DNA of 64,000 bases, from the NCBI GenBank assembly GCA_020891255.1, contig BQFW01000008.1, positions 1,054,001 through 1,118,000 of the forward strand, written 5' to 3'. How positions within the stretch are numbered: the stretch's first letter is position 1; the number at the start of each line of letters is the position of its first letter. Below the pieces are notes generated by a model. The model was not told the DNA's origin. It ran no database searches and worked only from the letters and a program-made list of their open reading frames with translations. This DNA is from Entomortierella parvispora E1425. Taxonomy: Eukaryota > Fungi > Mortierellomycota. Positions 1 through 64,000 of this stretch are shown here, piece by piece. Both the position numbers and the translations under genes were made by a program.

Positions 1-389
1 GTTGCTGCTTGTCTTTACTTCGATGAGCGAGTTTCTTTTGTTGCACTCTGTATAGTCGGTGTGTTGTCGGTGGTGGCTGCTTGAGGCTTGGCTGGAAAGA
101 TGAACGGTGGAAGAATGATTGAAAAAGGAAAGGAAGGAAGAGAGAGGGAGGATAAAGGATTTGACCCACGGGGCACGAGACGCGAATCTGAACTTTTGTG
201 CCCAATCCAATCAGCACTGCTCTATATTTTCAGTGTGGTCACAGTTGGATTGCGTTGCTCTTGGGCACCCTTTTTTCTTCTCGTTGTATGCGGATACAAA
301 AAATAATAATGCGAGATCAAGATCAAACCATTCAAAGAGTCAGCTTATTCTTTTTAATTGACAACTATAGACAGCGAATCATCCTAACT

Positions 390-2040
390 TTAGTTGTTGG
401 CAGCACGACGACGATCGCGCTCCTCGGCAATGGTCAAAGCGACACCCTTGCCCTTGGGGAGGGAGATCCAGGGCTTGTTGCCCTCACCAATGACGAAAAC
501 GTTGGAGAGACGGGTGGCGAACTGGCGGTCGAGGACATCCTTGATGTGGACGATGTCGAAACCTCCGACGTGACGCTCACGGTGGGTGATGACACCGACA
601 CGGCCAGTGTTACGACCTCCGGTGACCATGGCAACGTTACCGACCTCGAACTTGACGAACTCGTTGAACTTGCCAGTCTCCAAGTCGAGCTTGACGGTGT
701 CGTTGACCTTGATCAAGGGATCGGGGTAACGAAGGGTGCGGCCATCGTGGGTGACAACGAAGGGGATGCCCTTGGCACCGAGCTGAACCTTCTTGACCTT
801 GCACAACTTGTACTTGGCCTCCTCGGCAGTGATACGGTGGACGGTGAAGCGACCCTTGGTATCGTAGACGAGACGGAAGTTCTCACCGGTCTTCTCAATG
901 GAGATAGCATCCATGAATCCAGCGGGGAAGGTGGAATCAGTGCGGACCTTGCCATCAACCTTGACGAGACGCTGCATAAGGATGGACTGAACCTCCTTAC
1001 CGTTGAGTGCGTACTTCAGACGGTTGCGCATCAAGATGACCAAAGGCAAGCACTCACGGAGCTTGTGAGGACCAGCAGTGGGGCGGGGGGCCTACATAGA
1101 TCAAAAGAACGACGTTGAACTGGTTGAGTATATGAAGCTGAAGATGTACAGGACACTGGAAAGGTATTTTCATAAAAGTAAGGTTCTTTGGTGTCGTCGT
1201 TGATAGCATCGAGGTTGTAAAGATCATCATCCTGTTCTGATATTGCTGAGTGGCATAAAAAAAACACCAACAAGGAAGTCGTGGAGCCAACGATAGCGAA
1301 GGTCGTGCAATCATCAATAGTTTCCAGGGCTCTGTATAGATGTCCAGTTGGAGGTCCATATCCAATCTCATTGTTGTATCCGTGTTCGTTCAGTGTAAGT
1401 TTCCAGACAAATAAGTAGGGCAGTCAAAAACATACATAGGTGCCGGTAAGCTTGTCAAGCATCCAGTGCTTGGGGGCGTTAAGACGCTTCAAGTGCTTCT
1501 TGGGTCCACGAGCCTAGATTGTCCATCAAGAGTAACAAGGCGATATAACAGTTAGGTGATGTCTCTCATCTTTCCCAGATTTCATTCCTCTTTGCGTTGA
1601 CGACTCCATGAGTAACTCCAGATCCAGTGTCTGCAAAAAAAAAAAAAGTCCTGCTGAGCATGAGCCGGATTTCACTCCTTGGAGAGATCAAAATCTACGT
1701 GCCGACAACAGTCTCTATTGCGACGGTCCTGCCAAAACATTGTTTGGTGGACTGTAGACTGAAGAACTGGATGATCGCATCTACAATGGGTCTATCGAGG
1801 TAATCGCCCATGTGTTGGAATCTAGTGCTGGAATCTGGTGCTGGAATCTGATGCAAGATGAGATCTCTGTTCCGTCCGAAATCAAAGTCATCCAGAAAAA
1901 GTAGCAGGGGTTGGGCTTGCGGGTAGTCTCCACTGCTGTCCTGATTGATGGATCGATGGATCGATGGATCGATGTCCTTGAGGCGATGATGGATGCATGG
2001 CCAATTGGTTTCTGTGACAGCAGCTCAGCAGTCATACCAT
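390..2040 (-). CDS. RPS4: 40S ribosomal protein S4 (eS4); exons 2038-2040 (ATG only), 1436-1513, 390-1091
   Basis: Spliced translation [56 protein letters not shown]...WISLPKGKG...AANN* is unmistakable eS4. GTATG donors and YAG acceptors keep the frame. Confidence 0.98.
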
Positions 2041-2332
2041 TTTGAGAATAGTTAGAAAGGAGGAAAAATGTAACGTGGTTCCAGCACCAGCAATATCCAT
2101 TAATTTAATTAAGGGGCCCTGGCTGATTTGAACACAGAGAAACCCGAGGGTTCTTCTGCACAAGTCCTTGGTGATCCTTTCTTTGCCTTTTGCAAACGAA
2201 AGAGGATGGCATATGGTGGTTCTCGAAAAAATTGGTTCATCATGTACAGGATTTATTAGTTGTAGTGTAAGAGTGGTAGTGCCAGAGGAGGGTGGTATAC
2301 AGGGTGGTAGATTACAGGGGACTACTTTGAAT

Positions 2333-3785
2333 TTAGTGTAGACGGACAGTTCCAGCTCGGAGTCGCTGCTCTTCAGTCAGGGCCGCCCTCCACTCGCCAT
2401 TCCAGCTGGACCTGAGGTTTTCAGCACCCCACCGTTCAGCCATTTCCGCCTGAATCATGTCCTCGACCAAGGTAATCTCACCCTCAAAAATCTCTTTGGT
2501 GATACCTTGGAAGCTGTGATCATAGGCAAAAAAGTTCGTCTTCATCTTGAACGTTTCGAGGTTGGGGAAGAGCTTAAGAAGGGCTCCGAACCCAGGGAGC
2601 GTCAGCGGGGTTGAAGTGTACTTTGTAATTGTCAAGTGACGAACAGACGCACCAGGGAGAGCCTTGGGAGGAGCTACAGCGGTAACTGAGTCGTTGGCAG
2701 CACCAAAGTAAGCCTGATGGTGTGCGAAGGGATGACCAAGAGGAGAGTTCACAGCTCGTTCCATTGAACTGGCTTCAAGCTGCTTGACTCGAAGCATCAT
2801 CTGGCGGACGTTATCATTGGTGAGGCAGGACAGATCCAAAAGCTCAAGGGACTCTATCTTGCCACAATCGAGCAAGAACCAAAGGCCTTCCATGCTGACC
2901 TCCTTAGTACCCATGGAAGGCGATTGGTAAGGAGCCAGGGTGATGGACCGAAGATCTTCCCAACCGGTCATCATTCGACGGAGGACTGTGTCCGAGATGG
3001 CGTGTTGACCTTGGAAGCTCTTGATGTTTGGGCAAGCTGCCGTGATGGCGCTGACAATCTCTGGCGCCACGAACCCTCCGTCCCTGTTGGCGTCGTACAG
3101 GAGATGCTCCAAATGACGACCGTGGCGAACAATGCAGAAAATAAGCTCGGTCATTTCCAGATCCAGGTAGTTGTCCTGGATTTCCAGGCACTTGATCGAG
3201 TCCTGACTCTTTTCCATCAAGTGAACCAGGGCACGAGAAAATTCGTGGTGTAGAGTAAAACCGAGTTTACGGTATTCTTCACGACGCCGAGGAAGTGTGA
3301 ATGAGGTGATATGGGAGTACAGCGAGTGCATTCCAGGTTGCTGTGGGAAATGGTGCATGATGGCCGAGTTTTGGACTGGGACCGTGGTCTTCGAGATAAA
3401 AGACGAGTAGCAATTGGCAATCCTGAGGGTCCGGATACGAGGAGCAAGACGGCAGAGCTGTTGCATGCAGAGAACCAGAGTGTTGAACTCCATGTACTCC
3501 AGTGAAATATGAGTGTAGAGAGAGGGGTCTGTCAGGATCCGGTGCCATGCATGGCAAGTTCTAAAAGGATATCAAAAGACCATCAACAACTGCCTCCAAT
3601 AACAAACTCAGGTACAGGCACAGTGTCATGGGGTGGATATGAACATACGCTGCTGCGCGGAACTTTTCATCGAGGGACAGGTAGCCAAAGATGTCGAGCC
3701 AAATACTCTCGGGCAGGTCAGACGAAGCTGTTGGCGCGGGAGCAATGAAACTGAGGTTCATACTTGAAGGTGAACAGGGAATCAT
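2333..3785 (-). CDS. F-box protein with C-terminal LRR/RNI-like region; exons 3649-3785, 2333-3560
   Basis: Joining GTATGT..TTTTAG gives LPESIWLDIFGYLSLDEKFRAAATCHAWHRILTDPSLY, a classic F-box. It is followed by LxxL-type repeats (IRTLRI, IKCLEI, LEHLLY, IESLEL, LETFKM). Confidence 0.88.
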
Positions 3786-3913
3786 TGTGGTTGGAGTGTT
3801 TATTTGAAGTGAGCAAAGAAAGCAAGGCGAGAAAGAACGAGAAAAAAAAGAGAGGGGAGATAAGGACAAAAGAGAGACGACAAGAGTGCCGTTTCGTAAG
3901 GCACCCCAGAGGT

Positions 3914-3920
3914 ATTTATA
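3914..3920 (-). promoter_or_regulatory. TATA box (TATAAAT) of the F-box gene
   Basis: TATAAAT lies about 130 nt upstream of the ATG and is followed by a pyrimidine-rich leader on the minus strand. Confidence 0.4.
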
Positions 3921-5018
3921 TGGCGGCAACGGCCAGCGTGGAGTCCAGAGTGGAACATCGCTTGTTTGTTCGAGGGCAAAGAGGTGGAGCAACAAAAAGT
4001 CAGTTGGCCAGCTGCCCTTAGGCCGGTTTATCCTGTTTCAGGCTCATTCAGTTCTTCTGAATGTCTCTGTGTGGTGTGGGCCTTCGCCCTCGATCCTCTC
4101 CTCTCCTCTCTTCCCATCCATCCCCTCCGACTACTTGTCTTCTCTCTCCCTCGGCGTTCTCCCCATTCCAGCTCTGCGCAGGCTGTCTCCTCGGCGCCGA
4201 TCTCTGCGGAGGCGACTGCAGACGAAAAGCTTGGTCTTCAACCCTATTCTATGTTGTTTCTAAAGATTGGGTCTAGCCGACCCGCACGACCCAAATGGCA
4301 GCCATGGCGCACCAGCACAACTTCTAATTGACAATCACACATAAATTTACAATAAGACGGTACCAATTGAATCGAGCTGTCAATCTCTTTGGCTGGAGCC
4401 GCCGGGATCTGTAGACGCGGATTCAGACCTTTTTTTTAAAACCGTCAAAGTAAACACCTTAACAAACAGGAGGATTTCACCCCCCCTTGACACCCGCGCA
4501 AGCCCTTGCTGAGTACTTCTCTCTGTCCTTGAGTTGGGGGAGGAGTGACCTCTCGTTGTTGGTCCGTGTTTCGCATCCTCATTTCATTTTTTTTTAGTGT
4601 TTTTGCCTTTTGGTATTGTAATTCGCCCCCGATTGCCCGATTGCTCTCCAGTGACTTCAATTCAATAAACGAAGCTTTTCACAGGGGACCAGGGAACTTC
4701 TTTTCTTTCAGACGGCAGCAGATCGGGGAGCAAACAGCAAACGGTGCCTGGCCAAACGTTGTGATGAAGTCAAAACATAAGCGTACGTGAGAAACAGATC
4801 TAAGTGTTTCGCCCCGATTCACGAAACTTGAAAACGGCCAAGTGCAAAAGGACAATGACGCTGTATGTCTCTCTATGGTCGCATTGGCCTGCCCCCAACT
4901 ATGTCAGTAGATTCTTAATCCTCCCCACGCAGACATAGTTCCCCAGGGTACCCCATAGTTCCCTGGCAATTCGCACCATGCGGTTCTTTATAGTGAGTGA
5001 ACTGTGGCGTCTACAGGT

Positions 5019-7186
5019 CTACAGTGAATGGGTTCTATTTTCGGTATCTTCGCCTCCACTTTTGCAGTGAGAGAGTCCGTAGCGCAAGGAAAGTCTATCC
5101 TCAATGCTCATCTGACTCGGGTATTCTTGTTGCTGCCGTTGCTGCTGTTGCTGCTCCTGCTGTTGATAGTGGTGAGCTACAGGTTCGGTTAGGACTTGAT
5201 CAAATCCATGGAAAAAAAACGTCTCCTCTTCTGGAGTGCCTGCCATTCCCGAGAGGTTGCCCTGCGTATCAGTATCAGAGTCGGTACTAGATTCTTGTCC
5301 TACACCTCTACCACCTGTTTTCTCGGCTCGCGCTCTACACTGGACAGAACATGCGACCCACTCCAATGGCACAATCCGCTCATCCATAACGCCTACATCT
5401 TTCCATCGCATGCCCTCAAAATAGAGACGTTTGCGACATACGGAGCAATGGTCGCTTTGCATCTCTCGCTCCGCCAAGGTCAACCTCAACGTGCCTTGGG
5501 CTCTTTCCTCGGGTGTTGTCAAATGATTGCCATGGTGTGCCAGGTCGTCCTCACTGCCCATCGACTCGCTCGCAAGAGGGTCATGTTGGTCTATTATATC
5601 TTGCAATCCAAGAATCTCGACCGCCCACTGTGGCATCATGGCAACAGAACACTCTCCATCTCCCGCTTTCAAGCTGCATGGCCTCTCAGTTCCACTGCCA
5701 CTACCAGAGATAGCATCCTTGCTTCGAGCACCTTTAGTCGTGCATCCTCTTCCACGGCAAAAGTAATGGGGTTCCTTATGCAATCTCTCACCGGCAATCT
5801 GCGAGCAAATATCGGCCAAGGAGAGGGTCCATGAGCATGACGTGTAGCTGTCCTTGACGTAATCCGCGCGATCAACCAAATGTCCTGGTTGTTGTTGTAT
5901 CCGTAGCGACGTGTCTTTAGAGTGACGTGGATGCTGGTGGGATGGCCCGTTGGGTGAAAATGGAGCTGGCTGAGGAGCAGCCCAGCGAACACCAATACCT
6001 GTGACGCCTGGTTCTGTCCTGGAGAGACTATCAAAGCTATTCTTTCCAGATGTATGTTTTTCGTTCGGTGAATCCAATATGACCGAGTGGAGATATAGAG
6101 TTGTTGATGTTCCAACATTTGAAGGGTCAATGACGGAAGTGGGTGCGTTCGAGGACGACCATGGGACACCAACTTGCCAAAATCGGTTACCTCGAGCCCA
6201 GCACTTCATCCCTTGCCTGATCTGGACATAGTCGTCATCATCATGACCTCCAGCCTCGTCATGCTCTGCCGCCTCAAGACTCTGGGGTGAGCTAGATCCA
6301 TGAGCCACTCCTAGTCCAATACTATGGATATCCTGAGACACAGATGCGCCTGGTGAATCCGGTGCTTCTTCGTCTCTACTCCGTTGCGGTGAACAGGACT
6401 CGGCGACCAAACGCTGAACCTCGACTGGTATGCAGCGGAGCCGATTATCAGCCAGATCCAGCAATCGAAGTCGTTTCAGGCGCCCCAATTGTTGTGGGAG
6501 ATACTCCAGATGGTTGGACTGTAAAAAAAGTTCCCGTAACGTTGGCGCCAGCATGCCAATTAGTCCAGAGATTTCCGTAAGTAAATTCTGGGATACATCC
6601 AATTCCTGCAACGATACAAGTCGAAAGATTTGAGGCGGTAGCTCTGTCAGCCGATTGCCTTGGAGTCGGAGAGACACAAGCCGGGACAGATGGGGGAGAG
6701 AAGATGTTGCTATTGACTGGGGGGGGGGGGGTATCGATCAATACATAAAGTTAGAAAGAACCATCGTGGAAAAAGATTGATCGAGGACATTAGACGCGAA
6801 TTTGAAGTGTTTACCAAGGAGGTAATGCGCAGCCGTGCTAGGTGCACTATTCCTCGGTCAGACTCAGATACACGAGTCAATCGCTGTATCCGGGAGGAGT
6901 CCTTTTGATGGGCCCCATCGCCCTGGCAATTCTCAGTGGGTTCTGCGATCGGTCTATCTGATAGATATTTTGTAGATCCCGTACGCTGTCGATGTAAAAT
7001 GGTGTGTGACGATGTAAAGCCGCTGGTGCCATGAGTAGGAAGATAATATAGGGTAACATCGTGTTGTTCAGAGTATGCGGCTAGGTCGAGAATGACTTTC
7101 ACCGAGGGCTGAATGCTGCCGGATGGAGTCCCGGTGGTTGCTCTTCGCCTGTTCTTCGGCCGCATCGGATGGAACATGACCGTCAT
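5019..7186 (-). CDS. Leucine-rich repeat protein with C-terminal Cys motif (LRRC58/LRRC28-like); exons 6815-7186, 5019-6716
   Basis: Tandem LRRs (LRLQGNRLTELP, LDVSQNLLTEI, LFLQSNHLEYLP, LDLADNRLRCIP) and a phase-0 GTAAAC..CAG intron. The C-terminus has SLADICSQIA and CSVC..PLEWVACSVQC. The start codon is uncertain. Confidence 0.8.
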
Positions 7187-7450
7187 GAATCGCAGTAATA
7201 GCTAATGCGCGAATGAATCGGGAGAGTTGAGGTCCCGTGGCGTCAATGAAGAGCAGGCTGGTCAGGTTGGAATGATGGGATCGGTAGGGGTGATGTGCAG
7301 AGAGTGAGAGCATGCTCGAGCCAGCCGTTGGAACATGGAAAAAAAGGTGACTGCGATCAGCCGACTCATGCAGTTTGGCGGCGCGCGAGTGGTCTGTGAA
7401 ACGCAGGAGAAAAAGAATATTTGAATATTTTATTTCAAAATGACATTGCC

Positions 7451-10429
7451 TCAGGACACAGGCACTGCTTGGCGTGGCATGTTTTGGTAGTGTCCCAGCG
7501 GGACATCGTCTCCTTCCTCATCCGTGCTCTGGAGGGACACCCTCGATTCTTTATCATGTTTTGACACGGATGACTTCTGCTCTTGTGACTTGGAGCGGCG
7601 TTGCTTTCGCTGTTGTCGCTTTTGTTGCTGTTGTTGCTGTTGCTGTAACTGCTGTTCTAGTAGTTGTTGCTGTTGGAGGTCTGCCTGCTGCTGTAGTAAC
7701 TGCTGTTGTTGAATCACCCCAAGGTACCAGAACATCATGTTGGAGATCAACACTTGTTCATGTAGAGGTCGTCGCGGGTTGGCTAACTTCACATGCGATA
7801 GCCTGTAGATAGCCCTCTCAATATGGATCGGCAGGCGATTGTAGTTGCTGTACTTGGGCCTATCATTCGCGAATCCCTGCCCAGAGTATCCATTCACTGT
7901 TACCGACTGGTTGTTTTCCGCTGTTGTGGCCTGGGTCTTGGACGTCGATTTACCATTTCTGGAGAACAGCATGGAAAGCGTAGACTGTTTCTTAACCGTA
8001 ATTTCAGCAGGGTTGAGCATTTGGGTATTGGTATCGATGCTGGAGGCTGCTGGTGTGGTTGTTTGCTGCTTGGCTGTGGATGTGGGAGTTGACCAAGCGC
8101 CTTGACCGTTGGGATCCATGGACTTCTCAGCACCCTTTTCTTTACCCCAGAGCCAAGACCAAGTTGACGGTTTTTTGCTATGGGCTGAGACTCCTTGCGG
8201 ACTAACTGTACCTGGCTGCTTATTCTTGTTCGCAACTTGACCTGGTTGCATTGGCGTGGGAGGACTTGGCTGGGATGATGGCTGTTGTAGTAGGTTTTGC
8301 GTCAGCTTTACAGGAGGTGGTATAGGGTAGCTGACGGCAAAGTTCTCCTGCCTTTCGCGACGGTCGTTCTCAATAGTTTCCTCTAGTAATGATACAGCAG
8401 TCGTGTTTTCCAGCTTTCCAGGAGCACTGATCCTGAACGACGGAGTTGATTCCTCGTCATCTTTGTTTTCAGAGGAATCTTCGGCCTCCCTTCGCTGCTG
8501 TTCCAATAGATGGGGCTCCAGATACGTCGTGATTGTCGGCTTGGAGGAGTCTCTCAACGTTGACACGAATCGCTTCAGAGGCTGATTGCTGGTATCTCGA
8601 GTTCCCTCAACGCCATCGGTGCTAGTGGATGCTGGGTCTTCACCCTCAGGCGCAGGCCGTGGGGTCGGACCATTATCGACAAGCTTAACGGCTGGGTATT
8701 CTCCGTTTGCGTTAACGGTTTGTCGCAGTCGAGACACATCATTCCTGGTGTCGTTAGAGGCGGTGGAGTTCCTTCGGATCTTTGTCCTTGCACTTCTTCT
8801 CAGTAGAGAGAGTCCTCCTCTCTCAAGACCTCCCGGTCGTTTCACGGTAGTGATGTCCTCGTCCATCACATCCGCTGGAAAGTGGTCCTCTGTTGCGTCA
8901 CGATGGAATGGAGGGAATGTTAGTTATAGTACCATGAGGCATTATTTTTAAGGACGAATGTGAGTGTAAGAGCAAAAGATAAGGATTTCAACTTACTTGT
9001 TGGCGATGAGACAGACAATGATACACTGCGTCTCAGCGATGTTTTTGTTTTCAGTGGTGGCTCGCCCATCTGCTCCAAAGGCGCCGAAAACACTCCAGAG
9101 AGGAAGTCATGCTCCCCAGTTTCTTCCACAATATTTTCTGGGACACTAGGTGGTTCGTCTTGATCGTCTTCTGGATTGTACTGAGCAGAGAGAACAGATT
9201 TTCGGCGTGAAATGGAGGGGCTTCTAGAGGAGACAACGCCATCTGTATCGGTCGACTCCACGCCGTGCTTTAACAACCATTTGTTGTATTCGTTTGGCGC
9301 GATCTCAGGATGAAGATGAAAAGGAACCTAGTGATGCCAGGTGGGGTTAGAAATCGCAGCACCCAAATGAGGAGGGTCGGTCGCAGTCAGAGGTTTTGAA
9401 CATACCCAAAACAAGTGAGAAGGATCCTCAGTTTCAATCTGAACCTCCTTCATGTCTTCTTGTCCATCCGAGCCGATTGATGACGACGCCTCGGCCTCAG
9501 GTCCATCCTGAGATATGATGATATGCTCCCCTAGAAACATGCTTTGACGCTTTGACTGCGAAACTGAACGTCGAATTACCGGAGGAGACAGGCTGGCAAG
9601 GGAAACGTCGGGGTCCTGGTGAATGTCGTTCCTGAAGGTAGAGGGTAGGTCGGAAGTCGTCGTGGGTGAAGGAGACAAGGACGAGGACGAGGACGCAGAG
9701 GAAGTCGAGGAGAGCATTGAGCGATTAGAATCGATGCGGTTTGCTCCTGTTGTTGTGGTCGAGGTATCGATAGGCGTCAGAGTTCCATTATCCGACAGAG
9801 CGCCAGCGCTGATGTCGCTAGACGGGTCACTTGGCTCCGATCGTGTGATGTCGGAGCCGTTTTCAGATTCCGGGTCCATGGGCCCAGATGACTAGGGAGA
9901 TGTGAAGGTTTGTTAATTGCGGTCGAGGCTAGTTGGACAAATATATAAAGGAGGGTCAAACAGCCAGCTTTCCCCTGTGGGCTCCCATTTGGTGCACTCT
10001 TGTTCACAATGGATGGATCCTTTTGTTTGTGCCTGTTCCCATTCTCATCCACAAGAGTCGGCTGTTCTTGTTGTTCCCCCTTCCCCTTTCTCTGGGTCTC
10101 TTCAGTTATACCCAGTCTCCTTCACCCTCGCCGGCCTTTTGTTGGGTCCCATCCTCATTCCCGAATGCAATGGTCATATCAAGAATGAGCTGGTGGAAGT
10201 TAGTTGGGTGGTGTGTTGCGCAACAGAGCAAGTCTGTACGCCTTACCTCGTGTGCCCCTTGGACTGTACTGGATTCGAACATGAGGCCATCGAGAGCAAT
10301 TGCCTCTCGTCTGTTCCTGGCCATGCCTGTCCCCACCGATGGGTTCCTGGGACGGCTAGGGGTTAGGTCCGTCTGGGAGGTAGGAGGCAATGTCGCAAGG
10401 TGTTTGGTGTCGATGCTAGTCACATCCAT
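7451..10429 (-). CDS. ZDS1: Zds1/Zds2-like protein (PP2A-Cdc55 regulator, Zds_C domain); core exons 9406-9891, 8997-9327, 7451-8889; probable extra 5' exons 10247-10429 and 10112-10189
   Basis: Zds_C signature RLPIHIERAIYRLSHVKLANPRRPLHEQVLISNMMFWY and N-terminal motif WVPFHLHPEIAP, formed across an intron. All junctions are frame-consistent. If the extra exons are not used, the start is ATG 9879. Confidence 0.85.
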
Positions 10430-11248
10430 GTTTTGCGGTTATGGGGACTCTCCAGTCGTGCTTTATGTAGTGAGTGCTTGTTGGCTGTTGAAGGGATGGT
10501 GGATTGTTGAAGTGTTGCCGTAAGGTCTGAGAGGAACTCAATATATGAGTGAGCACAGAGTGAAGCTAAGGTGAGTGAAGTTGCGGCGGGGAAGAGCAGC
10601 GAGGGGGAAAAGGAAATAGTCACGTGGATCGGACCAACGGGGTCTGCCACCGCCATGGTCCCTCAACAACGGTGCGCTCAGGCCAGCTCAATTGCAATTA
10701 TTGTAACAGGGATAATAGACTATGGCATCGCACTGAATGATACACTCCAGTTCGCCACTTATCCTGGATGAATGTCCAGGGTAGGTGTTCCTGCAGATTT
10801 CGTTCGTTGTGGTGCCTAACTCAGTTGAGAAAGAGCTTAGAGTCGGCGACCTGCAACCGTTTGTCTCTGTACTTCAATTGGTAATGGCTTGTTGCAGCCG
10901 CAGTTGACCATGATGATATCTGTTGTCACCAAGCTCCTGTCCATTTGGTACATCCAATACCGTAGCAAAGACTCAGTGCACTCTTTTGCGTTTGTATGTT
11001 GCCTGTCTGTTGAAAAGCACCACAATGCCTAAGTAGCTGTGCAGCGGAGAAGTGGAGTGTGTCGTTGCGTCCTTCAGTTTTTTGAAAATCGCATTTTTGG
11101 TGGCCAACCCCTTAAGCCCGACGTTTGTTTTGATTTTGGGAGCCAGACTCATCCATTGCGAGGCGCTGAATGCCCTGGCTCGACATTTCACAACGGACGT
11201 GCATCTCGATTCTATCCCATCACCCTCCCATAAACTACATCCAGCATC

Positions 11249-12396
11249 ATGGCCCGCAGCACCCCCTCCACCCGTCCTGAGGTCATCCAGTCGCTCATCG
11301 ATGGTGTCGACAGATACAACCCCGACAACGTTTCCATCCTCGAGGAGTACCTTGCCACACAGTGCGCCAACAAGGAGTGCGATGCCATGGCTAACCTCGC
11401 CATCCTCAAGTTGTAAGAAACATAGAACAGATTCTTCCTCTATGGCTGGATGCCTTCGGGTGTCGGGATGTTCGTGGATTGGCGAAGCAATATCCTGCGT
11501 GCCACTTTAGGCTGTGGATGTGGATAGCTCTGCGTAGGCGTTCTTTTCAAAATGAAATTGACGCAAGGTCGCCACTTTGGAAGGCTGTCAAGATCTTGTG
11601 ACAATACTACCGCCCAACCCCTACTGAGAGGATATCTATATATTCAGCACGGCACAAGCCCATTTTCTGGACCCATTTTGACACCCTTTTAATGTCAATC
11701 TCTAGGTACCAGTTTAACGCTCATTTGACCAATGACCAGGTCGTCAACAACATCTTGGTCAAGGCTCTTACCACTCTCCCCGAGCCTGATTTCAACTTGT
11801 GCTTGTATCTCTTGAACGAGCAGATGGTCGCAGAGGAACCCGTCGTTCACTTGGTCGCTCTTCAAGATTTGATCGAGCAGGCTCGTTTCGCCGAATTCTG
11901 GAGAGTCTATGAGGGCGACGATATCTACAAGGAGTTGACGTCCGAGGTTGTTGGGTTCGAGGATTCCATTCGTGCCAGTACGACTCTATATGATTACGCT
12001 GCTATTCACCGGATTCGAGGACAAATATGGACCAGAGTCTGACTTTTGAACTATCTGCATTTTGAACCGAATAGACATTGCCAACGCCGTCGCTATGACT
12101 TTCCAGTCGATCGAGACTGAGAACTTGGGCTCATACCTCCATTTGAAGGGCCAGGCCCTCTCAGACTTTGTCAAGGCTCAAGGATGGAGCGAGGCCAATG
12201 GCGTCGTTTCTATCCCTGTGAACAAGGATAACGAGGCCAAGACCACTGTTTTGACTGAGAACATCAAGTTTGAGCGTGAGTTTTGTTTTGTTTTGTTGTT
12301 CTATTACTATATTACGAGAATACAACGACTAACTTTCTGCGTGCTTTGCTTTTGACAGAGTTGACAAAGATCATTGGCCACTCGAACGACGCATAG
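11249..12396 (+). CDS. EIF3K: Translation initiation factor eIF3 subunit K; exons 11249-11412, 11706-11977, 12075-12275, 12359-12396
   Basis: RYNPDNVSILEEY..ANLAILKLYQFN..ILVKALTTLPEPDFNLCLYLL..TENIKFEQL is eIF3k (PCI family). All introns are canonical GT-AG. Confidence 0.95.
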
Positions 12397-12763
12397 ATGG
12401 GGAACACTGTGGAATAATGAGCAGGACGAAAATAAATCAAGACTTTCAAAATTTCAATACCATCATGTTCAATTGACTGTGCAGTTATGAACCGACGGCA
12501 TCGTTTCTTTTCTCCTCAGCCGTCAGATGCAAACTGGTATAAATTTTATTATGATCCTTCGAAGAATCTCAACGAGAGCAGGTGCACTGAAGCCAGTGTG
12601 TGCGGGGCAGGGAAAAGAGATTGCAAGTCGGGTGAAACTTTTCCGAGCTCTCATCACTCAGGAACCAGTCCCTGTCCTTTTGTTGGTTCAGTGGGCTGCT
12701 ACACTCTTTTCCTTCTTTCTCTTTTCTCTTTATTCCTTCCTTTCATAACATAAAAACTTGGTC

Positions 12764-14165
12764 ATGGCCAGTATATTCGATACCCTAGGTGTTTCTGCAC
12801 TGGAGCACCACTGGACGACCTTGTTGTATTCAGCACTCGCCTGCTCTGTCATTGTGCAGTTGTCACAGGCAATAAGCCCACTTCTTTTTCCAGAAACATA
12901 CCCCAAGTTGCTTGGCACTAAGAAACTCAATTGGGATGGTAACTCCATTGGCCATCAGAATGAGGTGTCTTGATTGGGAACTCTGGTTAAATGGCCATCT
13001 TCTCTTCTCATCATTAGTGCATGTCGTTTCCACCGTTCATGCCGTCTCCATCGTCCTGTTGTCAGCTCCGTTGCTGTGGAATGAGGCACTCCTTCAGAAC
13101 AAAATCTTTGGTTATGACTTTTATGGCGGTCAGGTCTATGCCGTTGCTTGCGGGTAAGGGCTGCAAAGAGTCGAGGTTTCAATTGGTTTAATTGTGTTCT
13201 CTCCTCTATGTCTTTTTTTTTTTTTTTTTTTTTTTTTTCAAGTGCGGACAGTCGACCCTGTCCTGACTTTATTTTTGATTTGGTTGGGGGTCGATTGAGG
13301 CGTTGCGTTTTTTGTGTTCCCAAAAACCCAAGGCGTGGCGGTGCAGCGACTCTTTCTACTTCACGCACTCTGACCTCTTGTTCGAATGCTCAGAATGACA
13401 ATGACTAAGGCCAATTGCTCTATTTTCACCTAGATACTTTCTATGGGACACACTCCATAGCATCCGACACATCAAGGAGTTCGGCGTGGGCTTTGTTTTC
13501 CATGGCCTCTGCTCCTTCAGTGTTTTCATCTTCAGCTTTGTATGCTTTCATATTCCTTTTATGAGACTGATGCAATGATGTAAACGCTACCGACTTCAAC
13601 ACGAGTGGATCTAACCGTAATACATCATGAAATAGCGTCCGTTTTTGCAGTACTATGGCAGTGTCTTCTTGATGTTCGAGCTGAGTACACCTTTCCTTAA
13701 CATCCACTGGTAAATATCTACGGCCCTGTCGTCTGAAGGGCTCAGTGGTAGCGCACCACAAGGGCAGTGAACAAGCTCATTAATCAAAACCTTTCAACCT
13801 CCTCAATGGTTAGGTTCATGGATAAGCTGGGAATGACAGGAACGATCTACCAGCTGATCAATGGCATCGTGTTGCTGTCGGTCTTCTTTGCAGCGAGGAT
13901 CGTGTTTGGACTCTACATGTCCTACCAAACCTACCTCAATGTTATGCCAGTGATCTCTCAGATCCCTTGGCATCTCATTGTGATCTACAGTGCGGCTAAC
14001 GTGGTTCTTAATACCCTGAACTTGTTTTGGTTTTACAAGATGGTCGAGTCTCTGATGAGACGGTTTGTTACACCAAACAAGAAAAGATCACAGCAGCCGC
14101 AGCAAGATCAAAAGGAAAAGGAGGTCACCTTTTCAGTGAATGAGAAGAACAAGCAAACGCAATAA
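12764..14165 (+). CDS. TLC-domain (TRAM/LAG1/CLN8) membrane protein, TMEM56/TLCD4-like; exons 12764-12938, 13018-13153, 13434-13539, 13636-13709, 13814-14165
   Basis: Spliced motifs NWDVHVVSTVHA, GYFLWD, FVFHG, RPFLQYYG..FELSTPFLNIHWFMDK and LNLFWFYKM are typical of the TLC domain. Confidence 0.9.
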
Positions 14166-14294
14166 ATCGAGAAAAATGTGCCCGTCAAAGTACAATGACC
14201 GACTATTCTTTTTTATTTCAAAAAGGGTGACTTTGACTTTCTGTACATGTCGCTTGGGCAGCTCTTGCCCTTTTCGGTCTTTTGGATAGCTGAC

Positions 14295-14644
14295 TTATTG
14301 GGGCTTCTTGCGGAAAGAGACACCTAAAATAACATCGGACTAACTGTGTCAGCGTAGGAATGGCAATCGTTCTTTCACCTGTCTCTAGGCTGAGCAATAT
14401 CTCTAGTCTGAGCATTACCTTCAGAAAGCTTGGCAAGACCTCCAGTGGGTTGAGAGAGAACCATGTTGCACTTTGGGCAGTTGACGACCGAATCGGCATG
14501 GGAAAAGAGGGGAGTTATGGTCTGGCAACCAGAGCACTTGACGTCCATGTAGAACGAGTCTGGGCTTTGGACGGTGCGCTTGAGCTTGTGAGTCTGAGCC
14601 TGCTTGGAGGCGGATGGGTTAAGAATGTCTTCGGCAAGAGTCAT
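14295..14644 (-). CDS. RPS27: Divergent 40S ribosomal protein S27 (eS27) paralog; exons 14419-14644, 14295-14323
   Basis: [54 protein letters not shown]. The four Zn-finger Cys are kept and the phase-1 intron is GTAATG..TTTTAG. Confidence 0.9.
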
Positions 14645-14841
14645 GGTTGTTTTCTTGTTTCCTGAAATGAGTTGTGAGTTGAAAAAGAAGACAAAGGTGG
14701 CAGGGATGACAGAAAAAAGAAAAAAAAAAAACTGCGGTCAGCGCCACCAATTCTGTGTCACCCTGTTCAATACACGTGACTAAATCGTTCTTTCTCAACG
14801 CGAGCATGTGCCACATCTCTTCTTCAATCAAGGTCACCATC

Positions 14842-15752
14842 ATGAAAACCAGATCTAAGCGACAGGCCGATGCAAGTGGAGAGACGTCTGGAAGTACTGA
14901 GGTTAATACACCTGTAGCCAAAAAAATCAGAGGCATCAAGGCAGTGGACAAGCCAGCAATTTTGAAGAGCTCCAAGTCCGAGCAGACTGCCGAAGCCCCC
15001 AAGGACCAAAACGTAAATGGGGACAAGGCTGATAGGACAAGTGTCTGGTTGATGAAGTCAGAACCTGACACGTTCAGCATCGACGATCTCATCAAATCGA
15101 AGGACTCGACCTCACAGTGGGACGGTGTTGTAAGAATGCCACTTCCTTTCGATGACACGAATTATTCTTTTGCAGCTTTGAAGTCTGACCCCACTATTTC
15201 ATCATAGAGAAACCACGAAGCGAAGAACCTTATGAAGCATAATATGAAGGTTGGCGATACAATCCTGTTCTATCACTCGAACACGAAGGAGCCAGGAATC
15301 GTTGGTATGATATTAGAAGGCTGCATCTGTTTGAAATGCAGGCCTTGTTGTTCATATTGTTTTGCGTCATACTGATAGGTCTCGCCAAGGTCGCAAAAGA
15401 CTCTTATCCAGACTACACTGCATTCGACCCCAAAAGTCCGTACTACGATGCAAAATCTACTGAAGATGATCCCCGCTGGTATATGGTATGAAACTCTGTA
15501 ATGATTGTAATGGCTAGAAGTAAACGATTTGACGAGGATGATTTGGCTTGCTGTTGTCCGCTTTAGGTTGATGTCAAGTTTGATCGGAAGCTGAGAAGGG
15601 TTATTACACTGAAGGAAATGCAGATCTACAAGGACAAGGAGCTCAAAAACATGAGGTTATTAAACCGTGGACGCCTTTCTGTTCTGCCAGTCTCGAACGA
15701 CGAGCTGGATTTCATCTTGAAGATTGAACAGGAAGACAAAACGGAAGAATAA
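14842..15752 (+). CDS. THYN1: EVE-domain protein (THYN1/thymocyte nuclear protein 1-like); exons 14842-15129, 15208-15304, 15379-15485, 15567-15752
   Basis: WLMKSEP..FSIDDL..WDGVRNHEAKN..MKVGD..FYHSN..PGIVG..YPD.TAFDP..PYYD.KS..PRWYMVDV..RGRLSV are hallmark EVE motifs. Confidence 0.92.
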
Positions 15753-15867
15753 AATCGTGAATCCTCGCTCGCTTATATCAACTTTTCAACGAAGCAAAAA
15801 GGTTGGACGTCTGGGACCCAAGCTGTCCCAACTCTTCAAGCCCTTCAAGGAAGGGGCAAAAGATGAA

Positions 15868-15939
15868 TTCCCAGTCCGGGGATCGAACCCGGGCCTTGTC
15901 GGTGAGAGCGACAAATCCTGACCACTGGACCAACTAGGA
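15868..15939 (-). tRNA. tRNA-Glu (anticodon CTC), intronless
   Basis: TCCTAGTTGGTCCAGTGGTCAGGATTTGTCGCTCTCACCGACAAGGCCCGGGTTCGATCCCCGGACTGGGAA folds as a cloverleaf. The anticodon stem is TGTCG/CGACA, A and B boxes are present, and a T-run follows. Confidence 0.96.
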
Positions 15940-15997
15940 ATTTGTTTAGATGACAATTGTTATATTGAATCCCTACAGTTTGTAAATCTCCCAAAAT

Positions 15998-16007
15998 ATC
16001 ACGTGAC
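15998..16007. promoter_or_regulatory. E-box ATCACGTGAC upstream of the antizyme gene
   Basis: Extended CACGTG E-box about 220 nt upstream of the antizyme ATG. This is a motif match only. Confidence 0.3.
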
Positions 16008-16227
16008 ACATATTATGATGTCATGATTAAGGGGCGTGTCTCGTGATTGGTGCAATTCTCCACAAAAAGCTGAACCTCCTGAGAGATGGGCCGATTCATC
16101 ATCTCTTCACTCTTCCCCACTTTCTCAGATTCAAACAATCTATCGATCATTTTTGATCTCTGCGTCCATATCCACAAACCCATTTTCCCACATTTCCACA
16201 CCGCTCAGCGAAGACAGCAAACCTATC

Positions 16228-17229
16228 ATGGCGGGCCTCATTAGTAATAGTAGTAATTTTAGTAGTAATGGTATGATGGCCATTAATTATCAACTCGAGA
16301 ATTTTGCCTCGGCTCCTGTCCGCCGCATGCAGCAGACCAACGTCTTGGCTGTGTGCTTTGCCGATGAGGCTGCGAAGGGGTCTCAGTGCTATGTGTATTC
16401 AACTTGTAAGTGAGTTTCTATCGCAAATATACTTTCTTCTGTATGAAGGAGGATTCAAGTGGCTTTACTAACGTCTCATATATATATAGTGGAGGGCAGA
16501 GGACAGTGGCGGCCCTGACATCCCTATTAATGATTGCGCGATGAAGCTCACAGGCCTCAGTGGCAGCAGGGCCTGTGAGCAGACTCGCCAGGTCGGCATC
16601 TCGGAGGAGGAGACTACTTTGTTCGTCAAGGACATGAAGCAGTTCCGCCCCTCAACAATCGAGGATGCCGGCCACCCCGCCGTCCTCAAGAAGGACAACT
16701 GTCTGGAAATGAATGAGGATCAGCTAAAGGATGTGAAGATTGACGCACGATTGACCATCACCTCGACGGACTCGAAGATGAACACTTGGTTCGGCTTTGT
16801 GTCCGAAGGTGCCCTCTTTTTGCGTGGCAACGGTTGGGATGACATGGACATCCGAGAGGTATGCTGCGGCGTCTGAATATGCTGGCTGACTAGATAATTC
16901 TTTGCTAATATTTTTTTCTTTGCGATTTCCTTGTCGTCATTAGAGCGTTGTTGCGGCCCTTGACCTGGCCGAGGAGCAGCTTGGTTGCCAAACTGTGCTC
17001 CTTTGTCTTGAGAAGAACGACCCCAGTATCGGTAAGTCGCGAACGTTCCAAAATCTACATTGTTTCGATCTTTGAACGGACTGGATGACTGAACGTGTTT
17101 TCTCCGTTTCTTTTACTCCAAATAGCAAAGCTTGTGCGTACGTTGATGTACGCCGGCTTTGAGATGGTCCACCCCGCAGTGCTTCCCAACGCTAACCCAA
17201 AGTACTTGGTCATGGGCATGGATTTGTAA
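16228..17229 (+). CDS. OAZ1: Ornithine decarboxylase antizyme, translated via +1 programmed ribosomal frameshift; exons 16228-16405, 16490-16858, 16944-17031, 17126-17229
   Basis: ORF1 ends ...LEGRGQWRP-TGA (16516-16518). The +1 frame starts GAC at 16517 and after splicing gives SVVAALDLAEEQLGCQTVLLCLEK..KLVRTLMYAGFEMVHP..YLVMGMDL*, the ODC antizyme domain. Confidence 0.95.
16513..16588 (+). promoter_or_regulatory. +1 frameshift cassette: CCC-UGA-C shift site and 3' stem-loop
   Basis: CCC TGA C at 16513-16519. GCTCACAGGCC (16546-16556) is the exact reverse complement of GGCCTGTGAGC (16570-16580). GCGA/TCGC (16538-41 and 16585-88) may extend the stem. Confidence 0.8.
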
Positions 17230-18133
17230 GCTGTCATAGCATGTGAAGCTGTGCATGCTGATCCTTGTCCCCAAAGTCGATCTCTTTCCCTTTTCTACCT
17301 CAACCAGATTTGAATAAATATTATTTTCTTTGAAAACCAGAGTTGATCTGTGCTTTTTTGTCTTTTTCGTCCATAGGAATGGTGGAGGGGCTTTTTCAGC
17401 ACGTGTGGCGTTTCTGACAAGGGACAGGTCTCAGCCTACCAAAATAAAGGTCGCCCATGTGTGAACTGGAACGAGTGCTGGTTGGGTTAGAGCCCAGGAC
17501 TTTGTTGTCTCTGTGGCGTTGTGCAACCGCCGTGTCTTCAGTAATGAACAAAAACATCAAGCATCCGCACAAACACAGCCATGAGAATCTAGGCGAATGG
17601 TTGCCAGAGAGCAACAGCGTGCTTCTGGCATCCCCTAATAACGTGGACCATCACGCTGCTGGCGGACCTTCTGGTTGTGTATGTTTTTCCATGCACGAAT
17701 GTACCTCGGCAAAATTGTTTGTCTGGCTCTATATGTTGTTGTAACGAAGAGTCATCGAGGATCCAGAGTTGCTCCGCATGCCTCCCAGAACTCTTCATGG
17801 TCCTCCGCTTTCTTGTTCTATTCTTGCTCTGCTGATTGAATCAGCTTTTCACTATTGACTGAAGGCCACGCTATCATGGACTAAGTCTAAAGTGCAGTAG
17901 AAAATTGTCGCAAACGGGCCGTCATGGTCCCTTTGGACAAAAAAGACGCGCTGAGAGCACAGGCACCGTATAAAGAGTGTGGGGACCAGGCGTCCTTTGT
18001 TCTGATTCACATCTCATTCCCTCATTCCCTCATCCCCTCATTCATTCGCTCATTTCTTCCTCTCTCCTCTCCCCACTCTGCTCTCAAGCCATATCTCTGA
18101 TCCCTACCTGGCGCCTTTCTCCTCTTTCACATC

Positions 18134-18535
18134 ATGCCTTCCCGATCCGAAGCCAAGCGCCTCTTTGTCTTTGACTTTGACTGGACCCTGATCGAGGCCG
18201 ACTCCGATAACTGGGTCTTTAAACACCTGTGCGAGGAGCTTTACCAAGAGCAGTTGGTCTCCGTTGGAAAGGTTCAATGGACAGATCTGCAGTACGTTCA
18301 AAAGAACAGCAGTCTGATACCCTTCATTCCTGTCATCTTTCCCTTACTTATTCGCTCTTTTTTTGCACATAGGCAACGTCTGCTGGGCGAATTGTTCGAT
18401 CGCGGTGTCACTCAGGCACAGATCGAGAAAACTCTTGGACAGATCCCATTTGTAAGGAAGACCGGGCTACCAAAGAGGACAAAAGACGACTCGTTTGCTC
18501 CACGCTGTGATCCCAGAATTGACGCTGTGCCTTTT

Positions 18536-18566
<31 letters not shown>

Positions 18567-19472
18567 GAATCATTGTAGGCGCCAGACATGATTGAAGCTC
18601 TTCGCCTGATGAAGGATGAGGGATCAGACTTGTACATTCTCTCTGATGCCAACACTATTTATATCGAGACCGTTTTGAAGGTACAGTCCACGCCTTCCCT
18701 TGCATGAAGATTTTTTTTTAATGGTGTTGACAGGACGAATCTTTCAATCCAGTCTACGCCTGTTGACATCAGGACGCTAACATCACTCCCTTGCGCTGAT
18801 CAATTTTTCTCTACAGGCATATGAGATCGACACTCTCTTCACTGGTATCCTCACTAACCCAGCCTCGTTTGATGAGCGTGGTCGATTGAACGTTGTCCGG
18901 TTCCATGGCTTGGATAAAGAGCCTCACTGCTGCCCTTTGCCCTGTGAGCCTAACCTGTGCAAGGGTCAGGAATTGCAAAAGCTGATGGATTCTCAACCTT
19001 GGGATCAGGTCATCTACATGGGCGACTCTACCAATGACTTTTGCCCCTCAACACGTCTTAACAGGTGAGAAGAAGAATGGGACCGACCTTTCAAAAAAAA
19101 AAAAAAAAAAAAAAAGAACACGGAAGATATGATCTTGAACGTGACTCTAACATTCTATTCACGTATACCTTCCCTCCCACTCTGTCCCTCGCCTCTCATT
19201 CGTGCTCCATGTGCAGCCATGATGTGGTCCTAGCACGTCGCGGTCTGTTGCTGCAAAAGGAGATTACGGAACGCCCCCAGTTGGTCAAGGCCAATGTCGT
19301 GTACTGGGAGAATGCCAAGGACGTGCTTTTAGCGACGAGATCTATTTTCAACGCTACTGGTGCTTCGGTCTCAAAACCTTCCTCATCGGCAATTGAGCAC
19401 GCTACGCTTCCAGCGCTCTCTGCCGTGGAATCCTCAGACTCAAAGGTCTTTGCTCAACCCGTTCGAGCATAG
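18134..19472 (+). CDS. HAD-family phosphatase, PHOSPHO1/PHOSPHO2 (pyridoxal-phosphate phosphatase)-like, 5 exons
   Basis: HAD motif I VFDFDWTLIEADSD, followed by ILSDAN, TNPA, NLCKG and IYMGDSTNDFCP. Four frame-consistent GT-AG introns. Confidence 0.92.
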
Positions 19473-19656
19473 GTTAAGGCATCCTCAAGAACTTTTGCAT
19501 TTTCAACTTCCTTATAACTACACATAGTACAGTAATCACATCCCCCAACCCATCCCATCGCTTGTCGATGCATATTCCAGAGTGGACAGGTAGTTTTTCT
19601 TTTCATAATGACATATTATTCAAGTAAACGATACAATGGGGAACAAAACTGGGTGA

Positions 19657-21680
<2,024 letters not shown>

Positions 21681-21887
21681 GGAAGTATGTGTTGGTTGTA
21701 GTGTTGAGATGAATCCAGTCGCCTAGTGAATCCGGGATGAAGGAATGTGTGGTCGGTCCTCAGAGGTGATGATGCTGAAAGGATGTGCCGAAAAAAATAA
21801 AAAAAGTTCTGGCAGGATGTACATACAAGCCACCACAGTTTATATTTTATTGGAACTGGTTTTATTCTCAGTATTTCATAATAGCCC

Positions 21888-24034
21888 CTACCGCCATATC
21901 TAGATATTGGAGACAACGAAACAGCCAGGTTTAGTACAGTTGTGTTCGCTCATGAGTCGGATTGTTCACCTTCAATATTTGCCTACCTTGATCGTGCGAT
22001 CTGCACATCCTGTCACCAGATAGTTGTCAGCCAGTGCCATTCCATGGACAAAACCTATCAGGAAGATTCAAGCAAAATAGTCAGGCAAACCGACATTTGT
22101 TTGTTTGTTTGTTTGTCATGGACTTGTCGAATCAACATACTCTTGTGTCCCTTTAGAGTGAGGTCGCACTGGAATCGCCTTGGGTCCCAGCGCTTGATTG
22201 TGTGGTCGAAACTAGCACTGAATAAATGCCCCTGGCCATACTCGAGCTGCCAGACCTCCCAATTGTGGCCACTCAGGGTTCCTAGCTCACGAGTCTCATT
22301 CAAGTCGTACACATTGATAACAGCATCATATGTACTTCCAAACAGCATGCCATCGCCAACGGCAACATCCAGAACCTCGCTGGTCCCACGCCTGACAGTT
22401 TTTAAACAGGTGCCAGTGGTTACGTCCCACAGTTTGATGGTCTTGTCAGAGGAGCCTGTTACAAGCTGGCGCGCAGTTGCATCCGTCAAGGCAGCGAGGC
22501 AATTGACTCCACCAGTGTGACCCGTGAATGTTGCAAGACATTCAAGTGTCTCTGTATCCCACACCTTGATAGTCTTGTCCGATGATGCAGAGTAGAGTCG
22601 TCCATTGTCCACCACAAGACCGTAGACTTTGGCATTGTGATCTGGAATAGACTTTACCATACACGACGCCTCGTTCTCCTCCCGCCAATCCCAAACCTTG
22701 ATGGTGCCATCGGATCCAGCACTGAAATAACGATCTCCATGTGGCATTACAGCCAGCCCCCACACAGACATTGTGTGTCCTTTTGAGTCCTTGAGAAGCT
22801 CCCCCGAGTTAATATCAAACACTTTCGTGCTTCCATCATGTGCTCCAGCGAACACGCGATCATGGCTGACAGCAACACTGGTTACACCACAAGGGTGACT
22901 GGAGATTGTTCTGTGGCACGTAATTTCATCGTGTGGAAAAGTAGAAACGATGGTCCGTTTTGTCCCGGAGGAGGATCCGTGTTGAAGCAAATCCATGGCG
23001 CTCGATGACCCAGCAGTTGGGCTGTCGATGGTTGGCTCAAGGGTATAGTCGACGCTCTTTCCTGAACGGATAATCCGCTGCAACTTTTCAATCTCTCGGG
23101 CTTGGTCCTATTGCCAGATTTTTTTTGATCCATTTGTTAGACCAATCGGCTCTCTTTTGCCATTTTAAAAAAAGTGGGTTCTCTCATCTTACGGCAAGCA
23201 TGGACTCTAGTTTCTCGAATCTCTTATTGGTGGTGTCGATATATCCTTTGAAGCGTTCGTAAACACAATTTTGCAAATGCTCCTTTGAATCCCGCATAGT
23301 TCCTATAACCAGACAGATCCATGTTAGACAAGCTGTAATGACCACTTTTGAGCCTTTCAGTTTAATCAATCTAACCTTTGTATGGACACCCAAGACCTTT
23401 GTTTGGACAGAGGGTGGGGGCGTAGGAGCAGTATAGGACATGGCCGTGAAGGGCATCCTGGCGCACGATCTGTGGACATCCGTATTTCTTATTTGAACAA
23501 TAGACCAGCAGTTCAGATATCAACCCTGAGAGAGCCAAGTTGGGATGAAGATCTACATGGTTGAAGATGCCACATGGTGAGTTTGAAGTGACTTGCAAAA
23601 AAATGGATCCTCTTTCCCCTTGATCGCGTGAACTACCTTCAATTTTGATGCGGGATCGGCACAGTGGACAGAAAGGTTCGATTTCAATGCTGTGGTAGAT
23701 ACAAGAGGCACAATAGGAGTGGTTGCACCCATTTGTGATGACAGGTTCCCTGCAAACATCTTGACAACTAGAAGAGATTCACATGTAGCCATACATATCT
23801 AGTGAGTAGCAGCGACCAAGTAAAAGACAGAGGAAGGAAGGGAAGACAAGGAGCCGATACGTACACCGGACAGAGAATGGAGGGGGAAGGTGTGTGTAGG
23901 AACTCGACTTCGACCTCCTCCTCCTCCTCTTGCTCGGGCCCGGTGTTAGCCTGGACTGCCGCGACTGCGGAAGACCCGTTCGGCTCTGGCGACGAGCGCG
24001 AAGACGGAGTAGTGGTGTGGCTTGAGGAAAACAG
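21888..24034 (-). CDS. TRAF7-like E3 ubiquitin ligase (RING + TRAF-type Zn finger + coiled coil + WD40); start codon unresolved (candidate CTG at 24034)
   Basis: Exons ?-23865, 23637-23767, 23376-23552, 23193-23302, 22141-23107, 21987-22054, 21888-21899. RING: LCPVCQDVCREPVITNGCNHSYCASC..CPLCR. TRAF finger: YCSN..YGC..H..C..CPN..GC..G. WD40 repeats end in ADRTIKIWR*. Confidence 0.85.
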
Positions 24035-24954
24035 TTTGGAATGAGCGGGGTTTCTTCTGCCCAGAGATGGGGATTGTGGGAGAATGGAGAGATGGCGGGA
24101 GGGATGGAGGAGCGAGACGAGCGAGCGAGACAGCGGGAGGGAGATCACAACAGAGTTGAGCCACCGTTGCGATCAGTTCGATCGGAACATCAAGGGTGGC
24201 GCAGATGGGCGTTGCGCGAAGTTGCTCAATAAACTGGTTTCTTTTGCCACCAGAATGCGCCGCACTGCCACACAGCAGCCATGCATGCATCGCATCGATT
24301 CTGCGCAGTGGAGGCGTGTGAGTTGCAAAGAAATGATCGGGCGCAAGGTTATCCCGGGAGAGGACAGCGGATCAGGACATTTTCGCAACACAACAGCCGA
24401 GCACTGCCAGAGGTCCTTTGTCCTCCTGCTTGTCTTCCATCTTTGGACCTTGCAGCACGCTGCGGGTTCCATTTTCGAGCGAGAAGAAAGAACTGTCAGG
24501 CACGGAGGACCCCTACTATGGCCTGCTTTGTCTCTCACTCACTCCGACAAATACTAGCTTGGTGCCTTAATCACCAACCAGGCGGTGCACGATTGTCAGG
24601 AATGGGCTCTGCCCTCCAAGGCTCCTGCAGACTTTTTCAGTGCTTTTTTCTTCTCTACTTTTTCTTTCACTCTTGCTATCCCCCATCCTTTACCCCTGCG
24701 TGCGTGCGTTCATCTCTCGCTCCCCCTTCCCACACAAGCGAGCCCCCCCTCCTCCTTACATATCTCGCCTCCGCGTGCTCACGTTGTCAGTCGACCTTCT
24801 TCCTCTCAACATCGCCGTTGCGACTAGTGTCAACTCAATTTGTCTCACTGCCTCATCTCCCCTGACTGCTGCAGCTTTGCCTCTTTTTCTACTTTCCTCT
24901 TTCAACAACTGCCATCAAAAGCCCTTGCTTCCAGCTGCACCTCACATTCCCAGC

Positions 24955-26884
24955 ATGAGCATCCCCTCTTATAGCAATGCTTGTATCGCCCCCAGTCTGT
25001 CTGGGACATCCGTATACTTGGTCGGTGTTCCAGCCGCGAACGAGGGGACCCTGGAGGTCAACTTGATTAACCTCAGCAGCATCGAATCGCCAACAGCCAC
25101 CTTCGTCAACCAGTCCAGCTTCTTCGTTTGGAACAGTGCTGCCCCAAAAGCCTGCTTTGCTTACCCTGGCAACTTGGGCGATACCAACAGTCCCGTGGTG
25201 ATGCAGCAGTTTGGAGTGAACTCCTACTTCACCAATATCTATCCCAACGGAACCATTGACTTTCCGACAAACTTTCAAAGCATGGGCTATGTCTCTCCAA
25301 AGCTGTTCTCGTTCACAGGTGCCGTTGGCACCTTGAACTGGTACACTGCGATGACCAACGCTTCCTCCCTTCTCACAAACTCACCCTGGGTTGGAGTTAG
25401 GCTCAATGCCACACTCGGAGTGAACAGCACCCGGGAGTAAGTTGCCTCAAATAATTGAGAGCGTCTTCGTCAGCTACCGAGCCTAGAAGGGTCTTTTTTT
25501 TTTTCCAGCTATTAACATTCACTCCCGGCTCTATCCTTTCTTTAGCTATGACATCTCTACATTCCCAACAACCAGCGCACTGCTATCTGTCGGTACCTAT
25601 GTGGCCTCTTCGAACACGCCAGCTCAAGGATACCACGTCGTGTTTGACAACCAAGGAGCAGGCATCATTTACACCACCTTGGATTCCTCGGCTCCCATTT
25701 TTACAAGTTTGGATCGCGTCCTTACCCTGTCCAGTCCAACACCTGTGAACATGGGTGGTATTATTCTTACCAGCAATGCCTTCTCGCTGACTATGGGTAG
25801 TGTCGGCTACATCTTGGATAAGGTAGGAGAAACGCCAAATGATTACCTATAAAGTGCTCAAGTCTGTCGCACTGTTCTAAGACTATTGCTTCAATAGGCT
25901 TCGGATGGATCTACGGTTCTGTACTCGATTACTCCTGGGACCTCATCCCAACTGCAGCGTGTCAGCATTCCAGGAAACGTGCCCACGTTTTCATCTATTC
26001 TGACTGCCACCCCCTTGGGCAACCAGATTATTACATTCGGAAGTTCAAGCAACGGAGCCTCTACCTTTTACAGCTTTAACACCGTGACAAACGCTTGGAG
26101 TGGCACGGCCCTGGTTAAGCCAAACATCCCATCTACTCCAGGTGGAGGTAACTCTGGCGGAAATGGAGGTAGCGGCAGTAACGGAGGCAACAGTGGAAAT
26201 TCGAGCAAAACCCCCATTGGAGCCATTGTCGGAGGAGTGGTTGGTGGTCTCGTAGTCATTGCCCTTATCGCCTTCTTTGTTATCCGTCACCGCAGAAGAC
26301 CGGCAAAGCCTACCCAGCTCGCAGCTGCACCGACTTCGTACCAGGATCCCAGCAAGATGCACAACCCTGCGGCGACACCTTTGATGGATCAGAACTATGT
26401 TCTCCAACAGCAGCAAATGGCACAGAATCAAATGGTTCAGCAACAGCCATATCAACAACAGCCATACCAGCAGCCTTATCAGCAGCAACAAGTGCCAATG
26501 CCTCAACAGCAGGCGCCGTTGCCTCAACAACCATATGGTGTCCAGCCACAACAGCAGGATCTCTATGCTTTTCAGACTCAGCCTTTGAGTCCCGTCCAGC
26601 ACCAAGGAACGCCTGTCATCTTCCAGGCCCAAACATCGGAACCTTACACCTACACACCTCCTACGCTGGTTCCTGCAGCTGAACCCGTTTCTCCCAACAT
26701 CTTCCAGCCTCAAAACTCAGAGTCTAGCCCCAGCGCTACCTACAATCAGTCTTCCTATGTCGGACCCACCTCCAGCGTTCATTCTCCCATGACCCCTGCC
26801 AGCCAAGCCTATACTCCGACTTCTAGTCACACCCCTTCCAACCCTCAGTTCACTCCTGCTCAAGGTGACAGTTACGCATTGTAG
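24955..26884 (+). CDS. Single-pass membrane protein: S/T/N-rich beta-type ectodomain, Gly-rich stalk, TM helix, Q/P/Y-rich tail; exons 24955-25436, 25546-25822, 25898-26884
   Basis: TM segment PIGAIVGGVVGGLVVIALIAFFVI followed by RHRRR, and two frame-consistent introns. It resembles the expanded Mortierellaceae GGxxGG single-pass family (inference). Confidence 0.8.
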
Positions 26885-27201
26885 AAATCATCAACAGCAA
26901 AGCCCCTAGTCCTCGGTTAATTTTCAATGATACTGATACCCAGGAAGCAAAGCGTATTACCTATGTGCTCAATCGCCTATATTTAAAAGAGAATCTATCC
27001 TGAATGCCAAAAAGATGGCCAAAAACCTCGCAAAACTTCACAGAACATTGTCCCAATAATAATAAAATATGAAAAAGCACACACACCCACATCCAATGTT
27101 TAAGACGCGTTTTTAATGAAAAGAGACATCGTTCGACAAGAGGATGTGGTCTATAGAGTGGGGAGGAGGCAGGTATAACTTGATAGAGTACTGTGTTTCA
27201 T

Positions 27202-27419
27202 TTACATAACCTTGGCACGCTTTTGCTTGGCCAAAAGAGCAAAGAGGACAATAGTGTACTTTTCCAATTGATCCTTGACCATGAAAAGGAGGGCCTGGGA
27301 GATGACGGCCTTTGTGATTTGTGCTTGCATGCCCTGAAATGCACAGACACCGAAAAAAGAGCGTCAGTGCCTTGTATGTTTACCACGTGAATATGTGACA
27401 CCAGGCGAACGTCTGATGT

Positions 27420-27455
<36 letters not shown>

Positions 27456-28539
27456 AAAATTGTTCCATCTTTGCACCAACTTACCGTGTACCAGCCCAGA
27501 ATACCTTCCTTGGCCATGACACGCTTCAAAACATCAATGGCACCAGTGTATGGCTTGTGAGTCTCAGCATCCTTCTTGGAGGGCTTCCACTGAAGACGGA
27601 CCTTAGCCATGATGTAAGGGTAAGTAACTACTGTGGCCAACGTCTTGGCCAGAGCGCCAACCAAGAAGACCAGTCCAGGTGTCATGTCCTTGCGCTTGAA
27701 GGCCTTCAAGACCAACTCCTGAATGCGCGAGTACATGCCATAGGTAATAGCGGGGTTCACGACAAGGACCAAGGAGGGCTTCAATCCCTTCCAGAGGCCA
27801 GTCCAGCCTTCCTCCCGCACAATTTCCATGGCAGTGGACTTCAGATCCTGACGCTCGCCCAAGGGCATAGTTTGCTGTCGAGTCGTCACAACAGCCACGG
27901 GGATCGTGAAGATCTGGGCCAGAGCACCAGCTCCAGCACCGATCAACAATTCCGTCAAGGTCGAGAGCGCGGCTCCTGAGGGCTGTCGGCTGATGTAACC
28001 GGATCGGATGAAAGTATACCAATAAAAGTAGGCAAAGTTTTGGGAAGCGGTACCCAAGAGACCTGACAAAAGTCCTGCATAGAGTCCGGGCAAGCCCTCA
28101 GTCTTGATGATCTTTTGAACTGCATCCGTGGTCGATTGATAAACATCCGGGTCCGATGTGTTCGCATCGGTTTTTGAACGAACTTGCATCCTGGTCTTGA
28201 TACTATGAGTGTCGCCGCAAGTGCAATTTTTTTTTAGGATGATTTCATATGTTAGTTTTGTTACCAGGCGCTTGGGTGGATGGCTAATGGTCTCTCTCCC
28301 TTCTTTCTCTTCTTCTTTAGACAATCGATCTGACTGATATAGAAAGGGTAGAAGCTCATAAAGCGACACCCCGAAAGATAAAAAAAGAAAGAGGCCGGGC
28401 AATGCACTGCTGGCATGCGCACACACACGCACACATGGCCTTACATGTCGAGGGGGTAGGTGCATGTCAATGCGAACATGGCACCACCGGTGCCGGCTAT
28501 GGCATGGCCAAAGGGGGAGAGTTTTGAACCACCAGCCAT
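27202..28539 (-). CDS. ANT1: Peroxisomal adenine nucleotide/CoA carrier (ANT1/PMP34, SLC25A17-like); exons 28445-28539, 27485-28202, 27202-27333
   Basis: Three carrier repeats (TYPLDIIKTRMQ, TIPVAVVTTRQQ, TYPYIMAKVRLQ) plus NFAYFYWY, LVVNPAITY and WYTGMQAQITKAV..QALLF. Confidence 0.92.
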
Positions 28540-29187
28540 TGGATATAAAGGGAAGGTGTGGTCTAGCGGGGAAAGGGAGTAGGTAACAGGCACAAAAACA
28601 AGAGCACGGACAGTGATGGAGATGGTGGATGGAGAAGAGAGGAGAGGAAAGAGAGAGAGAGAGAGAGCAGGTAATGGGCGGAATGAAGGAGAAGCAAGGG
28701 AAGCGAAGAGAAGCGAAGAAAGGTGTAAAGCAGGAGGACCGACAAAGAAGGTATTTCGATCGCTCTGTCGTAGCACTGGACCGGGAAGCGCGCACTCGGC
28801 CTTGGCTCCCAATGGCTGACAGGTGGAGAAAATCTCTCCGGGGTGGAGAAGCCACGCATTGGACCGCAGGTCTTTCACTCTTTCTTCAACTCTCTTTTGC
28901 ACACGGACACAGATCTGATATGACAGATATGACAGACACATAGGCAGGGCAACAGGGATGGCTAATCCAACCATGGGTTCCTCCGAGCTGGCGCGGCCCC
29001 CTCTGCTTGTACCTCAAAGCCCTCCTTCCGGATCACGGCATCATCCCCTTCCACACGAAAAAAAGTCACGGGACTGCCGTCTGGGTTTCGCCCGATTTGC
29101 CACCAAAATTGACCAAACAAGGGTCGCGTTTCTCGGCCAGGTCGTGACCTACTTTCATTCTTCTGCCCCATCCACCCTCCACTCGTC

Positions 29188-32100
29188 ATGGACACCATGG
29201 AGACTATGGACATGGAATCTATCATACGGCTGCATGACCAGGACAGCACGGGGGCATTACTGAGACAGCACTTTGATGCTCAGGACCCAAGCATCGAGGA
29301 ATCTGATCTTGTACATTCTTTACGGCTTTTTTTTTGTCTTCATTCAGGAGAATGGAGGGCATGTCGTGCTAAGTCCTTCTTTTCCCCTTCCCCTTTACCT
29401 AGATACCGAAGTTTGTGCTCGAGAGCCTAAGGGCTCATGCGTCATCTCATAGAGTCAGTGAATATGGCTCAGACTGCCTCTCTCTCATTAGGGCAATCTT
29501 GCGAGGTAATTTTATTTCCCATCTTTTTTTTAAAAAAAAAATATCAGTGCAATTTTACTGAATCTGTGTATCTATTAACATCGCCTTCAACCTGGAACTC
29601 CAGCATCGCCTGAGGATGAGAAAGGAAAGAAGAGGCGTTCTCAAGTTCTCAAAGGATCGATCAATTGGTACTGTTTCGTTGTTCGATAACAGAGGTCAAT
29701 GTTCTTCTATGAGACTGACATTGCTGACATTTTATTCATCTTTTAGGATTATCCAAGCAGGAGAGAACAGCTCAGAAGATTCTGAGAAAAGCACGGCAAG
29801 AGGAAACAATCAGGTGGATGAAGTGACAGCGAAGCTGGTGAACGCTCTTATCGACGTAGGGCAGTCATTCCCACAGGAAGCACTAGTAGAGTCGATTTCC
29901 TCCATTGTGGAGCTTATACGGCACCAACAACATCCACACAGTCAGGCGTTCGCCCTTTTATCACGGATCCTAGTCATCGTTACAAATTCGGAGTCTGTTA
30001 TGGTCCCTAGCTCTTCGGAGGAAATTCCTGGTCAGGACTTTAAGGCAATGATTCTGGATCGCATTTGCACAGTACCCTGGAACCCAAAAAGTGTGTTACC
30101 TCTCGCCACCGCTCTCGGTGATTTGGACATGGACAGTAAACAACTGGAAGCAGCTATCGTCAAAATTATGAAGCAATTCAAGTTGGTTGACGCGACCGAT
30201 CTCCCTGTGTTGATATACAACCTCCTGTTGCTCTCGTCAAAGGTAGCATCAGGATGTCATGACTTTGATCATCCTATTCTTCCTGGACTGGTAACTAAAA
30301 GCACTTTCACTCTTTTCAAATAGGGCCACCGAGGATTGGTAATCAGTGGCACATTCGAGTTCTTTGATAGACTTGATGCAGGAGGAGCAATGGCCAACAG
30401 GTATGATCCTAGCTTGCAGTTCTTCATACACGATCATACCAGAAATCTCACGACGTCAAATAACATGTTATATTGCTCTTATTATAGTTTGATCTCGGAC
30501 AATCCGAAAGGGGCGGCACGTCTTGCATTTCCAGAGTTGAGTGCCATTGAAAGTACAGCAGTCCTTCATTTCGGCTTTGCTGTTAAGCAGGATCAGGAAC
30601 TGGGCTTGCAACTCTTGAAGCATATGAAGAGCGGAAAGGCAGCCTTCCTTTCATCATTTTCATTGACATGCTTAATGACTATGGCCAGAATCCATCGATT
30701 TGAGGACAATGTTATGGATTATCTGAAGTCATCCATCTTAACGGTATTCAAGGACGCCGAGAGGATGAGGCGCGAGACTTGGGTGACAGGTAAGCATTGC
30801 ATGATGGACCGTGTTTCTCGATATGCCCTCTAACCCAAGGTTATAATGATAGAATTCCACGGCATGTCGCCAACACCGCTCTTGCACATGTTCGGCGATA
30901 TCATCAAAAAGATACCGTACGGTCTAGAACAACTCATACCGAGCATCGTGCTTTGCGGCGTGTACATTATGGATACGATGGCCCCAACCCCCTTGCGGAA
31001 AGCATCTGGTATGTAGAAATGTGCATTTGAATGCTAAGAGGGGCAATCGTCCCTATCTAACACAGACCTTTCTCTCTTGCTTCTTTAGACAAAGACATGG
31101 CTAGAACATTGACCCCGAAAACGGCCAATGAGTTTGCGTGTGATCTTGGTGCAAAGATTCTGGCAGAGACTTTCAAGGTAACTATCCCATTCTGAGATAC
31201 GGTCGACTGGACTTTCATATAGAGCTAACTTTTATTTGGGTTTAATGTTCGTAGACGCAATCGTCAGCGCGGACAGAAATTTTGGATCACATTATGTCTA
31301 GGATTGTTACAAAATCATCGAGTACAGTTTTTTTCTTACAACTTTTGGAGACAATTGTAAAGGATAGCCCCGAGGAACTTGAGGAGCATTTGCCCAGAAT
31401 CAAGGAGTCGCTCGATTACCTCTCATTTTTGTCCTTGACTACGGCTATTCATTTAATGGCTGCCGTGAAGGACGTGGCCAAGGCGAACAGATCATTCAGG
31501 GACAGTCTCATTTTGATTTTGCGGAAGGCTCTCTTTTCAAAGTACAGATTCTACGATTTGCTTGTCTGCGGCACCCGAGACGTTTGAAATATCCCTAACA
31601 AACACTTTTCGTTATCGATAGAACTCTGGAAAGCCGGAAGGTGGCCCTTTCTGGATTCCTTCTTCTTCTTGGTCCCTCTTCTGCTACCCGTCTGACATTA
31701 CGAGGCTCTAGTAGGGCAATTGCCCACACTGATAGTGATGCTGAAATTCCAGGCTATGCCATCGAGATTCTTGGTATGAAGAGGCCTATTCTCAGGATTT
31801 ATTTCGATGACCCTATGTGTGCTTGCAAGATTTTAATATTTTTTTGTCATATAGGCATGCTCAGGCGCTGTTTGGGTCAGCAAGGTGACGTTCGCCTGGC
31901 TTTTTACAGTAGCTTGATGGAACTTACAGAATCATCACCAAGTCTTGTACCGATTATATTCGAAATTGTTCATGCTCATGTAAGCTTTATCCCTAGAAAA
32001 AGGATACTGGTTCCGCATGCCGTAGCTGACCTTGGTATTTGTGTCTGGCAACATTAGTTTTCACACTTCTATGATCACGATGGAACGCGAGCAGCGCCTC

Positions 32101-35100
32101 TTAAACTTGAAGAGTGTGTAGCGAACTCGAATAATGGCGGAGAGCCGACTCTGACTGAGCCCTTGCAGTATCTGATGTCGTGCCTCGTTCGTTCTCTTAT
32201 TGGTGTTCAGAGACGAAAGAAGCGCTCGTCTGGTTTCGGAGGTAATGACTCGTCTACTTGGCTTGCTGTTAATTCCCATCCACGAAAAATGACTTACACA
32301 ATAGCTTCTGCCTATTATAGAGGACAATGCTGCTGATGAGCGACTTGTAGATGATGCCCGACAGACTTTGGATAGGGTCTTACTAGGACTTGATAGGGCC
32401 GGACTGGAAGATTTTGGGCTGGAGGATACGTCTGATTTCAACATGGCCACCAATATAGGTGCACGAAACAACATGTATGCGTCTCTACTCATCGGATGCT
32501 ATGAGTCTGCAATCGAATACACTGTTCTCAAGGGGCAGAGCCAGGAGTCAGCTCCTCATGGAAAGACACCTGCGTCTCAAAGACGAAACCCTGGCGACAC
32601 TACAATGTCAAACGAATCCTTGGAACTTATCCTTAATCTTTTCGGAAAGATGCGCAAGTTGCATGACGTTGTACGAGAGAAAGTCGCCATGCCACGAGGT
32701 AATTGTCCTAATAATTTTGAATCTCGCATTCCTTATCCTGCTCAGTTCCTCACCTTAGTTTTTTTTTCAATTGACTGGTGGCTAAAAAATCTAGGCAAGA
32801 AGTTGGGCCCCTTGGGAGAAGCCTCTATTCTTGGCATGGAGTGTATAACGCGATTGTTAGAGAATGTATTTGTGGAGCCTTCATCGATCGACGAAAGACA
32901 AAGTGCAGATGTTCCCGTCTTGCGAAAAAATGAAGACTTTGTTTACTACATTACGACAGTTGCCCACGTCTCGCTCTCTCAGGTAAAAACATGTCCATGT
33001 CAGTCCGCCCCGAACCCTTTTTTATTTTTATTTTTGTGAACAAAGCATCTAATATTTAATTTGACGTAGCTCAATTCCAACGCCGAGACTTTGAGAGAGG
33101 AAGAGTATGCCTACTGTCGTCAACTCTGCAAGGTCCTGGTCCGTGAATTTCTCGTCAGCGACAGAGTCAACGGGCCGAAAGCCCTGGCTGCCGGAGCCAA
33201 AAGCAAGGACAAGAATAAGTCGTGGCTAATGGTAGGAATCGAAGGAATCATGGCTGGCCTGATGATCCTCCAACGATTCCATGCCATTCCTTTATCTTTG
33301 TCAGGCACTAAATGTTCCTCGGAATCAGCCGAGGCTATGCAGAAAGGTAAAGTCGTGGCAGGGTTTCTTGCAGCGATCTTGCCTCAAGTCAATGGCGGTC
33401 ACGACCCGGATCAGCAACCAGTGGATGTTGTTGCTTGGACAACCTCCTGCACCATCAACCCGGATATCGACAGTCTTGCATCGGCATTCATTCGATACCT
33501 CGAAGCGCTCTTCGTCCTCTTTATGAACGAGACTATACCTCTGTTGAAGGAAGCTGCTGGCCTTTTGGGTTTGATTCAACTATTGTCCAAGTATCTGGAT
33601 CGACCAAACCATCGTGGAGCAACGGTAGAGAAAGATGGCCAAACAGTCGCATCGAGCCATCTGGACCAGCTCGTTTATTGGTTGGTTAAAGCCTGTCGCG
33701 AACAGCCTGTGGACGACCCAGCTCTGGCAAAAACGATGTTATCCATGTTGTTACAGATCGAGACCGAATCTGCCTCGCCCGAAGAAAACGCCAAGCTCAC
33801 TGTCATGGACAATAATATGGCCGATATCGGGACAGCAGGTGTGGCGGGTGCGGCGGGTACTTTGGGGCTCGGACGAGTGACTGCATCTTCTCTTCTCGCT
33901 CACTGTCCCCAAGCAGCCGTGCGACTGCGACTGGCAGGAGACATATTACTCACGCACGGTATCAACCTCTCGACACAGCAGAGTCTGCACGATATCCAGC
34001 CACATCAGGATATGGACGAAGACACGGAGCGACTTCTCCGATTGCGGGAAGAAATCGGTATTGAGCCTGTCTTTGCCGTGGTCACCATGAGGACGGTATC
34101 AGCAGTGACCGATGTACTGTTGCAGCAGGTCGATCGATCTCTGGAAGCTCTAGAGTGGGCCTTGACCAAACTCCGCTATTGCGGACTACATGCGATGCAG
34201 CCAAGTAAGTCATTTAGCGATATGGCTAAACTTGTGGTATTCATTTTTAATGGAAAAGCTGCACCACCCAGCACGACCGGGGAAACGGCAATGAGGGAAA
34301 TAAGTGTTCGATGAGCGACGGGCAGCTGGGGGGCCTGATAAGAGATGGCTGAAGTCTGGAAGACGTGATGGCCGACGTATATTTCTATTTTTTGAGAAAT
34401 TGGGTTGCGGAGATTATTACAACCAGCGATCAAAGCTTTGATAAGATCTCATCTAACGTGGAGCGCAAATAGTAATTTGCTGAAAGTTGGTACTGTATTT
34501 AGGTGGACAAATGGGGCATTCTTTCCGCTCATTGTTCTATTGTGCAGATAGGCAGGAGGATGGACTGTTTCTTTCGGACCTAACTTTTGCTTTGAGAGAG
34601 GGGCTATTGACCTCGAATTATAAGATGTTTTTGACGGCGGGCTGTGAAGAACATAGTGACAGGGTGGTGTTTTTGTTCCAACAGAGTCTAGCCTTGTTGC
34701 TGAGCACAGCAGGCATCCAAAAGATAACGCCATTTAAGAGAGCGATGTGAAGGTGCACACGGAGCAAGAGCATCCCTTTGTTTATTTTGGCCTGTTGAAA
34801 AGAGGATGGAGCAACGTGGGATCGGACTGAATACTGATTAAGTAAGAGTGAATTGAGGAGGGAAAGAGTGAGCATTGGTCACCGTGCATGAACCTGTTGG
34901 CTTGTCCTCCCTTCGTCCTCTATCAATATTTATGTCCGCCACTCATATTCCCTCGTTCTCTCTCTTTGTCCACTGGTATTGTGGCCGCCAATACTTATTT
35001 TTTTTTTATCTCTCATTGTTAGGTTCGAGCTCTGCCAATCGGTGCACAAAACGGGCAGGCGCTGGCGATCTACAGCCAATGATCCGTTCAGATTCGTCGT

Positions 35101-36332
35101 CGTCCTCGGGGTCTACTGCAGGCGGTCCTATCCCTGCTGCTGCTACTGCAGACTCTAGATTTGATCCCCATGGACAATGTCGTCCAAATGACTGCGTCAT
35201 GGCCTTTTCATCCCTCAATGGCAAGAATGAACAGGCAACGAAAAGATCTGTCCAAGAATTCGAAACCGACATCTGCTGGAGGATTGAGATTTGCATGTGG
35301 GTTTTGGTACGGATCAGTTTGACCAACATTGACCGACCCTCGGGCGAGCACCTTATTCGAGTCCTTCAAAGATGCTACAAAGTCCTGACTGCGCTTACGA
35401 AGCACTATGTCACCCCTGTGCCCCACAGTCCAACGAACCTGTTTCCTGCGGCTGCATCTCTTGGGCTGAGTCTGACCGGCAGCGGCGCCACGGCCACATC
35501 TTCATCTTCTGGAAAATCCAGCCGTGGCTCAGGATCTGCCGCGGGTACAATCCAGATACCCCATGGATTCCTCCGTGTGACCCAAGTCGCTGGTCTAGAG
35601 CTCTCGAGACACGTCTACACCTTTTTGAGTTTTTTCCAATTGCTGGATGAAGAGCAAATGGCCATGACCCGTCAGAACCAAGGAGGAAACAAGGGAAAAG
35701 GTAAAAGTCAGGATAAGAAGGGTAAAGCCAAGGGGCATGGAGCAGACATGCCCGTTTCATGGGCCAATGAAATGATGGGTAGCAACCCTGCCAAATCTCG
35801 CCAAAAGGCAAAGATTCTTCGCGAGTCCAAGTTGATCCCAATGTTGATCTATGGCGTGGAGCAGTACGAACGGTTTGTTATTCAGCTCAGCAAAAAGTCC
35901 AAGGTCAACTTGACGCAGTTTATGAGGAGGAGTATCGCACGCGACTTTCGAATCCACATCCAGCGCCTTGGGGATTTGGGCCTTGAAGATCGATACGATC
36001 AGGAGAGGCAAGAGCAACAAGAGCGTCGATTGCAACAGCAGCAGCAGCAAGGGCCGCATGACGAAGAAGAAGAACCGGGGCAAGATATGAATATGGACGT
36101 TGACATGGTAAGTGAGGAACATTTGACGGCTGATAGCCAGAAGCGCAAGAATAGGATGATTGAGATTATCATCACCATCATTACACTGTCTGTTTTCTGA
36201 CATTCTGAATGCACGTTCCATCATTGGGAAATATAGGCACAACATGAGGATGATGACGACGAGAGGGTAACGAAAGAAGAAGAAGAAGAAGACGAAGCCC
36301 TGATACGATCTCGCAAACGTGCCAAACATTAA
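29188..36332 (+). CDS. FANCI: Fanconi anemia group I protein homolog, multi-exon
   Basis: RDSLILILRKALFSK-TLESRKVALSGFLLLL (monoubiquitination region), LRRCLGQQGDVR, KLEECV..EPL, and the C-terminal KILRESKLIPMLIYGVEQYERFVIQLSKKSKVNL..RDFRI. The protein ends in a basic NLS, RKRAKH*. Not every internal exon boundary was checked. Confidence 0.93.
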
Positions 36333-36725
36333 TTATCATGAGCCGATTGCAGTCCAAGCTTTCACAAATAAAAAAAAAAAGGAAGGCGAAAAATCTCTTG
36401 TTTTTTTTCCGACCGTTGCAATCTTTTGGCGTCAGGTGGGGAAAGAGTGGTGCCATCGCTCCAGCCCAAGCACACAACAACACAATCATTCAGAGCATGC
36501 AGGACAAGAAAAACCGTTGTAGGACGAAACAAAGCGACCACAAAATTTTGAGGAATGATAATATACAAGTATTTATTACAGAGGACAGTTATGACCTTTC
36601 AGAAGGGATGATCGACAGAGGTCAGAGGTATTAGGATTGCGCTAAACAGATCGCAAGTGGGTAGGGGGATGATATACAGGAAGAAACAACTTGCTCAAAC
36701 GGGGCCATGGGAAACCCAAAGGGTC

Positions 36726-37634
36726 TCATTGGTACATGGGAGGGGGCTGCATGTAAGGTTGAGGCAAGAGCATCGAGGGCGCTGATGATCCTGTGGAAGT
36801 CGTGGAGAAGGCAGGCGAAGAAGGACAGCTCATCGAGGGCAAAGACTCATAATGGGACTGAGTTGGATGATGATAGTAGGGCTGTTGTTGGTGATGGTAC
36901 TGCTGCTGCTGCTGCTGCTGGTACTGAGCCTGCTGAGGGTGGCTGTAGTATTGATGGGCAGGGGCTGGGCTATAGGGAGCATAGGAAGCAGGAGAGTGGG
37001 GTGCAAACAGCGAGGGCAGCTGAGGAGCCTGGCTCGAGTGATGAACGGATCTCAAAGGAGGCGAGACCGAAGAGTACTTGTGAGAGGCAGGGCTCGAGGG
37101 CGAGAGAGGAGGCGACTGAAGCTGGTGGTGGGCGGCCAAGGGCACCAAGGAGGGCAAGGTCTGCTGGGGCTGAGGAGCGGGCGAGGACGAGACCGAGGCA
37201 GGGGAGGAGGCCCTTGAAGAGTTGGCCGAGGAAGGAGCAGGGGCCTGGAGCGAGGCAGCGCAGGGAGGCGTAGAGGTCTCGAGACCTGCCACGGACCGAA
37301 GACGACGAATCTCGGTGATGGCGTTGCGAAGCGTCGTGATCGAGTTGGACTTGACAGCGGGCTTCTTCTCGCCATTCTCGTTTTGTTGCAACTGTTGCTC
37401 CTGGTGCTCTTGGTTCTCGGTGGCGGATTCGCGCACGAGGTTGGCAAGCTCGGCCAAGAGTTGGTTCATGGTGTCACGACGCTGGCGCTCATCGAGGATG
37501 TGGGTCGCACGACGCTTCTCCAGGGCCGTGAGACGGGAGATAGAATCGACATTTTTGCGGTTGAGGACGTTGACACCGTGCAGGCGAAAGACGTTCTTGG
37601 CAGGGGCTGCTGAGGCAGTGGAGGTTGCAGTCAT
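36726..37634 (-). CDS. bHLH transcription factor, intronless, with S/P/Q-rich C-terminus
   Basis: Basic region RRATHILDERQRR, helix 1 DTMNQLLAELANLV, helix 2 KSNSITTLRNAITEIRRL. ATG 37634 follows a CT-rich leader. Confidence 0.85.
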   Translation of the reverse strand: MTATSTASAAPAKNVFRLHGVNVLNRKNVDSISRLTALEKRRATHILDERQRRDTMNQLLAELANLVRESATENQEHQEQQLQQNENGEKKPAVKSNSITTLRNAITEIRRLRSVAGLETSTPPCAASLQAPAPSSANSSRASSPASVSSSPAPQPQQTLPSLVPLAAHHQLQSPPLSPSSPASHKYSSVSPPLRSVHHSSQAPQLPSLFAPHSPASYAPYSPAPAHQYYSHPQQAQYQQQQQQQYHHQQQPYYHHPTQSHYESLPSMSCPSSPAFSTTSTGSSAPSMLLPQPYMQPPPMYQ

Positions 37635-37677
37635 AGTGAAAGTGAAGGGGTGATGACAAAGGGAACGAGATGACAGC

Positions 37678-37683
<6 letters not shown>

Positions 37684-37708
<25 letters not shown>
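37684..37708. repeat. (AG)n microsatellite in the bHLH 5' leader
   Basis: Directly visible dinucleotide run. Confidence 0.9.
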
Positions 37709-38116
37709 TGAGCAAAGAAAGGAAAGAAGGGATAAAGGGATGTGGAGCAAGGCAAGAAAGAAGGAAGGGAAGGAAGGAAGGGTGGGGGAAGAGAGAAATA
37801 GAGAAGAGGGAGAGAGGGGGGATGCGGGACATGGGTCTCTTTATATGGACAGCGGCGATTCAATAGGGGTCTGATACAATAAAGATGGGCGAGATAATAC
37901 GGACGAGGGCGAAACCTTGTTTCTGGCAGGATTGAATGGCGACTGAGTACTGATATCGGAGGGGGGTTGTTTGTTTTCTTTTTTTTCTTTTTTTTTTTTT
38001 TTTTTTTTCTTTTTTGGCTGTTCTCTCTGCTCCTTCTTTTTCAGGCACATCCATGGAACAAATGAACAGGGCAGTGTGTGGGTGTGGGTGGGTGTATGTG
38101 GTGTGTTGTATGTACG

Positions 38117-38172
<56 letters not shown>
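38117..38172. repeat. Compound (TC)n(TG)n microsatellite
   Basis: About 14 TC units followed directly by about 14 TG units. Confidence 0.95.
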
Positions 38173-38176
<4 letters not shown>

Positions 38177-41100
38177 CGGAGAAGCATCATCATCGTCGTC
38201 ATCATTATTATCATCATGACTACAGTATCGGCATCCTTCTCTCTCTCTCATTCTCACTCCTTCCTACATCCCCGGCTCCTATCTCCTCGATGGTCAGTGG
38301 TCGGTCCCCACCTCGGTCATATTTTTAATCTTCCGCCGCCAGGTCTGTGGTCCAGGATGTGCGTTATCAGTCTGAAAGTGCGATGGGCCCCCGATGGGCG
38401 ATTGCTTTAAAATAGTTTTCTTGTTTATGTATTTTTACTCCGAGATGGTCTAATCCTCCTCTGGCTCTCCTCGTCGCACCACCGACACCACCCACGATGA
38501 TTATCATCCAATACAGCGTCGGACAAGAGTCTTCCGCCTCCCCCCTACAATAATGGATGTTAAGGTGTGGGAGAGGAGAGAAACACTAACGAGAGCGTAT
38601 GTGGGGTCCAGTCACCGTGCCCCCTCTCATTATCTTTGCTGTTTTCTTGTGTTAAGGTGTTTAGTTGATCTATACCTTTGCTCCTTTGGTCAAAACAATG
38701 ATTGTCCATCCCTCCTGTGTGTGGTCCCCTCGATCCGATAAAGATTATGTACGGCAGAACGCTCAGCACTGTCCTCTCTGTACGCCACCCATCTCTCTCC
38801 TAGTCTTCTCCCGGTTGTCCTTTCATTGCAAAAGGGCCAGTGCATTCCTGCATGCTGTGCAGAACAACCACCTCTTGTTTCCCCTGCAGCTCAATGCGAC
38901 CAAAAAGAACAAAAAAATAAAATAAAGAGTGAGTCTGCTCGATCCAACCCCTAGCCAACCACAGCATCCGAAAAAGAAAACCAGAGAGAACAACATAGAA
39001 AGCACACCGATGGGAAGGAGCAAGGGTATGTTTATGATGAGATTATATCTTTTATCGACTCATGGCTTCGTTTCGCTGAGAATATATGTAGAGGATAACG
39101 AACATGGGGGTGTCAAAACAAACGATATCTCCACGTTTTTCGATATCCTACCGATAAACACCCTCAGAACTCCGAGTCCGGGGGCTATCAATCGGCTGTG
39201 AGCTGCGGTATGTGCTGTAGCTCAATTGGCTACCGTGGACTAATCTCCATGGACACGAGCCGTGGACAGAAGAAGAAACCGAAGGACTCATAGAGCGAGC
39301 GAGCGAATAAAAAAAGTGAAAAAGCAGACTCCGCCACACCCACGGCACATGCCTTGCTTATCAGTGAGATCAACGTCCGTGACGATGGTGCAATACGGAT
39401 ACAGCGAGACCAACTGAGCCAAAAACTCAGGGCTGCCTGATCTGGACTGGGGTCGGAGCCTCGTTGTGTTCTCACGAGCTAAACGAGGCCAATGGTCGGT
39501 CTTCTTGTTTCTGGTCTTCCTCCACAACCACATTCAGGATCCACAATCCGAACCAGAAGCAATCAGTAATCTATCGCTGCAAAACATGTTCTGAGAGGAG
39601 GAACCCACAGCATTCCACTCCCTCACATGGAGGCAGGGAGCCCGGTTGTCTCTGATACATCTTGCACCCAGAAAAAGATATTTTTTTGGGATCCCCACGG
39701 TTCTAGTTTTTGTACTGGCGATCTGACCTCTTTGCACTTTCTATACGACCCTTCTACGAGGTCTCTCCTTACATACATGACTTATATACATGATGACAAG
39801 ACGATCCTCTCACTCTAGACTCTTCCCATGAACTGCTATTGTACATCGGTCATGAGACATACCTCCACGACATATTGTACAGCCAGCACAACCCGGATTG
39901 CATGTGAATCAGCGATTGCAATTGTCGAGAGCAAAAAGACGAACCACTCCAGCTATCTGCATGACCTTCATCGCCAAAAAAAAAAAAAAAAAAAAAAAAG
40001 GAATCTGACCAGCTGCACTGCAGGTGCGTAAGCAAGTGGAGTCTCTCTCCCCTCCTCTGTCTGTCAAAACACACACGGACAAGCTTCATCATCGGCAGCA
40101 CGGGAAGAACCGAGGGGAACAAGTAGAAGAGGATGAATCATATCCAAGCCGTTACAATCTACAATTGGTGCTGTCCGTTGTCTTTGTCACACCACATGTA
40201 AGGTGAATGTACTTGAGCAAGGTATCTACACCAAATGGGCAAAGAGATGCGAGCCACGCCCTTGAGAGATATCTGATGCAAAGAATTCCAATAAGGCATG
40301 CCAGCCGGGCGTGGAGGGCGGATATAAGGACAAGAGCAAAAAAGATAAAAGACTAAGGCATCGGCATCAGAAACCAATGAGCAGAGCAGATCCGAGCCCT
40401 GTGGCAAGACTCAGAGATAGTCTTAAAAGTGAGTTGCCCTTTTCGGTCCATCCGCCTTCAATTTTGTATCCGTGGGTGCGATCGGAGTCTCTATTTTTAG
40501 ATTGCCGTTTCTTGATCGACTTTCAATCAACGCTTCCTCATTGGCCGAGAGCCCGTCTTATCTTGATCTCACTGTGTTGTTGCGTACGTGCAAGATATCA
40601 GGCTTTGTGTACGCAGAAAGCCGCCAGTGGATTGTATAGAAACGATACGAGCGCCTGGATCACAATCCTTGCAAGCAGAGGACTCTATTTGGTTCGCCTT
40701 TCTCCCCTAGTATCACCTTTTCGCTTTAGGCTGCATGTGTGCACTGCTCTCGCATCTGCACATGAGAAAAAAAAAAGAGAACCTTACAGAGATCAGTGTC
40801 ACACCATCTTTCTTGGTCTTCTGTCCAAAGATAAACAACCCACAGAGTCGTGAGAATCCTCGAGATCAAAGTATACCAACCCATCCATGACCTGTAGACT
40901 CGCACCCATGTTTCACATGGGGCCTACTTTGTTCAAACGTTCCAAGAAGGTACGTCTCGCGAATGGCAAACGCCTGCAGACGGGCAAGAAATCAAACTTT
41001 GATGTCGTGTCATTCAATTGCACTCTCAAAGAACGTCGACCACTGGATGTCTGAAAACATACCGCAGACTGCAGCAGGAGCGAGCCTAAGTTGCTTGCAA

Positions 41101-41694
41101 GAGTTTTAATCTCGTCGTCCATACAGCTCTCGTACGACCGAAAACTCCAAAAAAAAAAAAAAAGTATCTTCTCTTTGGTCGTTGACCCTGAGTGGTTGAT
41201 TGGACGTTCATCGTGGGTTCCCTTTGCTGCTGTTGTTGTTTTGGTTGTGATGGTCGTTGATAACGTTAGATCCATTAGAGAGAGATCAACCGTCTTCTAA
41301 TGTTGACCGATTCCAAAATAGTATCCAGAATGGATATATATCCATTTGTCTGAGCCGATATCAAAATAAAGCGGTACAGAACCTTGGAGAAGGAGACAGA
41401 ATGGCCGTATTTCCTCTTTTTCGTTGTTGTGATCATGTTTGTTGACAACCGTTGTAAGTGTGCGTCTTCTCCACTTCTCTGCCGTTCTTGAACGACCAGT
41501 GTGGAGGGCAAACTGCAGTGATACACAAGAGCAAATGAATGGAATGGAGTACAAAGAGAAGAAAGAAAGAAAAAACCACAAAATCAATAAAAAAAAACTT
41601 TGGGGGAATAGAGGAGCAACAAAGCCAGCGAGTCGTGTGGAGGGTTGCGCGTTTCTTCTTTCTCACCTCTCCCTTCGCTGTGAGCTTGAACCAC

Positions 41695-41698
<4 letters not shown>

Positions 41699-41732
<34 letters not shown>
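41699..41732. repeat. (CA)n microsatellite
   Basis: About 17 CA units. Confidence 0.95.
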
Positions 41733-41734
<2 letters not shown>

Positions 41735-41953
41735 CATACAAATGTCCTTTTGCTTCTGTTTGTTTCCTGGAGGAAAGGGTCAATTGGTATCTGGGAAAAG
41801 CCGAAGGTGTCACCAAGTTTGATGTTGGGCGTTCGTGTGTTGCACAGCACCAGGGGTCACCAGGGGAAGACATACGATTGTCCAAACGGCCCAGAAAAAG
41901 AACTTGATCGCTGTTATCGCTCTCACATCACTTTTTTCTCCGGTCTGGGGACC

Positions 41954-42189
41954 TGCAGCGTAAATTCATTTCTACAGCCTGGGAGAAGAGCAGCAAAGGG
42001 AGTCATTTTGACCAGTTTGCACCTCCCTCGAAGCTTTCCTCATACGGGCGTCTACAATACATCAGTGAGAACTTGCAGCGTAATTTTTTTTTTCTACAGC
42101 CTGGGAGAAGAGCAGCAAAGGGAGTCATTTTGACCAGTTTGCACCTCCCTCGAAGCTTTCCTCAAGCGGTCTTCTACAATACATCAGTG
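41954..42189. repeat. Two-copy tandem duplication, period about 120-122 nt
   Basis: A 74-nt identical core lies at 41969-42042 and 42091-42164. Both copies share TGCAGCGTAA upstream and TCTACAATACATCAGTG downstream. Confidence 0.93.
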
Positions 42190-45100
42190 CGGGGTTACGA
42201 TGTAGGCTAGAGTCGACCTCACTTTTTCGTGCCATGGAAGCTTTTAGCTTGGGAAGCTTTGGAGAGGTACCCTGCTTTGGAGAGCGGGTGTGGGAACAGA
42301 GAGAAGACCTTGCGAAAGGAGAGAGTCATTGCGCATCGCTCGTCATCATCTCCGCCCGCCGCTGCTTCTTTGGCCACTTTTGTCGGATCCGGCATCCCCT
42401 TTTCTGTAAACATAGAAATCATGGTTACCATGCCAACGCTCTCTTTCGACCATATTCAAACTCTGATCATTTGGATTGTGCCTCCGTTTCAAGCCCAGAC
42501 AGGGACTAGTGCCGGTGCCTGCTGCTCAAGTGGGGTTGCAGCGTGGACCTGGACCAATTGTGTCCCATTGCGTATTGATGTGTCCATGGCAACAAAAGCG
42601 GACAATAGAAAAAGAAAAAAACCAGGGAGCTCAAAGCCTAAAAGTTCTCTCATTGTGCCTGGTTTTGGAGCCCCTCCCATCCGAGCATTGTTGTAAATAG
42701 AAGAAAGAAAAAAACACACACACAGATGAGGTGGCAGGAATGTGTAAAAATAAATAAGTTCAGAAGCTCTGTCTGCAACAGAAAATGAGCACACCCGCGG
42801 GAGGAATTTGTGCGAGTGGGAGGGAGGGACCGTGAACAGGGAGATTGAGCTGATAATGCCAAACTTTCCTCGTCTTGTGCAACCCACTGGTTGTTATCAG
42901 CTTGTGCTCAAAGTCAAAGCGGAAGAAACAACAGAAACTCAACTACCCCCCCACTTGAACAGCGACGGTGCTGAAAGAAAACATATCTTACCTTTGCTGT
43001 GGGTGAGGTGGTCCTTGCAACTCAAACAAAAAAACACGTTGTGATCTTTCTCTTTGTTGTTGATGTTGTTGTTGCTGCGGCTCGTTTGGCTCTGTGTTCG
43101 ATAGGTTTCTGATCCTGCGAGATAACATGTTTATCTTGCATCTCCCATCTTTGTTGTTCACTTCAGTGTGGACATAGCGCAGGCTTCTGTTGAGTCAGCG
43201 AATAAAAGAGAAGAGGGATCACCTCTCCCCACCCCAGCCCAGACACGCATTCACTCTGACTGGTTCCTCCCGATACCCCACATCCGGAAAAAAGGGGAAA
43301 AAGGAACTCACTTCACACTTCACGAGTCAGCAGGCCACGCTGTCTCACCTTGACAAAAGGGGTCAACAGGACCCAAACGATCGATTCGCAGATATCACAT
43401 CTGAATCCAAGTCGTTGATACAAACACGCATTCGCAAAGTACATGTGCACTCTCATAGTCATAGCAATATTTGATTACCATGCCCTTTCTGCTATTATGA
43501 GTACATGTATTATCACCTTTCCCCACTCTCTTTGATATTGGCTCATCCGATCGGTCGGGTTCTATTTCGCTAGCACTTTCTCCCTGGCCTTTTTGCTCCG
43601 CACTGAGAATGAATTCAAGAAAGTGCCCACAGAAAATGAAAGGAGGAACTCTCTTCCCCAAAGTGGCTTCGGAAAAGAGCACCTCACCACAGAAATATTC
43701 ATTTTGGTCGAGTCCGTGACTGGATGGGAGAGGAAGTTAACTTAATACCCCGACAGCAGACTAGTTCTAGCCTTTCGGCAAACCCTACTGTGGTCCATGG
43801 GCGTGGATCGGAGGTGCAAAAAGGGACGCAATAAAAAAAGAGAGTGGGATTAACCAATGCCTACCAAAAGTGGGTGTGATGAGGGAGAGCGATAACTTTA
43901 CTCAAAAGTAAACAGAGACCATCTGACTAGCCCCCATTCATAAAAGAAAAAGAAAAAACCAAAACTGTTGAATGAACATGTAGTGCCGTCTTTGTACCAC
44001 TGAACTTTCAAATGGTCTAGAAATGAGTGAATATTGGATGGATCCGAGAATAGCCAAAGCGGTAACAACATGAGAGAGGTGAGTGCGATTCTACTTCAGA
44101 ACCACTGTAGACACTACCACCCCACCAGTCCTTCAAGACCAACAGGCAGGACTCCAATGCCTATGATGAAGGTGAAAGAGTTACTGAAGGTTGGCGGGCG
44201 AGGATTAGGAGTTCAAAGAGGCGGATAAATGTTTCGTTATCTCTGCCCTGCCAGGTGAGCCTTTGTTGTTGTCATTTGTCAAACAGGGAAAATAAAGATG
44301 TAGCACAAGATGGTAAAAGGAGCGGCCGAGATCGCCAAGATAATGAAAGGATGAACACATCTCCGGGGAGCAAAGGCTGTGCGTCTGCAAACAAAACAAC
44401 GCGCGCCAGTGGTGTAGTCGCTGGAGCAGCTGATGGTGAGAGTGGTGGTGGTGGTAGTGACAAAGATGATCTAGAGTGAACATGTACTTGGGTTTCAGTA
44501 TCGTCAGCGTGGTGTGTGTGCGTCCGCATGGCCGGGATAGATATTATATCTCGGACGAGTGGATTGGCTCGGATGTAGGGTGCTGACCTTTGATCCACCA
44601 AACCATACCCTCGAGGATGAAAGTCAAAAGAAAACATTCAACCTTGGGGACGACGGCAGTCATTTCAGTCCTGCCTGCTGCGGTGAAATAGAATACTGGG
44701 GTCATTTCTTTTGACAGGATACAATAGAGAAACGACAAAAAAAAGAGAGAAAAAGACAAAGGTCCCAAAGGATGATTGGCGCAATGGCCATGCCATCGCT
44801 GGGTCGTCGATTCGTCTGAACTCTTTTGGGGTGGAGCGTTGTTTGCTGTGAGGTTTTCTTCCTTTTTTCAGTTCCGGCGAAGCATGCTGGTTGGTTGCAA
44901 TCGACACTTTTAGCTTCTGCTGGATCAAATCGGTGCGCCCATCCTGCGCTTGTTCCTCTTTCACTCCTCCTCCTGCCTCTCTCGGGCACATTAGGCACAG
45001 GGGAGAGTGACTCTAACAGCACCGCAACCGAAAAAGGGGCTCTCGCCTCTGGACCCGTCAGCAGAGTTTGAGGGAGCAGATTGATCATTATTCTAAGCGC

Positions 45101-45363
45101 CGTTTTTTCGTTTTATTCGTTTTTTTGGTCGGTTCTCCGCCGTGCTCGTCTGCTTGCTTCCCACTCCCGCCGTCGACAATCCACCAGCCCACGGACATCC
45201 CCCTCTGGCCATCGCCCCCCTATAAAGAGGCCCCTCCACACGGCCGTTTGTTGCTTTTTTTTTTTTTTCTTTTTTTTTTTTTTCTTTACCCTTTAGGTCT
45301 CTTCTTTTACTCCTCTCCTTCCTCTCCTTCCATCACTTTTACGCTCCCTTCACAACGCAAACA

Positions 45364-46896
45364 ATGTTGCGTCTCGCTGATCCCTTGACCCAGGTCATCA
45401 TCCTGGTGAGTCTCCATCTCTCGTCCCTTCCAGTCTTTAATCCACCACAATTACACACTCACTAACAGCCCACCACCTCCTCCACCGTCGCCAACTTGTA
45501 GGGTTTCATCTGCTTCTGCTGCCCTGGTATGTTCAATGCCTTGCAGGGAACCGGTTCCTACGGTCTTAACCCCAAGGACTCTGATGTCGGTAACCGCGCC
45601 GGTACCGCTCTCTCTGTCGTCTTCGCCTTCTCCTCTCTCTTTGCTGGTGCCCTCTTCAACTTGTTGGGCCACCGTGTCCTCCTCATTCTCGGAGGTTTGA
45701 CCTATGTCCTCTATGTGGGATCTTTCTTGGCCTACCACTACATCCAGTCCATTGTCTTTGTCGTCATTGCCTCTTGCTTGCTCGGTATTGGTGCTGGTTG
45801 GTTGTGGTGCGCTCAGGGTGCCGTCATGATGGGTTACCCCGCTGAAGGCGACAAGGGCAAGTACTTCTCCATCTTCTGGGCCATCTTCAACTGCGGTGGT
45901 GTCCTTGGTAACTTGATCCCTCTCGGTATCCAATGGAACGACCCCACCGCCGGTGGTGCCTCGACCAGCTCCTATATCGGATACATGGTTGTCATGACCC
46001 TCGGCTCTCTCATCTCCGTCTTCTTGTTGCCCACCTCCAAGGTCACCCGTAAGGATGGCTCCTCTGTCGTCAAGGTCAGATACTCGAGCCCCATCTTGGA
46101 GCTCCAGGCTGTCTTTGCTCTCTTCAAGGACTGGAGAATGTTGTGCTTGATTCCCATGTTCTTCACCTCCAACTGGATCTACACCTACCAGTTCACCATG
46201 AACTCCACCAACTTCACCCAGCGTACCCGCTCCATGAACTCCATGTTCTACTGGTTCGCCCAGATTTTCGCCTCGATTGCCTTCGGTGCCTTCTTGGATC
46301 GTGCCCAGTGGACCCGTAGTACCCGTGCTCGCTATGGTCTCATCCTCATGACTCTCATCTTGGCTGCCATCTGGATTGGAGGCATCGTCTGGCAAACCAC
46401 CTTCGGTCCCAAGAGCTACATCTTCGACACTGATGGCACGACCCCCATCAAGAACCCAGCCGACTACCACATGATCGACTTGGTTGAGAACACTAGCGAG
46501 TACATTGGACCCTTCTTCTTGTACGTCTTCTACGGTGTTGCCGATGCCATGTACCAGGGTTACTCTTACTGGTTGATGGGAGCCTTGACCAACGACACCA
46601 ACCAGGCTGCTCGCTTCGCTGGTTTCTACAAGTTCGTCCAGAACTTGGGAGGTGTTCTTGCCCCCGTTGTCCAGACCTCCACCATTGGTATCGCTCCCTC
46701 TGAGGGCTACAACATTGTTCACGCCCACACCAGAGGTATGGGTGAGATTATCATCTGTGTTGTGCTCGTCTTTGCCGGTGTCATTGGTGCCATCCCCGTC
46801 GCCTTCATGGCCGTCAAGGACCACACTGTCGAGGAGGGTGAGGATGTCATTGCTGAGAAGCAGGAGGCTATCTATGAGGAGGATGTCAAGGCCTAA
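45364..46896 (+). CDS. UNC-93-like / DUF895 MFS transporter; exons 45364-45405, 45502-46896
   Basis: MLRLADPLTQVIIL-GFICFCCPGMFNAL..GAG, GAGWLWCAQG, FWAIFN.GG, YTYQF and RFAGFYK; many TM helices and strong C-ending codon bias. Confidence 0.92.
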
Positions 46897-47407
46897 ATCC
46901 TTGTCGCTCTACTCCCCATGGGTGCCCCAGCTCCTCCCTAGATATCCAGTCATTTTCACTCTCTCCTCTAATGTCATCCACATCTTCATAATAAACCATC
47001 TGTATATTAATACTTATGGCTGTTGCAAAAAAACAAAAAACACCAAAAAAAAAAAAGTTCTTGGGAAAACTGGTGCATGGGAACAAACACTTGGCAGCAT
47101 GCGAACAACACCAACCGTTCAAAAATACATTCGCTCATCGTCATTTGGGTGCACAAAGATAAAATAATATAAAAGTCGACAAACGCCCCTGTGGCACAAG
47201 TCCCGGGTTGCGTGGATTGGTGTTGCTGGGTTCGTGGTGTCTGGTCTGATGTCACAGCGGCTTGGCGGGGCTGAAGCCGAGAAATAAAAAGGGCGAAAAT
47301 TGTCCAACCACCCACATTCATTCCCTCTTCCCTTGCCCCTTCTTTTCTTCATCTTTTCTTTTCCTTCACCCCTCTCCCCCATCTTTACTATATCTTTTAC
47401 ACAAGCT

Positions 47408-48529
47408 ATGGGTTGTGCCAGTTCAAAGGACCTCGACGGAGGTTATCGCCCCCGTCCAACCTACCAGCAGCCTCAGTACCAACAGTACCAGCAACAACCG
47501 CAATATCAGCAACAGCAACCACAATACCAACAACCACAGTACCAGCAGCCACAGTATCAACAACAGCAGCAGCAACCACCTTACGGACTGCCGCAACAGG
47601 TCATTCCTCCCTCCACTCTCCCCCCTGGCTGGTAACGTCTTTTTCAGTGCTAGTTTTGACTCCTTCCGTTCGCTGCCCTCTTGTTTTTTCGATTCTTGAT
47701 GATCTCATCCATGCTCTACTCTTGCTTCGCTTTTTTTTAGGATCTCACAATTCGACTCTGTCAAGCAACGCCTCTTTTACATCTACCCACAGACCAACAC
47801 CGTAACGTGGATCCACCCGAACGGTCCCGACGCGGACGCACAGGAGATGGCCCGGTTTTATCAGATCCAGGAACTGCAACGGGAACGATACACCCAGGTC
47901 CCTCAAGGAAACAACAACAACTACGGAAACGGCATCAACAAGACATTTGCGGATTCTTATAACCGTCATGGAGGCATGGGTCCCGGAGCCGGTCTTCTCG
48001 TTGGTAAGTAAAAAAGCAAGGGGGTAGTGAGGGAAATAATAGGGAAGAGGGGGGGTAAGTGGGACCGAGGCCCTGCCAGCTGCGCTGGGCTGAGGCCGTG
48101 CAGCATGCGTAATCTCGTTACTGATTGATGTTCCCTGGTATTTTTTCTTCTTTTCCCAATCTTCTTTTTTTAAACAAAATAGGAGGTGCAGTGGGACTGT
48201 TGGCCGGTGGATTACTTGCAGAAGGATTGGAGCATCACAATTTCGGAGGAGGATTCGGCTATGGTGATGGCTTTGGAGGCGGTGGATGGGGTGGTGGACC
48301 CGAAATCATTGAAAACAACAATGTGATTGTTGAAAACAACAACACCTACATCGACAACAACACTTACGTCGACAACAACACGTACGTCGACAACAACACC
48401 TACATCGACAACAACGATACCTTCATCGACAACAATGATACGACCTACAATGACTTTGGAGGAGACAACGACTACTCCAACGCGGACTTTGGCGGTGGCG
48501 ACGACTATGGCGGTGATGATTTCTTCTAA
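47408..48529 (+). CDS. WW-domain protein (Wwm1-like) with MGC N-terminus, Q/Y-rich region, glycine zipper and N/D-rich repeat tail; exons 47408-47631, 47741-48003, 48183-48529
   Basis: The spliced WW domain LPPGW-ISQFDSVKQRLFYIYPQTNTVTWIHP has an intron splitting the first Trp codon. Junctions are frame-consistent. Confidence 0.85.
48344..48439 (+). repeat. Coding minisatellite, 5 units of 18-21 nt encoding T(Y/F)(I/V)DNN(D)
   Basis: acctacatcgacaacaac / acttacgtcgacaacaac / acgtacgtcgacaacaac / acctacatcgacaacaacgat / accttcatcgacaacaatgat. Confidence 0.92.
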
Positions 48530-48904
48530 TGGCCTCATAGAGCAAACCCTCCTCCTTCCTGCACTGTTACCCTCATTACCACAATAATAATACCCCGACC
48601 TTTCCCATACTTGCATTTTGTTCCTGTCATAGAGACAAAATGAGTTGAAGGGTGAATAAGAGTCCGGTTCGTTGCGCTTCATTTTTTAATAGTCATAGCT
48701 AGAGCATGAATAACGGAGTGAGGTATTTGTACAGGACGAAGGGGGAGCAGAGTAAAAATAAGATGAAAGGGGGTACACTACACTGGTAATAAGGATATAC
48801 AAAGCAAAAGAAAAATACAAGAGAAAGGTATAGAAGAGGTAGAGTGAAAGGTATAAAGGAAGGAAAAAAAAAAAAAAAAAGAGTGGGGAGTGTTGAAGTG
48901 GTGC

Positions 48905-51613
48905 TTAAGCCATGTGCACTGTCCAACGGTCAGAACCCTCGGGGCGTGTGAAAACAACCTTGGCCCGAGAGTTGTAGGTGATACCATCGGAATTGCGGAC
49001 AAAGAGCAATGGCAGGGCAACAGACGTCTCCTCAGGAGAGACGCCCATGTTCTTGCCCTGCGGTAAATCGACCAAGAGGGTCGTCTGGTCCAAGGGACCA
49101 GACTCAGTAGCGCCGTGGCCAGTCGTGGCAGGAGCATCCGCGTTCCTTCGAATGATATGAGTCGTCAAGGGACCGCGAGATCCCAACCAAACGTTCATCG
49201 GCATCTGACTCGATTGATTCCCAAGTTGAGAGTAAAAGTTGGACACGACGAGTTCCAAGGTGTGCGAGGCTGCATTGTAGACGGGGTTCTTGAGCAGGGT
49301 GGGGAAGGGGGTGATGGGATGGGGGATCTCACGGTTGCCACCCTTTGATTCCTCAGCTGCGGGCAACGACTCAAAGTAGGTGTACTCGAACTTGGCTATT
49401 GAAATAAAGACAGATAAAATGGGTTAGAGATTGAACAGAGACAAACACCAAACAAAGGCAGGGCTCGGATGAAACTTAAACTTACAGATGCCAACAATGG
49501 TCCAGCACAAAAACTCGTCGCTGCCAGGCTTCATGATATCAGTCGGGACCTCGTCCGCCATGGTCGAAGGTTGGTATCTCAGAACAGTCTTGGCAGTGGT
49601 CGAGTGGTCCATGTAGCGACCCACCTGATGATCGTTGCCCACTGCGCTCAGATACACACGACGGCCGTCCTTGTTGCGCTCCAAAGACTGCAATGCCACC
49701 TTCTGCATCTGGCAGATGGGGCCCGTGGCATCCTCCAAGATGCGACCGTTCTCAACCTTGCAAACGATCAATCGGTCCGACTGCAAACCAGTCGAGTTCT
49801 CGGTCAAGATAATCTCGGCGCCATAGGTAATGGGGGAGGAGGATGAGACAGACGAGTTCAGGGCGGAGCGCTGGTTGGCCTTGGGAGAGGTCATGCGAGC
49901 AGGGCAGGCGGGGCCATTGGACACGATGGTAATCGAGAACGCAGACCAGTTCGAGTTCTTGGCACAGAACTCGCCATCCTGCACCGACATGTACTTGGTG
50001 CGGACGGTCTGAGAGTTGATTCGGTTGAAGAGCGAGACCAACGATCCTGCCAAGATGCACGAGGACACATTGCGAGCCTTGGCTGTCTTCTTGGATGGCT
50101 TGGAGATGATGGTAATGGGGGCAGAGTCAAACACAGCGTAAGGCTCAGGAAGGTCAGCGGCGTGGACAATGCTCTTCTGCATCTCATCGCCAGACGAGGC
50201 ATCTCCCGACGTGACAAATCCATTGGGCAAGCAGGCGCGGCCATAGACTTGGAGCTTGAGCTGGAACGACTTTGCCTTTGCAGCTCCGGTGACATAGAGG
50301 TATCTGAACGTGCCCGAGTGATCGTCCTCCAAGGTAGAGCGTTGACCAGGTGGGTTACCGGCGTTGTTGCCATCGCCATTATCGCAGAGGACAGACATGG
50401 TCACCTGAGGTTTGTTGCTCAATCCAGAGATGGAGTGCTCATCCTGAGGCGCTTGGATCTGGACAATAGGCGGTGGGCACAGGAAGCGCTTCTCAGACCC
50501 ATACGATTTCTGTGCGACGGAAGCATGGAGACAGCAAATGGTCGTCATCTGATAGCGAGTCGTAGGGTCCTTCGAGTCAAACACTTGACGTGAGATAACA
50601 GCGCTGCTTCCACCTTGAGCATCCATATTGGTAGCGGAGGATGTGGACGAGCCCGTCTTGGTGGCAGTCATCTTGGGAGATCGGTTTGCCTGGGCAGAGA
50701 CATGGTCCTGGATAGAGCGACGGATCTTTGCGTTGCGTTCCTCCTCAAAGTTGGCGCTGCTGAGGTTGGACCACTTGCGCTTGCTGACATCGGTGGGGGA
50801 CAGAGGAGGCGAACCGGCCTTGGGCGAGGACGACTTGGCCCTGGGGGAGCGCTGCTGCTTCTTTGAGTAAACTTTGCGGATATCGGCGGCCGAGTCGCTG
50901 TCGAGAATGTGGCTGATGGACATGCGGGCCTTGTTGTTGGTGGCGTGTGTCTGTGCGACGTGACTGTCAGGGCTGCCTATCGAATCTGTCTCGCTGGCGC
51001 TGTGGGGGGGACTGCTCAAACCTTGATTGCGAGGCGAGCTTGCAGGCGAGGAGGGCGACGCAGAGCGAGACGACGACGCTGACGACAAGGCGGGGTGGAC
51101 CTCAATCGCATCCAGAAGACACTCCATGCTGGTACCAAGGAACTCGTGGCTCCGACCACCCTTGGGTCCCAGCGTCTCTTGTTGGGGGGTCAGGTTCATG
51201 GGCGGGATCTTGAAAGTAGAGACGTGGTTTGCCGTCTTTTGATACCGGCTGTCATAGGATTGGTAGGGAGGCTGCTGCTGTGTCTGCTGGCGGTGGTGAA
51301 AGTTTTGTTGCTGGGTATGAGGACGTTGCAAGTTGTGTTGCAGAGGGTGGAGAGTGTGGGGATTCCCATGCATGAGGTGGACGTGGCTATTCCGGTGCGT
51401 TGAGTCAGCGGCGTGGGTCAAGTGATGTACAGCAGGAGAGGAGGATGTGTGCGAAGGAGGAGAGGTGGGAGCGTGGGTATCAAGAGGGTAGAGAGCAGCA
51501 AGCGAAGGAAGAGGAAGGATAGTAAGGCGAGCATCGGGGTGGTGTCTGCTGGCGGTTGCCGAGTCAATGGACTCGGCATAGGCCTGTGCGGCCGAGGGGA
51601 ACGGGGATCTCAT
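48905..51613 (-). CDS. CSL (CBF1/RBP-J, Su(H), LAG-1) family transcription factor; exons 49486-51613, 48905-49395
   Basis: LAG1 DNA-binding motif CLHASVAQKSYGSEKRFLCPPP, IISKPSKK, beta-trefoil VSLFNRINSQTVRTKYM, WTIVGIS and C-terminal PLLFVRNSDGITY. Confidence 0.95.
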
Positions 51614-52369
51614 GGTTGATGTTGATTATGATATACTGTTGGATGGAAAGAGTGAAGGTCAGCGATCGATTGTGGTTCCTCTGTCAAGAAGGTAGGAGCT
51701 AGAGGAGGGTCTGGTAAGTGAATGTTTGCACTGTGCTCGTACCAAGAGAGGCGGAGGTGAAGAGGTGACGGTGAGAGTGAGAGTGAGTGAGAGTGAGTGA
51801 GAGAAGAGTAAAAGAGAGAGAGCCGATGGTGATGATAGAGAAGAAAAAGTAGAAAAGGGGGGAAAGAAGCGGAGGAAAGAAACGACAAAAAAAGCGTTGT
51901 TCGTCTCTCCCCCGGGCAGCTCCTTTTTGTATGTCTTGGTCGGAATTCGCACGCATCTCATCGGAGCATCCTTTTTATCGTCGTGCTGCCATGTGCAGAC
52001 TTCTATTGAAACGACGGACCGATCAATACAGTAAAGAAAACTATACGGAGATAAGCACGTCCCAAAGGAAACCCTTTTTTCTCCCGTTGTCGCCATCGCC
52101 TGCCTGGCTAGCTCTGTCACACTGTTTGCAGCACTGTCCGACTGACTATCCATCTCTCCACTTGCGGCCATTCTCCCACACTCTGCAACCTCCCACACGA
52201 GGGCAAGCGTTCCAGCCAAGAAATGTGCGCACGCCATTCACTCTTCGCTCTGTCTCTCCCCATGCCATTCCCCTCCATCATGCATTGTGTCCCCTTTATT
52301 TCCCTCTCGTTATCGCCCCTCTCCAACTGACAGACAGCAGAGTTATCGATGTGAATCTGTGAGGGCGAG

Positions 52370-53347
52370 CGTGAGAAATTGAGTGATATTTCTTTTTAGT
52401 AAAAAAAAATGTCTCTTCATCGATTTCATTTTGAAGCTCCTCGTATCCCCGACCTGTGATGACACCTAGCATCTCAATTTATTTTTGGTACTCACAATGG
52501 TATCGCTCCGAAAGGAAGGCAAGTAATCACTCGGGAGAGGTGAGGTGGGTGGGGGGTAGGCTACCTCGTTTGTTTCTCAAGGTTCGGACACTGGGGAACG
52601 GAGAGTTTGGACATCGCATGACTAAAATGAAATACGATTAGTCCTCTCCAACGCTCCAGGTCGCAAACAATGATCACAATGTGTTTTTTTCATATTAAAC
52701 CGACAATGACCAGGACACCAATGGATCTCGGGAGCGTAAAGTAAAAAAAGGGCATGGCATCTCCGGATCTTTCCCTTTTCTTTGTTAGAGTGGGGTTTGC
52801 CCTTGACTGGGCGCAATTGTTGACTCTGGCCGGCTTCATGTGGAAATTGGCCGTAGATGTGATTGTGAGAAAATAAAAAAAAGGGAAGAATTGCATGTGA
52901 GCGAACAGAGCCTGGATTCTTTTTTTGTGAACACTTGCAGAGGCAATTGTGCCCCCCCCCCACCTTTCCCTTTGACCAAAGTGTCCGTTGTGCTCGTTTT
53001 GACGTTTACCAACGGACCTCACTGCAATTCCGCCTCCAAACCATCCCACAGGGCCTGCCTGTTTCTTCTCTTTCTCATCAAAACTCAGGCACTTTCTCCA
53101 AATCAGGGTGTGACTGCGACTGATCTAGATTATCGCGTCCGATCATCTCCCATCATGATCTGTGCGCGGACAATAAGCTTCACGTGCCGCCCAGCCAATC
53201 GCCTCCAAGAACAGCATTCCCACGACTCCAAACCGGGCTACTTTTCCACGGGTACGAAAAAGGAAATCTGCCGCAATTCATGGGGGGGGATTCCTGTTTG
53301 TGAAGATACGACGGCCTAGGTCTGTGACAAACAGCAATATTCCCACG
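52370..53347. promoter_or_regulatory. Cluster of four CSL-consensus sites (YGTGRGAA) upstream of the CSL gene
   Basis: CGTGAGAA 52370-52377, TGTGAGAA 52864-52871, TTCCCACG 53217-53224, TTCCCACG 53340-53347. Function is inferred. Confidence 0.5.
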
Positions 53348-53385
53348 GATCTTTCATTTTTTTTCTTTATCAATGAGAAATACTA

Positions 53386-55884
53386 CTATGGCGATGGGAG
53401 ATTCAAAAGCGATTCTTTCAATGACTCTTCCTCTTCCAGACGACGTTGCCTCAGTGCCGCTTCTCGCTCTGCTATTACGCTGGCTTCAGTTCGAAAAGCG
53501 CTTGGGGGGATATAATATGCAGCTGGAAGTTCGCTGTCAGGTCCACTCAGGTTTCTTTCCAGTGAATGAACTTTTGGTGGAGGGCCCAGCCCAACACTGA
53601 CCCCAAGACCGGATGACGCAATTGTAGTGGGGGGTACAGTTGTCGTAATAGGGACGGTGCCTGATGATTTCCGCCAGTCCTTCTGTTCTTGCAGTTGGCG
53701 CTCTCGTTTGGCGTAGTAGGCATCCTGAACTTGCTGCGGGGTTTTCACAGGATTGTTCCTCGTTGCCATGGAAATGGCCTTGGTTGTCACTCGTCGAACC
53801 ACCTGAACTTCTGGCGATCGAGAGCGAGACTGCGGTGGTTGCTGGCCAGGCTGTTGTAGTGCAGCATGCACTATCGGATGTGACTGTGTCGTCACACTTG
53901 ATAGCGACGAGGCTTGAGGTGGCTGTGTGGAGGCTGGCGGCAATGGCTTTGGGAGCAAGGATATCGATTGTGACAAGGGTTCGTTCATCTTGTAGATCTG
54001 GTTACCGTCCCTATTTGATACTGCTAAAGGAGGAGGGACGCCCGGGATACCAGAAGGGGTTTTCGAATCAAATGTCCATTGATTCGATTGGATTATCATC
54101 ACGTTCTGGTGTGGTGGCTGGTCAGGTAGCCGCGTTGGTTTAAAATAAATTGGCCCTGGCTGTCCTTTGCGATCGCTGGACGATGATGATATCGAAGCCG
54201 CTGAGGTTGAAGAGGCAGAGGATATTGATCCAAGTTTCTGGTTTATAGAAGAGGATGCCTCTGGCACTGATGACGAAGATCCTGAGCCCTTGCTGTCGAT
54301 GTTTTCCTTCAGACTATCCCGATGACGTCTTAAATTGTCAATGTCACGATGAATGGTGGTAAGATCCTGCGGTCCAGACGGCTGACTAGAAGACGATCTG
54401 GGCGATAGTGATCCATCCGATGACCTCGCAGACCTGAAGGGCGAGTGTGAATGCGCGCGAGCTGCTAGTATGGCTGGTGAAACTGGCGGTGAGTCCATCT
54501 GCGGCACTGAGGACAAACGAGGTCCTACTTCGTGACTTTCAGGTGTGGAGTGAGAAGAGACTGTGATGGTAGTGCAGGATGAGTGAGATCCAGCCAGCGA
54601 TGACGCCGAGCCAACTGACGCAACGGAGGATGCGCGTTGGCTGCTTAAGCCCATGAATGCTGGGCCAGCCTTCCAGTCATGCAGGTAAGCGTCGTCGAAC
54701 TGCGGCATCACCAAGTCCATGTCGGAAGCCATGCCAAGTATCATGTTCATATCTGCGTCGAGAGCATCGCTTTCAATATCCATACTCTCAGGATCCTCTC
54801 CTGGACTCTGTTCAACATCGGATCCACTCGCGGATTCTGAACCGGAAGAGCCATCTTTCTGCTGGCGTGGCGCCTCCAAGTGATCATCGTTGTTGCTGTT
54901 ATTGTTGCTGGCGGCTTGCTTGGCAGATGCTGACTCCACGTCCTCGTCCGAGATGCCATCAATATCCACAGTCTCGGATGACTCTCTTCTCTGTCGCTTT
55001 GTCGTGCTGATCGAAGAAGATGTCGTCGCCAAAGCAGCCTGATCCGATTCGATGCCAAGGTCAGTTTCGATCTCACCATCTGAGTCAGGCTCGATGTGCA
55101 TAGCCTCTTGTGTTGGTGCATAGTGCAGTAGCTCTTGTGATGATAGGCCGTCGATACCAGTGATTACAGAGAGTGGTCTGATGTTGCTTAGAGTGGACCC
55201 AGAATGCTGCAGACGCCCAGTAGAGTCGCGCTGCGTGACGATCTTCAATGGATCAGAGGAAATTGCGTCCTCCATGTCAAACTCGTTGATAGTGGCTCCA
55301 AATCGATACAAAGTCCCAAAGCTGGCCGAGGTGAGAAGTGGAGACTCTTCAGTTGTCCTGTACCTTCTGAAGACAGAGCGTAGAGATTTCGGAGTTTTGG
55401 CTCGTTGGTATTGATAGGGCACCCCATGCGAGATAGATTGCCTGGATCGTGAGCGTGTTCGAGAAAAGGGAATTTGTGAGTCGAGATCGCTCTCAACTAG
55501 TCCAGTATGAGAATGTCGGCGAGCTCTTGTCATGGCGTCGCTAATACCAAGTCGCTGAGAATCCTTGCCATGGTTTGAGTTGGGTTGCTGAGTGGGTTCA
55601 GGTGTATTGGTCTGTCCTTGTTGTGGCCAGGTGGGCTGTGAGACGCCAAGATAGTCCTTTGCGTGATTTGGTGTACTTGTAGAGGACCCTCTGCGATGGA
55701 TGTCGTAGGGGTTGATGGTATCGAGGGTATCGTTGGTGCCTAGGGTAGTTGTAATGGCCTTCTCAGATACAACCACGTTCGAGCACAGATCGGTTTTTCG
55801 TGGTAGTACCACTAACACCTTGCTAGCCTGAGTTGAGCCGTTGCCATCATCCTCCAGTTTATGAGTAGGCACAAGGAATAACAT
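53386..55884 (-). CDS. Uncharacterised 832-aa Ser-rich, largely disordered protein
   Basis: Long ATG-initiated ORF with typical fungal IDR composition (RSRSRS, acidic tracts) and a coiled-coil-like C-terminus. No domain recognised. Confidence 0.75.
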   Translation of the reverse strand: MLFLVPTHKLEDDGNGSTQASKVLVVLPRKTDLCSNVVVSEKAITTTLGTNDTLDTINPYDIHRRGSSTSTPNHAKDYLGVSQPTWPQQGQTNTPEPTQQPNSNHGKDSQRLGISDAMTRARRHSHTGLVESDLDSQIPFSRTRSRSRQSISHGVPYQYQRAKTPKSLRSVFRRYRTTEESPLLTSASFGTLYRFGATINEFDMEDAISSDPLKIVTQRDSTGRLQHSGSTLSNIRPLSVITGIDGLSSQELLHYAPTQEAMHIEPDSDGEIETDLGIESDQAALATTSSSISTTKRQRRESSETVDIDGISDEDVESASAKQAASNNNSNNDDHLEAPRQQKDGSSGSESASGSDVEQSPGEDPESMDIESDALDADMNMILGMASDMDLVMPQFDDAYLHDWKAGPAFMGLSSQRASSVASVGSASSLAGSHSSCTTITVSSHSTPESHEVGPRLSSVPQMDSPPVSPAILAARAHSHSPFRSARSSDGSLSPRSSSSQPSGPQDLTTIHRDIDNLRRHRDSLKENIDSKGSGSSSSVPEASSSINQKLGSISSASSTSAASISSSSSDRKGQPGPIYFKPTRLPDQPPHQNVMIIQSNQWTFDSKTPSGIPGVPPPLAVSNRDGNQIYKMNEPLSQSISLLPKPLPPASTQPPQASSLSSVTTQSHPIVHAALQQPGQQPPQSRSRSPEVQVVRRVTTKAISMATRNNPVKTPQQVQDAYYAKRERQLQEQKDWRKSSGTVPITTTVPPTTIASSGLGVSVGLGPPPKVHSLERNLSGPDSELPAAYYIPPSAFRTEASVIAEREAALRQRRLEEEESLKESLLNLPSP

Positions 55885-56753
55885 ATTATCGGTCGGGTGC
55901 TTGAGCGTTCTGTGAAAACCTTTTAATCTTTGTAACAGGAGTTAGTCCCAGATGAACTACAGCATGGTGATCGTTGATGGGATGTCACTCACCAAGGAGG
56001 CTGCAACAAGGACACGCAGGCTTGAAAGGGTAACCTCGTCGTTGCAAAAGCTGGCTGGTCGGTTGTCTGCGATATTGCTTCAGATTTTAGATTTGTGCAA
56101 CAGTGGAACTAGGGAGCAGAATGGGAATGGGCACGGTCAATGGACTGAATAATGTAGGGTTGGATGAATGCGAATGAATGAGCGACTGGAGGGGCAATGA
56201 AGTTCGGTCTGTTTTGCGAAGGACAGGTGGGCAAGAGAGAGAGAGAGAGAGAGGACCGTTGGAAGCAAGTAAATAAAGTAATAGTGCAGGCGACAGTTGA
56301 GAAGGGGATCGACTGTTGCGACAAGGACAAACTGGAATCGCGATCGCTTCTTGACTATTCTCACCACATGGGAGCTGGCGCGACGCGTGTGTGGATGGAC
56401 TATTGGAGAAATAGTTGCTGGTAGAGACTCGGGTACCAAGGGCATAGACAGGCGAGGTAGATAGCTGTGTAAAAAAAAAAGAAGAGTAGATGGGTAAAGG
56501 TCAATTGAAGGACTCACCATCGCCGTGAAGACATACTGGCGACCGCCGTCATATCTTTTCTCCTTCATACCCGCGATGATATGCGGCTGCTGTGAGTGGG
56601 CAATCCAGTGGCCAATGGTCACTGCAAGGAGAACGAAAATGATCGCATGGCCTGCACAGTGCACGTGATCTGGTCGCGCCCTCAAAAATCCAAAAAAAAG
56701 GACATGCATGCACTCTCGCTTGCCTACATACACGTTCACATTCTTCTTTCGCC

Positions 56754-57911
56754 ATGGGGTACCTCTCCCTCGAATCACATTTGCCTCCATCACATGCGCC
56801 ATTACTTCCTCCAGGCGATTATTTCTCAATCACAGACACTCAGGCTTCGGACGGCAACTTTTTGTTGCACCATTTCATTTCCAATTATGTCAAAGCTGAT
56901 CAGAATGTAGTGCTTGTTGGACTTGCGGGTATCCTTGTGCACTATACTATGGTCGGACGAAAATTGGCAAGTGGCCTCTCTTGTGGAAAATGTATTCTTC
57001 GACTTGAGACGCACACGCTAATGGTCTACCATGTCTTTCTAGGGAGTAAATTTGGCGACAGCAAGGACAAAGGGCAATTTTTATTTTGTGGATGGATTGA
57101 CTCAACTGACGGACTACGCTGCACCAAACAAGGATCATATTGCCAGACCTGCTGAGCCAAAGCCTCTTGCTTCAGGACCGCCATCTCGCACAATACCCGC
57201 ACCCCCACCACCCATTGTCCTCTGCTACAGCCCGAAGCTTGCAGATTTTTACCGTGTTCTGGAAGATTTGATCAAAAATACTGTCTCTAAGAACAGCAAG
57301 GGACCAACAGGGCAGGAGAGACAGCTCTGCTTGATCTTGGATGACCTCTCAGTGTTACTGAACTGTGGATGGTCATGTAGGGATGTCCTAGCCCTGGTGC
57401 GGTACCTGAAGCTGCTAGTTAGCCAGGTATGTGGATATGGCCACAATTTACATGAAGGCTCTGAGATCAACGACTCACGCTCGCCTTTTATTTTGAATGT
57501 AGCACAACGGAACTCTGATCACCCTTGTCCATGCTGATGGAGTCATGGCAGAGGAGCCTAGTCAGGATGGGCTGGTCAAAGGTGTTTTGTACGAGGCTGA
57601 CTATATCTTGGATGTCAGAGGTCTTGACAGTGGCGGATCTAGGGATGTTCATGGTCAGGTATGTGTTTGAAATTAACTATAATGATACAGCACAAGGCTC
57701 CTCCTTCAGATGAATATCAGTTGACTAAGCACACTTTTTGATCTTGTTGATCTTACGTTAGTTGTCAATGCTCCATGGACCAGGATACCTTCTCCGTCAG
57801 CGGTCGGGTCAAGTCAAAGAAAACGAGTGGCCAGCACTCACTCTTCACTACAAGATACTCGATAACAATGTCGAAGTATTCGCGAAGGGATACTCTTCTG
57901 GAGTGTTGTAG
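56754..57911 (+). CDS. ELP6: Elongator complex protein 6; exons 56754-56966, 57043-57426, 57501-57658, 57762-57911 (first intron GC-AG)
   Basis: DGNFLLHHFI..VVLVGL..HY..GRKL-GVNL..G.F.FVDGL, LCLILDDLSVLL and DYILDVRGLDSG.SRDVHGQL..LHYKILD..V..F.KG give a RecA-like ELP6 pattern. Confidence 0.9.
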
Positions 57912-57944
57912 TTTGGTCCTTCTACATTTTAAAAAATAAAAGTG

Positions 57945-57975
<31 letters not shown>

Positions 57976-58039
57976 CTTTCTTAATTGCAGTGTCTCCCTT
58001 TTCCTCCTCTCCTGGTAATCTTTCATTGTCAAGTTCACC

Positions 58040-58792
58040 ATGGCCCAACACTCCACTTCATCCTCAGGATGCAGCGACCATCACCACCATCAGCCTGGCC
58101 ATGTCTGTAACCATGCCCCGTCCTCATTTGCAGAAAACCTGGACGAGATTGAGTTTAGTCGGTCAATTCATGCCGCGTGCATTGCCAACAACTCTGAAAG
58201 GGTCAAAACTATCCTTTCCAAAGGGACTCGTGGAGGCATATCTCCAGCCGACTCATTGGATTCATCTGGATACACTGCGTTAGTACGTGCCCACCTATTT
58301 CTAAAGCCGGACTCTTCTGTCTACCAATCTAACCTTTGGCTCATTTTTGTTTTGTAGCATTACGCCAGTCGCGTAGGAAACAAGGATATCTGCACTTTAC
58401 TTTTGAACGCAGGAGCTGATGTGGACGCGAAAACGCCCGAGCTAGGAGCAACGCCTCTGATGCGGGCGGTCCAGCAAAATCACTTGGCAGTTGTTCGGCT
58501 GTTGGTTTCTTACGGTGCGGACGTGGAGCTGGTTAATTCTGATCGAGAAAATGTCTTCCATATCCTTGCCAAGGCAGCATCTTCTTCCTCGGGGCAGGAT
58601 CGGGGCGAAAAGTTCATTGGACTAGCGCGATGGCTCAAGGTCAAAGCGGACAGTCAGTCAGGACGCTTCCAGAGGATGCTTCAGGCGCTTGATCTGCAGG
58701 GACATCGACCTCAAGAATACCTTCACAACTGCGACGGACTGGCAGATATCTGGAGCCTGGACGCTGACCCACACGTGACCACGCAGAACTGA
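58040..58792 (+). CDS. ANKRD39: Ankyrin repeat protein, ANKRD39-like; exons 58040-58282, 58358-58792
   Basis: [57 protein letters not shown] matches my recollection of the ANKRD39 pattern ([30 protein letters not shown]). Confidence 0.82.
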
Positions 58793-58876
58793 GGAGGAGT
58801 TGAGCTTCCAGGCATTGCACTTTCGTTCTTGACCTTCTTCATTCATCAAGTTTCCACCAAGAACAAAGGGACGAAC

Positions 58877-59306
58877 ATGAGCGACAGTCAATTCTGTTAT
58901 GCGCATTGGCGCGATGTGGATCTACTTTGTTCAATGGATGACCCTGATTCGGAGCCATTCCCACCCGAGTTTCGTCTGTGTAAGTTTTCTTGTCTTTGAA
59001 AATATTTTCCAGACCCGTCCATCGTTCACTAACACAACCCCTGCCCTTTATTTTACTAGTGGATGAGTTTCCCAAAGAAGTAGATGCCATGCCTATCCAG
59101 AAGAAGGTGGTGCAAGATGATAGCGACGATGAAGCCGATGACCACAAGACAGGTAGATAGAAGGGACTTCTAACGTGATGACAACGTAGACAATGTGTTG
59201 ACGCGAGTTGTTTGTTTTTCTTGGTTGCTCTTTAGAAGAAGATCCAGAAAAAGAACAAGAGTGGAACGACGCAGACAATACGACAGAGCGTGGATCTGGA
59301 ATCTAA
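58877..59306 (+). CDS. Small acidic protein, probably anaphase-promoting complex subunit 13 (APC13/Swm1)-like; exons 58877-58979, 59060-59152, 59236-59306
   Basis: Two canonical phase-1 introns (GTAAGT..CTAAC..CTAG; GTAGAT..CTAAC..TTAG) give an 88-aa ORF, MSDSQFCYAHWRDVDLL..EKEQEWND... The gene is well supported; the APC13 identity is tentative. Confidence 0.65.
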
Positions 59307-59503
59307 CGGACGAGTTTGGTCCGCCTGTCACTACCATGGCCAATTTGTAATTGTATCTTTATACGCGTTCGAGTTCATACACACGAATGTGCTGTTCATT
59401 ATTATCATTATTATACGTCTTTTTTCATTACTATGGGATTATGACATGGAGTCGTGCGATCGTATGCTTGTTGAGTTTTGAGTTTTGGATGAAAGAACAA
59501 TGT

Positions 59504-60336
59504 CTACCGCAAATGCTCTTCTACATCAATCGAGCGAACTGGTGCTATTGAGGGTTGCAGGGTCCTTTTCATGATTGGGACTGTTTGAACGCCTGAGGCT
59601 GTGACACCAACGGCATCAAAGACCTGGAGAGCTCCTGTTTGATGAGGACCGGGTCTGAACCAGTTCTGATGATGAACCTTCTCGACTCGCTCCCATGGTG
59701 GAATTCTTGTGGAGGGTGCCAGGGTTACCGTGGCATTGTTATTGCCTTGACCATGACCATTGTTGTGACCGCTGTTCCCACTGCTAGTACTCCCGTGCCG
59801 TTGATGATGTCGTCCTCCGTCAGTAGAGGGCTCTTTAAGTGCGCCTGCAGAGGCGGTATTGGACGAGGACGGAACCTTTTGGAATGGCGGTGGGGGTGGC
59901 AAATAGTCTCCTGTTGCGATACCAGCATTAGTTTGCAAGGGGGAAGTACCACTACCTTCCCTGCGACTCGGGCTCCGTTCCCGCAGAGAGGTAGACACTG
60001 GGGACATGGTCAATTGAGAGAAAGGTTGCGTAACAGCGGATGTGTAAATGACACCAGGAGGTTGCTGATGAGCTGGCAAGGTGTGTTGATAGGGTACACG
60101 ATCCTGAGCAGACGCACTGCTGCTAGGACTCAAATGATCCATGACAAATCCAATGTTATTGGGCCGACCGCGGTTACCAGTGTTAAAGGAAGCGTTACTA
60201 GAATCGTACATCGCAGCGTTGTTTTCGCGGGGGACAGGTCCGGCAGATTCCAGATCCTGCTGGTAGCTGCTGCTGCCGTTGCTCTTTTGGGACAGTGACG
60301 CGTTTCTTTTTGGTGGCACACGGTGTGTGGACGAGC

Positions 60337-60373
<37 letters not shown>

Positions 60374-63035
60374 ATTGGTACCAGTACCGGTGCTGTAGCT
60401 GTATGTAGGCTCGACGGGAGGGTTGGCGGCAGCAGTCGTAATGACAGGTTCTGGAGCAGGGATACCCTCTGTGGTATAAGACCCTTGATTAGGGAGGATT
60501 CGTCGACTAGCCTTCCTGGCAAGCTCTGCTTGTTGTTCAGCAGTCAGTTCGCGGTTAGCACTTTTTGCAGGTCGAGTGGTCGTGGAAGGAGGTGGTGGAG
60601 TATAGCCAACGTAACCATAATTGTCAACAGCTACCAAGCCAGGTCCTCCAGATGCTGTTGATGAGGGGGTCTTGTCCTCTGAGGAATTGTTCCGGCCCTT
60701 AGGACCCAGAGGTGGCGAGCGCTTCGTACTAGAGTTTCCCTGTCCTTGATATTGTTGACCCAATGTGGAGTGAGAAACATCCGTCGTGGATCTATTCAGA
60801 TGTGCGCCAGATGCGCTCATTTCCCGACTTTGGCTCAACAAGAGTTCCCGCTCTGCTCTCCAAGAGGATCCATTGAGGCGCGAGGACTGCACGTCTTTTA
60901 AACTCTTGCTCCGGGAAAGACTCTTTTTCAAAGTTCGCTCGCGATGAAGTTCAGCAGACCCGCTGTTCAAAAACTCTTGCATAGCTGACGGTGACGTTCC
61001 AGAAGATGCCAGAAGAGATGAAGCCGAGGCAGAGGCCAAGGATGTAGCGCCAGAAGGAGAGTCCGTAGTGACAGGGACGGCGGCGGCCATGGGCACGGCC
61101 GCTCCAGTCACAGTCTCGGTCAACAGTTGGGCAGGAATATCGCCCGTAGGATCTTGCCATGTCGGATCAAAAAAGTAAGGTTGCATCCTGCTCTTTGTCC
61201 ATCGGGGAGTATGCCCGGCAATCATGGGGTTATCAACGTTATGGGTTGCGATAGGGATAGGGATGACACATTGGTAGCTGGTATCACCCCCAGAGAAGAC
61301 CGACCGTTTTACTCGGATCACACAAAGCAATTCATAATAGACCTTCAAAAAATTGGACTCGAACGTGGGGATCGAGTATGTCTTGCCCGTTGGTGGGATG
61401 GTCGTCATGATCTCAACTTGACCTGTCTCGCCTGGACGGATTTTGCACTCGACAGACTCGGACATGATTTCGACCTGGGCTTCCTTGGACAGATTCGCGT
61501 AAGAAGTCGAGACGACACCTTTGATGGTTCTCCGAAGAATAATATCCATCCCGACGACCTTGTTCTGGCCATTGTTCACCAGAGTGGTGGCCATCAAGAG
61601 TGGGTCTCCGGGGACATAGATCTGCTGGTGCATCTTGATGCTAACATTGATCCCAGTTGGCTGGGCCTTGTGGAGTTGGTGCGTACTGCCGCCTTTCGGT
61701 ACCACTGCACCCACGGTGTCTCGGTAGGTCCACTCCATGGGCTTTGGTGCGAGGACATTGGGCATGTACTGACAGAGGACATCATCCGAGTTGAGAGCAG
61801 GCTCGAAAGGTCCATCTACATGGGCGGTCCAGACATATCGAATGGAGAACCCTTCGAGACTCTAGATTGTCCACATTAGGCAAACAAAGGGTCTGAGTAT
61901 CCGGAACATCAAATGACAAGCGAAAAGCTAACCTGTCATGTCTAGGAAGTTTCAAGTCAAAAGAGGGACAAGCAGTAAACTTACAGGGATACAAGGAGGA
62001 AAGTTGACATTGGGCACCTTCAGTGCAAATGGGTAAGCATAGGAGCCAGGCCCTATCTCTTGCCAGTTTGACAGCTCGTTCTCGGTCTGGTTCGAGCCCC
62101 AGGCCATGACCTCAGTCTCAAAGAGAGTGATGACGGTCTGCTGGAACTTTTGGCGGAGAGAATCACCGTTGGACTCCTGACCGAGCACAATGGCGCTTTC
62201 TTCGGCTGTCGCCCAGGCACAAGGAGCAATGCAAGACAAGGGTGAACGAGAGACAGCAAGGGACAAAGAAAGACAGAGAGATAGAAGGGAGGAGAGACAT
62301 GTTAGCGCAGTATATCAACAATTTGTCGCCTTGTGCGCTTTTGTCGTCCGTAAATTGGAAAGGAGAATAAGTTTGCCACTAGACTGAGTGTGGAGGAAGC
62401 AAGCATCGTTGTTCCTTAACACATGCACGAGCTGCAGTTGCAACAAATTGGTGCCCTGGCGTGGATCCGTGCAAGGTCGATCCAAGGACAAGGATATGGA
62501 TGAATATGAGATTGAAAATGAAAAGGGGGGATGAAAGCAGCGCACAGCCGTGCCGAGGCGCCGCGCGGTGGGCAGAAAAGAGGGCGATGACATAGTGCTG
62601 ATAGGCAGGTCTGGGAACGGGGCAGAGGACAGACAGGGACCTCTTTGTCCTTTCACTTAACCCCTAGATCCCCTTCTTTCTTAGTCCCCACTCCACCAGA
62701 AGCACCTTGCTATTGTTTGAATGGACAGGGAAGAATGAACACTGGCATTTACCTCGTAATTTGACGCGAATGCCGGCGGCGTAGCATGGTTTGATGAGCT
62801 TGAGCTCGACATGACCCCTCACAACGGCATTCGGTCGAAGTAGACAGGTCGTGCCTCCTTGCGAGAAAACAAGTCGGATCGAGGATTTTGTGGGCGTTGA
62901 TGATACGGAGGCATTGGCCGAGGTTCCTGGGGTGGTTCCTGTGCCTGAGTGAGAGGCCGCCAATGAGTTGTTCGTCGCGTGTGTCTGTGCGTGGTGCGGC
63001 TGTGAGGGGGAAGGGGAGGAGGGGGGAACTGCCAT
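59504..63035 (-). CDS. Alpha-arrestin-like protein with long disordered C-terminal tail; exons 62753-63035, 61985-62205, 59504-61861
   Basis: Arrestin-N: VVRGHVELKL..GIRVKLRAEE, GSYAYPFALKVPNVNFPP, IRY. Arrestin-C: YVPGD..VNNG..IL.R, TIPP..IPTFES..LKVYYEL, IPIPIAT. Confidence 0.85.
60338..60376 (-). repeat. (AAC)n trinucleotide repeat encoding 13 consecutive Asn in the arrestin tail
   Basis: The (GTT)n run on the plus strand is in frame with TNNNNNNNNNNNNNSS. Confidence 0.95.
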
Positions 63036-64000
63036 GACGATGGACTGCAATGCTTCGACAATACAGTGAAAATCGTGAGAGAAAAGGCCAGGCGATGATG
63101 AAGGGAGAGAGAGGTTACGGACTGGACCCTGCCAGGAGAGTAGCTTTTGTTCAGGTGAAAGGGGTCGAGAGCAGGGTGGCTGAACGTAGGGATTGAAAGT
63201 AAAGGAGCGTTAGGCTGTGAACCACTTTTTTACAGTCGACAGGTTGGGAGGAGATTAATGAAGTGGACAATTGGGACAAGATCAAAGAGGACGTTTAAAC
63301 AAGGAGGAAAAGGGCCTCTGGGAAACGAGGGGGGGCAAAGTGGAAGGAAGAAAGATGGAAAGAAGGAGAGAAAGAGGCGAGGGACGGTAAGTTGATGTTT
63401 GCTCTTGTGCGTGCCCCCGTTCGCTGGCACGCCCCAGCCAGGGCACACAAGGATCTCACTAGCATCGGACCCATGTCTCTTCTTTAAGAGCATTATGGTG
63501 CATGCAGTATGTAATAGACTGAGGAGCGAATGAACGGACGAACAAGGTCCCTGGCCATCGATTGATTGTTGACCCGAGTCTCCCCCCTGCTTGTGTCTTC
63601 GACTTGGACTGAGCTCAACTGCTCACCCTCCCCTGCTCCCTGCTCCCTTGTTTTGAACCAACTCAGCGAAAAAGGTTTTCATTTCTTTTTCAGCCAACAG
63701 TCCACCGTCCAGTCGGGGGAGGACACTCCTTTATTACATACATGACGATACAACGGCCGACTCTGTGCTCTCAAGTCAAATCTGTCAGCCTCTGGCTGCG
63801 TCTGAATGTGTCTGAGAAGATGGGAAGACGGAGGGCGCTCACTTTCCTCGCTCCTTCAGGATCTGATCTGCAAACAGAAATGAAATTGCTATGAAATCAA
63901 AGTGCAGTGCAGCGCATCGGCGTAGTGGTGAAATAAAAAGGGTCTATCAAGAAGACGAAACAATTGCAGACCTCTGGCCATGCGAACGAAAGGGCTCTTT

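Follow-up and report, generated by a model that had tools for sequence, protein, structure and literature searches.

Ornithine decarboxylase antizyme gene of Entomortierella parvispora with a predicted +1 programmed frameshift at CCC-UGA-C

Introduction

Entomortierella parvispora is a soil fungus of the Mortierellomycota. In a 64,000-nucleotide stretch of its genome (G000:C8:1054001-1118000, here called the window; positions given without a prefix refer to it), the forward strand between 16228 and 17229 very probably carries an antizyme gene in which a short first reading frame, ORF1, is joined to a second one, ORF2, by a +1 ribosomal frameshift at CCC-UGA-C. The gene structure, the family membership, the conservation of ORF1, UGA and +1 ORF2, the coding selection in the ORF1 frame and the covariation of a downstream hairpin are observed in the sequences described below.

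From yeast to humans, antizyme synthesis depends on the ribosome passing over one base at a stop codon, and this frameshifting is the standard example of a cellular programmed +1 frameshift that senses a metabolite. An earlier note on this DNA had proposed such a shift at CCC-UGA-C; the layout was read in the sequence, and the cassette was found again in 12 genomic loci and two transcripts. A literature search revealed no paper on antizyme frameshifting in Mortierella. Here we present the organization of the gene, its conservation within the Mortierellaceae and the signals around the predicted shift site.

Organization of the gene

The antizyme gene is composed of four exons and three introns (Table 1). 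Frame 0 reads across intron 1 as T/TG GAG GGC AGA GGA CAG TGG CGG CCC TGA (L-EGRGQWRP-stop), with CCC at 16513-16515 and TGA at 16516-16518, followed by C. If T16516 is skipped, the +1 frame continues from GAC at 16517 with GAC ATC CCT ATT AAT GAT (DIPIND), stays open to 16858 and runs on through exons 3 and 4 to the TAA that ends at 17229. Both frames thus read as the earlier note had described them, a spliced ORF1 ending in GRGQWRP and a shift into GAC-ATC-CCT, and the intron that it placed 26 nt before the UGA indeed ends there, exon 2 starting at 16490. The two further introns that it placed downstream are borne out by the annotated protein EMPS_05998 (P0001), which is 100% identical across all junctions of introns 2 and 3, and by the spliced transcript of a relative, which is joined at the same places.

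ORF1 comprises 68 codons and ORF2 177 codons (114 + 29 + 1 + 33), and the predicted frameshift product would be about 245 aa long (68 + 177). Since frame 0 meets a TAA and then a TGA within five codons after the UGA, read-through gives nothing useful. At the ORF1 start codon (16228), positions -3 and +4 are occupied by A and G, respectively; wherever exon 1 is available, the context ATGG(A/C)G with its A at -3 is conserved.

Table 1. Coordinates of the antizyme gene and its features in the window
Feature	Position	Strand	Remarks
Exon 1, start of ORF1	16228..16405	+	59 codons and first base of a split Leu codon; ends in phase 1
Intron 1, 84 nt	16406..16489	+	GTAAGT donor, ACTAAC branch site, AG acceptor at 16488-16489
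Exon 2, carries the predicted shift site	16490..16858	+	
Last 26 nt of ORF1, L-EGRGQWRP	16490..16515	+	near-invariant 5' context of the shift site
Predicted shift site CCC-UGA-C	16513..16519	+	P-site Pro codon, ORF1 stop and following C
ORF2 portion of exon 2, 114 codons	16517..16858	+	+1 frame, DIPIND first; 100% identity to P0001
Intron 2, 85 nt	16859..16943	+	P0001 identity; spliced transcript of a relative
Exon 3, middle of the ODC_AZ domain	16944..17031	+	PF02100, 22.8 bits, profile positions 46-70
Intron 3, 94 nt	17032..17125	+	P0001 identity; spliced transcript of a relative
Exon 4, C-terminal part of ODC_AZ	17126..17229	+	PF02100, 18.7 bits, profile positions 77-114; TAA stop 17227-17229
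Conserved hairpin	16538..16588	+	fold and covariation

Antizyme family assignment

The gene is an ornithine decarboxylase antizyme, one of two in E. parvispora. EMPS_05998, to which the ORF2 part of exon 2 is identical, bears the UniRef name ornithine decarboxylase antizyme. Searches were run with single exons, and with database proteins in place of the joined ORF2. The Pfam domain ODC_AZ (PF02100) scores 52.3 bits on P0001 against a gathering score of 24.2 bits, and exons 3 and 4, each alone, match consecutive segments of the profile. P0001 also matches the rat and human antizyme 1 structures 1zo0, 4zgy and 5bwa with E-values of about 1e-8. Pfam searches with ORF1 and with the ORF2 part of exon 2, each alone, gave nothing meaningful.

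The layout is that of the family: a short ORF1 with its own AUG overlaps a +1 ORF2 that encodes the domain, and both the P-site codon and the stop of CCC-UGA at 16513-16518 are among the accepted antizyme shift codons. CCC-UGA is an established antizyme shift site on the accepted-codon list and efficient in reporter assays (PMC1874602); behind a mammalian 5' element it supported efficient +1 shifting in COS-7 cells (cited in PMC1874602).

Two genes for ODC-type decarboxylases (PF02784, about 262 bits each) are located at G000:C2:3053052-3053699 (L018) and G000:C12:2078537-2079190 (L019) and share 90% identity over 215 aa. The target of the circuit is therefore present in the genome, with two candidate targets for two antizymes.

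Conservation of ORF1, UGA and ORF2

The comparison set consisted of 12 genomic loci of nine Mortierellaceae species, namely Gamsiella, Mortierella alpina, M. claussenii, Linnemannia gamsii, L. zychae, Dissophora ornata, Entomortierella lignicola, Haplosporangium and both E. parvispora copies, together with two spliced environmental transcripts. All 14 sequences carry the shift cassette [UC]CC-UGA-C with ORF2 in +1, and the position of the stop is identical in each of them; the genomic form AG/TGGARGGCAG...CAGTGG-NNN-[TC]CC-TGA-C-ATC is present in 12 of 12 loci. The 26 nt 5' of the stop and approximately 30 nt 3' of it are almost invariant across both paralogues. Judged from the sequences, the recurrence of one layout in 12 genomic loci and two transcripts is far beyond chance.

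ORF1 is intact in 12 of the 13 sequences that include exon 1, and its peptide is conserved in the same proportion (12/13), with MxGL, a low-complexity run, LPLDxFAS, LAxC, CYVYST and L-EGRGQW[RC][PS]-stop. The ORF1 break was found in an M. alpina locus of clade B (L003:2490-2500, GCA_977091265.1), where exon 1 contains one base more than in all other loci, about 22 codons before its end, and the conserved MEGLDNCNT start is found further upstream in a different frame; an error of the assembly or a genuine lesion in that strain would account for the extra base.

EMPS_05998 is annotated as a protein of 200 aa that starts at the +1-frame AUG 16364 in exon 1, uses the same intron and reads MRLRRGLSAMCIQL-WRAEDSGGP-DIPIND, with 23 out-of-frame residues. 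The earlier note was correct in expecting a mis-annotated gene, but the model is not cut back to AUG 16541 in ORF2 as it had supposed. Were this annotation right, antizyme translation would begin at AUG 16364 and need no frameshift, ORF1 would be an overlapping ORF upstream of it, and MRLRRGLSAMCIQLWRAEDSGGP-type peptides would be produced instead of the ..GQWRP-DIPIND.. junction. The +1-frame path from 16364 is open across the intron, and several relatives have similar +1-frame AUGs, which their annotators likewise chose where they did not truncate the gene. We nevertheless regard a start at 16364 as very improbable in view of the following comparison.

The frame test measured, over 13 sequences, which fraction of the differing codons is synonymous in each of two frames, that of ORF1 and the annotated +1 frame. 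For the ORF1 frame this fraction is 0.40 in the last 45 nt of exon 1 and 0.52 in the 26 nt before the UGA, versus 0.15 and 0.18, respectively, for the +1 frame. CYVYST is invariant in 12/13 sequences with varying third codon positions, whereas the matching +1-frame peptide shows little conservation (MCIQL, MFILP, MSILR, IIIQP). It is therefore the ORF1 frame that is coding up to the UGA. M. alpina A, both Linnemannia species and E. parvispora B have no AUG at the position of 16364, and Gamsiella B has none at that of 16391. Four frame-0 AUGs precede 16364 in the window, the first of them in strong context, and in both transcripts the first AUG is that of ORF1. The public Mortierellaceae antizyme models that were examined seem wrong at the N-terminus, with the 68-residue ORF1 part missing.

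A different role for ORF1 would be that of a regulatory uORF only, with the antizyme made without frameshifting by leaky scanning or re-initiation at AUG 16541. This AUG is in the ORF2 frame, 22 nt after the UGA, and in the B-clade genes an AUG follows one codon later. However, it is replaced by ATA in five of the seven A-clade sequences, which have no other ORF2 AUG nearby, and ORF2 is therefore without a conserved start of its own. An ORF1 of 68 codons is also too long for efficient re-initiation. Its peptide is conserved as protein right up to the stop, and the antizymes studied experimentally all use frameshifting (PMC1874602), which makes the uORF reading highly unlikely. In the first 99 nt of ORF2 the frame test on the 13 sequences gave no clear codon-position signal, probably due to RNA-level constraints that overlie the coding constraint.

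Transcripts and splicing

Two environmental contigs, L016 (JGI, 946 nt) and L017 (ENA, 996 nt), belong to the A clade and share 75% and 67% ORF2 identity, respectively, with the window gene. Because all three introns are absent, both are spliced transcripts; L016 ends in an A-run, and the end sequence of L017 is presumably an Illumina adapter. Exon 1 and exon 2 are joined exactly at the predicted junction and CCC-UGA-C is kept in both, leaders of 105 and 155 nt contain no AUG before that of ORF1, and gene callers marked a pair of overlapping ORFs on either contig. The mature mRNA of these two A-clade relatives, which are distinct from E. parvispora itself, contains the UGA; the E. parvispora mRNA is predicted to keep it in the same way. 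The closest environmental match, P0002 (92% identity), was also considered as evidence on splicing; it reads into intron 2 and is therefore genomic and uninformative in this respect.

Enumeration of GT..AG pairs that span the stop and have a frame-restoring length gave 183 such pairs. The pair that deserves attention joins the real donor at 16406 to an AG ending at 16553: an alternative intron of 148 nt would remove the UGA and place ORF1 in frame with ORF2. From the real donor this is the only frame-restoring acceptor that keeps most of ORF2, as with two AGs far downstream (ending at 16808 and 16856) exon 2 would be almost entirely lost. However, the site at 16553 lacks a polypyrimidine tract, its AG is missing from L. 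gamsii, L. zychae and Haplosporangium, and in E. parvispora B it is displaced. In both spliced transcripts the proximal acceptor is used and the UGA retained, and the 26 nt that would turn intronic evolve as ORF1 codons. Alternative splicing is accordingly an extremely unlikely explanation. The earlier note had itself named splicing that removes the UGA as speaking against a frameshift, and none is seen in L016 and L017, both of them close relatives.

Two paralogues

In the tree of ORF2 proteins the sequences fall into two clades with 97/96 support. Clade A contains the window gene, Gamsiella, M. alpina, D. ornata, E. lignicola, L016 and L017, all seven with CGG-CCC-UGA-C. The seven members of clade B, from M. 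alpina, Gamsiella, two Linnemannia species, M. claussenii, Haplosporangium and E. parvispora (EMPS_05970), have UGU-UCC-UGA-C or CGU-UCC-UGA-C throughout (7/7). EMPS_05970 (P0036), the second antizyme of E. parvispora, is located on the same contig at G000:C8:985939-986725 (L006), about 85 kb upstream of the window gene and about 67 kb before the start of the window. It shares 45% identity with the window gene in exon 2, has the canonical shift site CGU-UCC-UGA-C and a first intron of 282 nt, and forms the same hairpin with four compensatory changes.

A Put_Phosphatase gene (PF06888) follows 3' of each antizyme copy in every genome examined, here at 18161-19325 (+) and at G000:C8:988152-988436. 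Its presence after both copies points to a segmental duplication in which the antizyme and the phosphatase were duplicated as a unit in the ancestor of the family.

UCC-UGA is a widespread antizyme site and presumed to be ancestral (PMC1874602); with the B paralogue and this literature as the basis, UCC is presumed ancestral in the Mortierellaceae as well. As UCC-UGA is widespread and the UGG-UGU-UCC of clade B is close to the canonical UGG-UGC-UCC, the CCC of clade A is most simply explained by one derived T-to-C change. The earlier note had called CCC-UGA a site known from fungal antizymes, which agrees with the survey of 2007, although CCC-UGA is listed there only for Ascomycota, with three independent origins (PMC1874602). 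Within the literature covered, CCC in the Mortierellaceae would be a further independent origin, outside the Ascomycota. Since CCC permits re-pairing of the tRNA-Pro with CCU and UCC does not permit it, the paralogues may shift by somewhat different routes.

Downstream hairpin and other signals

The hairpin downstream of the stop has an upper stem of 12 bp (16546-16557 with 16569-16580), which starts 27 nt after the stop, a lower stem of 4 bp (16538-16541 with 16585-16588), which starts 19 nt after it, and a loop of 11 nt with the invariant core GUGGCAG. The predicted fold has -32.8 kcal/mol (z = -2.5). In the alignment 99% of the cells are paired. Compensatory double changes occur at five pairs, and at four of these they are confined to E. 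parvispora B. None of 500 shuffles matched the observed values, and pairing collapsed when the partner strand was slid. RNAalifold finds the hairpin independently, and it is common to both paralogues. The covariation strongly supports it as a real structure. At 27 nt (or 19 nt) past the stop it would lie outside the ribosome during the shift, and its role, possibly a stimulatory one, is therefore uncertain. Ascomycete stem-loops at 31-41 nt from the stop raised the same puzzle of distance.

Two further pairings were considered. An outer helix in the fold of the single sequence (GAUU with GGUC) is disrupted in four of 12 sequences and was rejected. A 4-bp pseudoknot between the loop and the downstream sequence (UGGC with GCCA) is possible; both sides are invariant, and no covariation signal can therefore be obtained. 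An Rfam scan of 15500-17800 with E-values up to 10 gave a tRNA-Glu alone and no match to the antizyme pseudoknot model. The conserved box of Pezizomycotina, GGAAGARUGUGAGAG.., was absent from the window with up to three mismatches allowed.

Upstream of the stop, the conserved ORF1 tail may likewise have a stimulatory role. The amino-acid conservation of CYVYST-L-EGRGQW recalls the nascent-peptide stimulator of Agaricomycotina and is regarded as no more than a lead. If the CYVYSTLEGRGQW codons act on the shift, this could be a nascent-peptide effect or an RNA effect.

Proposed mechanism

According to the frameshift model, ribosomes would start at AUG 16228 and translate ORF1 until the tRNA-Pro is on CCC in the P site and a poorly terminating UGA-C is in the A site; UGA followed by C is a weak termination context. 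A fraction of the ribosomes would then move by +1, possibly with re-pairing of the tRNA from CCC to CCU, read GAC and continue through the 177 codons of ORF2 to yield a protein of approximately 245 aa that ends in the ODC-binding antizyme domain. The +1 event itself is predicted from the arrangement of the frames, and sequence alone cannot separate a +1 from a -2 shift. By homology with the studied antizymes, the efficiency of the shift is expected to rise with free polyamines and to close a negative feedback loop on ODC; polyamine dependence in the window gene would follow from this analogy. Termination at 16516 leaves two exon junctions 342 and 515 nt downstream, an arrangement in which unshifted termination may be coupled to NMD.

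More tentatively, and on balance doubtful, the change from UCC to CCC in one copy of an old duplication, both copies of which kept the hairpin and the ORF1 tail, could have given the paralogues different basal or polyamine-induced shift levels and thereby a sensor with two thresholds, perhaps corresponding to the two genes for ODC, with the hairpin as a new lineage-specific distal 3' stimulator.

Comparison with known antizymes

The antizymes of ascomycetes with CCC-UGA share with the window gene the P-site codon and stop, the layout of ORF1 and +1 ORF2, the C-terminal ODC_AZ domain and a conserved 3' stem-loop some tens of nt from the stop. In contrast, the window gene belongs to the Mortierellomycota, and its site occurs in a pair of paralogues whose other member keeps UCC-UGA. 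The 3' element of Pezizomycotina is a stem-loop 31-41 nt after the stop with its box 16 nt beyond, and this box is not found in the window; the loops of the ascomycete elements measure 18-130 nt, compared to 11 nt here.

With the cassette UGG-UGC-UCC-UGA of metazoa and S. pombe (mammalian OAZ1) the window gene has the class of mechanism, the domain, the UGA and a similar length of ORF1 (68 codons) in common. Its sister paralogue is closer to this cassette with UGG-UGU-UCC-UGA or UGG-CGU-UCC-UGA, whereas the window reads UGG-CGG-CCC-UGA-C, and the difference from the canonical context pointed out earlier is therefore confirmed by the sequence. The 5' module A is represented only by UGG and its final two C bases. 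This module is common in the antizyme family, though not universal. The metazoan pseudoknot starts 3-5 nt after the stop, while the window gene has no corresponding Rfam match and the base after its stop is C, not U.

S. cerevisiae OAZ1 has the shift site GCG-UGA-C. It resembles the window gene as a fungal antizyme with a non-UCC P-site codon and a weak UGA-C context, but its P-site codon is GCG; +1 re-pairing is possible at CCC-U and not at GCG-U, and the flanking signals are unrelated. Antizymes of Agaricomycotina combine a stimulatory nascent peptide with coaxial stem-loops on the 3' side (Yordanova et al. 2015, PMC4505036; PMC1874602). As in the window gene (CYVYST-L-EGRGQW), the end of their ORF1 is conserved as amino acids and a covarying stem of 10-12 bp follows 17-27 nt after the stop; their shift site is UUU-UGA, however, and the peptide and stem sequences are unrelated.

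The mechanism is thus of a known kind, and one more example of antizyme frameshifting leaves the textbook picture unchanged. The newer points are modest: a paralogue-specific CCC-UGA, a lineage-specific covarying distal hairpin and a systematic mis-annotation. UCC-UGA and CCC-UGA in near-identical contexts of one genome form a natural matched pair and a clean system for the effect of the P-site codon on +1 shifting. A hairpin with five compensatory pairs, too distal for contact with the shifting ribosome, adds to the unexplained distal 3' elements seen in ascomycetes. As Mortierella species are industrial lipid producers, correct models of their polyamine regulators are of some practical value.

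Leader and neighboring features

Nucleotide conservation of the 5' leader at 16180-16227 (+), ..cccac-ttttcc-acaccgctcagcgaagacagcaaacc.., extends across genera and is confined to clade A; the leaders of clade B are unrelated, and the clade A leader is possibly a paralogue-specific regulatory element. No AUG occurs within 150 nt upstream of ORF1 in 12 of 13 sequences. The exception is the window, where an out-of-frame AUG at 16086, 142 nt 5' of ORF1, opens an ORF of 52 codons (16086-16244, +) that overlaps the start of ORF1 and would make an overlapping uORF if transcribed. Inside ORF1 a +1-frame AUG gives the minimal ORF AUG-GUA-UGA at 16268-16276 (+). A tRNA-Glu(CUC) gene is located at 15867-15940 on the opposite strand (-), about 290 nt upstream of ORF1.
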